Below, piece by piece: positions 1-10,770 of a stretch of DNA of 10,770 bases. This DNA comes from a virus. Below the pieces are notes generated by a model, which saw only the letters and a list, made by a program, of their open reading frames with translations, did not search any database and had not been told where the DNA came from. The position numbers were made by a program, and so were the translations under genes. Numbering within the stretch: the stretch's first letter is position 1; each line of letters opens with the position of its first letter. The DNA lies in IMG/VR virus record IMGVR_UViG_3300009537_002073. The stretch is one strand, 5' to 3'.

Positions 1-23
1 CTATTTTCTTATACCAAAAAACA

Positions 24-106
24 GGAACCTGCCGTCCATTGGGGACAAAATAGTCTTGAAAACTATGGGGCGTTAGCGCGTCGGAGTTCGACTCTTCCAG
101 GTTCCT
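24..106 (+). tRNA. Putative class-II tRNA-Ser(TGA)-like element, or a degenerate tRNA / att-site remnant. Several features are non-canonical.
   Basis: The acceptor stem is 7 bp: 24-30 GGAACCT pairs with 99-105 AGGTTCC. The anticodon stem is 50-54 ATAGT / 62-66 ACTAT, with the 7-nt loop CTTGAAA (U33, anticodon TGA, A37), identical to the E. coli tRNA-Ser(UGA) loop. The T-loop TTCGACT at 87-93 is flanked by a 4-bp stem (83-86/94-97). A 15-nt GC-rich variable arm at 67-81 contains a 3-bp stem (GCG/CGC). Weaknesses: there is no U8 (GC at 31-32), the D-arm is short (GTC 34-36 / GAC 44-46, loop cattggg), 3 nt rather than 1 separate the D and anticodon stems, position 82/98 is a C-C mismatch, and no CCA is encoded. 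Confidence 0.35.
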
Positions 107-117
107 CTTCTGATATC

Positions 118-151
118 AAAAAGAAACGGGGCTGTGTAACGGCCCACGTTT
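118..151 (-). terminator. Rho-independent terminator following the minus-strand small genes
   Basis: A stem of 9 bp with one bulge: 124-132 (AAACG + GGGC) pairs with 142-151 (GCCC + CGTTT), with a 9-nt loop. On the minus strand it is followed directly by CTTTTTG (complement of 118-123). Confidence 0.55.
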
Positions 152-196
152 CCCCCCCTCCCCGGCTCAGTCCCTTATCTGGGGGAGGAGGGGGGG
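152..196 (-). other. Very stable G/C homopolymer hairpin (C7TCCCC ... GGGGGAGGAG7) between the stop codon at 232 and the terminator
   Basis: 152-163 (CCCCCCCTCCCC) pairs with 184-196 (GGGAGGAGGGGGGG) with one bulged A and a 20-nt loop. It contains a C7 and a G7 homopolymer run. Confidence 0.4.
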
Positions 197-231
197 CTAC
201 TACGCGGGTTGCATATTCTTATATCAAGTCT

Positions 232-495
232 CTAGCCTTTTTTCTTAAACCCCCTTCCCCATTTCTTAATTCTAACTATTATCCTATTCACTGAATCTAC
301 TACAAAATCTCCTGGTCGATATTTTTCAACCAAGGTAGTTACTCCCTGTAATACAGCTGCAGATAATAAACCTTTGACCGTTGGGGCCGTTAAGCTAAGC
401 AATTGAGTTAACACTTCGTTTCCTTTTTTCAGTTCATCCTCCTGTACTTGTTTCTGTTTGTTGCTGGGTTTCGTCTGTTTTACCGCTGTTTCCAT
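232..495 (-). CDS. Hypothetical small basic protein (87 aa, Lys/Arg-rich C-terminus)
   Basis: ATG start at 495. GGAGG lies 3 nt upstream (short spacing). The ORF is co-oriented with its neighbours and overlaps the 3' end of ORF 434..715 by 62 nt in another frame. Confidence 0.45.
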   Translation of the reverse strand: METAVKQTKPSNKQKQVQEDELKKGNEVLTQLLSLTAPTVKGLLSAAVLQGVTTLVEKYRPGDFVVDSVNRIIVRIKKWGRGFKKKG

Positions 496-715
496 CTTCC
501 TCCGGTGTAGAATACACTACAATGTCTGACCACCCTCTATCATCTTGATAGTCATCTACTAAATACCAAACTTCTTCCCTTATATCGTAATAAGCAAACT
601 CATTTCCATCGTCTACACGCAACGTATTATACGTTAATTCTGCGTACTCAAAGGGACCAAATTCCTCACTTTCTCGTTCCTCAACATAACTATATAATTT
701 AATCTTTACGCTCAA
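434..715 (-). CDS. Hypothetical small acidic protein (93 aa, Glu/Asp/Tyr-rich) using a TTG start
   Basis: The only in-frame start is TTG at 715 (complement of 713-715 is caa). An AGGA motif sits about 10 nt upstream. There is no internal Met. The charge is strongly acidic, complementing the basic downstream ORF. Confidence 0.35.
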   Translation of the reverse strand: MSVKIKLYSYVEERESEEFGPFEYAELTYNTLRVDDGNEFAYYDIREEVWYLVDDYQDDRGWSDIVVYSTPEEDGNSGKTDETQQQTETSTGG

Positions 716-732
716 TACATAGGTTCCTTTCT

Positions 733-818
733 GGAGGATATTGCAATATGGCCTATTGCCATTGCCTGCTAAACAAATGAGGGATTAACACCCCTGCCGT
801 TCGATCCGGCTATCCTCC
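733..818 (-). promoter_or_regulatory. Intergenic control region between the metallophosphoesterase gene and the small ORFs
   Basis: It contains a perfect 12-bp palindrome ATATTGCAATAT at 738-749, an 8-bp inverted repeat GGAGGATA (733-740) / TATCCTCC (811-818), and a tandem hexamer ATTGCC ATTGCC at 755-766. On the minus strand, a weak stem AGGGG-tgttaa-TCCCT (complement of 779-795) followed by CATTTGTTT may terminate the upstream gene. Confidence 0.3.
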
Positions 819-823
819 TCCAT

Positions 824-1549
824 TTAAATGATGAAATTAAAATTCTCTATGAACCGTGGATTTGGGTCATATCCACCAAAGGCATTGCAATAAACTCTAG
901 TATTAAGAATTTCATAGTTTGAACTACTATGAGTATGGCCATGCACCCAAACATCAGGTTTTCTTTCCATGATCCACGAAGACATCTCATGGAGAAAATA
1001 ACAATTTAGACGGCTTGCTTTGTATTCAGCAGGTACACTTCTTATACACGGAAGATGGTGTGAAATCACAACATCCCCTTCTTTAAAATCCTCCAGCATT
1101 TCAAGAAATAATCTATGACGATTAAAAACTTCAGGAAGAAATTCCTTAATTAGTGAAAAATCGTTCATATATCGTTGAAACATAAACACATTAGGATCCT
1201 TATCCCCAAACCACATTGTTCCGCCGAAAAAACGTTTACCCTCTATAGTGGTAATAGAATTATCTAATACTGTTAGATTTGAAATCTTATCTTGAAGTGT
1301 TTTAAGTACGAAATCACCTTTGGTAAACGAGGTACCATAATACTCATGGTTGCCTGGAACATATACAACTATAGGGAATAGCTCGCAAAGACGTACCAAG
1401 CTTTCGTGTTGTTCAGTACTCCCCAAATTTATTACGTCACCCGCTAAAATCAATAAGTCAACTCCTGAAGGATCTAGAGAAGAAATAAATGAATCGCCTT
1501 TGTCCTTATGGAATTCAAAATGAATGTCTGAATGTAACTGAACACGCAT
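824..1549 (-). CDS. Calcineurin-like metallophosphoesterase (Ser/Thr phosphatase / phosphodiesterase family)
   Basis: The 241-aa product carries the canonical metallophosphoesterase motifs in order: D-x-H (SDIHFE), GDxx (LILAGDVIN), GNHE (VPGNHEYY) and GHxH (VHGHTHSS). The RBS is AAGGAGAT, 6 nt upstream of ATG 1549. Confidence 0.85.
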   Translation of the reverse strand: MRVQLHSDIHFEFHKDKGDSFISSLDPSGVDLLILAGDVINLGSTEQHESLVRLCELFPIVVYVPGNHEYYGTSFTKGDFVLKTLQDKISNLTVLDNSITTIEGKRFFGGTMWFGDKDPNVFMFQRYMNDFSLIKEFLPEVFNRHRLFLEMLEDFKEGDVVISHHLPCIRSVPAEYKASRLNCYFLHEMSSWIMERKPDVWVHGHTHSSSNYEILNTRVYCNAFGGYDPNPRFIENFNFII

Positions 1550-1640
1550 ATTGCTATCTCCTTTTCACCTAAAAAATTAGAATGGCTAAAAGTTAATAAC
1601 TACGTAAGGTAGTTATGTTCTTATACCCAATTTATATTGA
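1550..1640 (-). promoter_or_regulatory. AT-rich upstream region of the metallophosphoesterase gene, with an inverted repeat
   Basis: ATAACTAC-gtaag-GTAGTTAT (8-bp arms, about 1598-1618) lies between the upstream hairpin-plus-T-run and the RBS. TATAAT-like hexamers occur on the minus strand (TATAAG, TATAAAT). Confidence 0.3.
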
Positions 1641-1654
1641 AATTTTTAATGACC

Positions 1655-1686
1655 AAAAGAAGAAAGACATTTCTGTCTTCTTCTTC
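1655..1686 (-). terminator. Candidate terminator hairpin (12 bp with one bulge, loop TTTC) followed on the minus strand by a short T-tract
   Basis: GAAGAAAGACA-tttc-TGTCTTCTTCTTC. On the minus strand the 3' arm runs into CTTCTTTTGGTCATT. Confidence 0.4.
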
Positions 1687-1695
1687 TCTGGGAGG

Positions 1696-1786
1696 TCCTC
1701 TCCTACCGCATGAACGGCTCCAGGAGAGGAGGCACGAACCAGAAAACCGCCACTAACACTGCTATTTCTAGCAGTATTACGGCGGT
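1696..1786 (-). other. Two further stem-loops in the 3' UTR of the 139-aa gene
   Basis: A 9-bp stem 1696-1704 TCCTCTCCT / 1722-1730 AGGAGAGGA with a 17-nt loop. A nested structure: outer 1746-1751 ACCGCC / 1781-1786 GGCGGT, inner 1758-1764 ACTGCTA-tttc-TAGCAGT 1769-1775. Confidence 0.4.
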
Positions 1787-1836
1787 GATTATTAACGCGT
1801 CTTCCTTTACCGGTGACATTCGCCTTCCTTTCCTTT

Positions 1837-2256
1837 CTAAACCGAGAAGTACCCCCCCAACTCAATAATCTCGTCAAACTTACAGTCTTGCATTTGGGCA
1901 CGTACCTCTTGGGCGGGGAACCCCAACCCCGACAGGATATCTACGATCCTGCCGTCGGTAGGGCGGTGTGCCCTGCCCTTACTAATGTACCTGCAGTACC
2001 CTTTTTGTACTGCGATCAATTTCAAGCCACTACCTACCGGCAGGTAGGTAGTAATATAGTCGAGACGCTCGCTCACAAAGGCAGGCATCTCCCTATTGTT
2101 AGTCTTAGAATACCCCGGGACTTTCTCAGTCCCGATGAACAGCCCTTCCTCCTTGAGGGCTACAACTACTAAATCCAGCGTTTTGATCGTGAAGGTAAAC
2201 CACTGTGTTACCTTCACTTCCAGGGTCAAAGAACCTTTCTCTATGGAAAATTCCAT
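1837..2256 (-). CDS. Hypothetical protein of 139 aa. The start is revised to ATG 2256; the track's longer 153-aa version begins at TTG 2298.
   Basis: GAGGAGG sits 8 nt upstream of ATG 2256 (minus-strand context aaatGAGGAGGaaatatctATG). The stop is TAG at 1837-1839. The gene is co-oriented with the operon. The antisense plus-strand ORF 1813..2172 was rejected. Confidence 0.6.
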   Translation of the reverse strand: MEFSIEKGSLTLEVKVTQWFTFTIKTLDLVVVALKEEGLFIGTEKVPGYSKTNNREMPAFVSERLDYITTYLPVGSGLKLIAVQKGYCRYISKGRAHRPTDGRIVDILSGLGFPAQEVRAQMQDCKFDEIIELGGYFSV

Positions 2257-2302
2257 AGATATTTCCTCCTCATTTGAGGTTACCTTTCCTTTTACCAAAA
2301 AT

Positions 2303-2599
2303 TTAAAGTACGGCGGGAACTACATCGAAATGAAATATTTTTGAAGTGGTTACTACAGCACCTGTGGATATCACTTGATAACTCCAAGTGCCCGGCGTAT
2401 TAAGAGTTAAATCATAATAAAATACCCCAAGTCCGTCTCTGGTTATAACTCCGGGGTATACATAAGATATTGTGGCTGCATCTTTGCCGGGGCGCACCTT
2501 AATGGTTACTGTAGTAGGGTCCACTAAATTGGAATTTATATCCTTAAAGGTAGCTTTTATCCTACGAAGGTTACCTTGTATAATTTGTTCGTTGGCCAT
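2303..2599 (-). CDS. Hypothetical 98-aa beta-rich protein, translationally coupled to the giant repeat protein
   Basis: ATG 2599 overlaps the TAA stop of the upstream gene (TAATG at 2597-2601). The stop is TAA at 2303-2305. Confidence 0.7.
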   Translation of the reverse strand: MANEQIIQGNLRRIKATFKDINSNLVDPTTVTIKVRPGKDAATISYVYPGVITRDGLGVFYYDLTLNTPGTWSYQVISTGAVVTTSKIFHFDVVPAVL

Positions 2600-5500
2600 T
2601 AAGGACTTTTTGCCTCTACACTAACGGTGTATAACAGATCCTTGTCAATTTTAGAAAAATGCGCCTCCAAAAGCTCAATTGCTGCTTGATATAGAGCAGA
2701 AACTTCTATTACTAAAGAACTAAAATCCGAAGTAAAATAAACTATTATACTATCAGTTACGGCTACATTTTCATTTAAAACAACTCTAAATAGTTTCTGG
2801 ATTACCGTAGTTGCAAGATCTGTGACCACAACAGAATCGTTGATCGCCCTACCTGCATCTAAATGCCGTTGTACACTATCAGAGAGTGATATATTATCAT
2901 CAGCGGTCACAAAAATAGCTGTCTCAATTACTTCACTAAAAATTGACTCTATAGAAACAATCGAATCCGCTGCGCCTCTACTAAAATCAACTGTGGTGGC
3001 TAATAGATCTGTTAAGGCCGCGGTATCCCCTACCACCACATTAATAGCCCCGGTTACAAGTTCTCCATCCGCATTGTCTGTAACCGATATACTATCAATT
3101 ATGGTCCTAGTATAATCTAGAACTATAGATACTAAATCCGTTAAAGAAATACTATCGGACAATACACGTAAATAATCTACACTAAAAGAAGAAGTATCTA
3201 CTACAGATACTGCATCTACTATAGATCTTAAATATTCAAAATTAATTAAAACAGAATCAGTGGTAGTTATACTGTCATGTCGTGAAACGCCAAATTCCCA
3301 ATATGTAGCGTCAGCAACTACCGCCGTATCCGCTATTTCTTTTAGCAGTTCTGTCGAAGTTTTGGTTGTATCTGCAACGCTAATACTGTCATTTATACCG
3401 GGGTCAAATTCCCAACTACTTAAGTCTGTGATAGAAATCGTATCCGCTAAAACTTTAAGGAAATCTAATCCAGCCCCAGTAACATCACTAACCTCTATAG
3501 AGTCATTTATTCCTGGATCAAACTCCCAAGAAGCGGAATCTGATACTTCCGCTAGGTCCGACAAATTACGTAAATAATCTAATAAATACTGTATAGTGTC
3601 TACCGTGGATATGGTATCGGATATACCAGGGTCAAACTCCCACGACACCGTATCAATTAACGATGCTATATCACTTACATCACGTAAATAATCTACACTA
3701 GAACTAGCTAAATCTACAAGGGCGGCACTATCACTTATACTGGGATTAAACTCCCAACTAGCTAAATCGGTTACGGAGACGGTATCTGATAGTACTTTAA
3801 GGAATTCTAACCCCGCTCCCGTAAAATCAGTCAATTCCACGCTATCGGCGATAGCTCTTAAATACTCTGAATATATAGAAGTATCGTCTGTTACAGATGT
3901 AACATCTGCTAAACTCCTAGAGAAAAATATATCTAAAGTAGCGGCATCAGCGACTGCAATAGAGTCAGACGGTCCTGGGTCGAATTCCCAACTCGTTGCA
4001 TCGACCACACTTACACTATCGTTTGTAAGTCTCAGGTACTCAAAAACAAGCGTAGTAGTATCTGTTACTGCTACTATATCAGATATTCCTGGGTCAAATT
4101 CCCATGAAGCAGTATCCGATACTGAAGAGGTGTCAATTATTTCTCGTAGATAGTCGAACCCTACATTCGCTGTGTCAGTAACCTCTATAGAATCTGTAAT
4201 ACCAGGGTCAAATTCCCAAGAAGCCGCATCTGCTAAAATGACGCTATCCGCTAATGTCTTCAGATAATCGAGGGCATTAACCGCCGTATCTGTAACAGAT
4301 ACAACGTCATTTACTCCTGGATCAAATTCCCAGGATGCTGTATCCACCAACGAAACTGAATCATTTAAGCTACGTAAGTAGTCAAACGAAATTAAGGCTA
4401 AATCCACTAAGCTAATAGTGTCCGAAGGCCCAGGGTCGAATGTCCAGCTTATTGCATCAGTAACAGAGGCGGTATCGTTCACCACCCGCAAGAGTTCTGA
4501 CACTTCCAACGCGGCATCTAAATTGTCAGAAACTACTAATGTATCGTCCGGACTAGGATCAAATGTCCAACTAGTGGCATCGCTCAAACTAATAGAGTCG
4601 CTTAAAGCTCTTAAATACTCTAAGATTGGCGTATTGCTATCAGCAATAGACACCACATCTTTTGGGCTCGGATCGAACGTCCAAGACGTTACCTCGGCTA
4701 AAGATGCTGTATCAGTTATCGGTCGAACATAATTAGTATTAAAAATATTGCTCTCTGTTAAGACTGCAGAGTCTTGTAAATTTCTCCCAAAGAAGGTAGT
4801 TCTTGCTAGAGTATCAGAAACACTAGCAGTATCTTGTATCTCCTTATTAGACTGCGTTCCTCGCGCTATAGTATCTGTAACCGCTACGGTATCGGCCGGT
4901 TTCCGTAGAAACGAGGTTGTTCGGTTTATTGTGTCTGTAAGTGCAACAGTATCATTTACTGTTCTAGTTATGGCAGGAGCGGTCCACGGCCCGCGTAAAT
5001 AATCATCTGATAAATTGACTCTTAATGTACATGTTTGAGTACCGTGTGAAGCAGGTCGTCCAATCGCGCATAAGATCTCATACCTATCCCCTGCATCCCC
5101 TGCAGTCCAAGAAACACTGCCGGTGCTCGCGGCTTTAAGCCCCGTTCCTGAGAAAGCTGTTTGTGTTTGTGCTTTAGTTTCTAAATCTGCTGTAACCCCT
5201 GAATTAACCCGCGCAAAGTGCCCAACAGCTGTCCCAATTGTGCGCATTCCGTATGTTATATCTGCTCCAACTGCAGTACAATCCAATTGAGCTTCATAGT
5301 TTCCTGTTGGCCATGCTGCAGAATTTGGATTATTTGCTTGGGTTGTGAACATAGCAAATAATCTACTCTCCCCTCCAGTGATATTTGTAGAGGTTACAGT
5401 CCCAGCCGTACTAGTAGTTGTTAACGCTACCATAATATTTGAAGCGCCCGTATGCACCGTACTCGTTCCAGTGGTGTCACTCTGATAGTAAGTTATGGTC

Positions 5501-6105
5501 CCTTCAGGTACTTTAAACCTACCTTGACTTTTCTGGTCTTTAACGAGGCCAAATTGATCTAATTCAATTGGATTTAAGCCTTCAGTCCATCCTCTCCAAC
5601 CGTGCGCGGATCGCCTACTATCATGCACAGCATTCAATTCATTTGGCACCCAAATTCCATGTCTTGTAGCGCGGATTGGGGGCTTTATAAAAGCATCCCA
5701 TGGTTGAACATTCTCAGCCTTCATGAAGCGCATACGCGCAGCAACATCTTTTTGTGCATAAATCTGCTGTTCCTGCCATGTATTTATAGCTTGTCCTAAT
5801 CTTGGGTCAGGTGATAAAGGTATAAATGTCCACACCCTAGCATATTTCTCACCCTCTGGATAATCATCAGGGTCATCATTCCATATCGTGACTCTACATT
5901 CACCTCCTGGAAGGTGTTCAACAGCATAATGATCCGCCGTAAACTCAACGCCTTGAATGTTGAGTCGATGAATCCAACTAGATGTATCTGTTATTATTTC
6001 GTTGCCAGTGGGTTCTGGAAACGTAGGAAGATTAACCCAATCGCGGCTGTCAACTTCTTGCCAGTCAATCGGGTTTAATCTACTAAATTGTGTGAGGAGT
6101 TTCAC
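2599..6105 (-). CDS. Giant (1168 aa) Ser/Thr/Asp/Val-rich tandem-repeat protein, a putative fibre/adhesin-like structural protein. It has an N-terminal non-repeat domain of ~370 aa and no signal peptide.
   Basis: GTG start at 6105 with GGAG 8 nt upstream (cgtGGAGttaaacgGTG). Residues ~474-972 form ~13 units of 38 aa, consensus SWEFDPGxxDxxxVxDxx + xxxxDYLRxLxDSxSVxDxA. Flanking degenerate 19-20-aa units (xxxDTxxVTD) span ~375-1120. Confidence 0.9.
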   Translation of the reverse strand: MKLLTQFSRLNPIDWQEVDSRDWVNLPTFPEPTGNEIITDTSSWIHRLNIQGVEFTADHYAVEHLPGGECRVTIWNDDPDDYPEGEKYARVWTFIPLSPDPRLGQAINTWQEQQIYAQKDVAARMRFMKAENVQPWDAFIKPPIRATRHGIWVPNELNAVHDSRRSAHGWRGWTEGLNPIELDQFGLVKDQKSQGRFKVPEGTITYYQSDTTGTSTVHTGASNIMVALTTTSTAGTVTSTNITGGESRLFAMFTTQANNPNSAAWPTGNYEAQLDCTAVGADITYGMRTIGTAVGHFARVNSGVTADLETKAQTQTAFSGTGLKAASTGSVSWTAGDAGDRYEILCAIGRPASHGTQTCTLRVNLSDDYLRGPWTAPAITRTVNDTVALTDTINRTTSFLRKPADTVAVTDTIARGTQSNKEIQDTASVSDTLARTTFFGRNLQDSAVLTESNIFNTNYVRPITDTASLAEVTSWTFDPSPKDVVSIADSNTPILEYLRALSDSISLSDATSWTFDPSPDDTLVVSDNLDAALEVSELLRVVNDTASVTDAISWTFDPGPSDTISLVDLALISFDYLRSLNDSVSLVDTASWEFDPGVNDVVSVTDTAVNALDYLKTLADSVILADAASWEFDPGITDSIEVTDTANVGFDYLREIIDTSSVSDTASWEFDPGISDIVAVTDTTTLVFEYLRLTNDSVSVVDATSWEFDPGPSDSIAVADAATLDIFFSRSLADVTSVTDDTSIYSEYLRAIADSVELTDFTGAGLEFLKVLSDTVSVTDLASWEFNPSISDSAALVDLASSSVDYLRDVSDIASLIDTVSWEFDPGISDTISTVDTIQYLLDYLRNLSDLAEVSDSASWEFDPGINDSIEVSDVTGAGLDFLKVLADTISITDLSSWEFDPGINDSISVADTTKTSTELLKEIADTAVVADATYWEFGVSRHDSITTTDSVLINFEYLRSIVDAVSVVDTSSFSVDYLRVLSDSISLTDLVSIVLDYTRTIIDSISVTDNADGELVTGAINVVVGDTAALTDLLATTVDFSRGAADSIVSIESIFSEVIETAIFVTADDNISLSDSVQRHLDAGRAINDSVVVTDLATTVIQKLFRVVLNENVAVTDSIIVYFTSDFSSLVIEVSALYQAAIELLEAHFSKIDKDLLYTVSVEAKSP
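3190..4686 (-). repeat. In-frame tandem DNA repeat of 114-bp period (~13 copies) encoding the 38-aa SWEFDPG...DYLR units
   Basis: The Trp codon of SWEFDPG recurs on the plus strand as cca at 3298, 3412, 3526, 3640, 3754, 3988, 4102, 4216, 4330, 4444, 4567 and 4681. Spacings are exactly 114 nt except where units are 40-41 aa. The motif GGRTCRAAYTCCCA recurs at each copy. Confidence 0.9.
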
Positions 6106-6129
6106 CGTTTAACTCCACGGTGAAAAATG

Positions 6130-6639
6130 TTACGGTGTAGAGCAATCTGCGGGGGTAAGTAATCTAGCGGCAGCAACTTTTGCATTGTAGTCAGTCGCAC
6201 TGTAATCATAAGTTAACAACACAAGTTTAGAGGCTGCAATTTGTAAATCAAATAACTTAGTAAGAAGGGAACGATTTATTTCTTGTCCAAAACTTTCAGC
6301 ATCAAACCCAGACTCTTTTTGAACCCCTGGAGTCTCGTCCCTGCGTCCAACCAAAAGACCCACAGGAGTACCTCTTAAATAAAGTAAATCATTGCCGCTA
6401 AATTCAATAACATTAGCGGGGCTACTAGGATTCGGGCTTTGATGATGGAACACTTTTACAATAAGATATTGTAAATGATTAGATAATTTTTCTACATCTT
6501 TCCATAAAACTATCTGACATGTGTTATCACTGTATACAACCATAACCTGGTTTAAAGGATCGTTAGGTACCGCGTATGCCTCACTTGGAAGGGCTAAAAA
6601 AACAGAAAGTAAAAATAAAATAGAACCAATGTATTTCAC
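6130..6639 (-). CDS. Secreted hypothetical protein (169 aa) with a Sec-type signal peptide
   Basis: The N-terminus MKYIGSILFLLSVFLALPSEAYA has a positive n-region, a hydrophobic core and an AYA-V cleavage motif. GGAGA sits 8 nt upstream of ATG 6639. The stop TAA is 24 nt upstream of the giant gene's start. Confidence 0.8.
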   Translation of the reverse strand: MKYIGSILFLLSVFLALPSEAYAVPNDPLNQVMVVYSDNTCQIVLWKDVEKLSNHLQYLIVKVFHHQSPNPSSPANVIEFSGNDLLYLRGTPVGLLVGRRDETPGVQKESGFDAESFGQEINRSLLTKLFDLQIAASKLVLLTYDYSATDYNAKVAAARLLTPADCSTP

Positions 6640-6657
6640 GTTTAATCTCCTATAAAA

Positions 6658-10770: not shown

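Follow-up and report, generated by a model that had tools for sequence, protein, structure and literature searches.

A modular repeat protein of an uncultured tailed phage, probably a surface fibre, is genetically coupled to a methyltransferase–glycosyltransferase cassette

Introduction

The fibres of a phage determine what it adheres to, and capsid-fibre proteins are unidentified even for some phages whose fibres have been imaged, such as 7-7-1 (PMC12796354). Here we ask what role is played by the product of a long, repeat-bearing gene in the IMG/VR virus record IMGVR_UViG_3300009537_002073, a stretch of 10,770 nucleotides that we refer to as the window. The answer we favour is that the product is probably a structural fibre on the surface of an uncultured tailed phage, built from an anchor module and a repeat shaft, placed on the capsid or neck more likely than on the baseplate, and coupled to a cassette of linked genes.

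Gene structure

The fibre is encoded by a single open reading frame for 1168 aa, as the original prediction had stated and as the ORF list and translation bear out. The gene, its parts and its flanking signals are as follows.

6113–6116, minus strand: Shine-Dalgarno-like GGAG, 7 nt 5' of the fibre GTG (read from the sequence)
2599–6105, minus strand: whole fibre gene, 1168 aa, GTG start, TAA stop (ORF list and translation)
5506–6105, minus strand: first subdomain of the N-domain, aa 1 to ~200, mixed beta/alpha, no structural match found
4981–5505, minus strand: second subdomain of the N-domain, aa ~201–375, a jelly-roll beta-sandwich that ends in an invariant GPW
4684–4980, minus strand: five 20-aa B-type units, R-x-x-x-D-T-V-A-V-T-D, aa 376–474 (core motif map, spacing 20)
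3187–4683, minus strand: 38-aa super-repeat with 12 W-x-F units, aa 475–973 (in-register alignment with the 20-aa repeats of relatives)
2746–3186, minus strand: degenerate 20-aa units, aa 974–1120 (core motifs at aa 984, 1004, 1027, 1090 and 1113)
2599–2745, minus strand: C-terminal non-repeat tail and stop codon, aa 1121–1168 (translation and junction sequence)
2303–2599, minus strand: 98-aa ORF, the start of which overlaps the fibre stop (translation and junction sequence)

The GTG start is supported by the alignment of the fibre N-terminus with 12 relatives, which begins at residue 1, and no signal peptide was apparent on reading the N-terminal sequence. At the opposite end, the stop codon of the fibre gene and the start codon of the 98-aa ORF overlap as TAATG, so the two genes are likely to be translationally coupled. 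The 98-aa product is an orphan protein whose sole database match is itself, with a weak match to phrog_18294.

The repeat shaft

Residues 376–1120 form a shaft with 36 D-x-φ-x-φ-x-D cores that lie 18 or 20 aa apart (core motif map). The shaft is rich in Asp, Ser and Thr, contains 2.8% Gly, and the GGxGxD motif is absent. Across aa 475–973, identity at a lag of 38 residues is 0.40, compared with 0.089 ± 0.013 in 1000 shuffles (z = 24.5), confirming the strong 38-aa periodicity that had been noted. The accompanying claim of a '2 x 19' build did not hold, as identity at a lag of 19 residues is 0.042, which is under background, and the real split is 18 + 20. These sub-periods come from 18-aa WEFDPG-type units (WEFDPG-x-x-D-S-I-S-V-T-D) alternating with 20-aa DYLR-type units (DYLR-x-L-x-D-S-V-S-V-x-D), and 12 W[ET]F units are present in the fibre. 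Asp is invariant at positions 9, 15, 29 and 35 of the 11 strictly 38-aa units, in agreement with the conserved Asp positions described earlier.

The units had further been called near-identical, with 'GGRTCRAAYTCCCA at each copy', and alike enough in their DNA for recombination to add or remove them. Pairwise, they average only 45% identity in protein (32–55%) and 51% in DNA (41–60%), that sequence occurs seven times rather than 13, no two units have an exact DNA word longer than 14 nt in common, and no array was reported by Tandem Repeats Finder. With DNA this saturated by substitutions, the present units are unlikely to be gained or lost through recombination. The predicted variation in fibre length is nevertheless seen among relatives, where C-terminal extensions run from 0 to ~2,300 aa.

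We defined a D-type repeat as tandem ~20-aa units that have a D-[ST]-φ-x-φ-x-[DE] core and align in register, a definition that covers the shaft through its 36 cores and its in-register alignment with the repeats of eight relatives. This unnamed repeat, represented by loci L014–L018 and L021–L045, is common among uncultured phages and also occurs behind unrelated N-termini (L014, L015, L016 and L018). In tblastn searches, the shaft matched L015 at 7e-61 and L026 at 3e-59.

That the repeat lies outside the named families, as was first proposed, is borne out by the searches. The whole fibre matched no Pfam family at E ≤ 0.1, the C-terminal 792 aa matched none at E ≤ 1 except for one chance match, and NCBIfam gave no match to the fibre; the repeat region resembled neither Adeno_shaft, Phage_fiber_2, HemolysinCabind/RTX and Collagen nor other named repeat families in Pfam or NCBIfam. 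No PDB chain was found with the whole protein by phmmer, and profiles of the N-domain, a 76-aa double unit and a 420-aa repeat alignment returned from the PDB either nothing or marginal, high-bias matches to designed helical repeats. The only library family to match the fibre significantly was phrog_12240 (E = 3.2e-9), which is without annotation and covers aa 361–474, running from the last part of the N-domain into the first 20-aa units, or ~10% of the fibre. A tblastn search of 50,697 phage records with the whole fibre found nothing, and no collection searched held a close relative of it. At BLAST sensitivity, the N-domain, the repeat and the 162-aa protein of the cassette described below are absent from cultured phages.

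The N-terminal module

Membership of the N-domain family (alignment A1) was taken as a full-length match to the 375-residue profile, from residue 1 and ending in GPW. The fibre N-domain aligns in this way, with 38–53% identity to 12 relatives and 17 invariant columns, including G372-P373-W374. The distinct, conserved N-terminal domain of the original prediction is therefore real and ends at GPW, residue 374. The profile found 703 cluster representatives among 1.84 billion (348 at E ≤ 1e-30), and the match begins at residue 1 in nearly all N-domain proteins among the matches listed. About half of the best 156 of these 703 proteins consist of the domain alone, and the remaining proteins of the best 156 have extensions of up to ~2,300 aa, mostly with 20–23-aa periods and very different in composition. 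L003 and L004 encode the N-domain as a protein of its own, with distinct fibrous proteins after it. The N-domain and the shaft are two modules, each of which is found independently elsewhere.

The structural model of the N-domain (pLDDT 88) is beta-rich and comprises two subdomains. Around half of the model, which we take to be the jelly roll, matches phage proteins with S74 chaperone, collagen or pectin-lyase domains, and the fold is common to the jelly roll and the N-terminal parts of those proteins. Fold searches and the PDB profile search revealed no likeness to solved decoration or head-fibre bases, and the known decoration folds (beta-tulip, Ig-like, OB and beta-tadpole) were not matched. 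We suggest that residues 1–375, a compact two-subdomain module ending in the jelly roll, would anchor the fibre to the particle.

Genomic context

The window and all relatives sit in tailed-phage contigs, adjoining terminase, portal and capsid genes, and the window genes have PHROG matches. This context, together with an N-terminal jelly roll whose fold is common to phage fibre-type proteins, supports the earlier proposal of a virion or particle fibre. The closest relative, L002, contains terminase and integrase genes and has the gene order of the window (enzyme, 162-aa protein, zinc-ribbon protein, fibre), with 57% identity for the enzyme and 75% for the 162-aa protein.

In L003, the capsid gene is followed by the N-domain gene and then head closure, while in L004 the N-domain gene comes ahead of the capsid, neck and sheath genes. 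L014 has the capsid gene, the cassette, the repeat protein, and then the head-tail adaptor and Neck1; in L013, the cassette follows a T4-type capsid gene; and L047 has portal and MuF genes, then the cassette and fibre. The gene adjoins the major capsid gene in L003, L004, L013, L014 and L016. Instead of following tape-measure or baseplate genes in a tail module, the genes of relatives either precede the capsid gene or come between it and the connector genes, and this position in the head module favours a fibre on the capsid or neck over a tail fibre at the baseplate. Capsid, portal and tail genes are all missing from the window, and the head-module argument therefore draws on relatives with an N-domain identity of only 36–47%; no capsid gene lies within the sequence read for the window, L002 and L019.

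The same arrangements weigh upon an alternative that we consider unlikely, namely a conventional tail fibre or receptor-binding protein at the baseplate or tail tip, with the N-domain as a tail adaptor and a distal host-recognition region on the shaft. The fibre gene of the window, L002 and L019 is the last of its operon, a position typical of tail fibres too, and the longest in the region read, yet the gene lies upstream of the capsid gene in the myovirus-type L004, far from the expected baseplate genes, and ahead of the connector and neck genes in L003 and L014. The jelly roll has its fold in common with phage proteins bearing S74 intramolecular-chaperone, collagen and pectin-lyase domains, and such domains are typical of tail fibres and spikes. 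Pfam, PHROG, NCBIfam and fold searches of the fibre revealed none of the known anchor or tip domains of tail fibres. The N-domain occurs in phages whose heads and tails are of P22-like, T4-like and other types, which would be difficult to square with an adaptor that binds one specific tail. Two further features would suit a tail fibre: the next gene in L001 encodes a BppU_N domain, known from baseplates, and the small coupled ORF downstream of the fibre could be a fibre-assembly chaperone.

Fold of the shaft

The AlphaFold model of the repeats, computed as a monomer, is all-beta with two strands per unit, and is of low confidence (pLDDT 53, pTM 0.37). The units are probably beta-structured, each with a short aromatic or hydrophobic strand (WEF or DYL) that leads through a turn into a D-S-φ-S-φ-T-D strand. 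The low confidence is compatible with an obligate oligomer, though no proof of one. Folding of the shaft would probably require oligomerisation, with a trimer most likely.

The regular monomeric beta-solenoid suggested in the original prediction was not recovered. Such a shaft, which would have 18–20 residues per coil and Ca2+ along its Asp ladders in the manner of RTX beta-rolls or the ice-binding adhesin of Marinomonas, seems improbable to us. The 18–20 residues of a unit are in keeping with coil lengths in known solenoids, and Asp is invariant at four positions of each strictly 38-aa unit, in pairs six residues apart. AlphaFold predicts beta-strands only, but it is usually confident on regular solenoids and was not so here. 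Neither the GGxGxDxUx nonapeptide nor a confident solenoid, the hallmarks of RTX-like repeats, was found, the Gly content is low, and Pfam gave no match to RTX/HemolysinCabind or another repeat family. Relatives have Glu-, Ala- or Pro-rich units in place of the Asp with the period unchanged, so it is the period that is conserved, not the Asp ladder.

The linked cassette

Upstream of the fibre gene lie four genes, two of which form the cassette.

7453–9183, minus strand: cassette gene 1, a 576-aa protein with SAM-methyltransferase, GT2 glycosyltransferase and TPR parts (Pfam Glycos_transf_2 and TPR_2 over cut-offs)
6978–7466, minus strand: cassette gene 2, a 162-aa protein, function unassigned (60–80% identity across unrelated phages)
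6658–6975, minus strand: 105-aa double zinc-ribbon protein, encoded between cassette and fibre genes (weak Pfam zinc-ribbon matches)
6130–6639, minus strand: 169-aa protein with a signal-peptide-like N-terminus, directly upstream of the fibre gene (translation)

The enzyme shares 47–63% identity among the cassette loci compared, and its catalytic-type motifs (SAM motif and GT-A Asp motifs) are invariant in nine sequences (alignment A6). The 162-aa protein has 488 homologues and was found at 25 IMG/VR loci, with no match in Pfam, NCBIfam, the PDB or cultured phages; in 23 of these 25 loci the enzyme gene is directly upstream. Homologues of the zinc-ribbon protein occupy the equivalent position in L002, L013 and L046. 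No family match was found for the 169-aa protein, nor a homologue in the related loci compared.

The shaft type is genetically coupled to the cassette, which is present in all five loci that combine the N-domain with D-type repeats and in none of the eight N-domain loci with other C-termini. Conversely, a D-type repeat protein occurs in 20 of the 23 IMG/VR loci of the 162-aa protein that have enough downstream DNA. Three cassette loci (L023, L027 and L036) have no repeat protein within 10 kb, so the enzyme could target the 162-aa protein or something else. In L046, a UDP-glucose/GDP-mannose dehydrogenase gene lies between the 162-aa and fibre genes. The linkage suggests a glycosylated fibre, in which the Ser/Thr-rich shaft may be the substrate or the partner of the enzyme and the 162-aa protein, with O-glycosylation as the most plausible modification.

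A more elaborate scheme, which we put forward only tentatively, is a dedicated maturation system in which the TPR part would read the D-S-V-S-V-T-D units and the enzyme, with its 162-aa partner, would O-glycosylate them, possibly with methylated sugars. The outcome would be glycan-coated capsid fibres with interchangeable N-terminal anchors, a phage counterpart of serine-rich-repeat adhesins spread horizontally among uncultured phages (contigs of ~16 kb to >450 kb). A non-virion accessory glycoprotein, which, like the bacterial serine-rich-repeat adhesins, would work outside the particle, leaving the infected cell at lysis or being displayed on its surface together with the cassette, is very improbable: although the cassette moves as a unit between unrelated phages with the 162-aa protein still 60–80% identical, the nearest enzyme family is labelled moron or auxiliary gene in PHROG, and a signal-peptide-like protein gene adjoins the fibre gene, the fibre itself reads as having no signal peptide, its gene is within a structural operon in every examined locus with context, and the N-domain jelly roll has the fold of phage fibre and spike proteins.

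For the structural surface fibre that we favour, the shaft would project from the particle and could provide reversible adhesion to host or environmental surfaces. The analysis defines two uncharacterised building blocks, the 375-residue N-terminal module and the ~20-residue Asp/Ser/Thr-rich shaft repeat, and neither has a match in Pfam or the PDB. Should the linkage reflect fibre glycosylation, glycosylated virions would occur well beyond mycobacteriophages, and recombinant co-expression would offer a testable system that does not require phage culture.

Comparison with known systems

The gp8.5 gene of Bacillus phage phi29 adjoins the capsid gene, and relatives of the window gene are also encoded beside the capsid gene (L003 and L004). 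The trimeric head fibre gp8.5 functions in host adhesion and not in capsid stability, and has an N-terminal capsid-binding base and a C-terminal elongated fibre of a short repeating motif (PMC7602432), the same overall architecture as that of the window fibre. In gp8.5, a beta-tulip forms the base and a helix-turn-helix supercoil the fibre (PMC7602432), whereas the window base contains a jelly roll and its shaft is predicted to be beta, Asp/Ser/Thr-rich and several times longer. The matches listed by the fold searches did not include gp8.5, and there was no sequence similarity to any PDB chain.

Triple beta-spiral shafts (adenovirus fibre, reovirus sigma1 and PRD1 P5) have two-strand repeats with a Pro/Gly turn and alternating hydrophobic residues, and an N-terminal vertex anchor. 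The WEF-DPG-ISDSISV strand-turn-strand of the window and the two strands per unit predicted by AlphaFold resemble this arrangement. However, the triple beta-spiral repeats are ~15–16 residues long and the window units 18–20, half of the window units have no Pro/Gly turn, and Pfam gave no Adeno_shaft match.

In mycobacteriophage clusters F and O, phage O-methyltransferase and glycosyltransferase genes modify virion structural proteins (PMC11600133, PMC12619734; Freeman et al. 2023). In cluster O, an O-methyltransferase gene stands ahead of glycosyltransferase genes, the products of which modify proteins of the capsid and tail tube (PMC11600133, citing Freeman et al. 2023). The window likewise links a methyltransferase-GT2-TPR gene tightly to a Ser/Thr-rich, probably structural protein. 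The mycobacteriophage enzymes are encoded by separate genes and act on the C-termini of the subunits of capsid and tail tube, whereas the window enzyme is a single three-domain TPR protein, always paired with the 162-aa protein, and its presumed target is the repeat fibre.

The fibre gene and its surroundings

The window is a complete JGI metagenome contig of 10,770 bp, the exact length recorded for the contig of origin of its 162-aa and 98-aa proteins. The long ORFs of the window lie on the minus strand in every case, and its annotated features are listed below.

Features of the window (coordinates, strand, description)
2303-2599, minus: 98-aa ORF
2599..6105, minus: fibre gene, 1168 aa, GTG start
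6130-6639, minus: 169-aa protein whose N-terminus (MKYIGSILFLLSVFLALPSEAYA) resembles a signal peptide, directly 5' of the fibre gene
6658-6975, minus: 105-aa double zinc-ribbon protein with two zinc-ribbon-like CxxC pairs, between the 162-aa and fibre genes
6978..7466, minus: 162-aa protein, 5' of the fibre gene
7453..9183, minus: 576-aa methyltransferase, GT2 and TPR protein, upstream of the fibre gene
9277-10719, minus: 480-aa protein with an MVP-shoulder domain (major-vault-protein shoulder, SPFH-like; Pfam E = 3e-15)
Downstream of the fibre gene: metallophosphoesterase

The start of the fibre gene, a GTG with a GGAG 7 nt upstream, is sound because the N-terminus of the protein matches 12 relatives in alignment, beginning at residue 1. 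At its other end, the TAA stop shares bases with the ATG of the 98-aa ORF (TAATG). A database search with this ORF returned itself as the sole match, and kinship with the BppU_N protein of the related locus L001 or with the C-terminal domain of protein P0001 was rejected (BLASTP E = 0.7-0.9, no homologues); its product may act in assembly as a chaperone, or may form a distal subunit. The stretch at 1550-2300 holds only short ORFs (89, 119 and 153 aa) that overlap on both strands, with slightly raised GC and no tRNA or Rfam matches. Scans of the window as a whole for Rfam families and tRNAs were also without matches, and a promoter and terminator scan gave signal at or below chance.

The 169-aa protein has no family match and no homologue in any related locus. 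Homologues of the zinc-ribbon protein occupy the equivalent place in three loci (L002, L013 and L046). Among 50,697 phage records, the 480-aa MVP-shoulder protein matches only three metagenome records of huge phages, unannotated and 462-735 kb long, and neither tblastn of the fibre protein nor megablast of the entire window gave any match to this set. The exact fibre protein is absent from a 15-billion-protein collection; its neighbours P0157 and P0277 are present there. A metagenome scan for near relatives that might differ in repeat copy number returned only proteins with 31-53% identity in the N-domain (residues 1-375), none with WEFDPG units, a genome-contig scan found zero, and a literature search on the fibre motif strings gave no relevant match.

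The shaft is built from an unnamed repeat of about 20 residues

We mapped 36 D-x-φ-x-φ-x-D cores between residues 385 and 1113 of the fibre protein, and the motif map divides the shaft as follows.

Segments of the shaft (residues, description)
376-474: five 20-aa units
475-973: 18-aa units S-W-E-F-D-P-G-x-x-D-S-I-S-V-T-D, alternating with 20-aa units
475-973: 20-aa units D-Y-L-R-x-L-x-D-S-V-S-V-x-D, alternating with 18-aa units
Ending at about 1120: degenerate 20-aa units

The original prediction was right that the feature is real and that its 38-residue periodicity is strong, with an identity at lag 38 of 0.40 over residues 475-973 compared with 0.089 +/- 0.013 in 1000 shuffles (z = 24.5). 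It had described about 13 near-identical units of 2 x 19 residues that could be gained or lost by recombination, and these points were not supported. Identity in the same region is only 0.042 at lag 19 and 0.18-0.20 at lags 18 and 20, and the 38-aa unit is therefore composed of 18 + 20 residues. There are 12 W-x-F units within residues 475-973, and the DNA motif that had been placed at each copy occurs seven times, not 13. The Asp residues at unit positions 9, 15, 29 and 35 are invariant in all 11 strictly 38-aa units, but the units are otherwise far from near-identical, with mean pairwise identities of 45% (32-55%) for protein and 51% (41-60%) for DNA. The longest exact DNA word common to two units is 14 nt, and Tandem Repeats Finder detected no array inside the fibre gene. 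The unit duplications are old and substitution-saturated, which makes recombination between the present units unlikely.

The shaft, rich in Asp (13%), Ser (13%), Thr (11%) and Val (11%) with 2.8% Gly, gave no match to Pfam or NCBIfam, to the PDB by sequence or by profile, or to cultured phages by tblastn, in keeping with the earlier view that the repeat is not of a named family. It weakly matches phrog_12240, a family without assigned function. Marginal PDB matches to designed helical repeat proteins were set aside as artefacts of periodicity and composition. Aligned with the 20-aa repeats of relatives, the units of the window fall in register, and their WEF/DPG half pairs with the E-x-x-F-x-R half of those repeats. 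This fibre is not alone in alternating long and short units, as L039 has a 20 + 17 pattern with E-T-S-F-P-Q-D, and a single S-W-T-F-E-P unit is present in L014.

The regular β-solenoid proposed at the outset was not recovered by AlphaFold: residues 554-973, modelled with the alignment of relatives, were all-β with two short strands per unit, at low confidence (pLDDT 53, pTM 0.37). This result is weak evidence against a simple solenoid formed by a monomer, and it is compatible with an obligate oligomer. The pattern of strand, Pro-Gly turn and strand in the window units is reminiscent of triple β-spiral shafts.

The N-domain defines a family with variable C-termini

Among 5.8 billion proteins, a word-indexed search recovered only 13 relatives of the fibre protein, which have the first ~375 residues in common and diverge completely beyond. 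The distinct N-terminal domain of ~370 residues that had been proposed is confirmed. The C-termini of these relatives carry D-S-V-S-V-T-D repeats in some and are Glu-rich, Ala/Thr-rich or Pro-rich in others, and some relatives have lectin-like insertions. A profile from the N-domain alignment (A1) searched against 1.84 billion cluster representatives matched 703 proteins, of which 348 reached E <= 1e-30, and nearly all among the matches listed begin at residue 1. About half of the best 156 of the 703 consist of the N-domain alone (370-430 aa); the remainder of these 156 have extensions, reaching total lengths of up to 2,691 aa, with periods mostly of 20-23 aa. The N-domain is also a stand-alone protein followed by separate fibrous proteins in L003 and L004. 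In L020 (6329-9529) it is split, with a 195-aa ORF forming the first subdomain and P0011 beginning at the jelly roll, which is either a frameshift or a genuine two-gene arrangement.

AlphaFold with A1 gave a confident model of the N-domain (pLDDT 88, pTM 0.88) comprising two β-rich subdomains. Three fold searches with the N-domain returned only generic jelly-roll matches in the PDB, and Foldseek against the PDB added nothing. Foldseek against BFVD matched about half of the model, taken to be the jelly roll, to proteins of uncultured Caudovirales (E = 1e-7 to 1e-5). Their S74 intramolecular-chaperone, collagen-repeat or pectin-lyase domains mark these as fibre or spike proteins.

Probable position of the fibre on the particle

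Wherever context exists, the fibre genes of relatives sit in the head module. The N-domain gene lies between a P22-like coat gene and head closure in L003, and precedes capsid, Neck1, sheath and tape measure genes in L004; in L014 a capsid gene is followed by the enzyme and 162-aa genes, the repeat protein, and a head-tail adaptor and Neck1, and in L047 portal and MuF genes are followed by these two genes and the fibre. On this gene order, a fibre of the capsid or neck is the favoured reading. Pointing the other way, the fibre gene ends the operon in the window, L002 and L019, a gene for a BppU_N protein comes next in L001, and the proteins related through the jelly roll are typical tail-fibre or spike proteins.

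A putative glycosylation cassette accompanies the shaft repeat

A ~580-aa methyltransferase-GT2-TPR enzyme followed by a 162-aa-type protein (here, the cassette) is present in the window, L002, L013-L019 and L021-L047, and a protein with D-type repeats (tandem ~20-aa units with a D-[ST]-φ-x-φ-x-[DE] core) is usually next. The closest relative, L002, has the order of the window, with the enzyme (57% identity), the 162-aa protein (75%), the zinc-ribbon protein and the fibre, and its fibre region adjoins terminase and integrase genes. L019, L046 and L047 are arranged similarly. Across the enzyme family a SAM-binding motif stays invariant, as do Asp motifs of the GT-A type; the invariant Asp residues of the enzyme include D209 and D233/D238. 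L046 has a UDP-glucose/GDP-mannose dehydrogenase gene (1925-2722) between its 162-aa and fibre genes, consistent with a role of the cassette in sugar modification.

The 162-aa family (488 matches) is unusually conserved, with homologues of 160-170 aa that are 60-80% identical across phages with unrelated head modules: its gene lies beside T4-type portal, protease and gp23 genes in L013, and beside Phage_portal, MuF and S78 protease genes in L014-L018. It has no match in Pfam, NCBIfam, the PDB (profile search included) or cultured phages, and profile-profile comparison with the N-domain gave nothing. A tail-tube protein, suggested by its place in L014 and L015, was rejected because such identity spans phages whose tail modules are also unrelated and because no tail genes follow it in L002 and L019. 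Three members (P0224, P0246 and P0260) have N-terminal extensions of 40-60 residues with a hydrophobic, Arg-rich, signal-like segment, which may be mis-called starts overlapping the end of the enzyme gene.

Scanning IMG/VR with the 162-aa protein yielded 25 loci, whose contigs range in length from 16 to 452 kb. The enzyme is directly upstream in 23 of the 25, and a large protein with ~20-aa D-type repeats (tblastn E 1e-13 to 3e-59) is found in 20 of the 23 loci having enough downstream DNA. The best autocorrelation lag of these proteins is 20 or 40, with L039 (lag 37) the sole exception. None of the 25 has the N-domain of the window; the N-termini present instead fall into several unrelated types. 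Conversely, the cassette is present in all five loci that combine a window-type N-domain with D-type repeats, and in none of the eight N-domain loci with other C-termini (L001, L003, L004, L005, L006/7, L008, L009 and L020), a difference with a one-sided Fisher probability of ~8e-4 by our own arithmetic on a small, non-independent sample. The linkage of the cassette is thus to the shaft repeat rather than to the anchor.

The gene thus encodes a predicted phage surface fibre, comprising a newly delineated N-terminal module and an unnamed, widespread ~20-aa shaft repeat. Of most interest is that the gene is genetically coupled to a putative glycosylation cassette; the fibre may be glycosylated, and its location on the virion is inferred.

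Comparison with known systems

For some phages, capsid-fibre proteins are unidentified despite imaged fibres (PMC12796354). The head fibre of phi29, gp8.5, has a capsid-binding N-terminal base and a C-terminal repeating fibre with an adhesion function (PMC7602432), and the fibre of the window is alike in this architecture of N-terminal base and C-terminal repeat, although the folds differ. According to two papers that each refer to Freeman et al. 2023 (PMC11600133 and PMC12619734), a methyltransferase and a glycosyltransferase are linked to virion proteins in mycobacteriophages, a precedent from which the window differs in the organisation of enzymes and targets.
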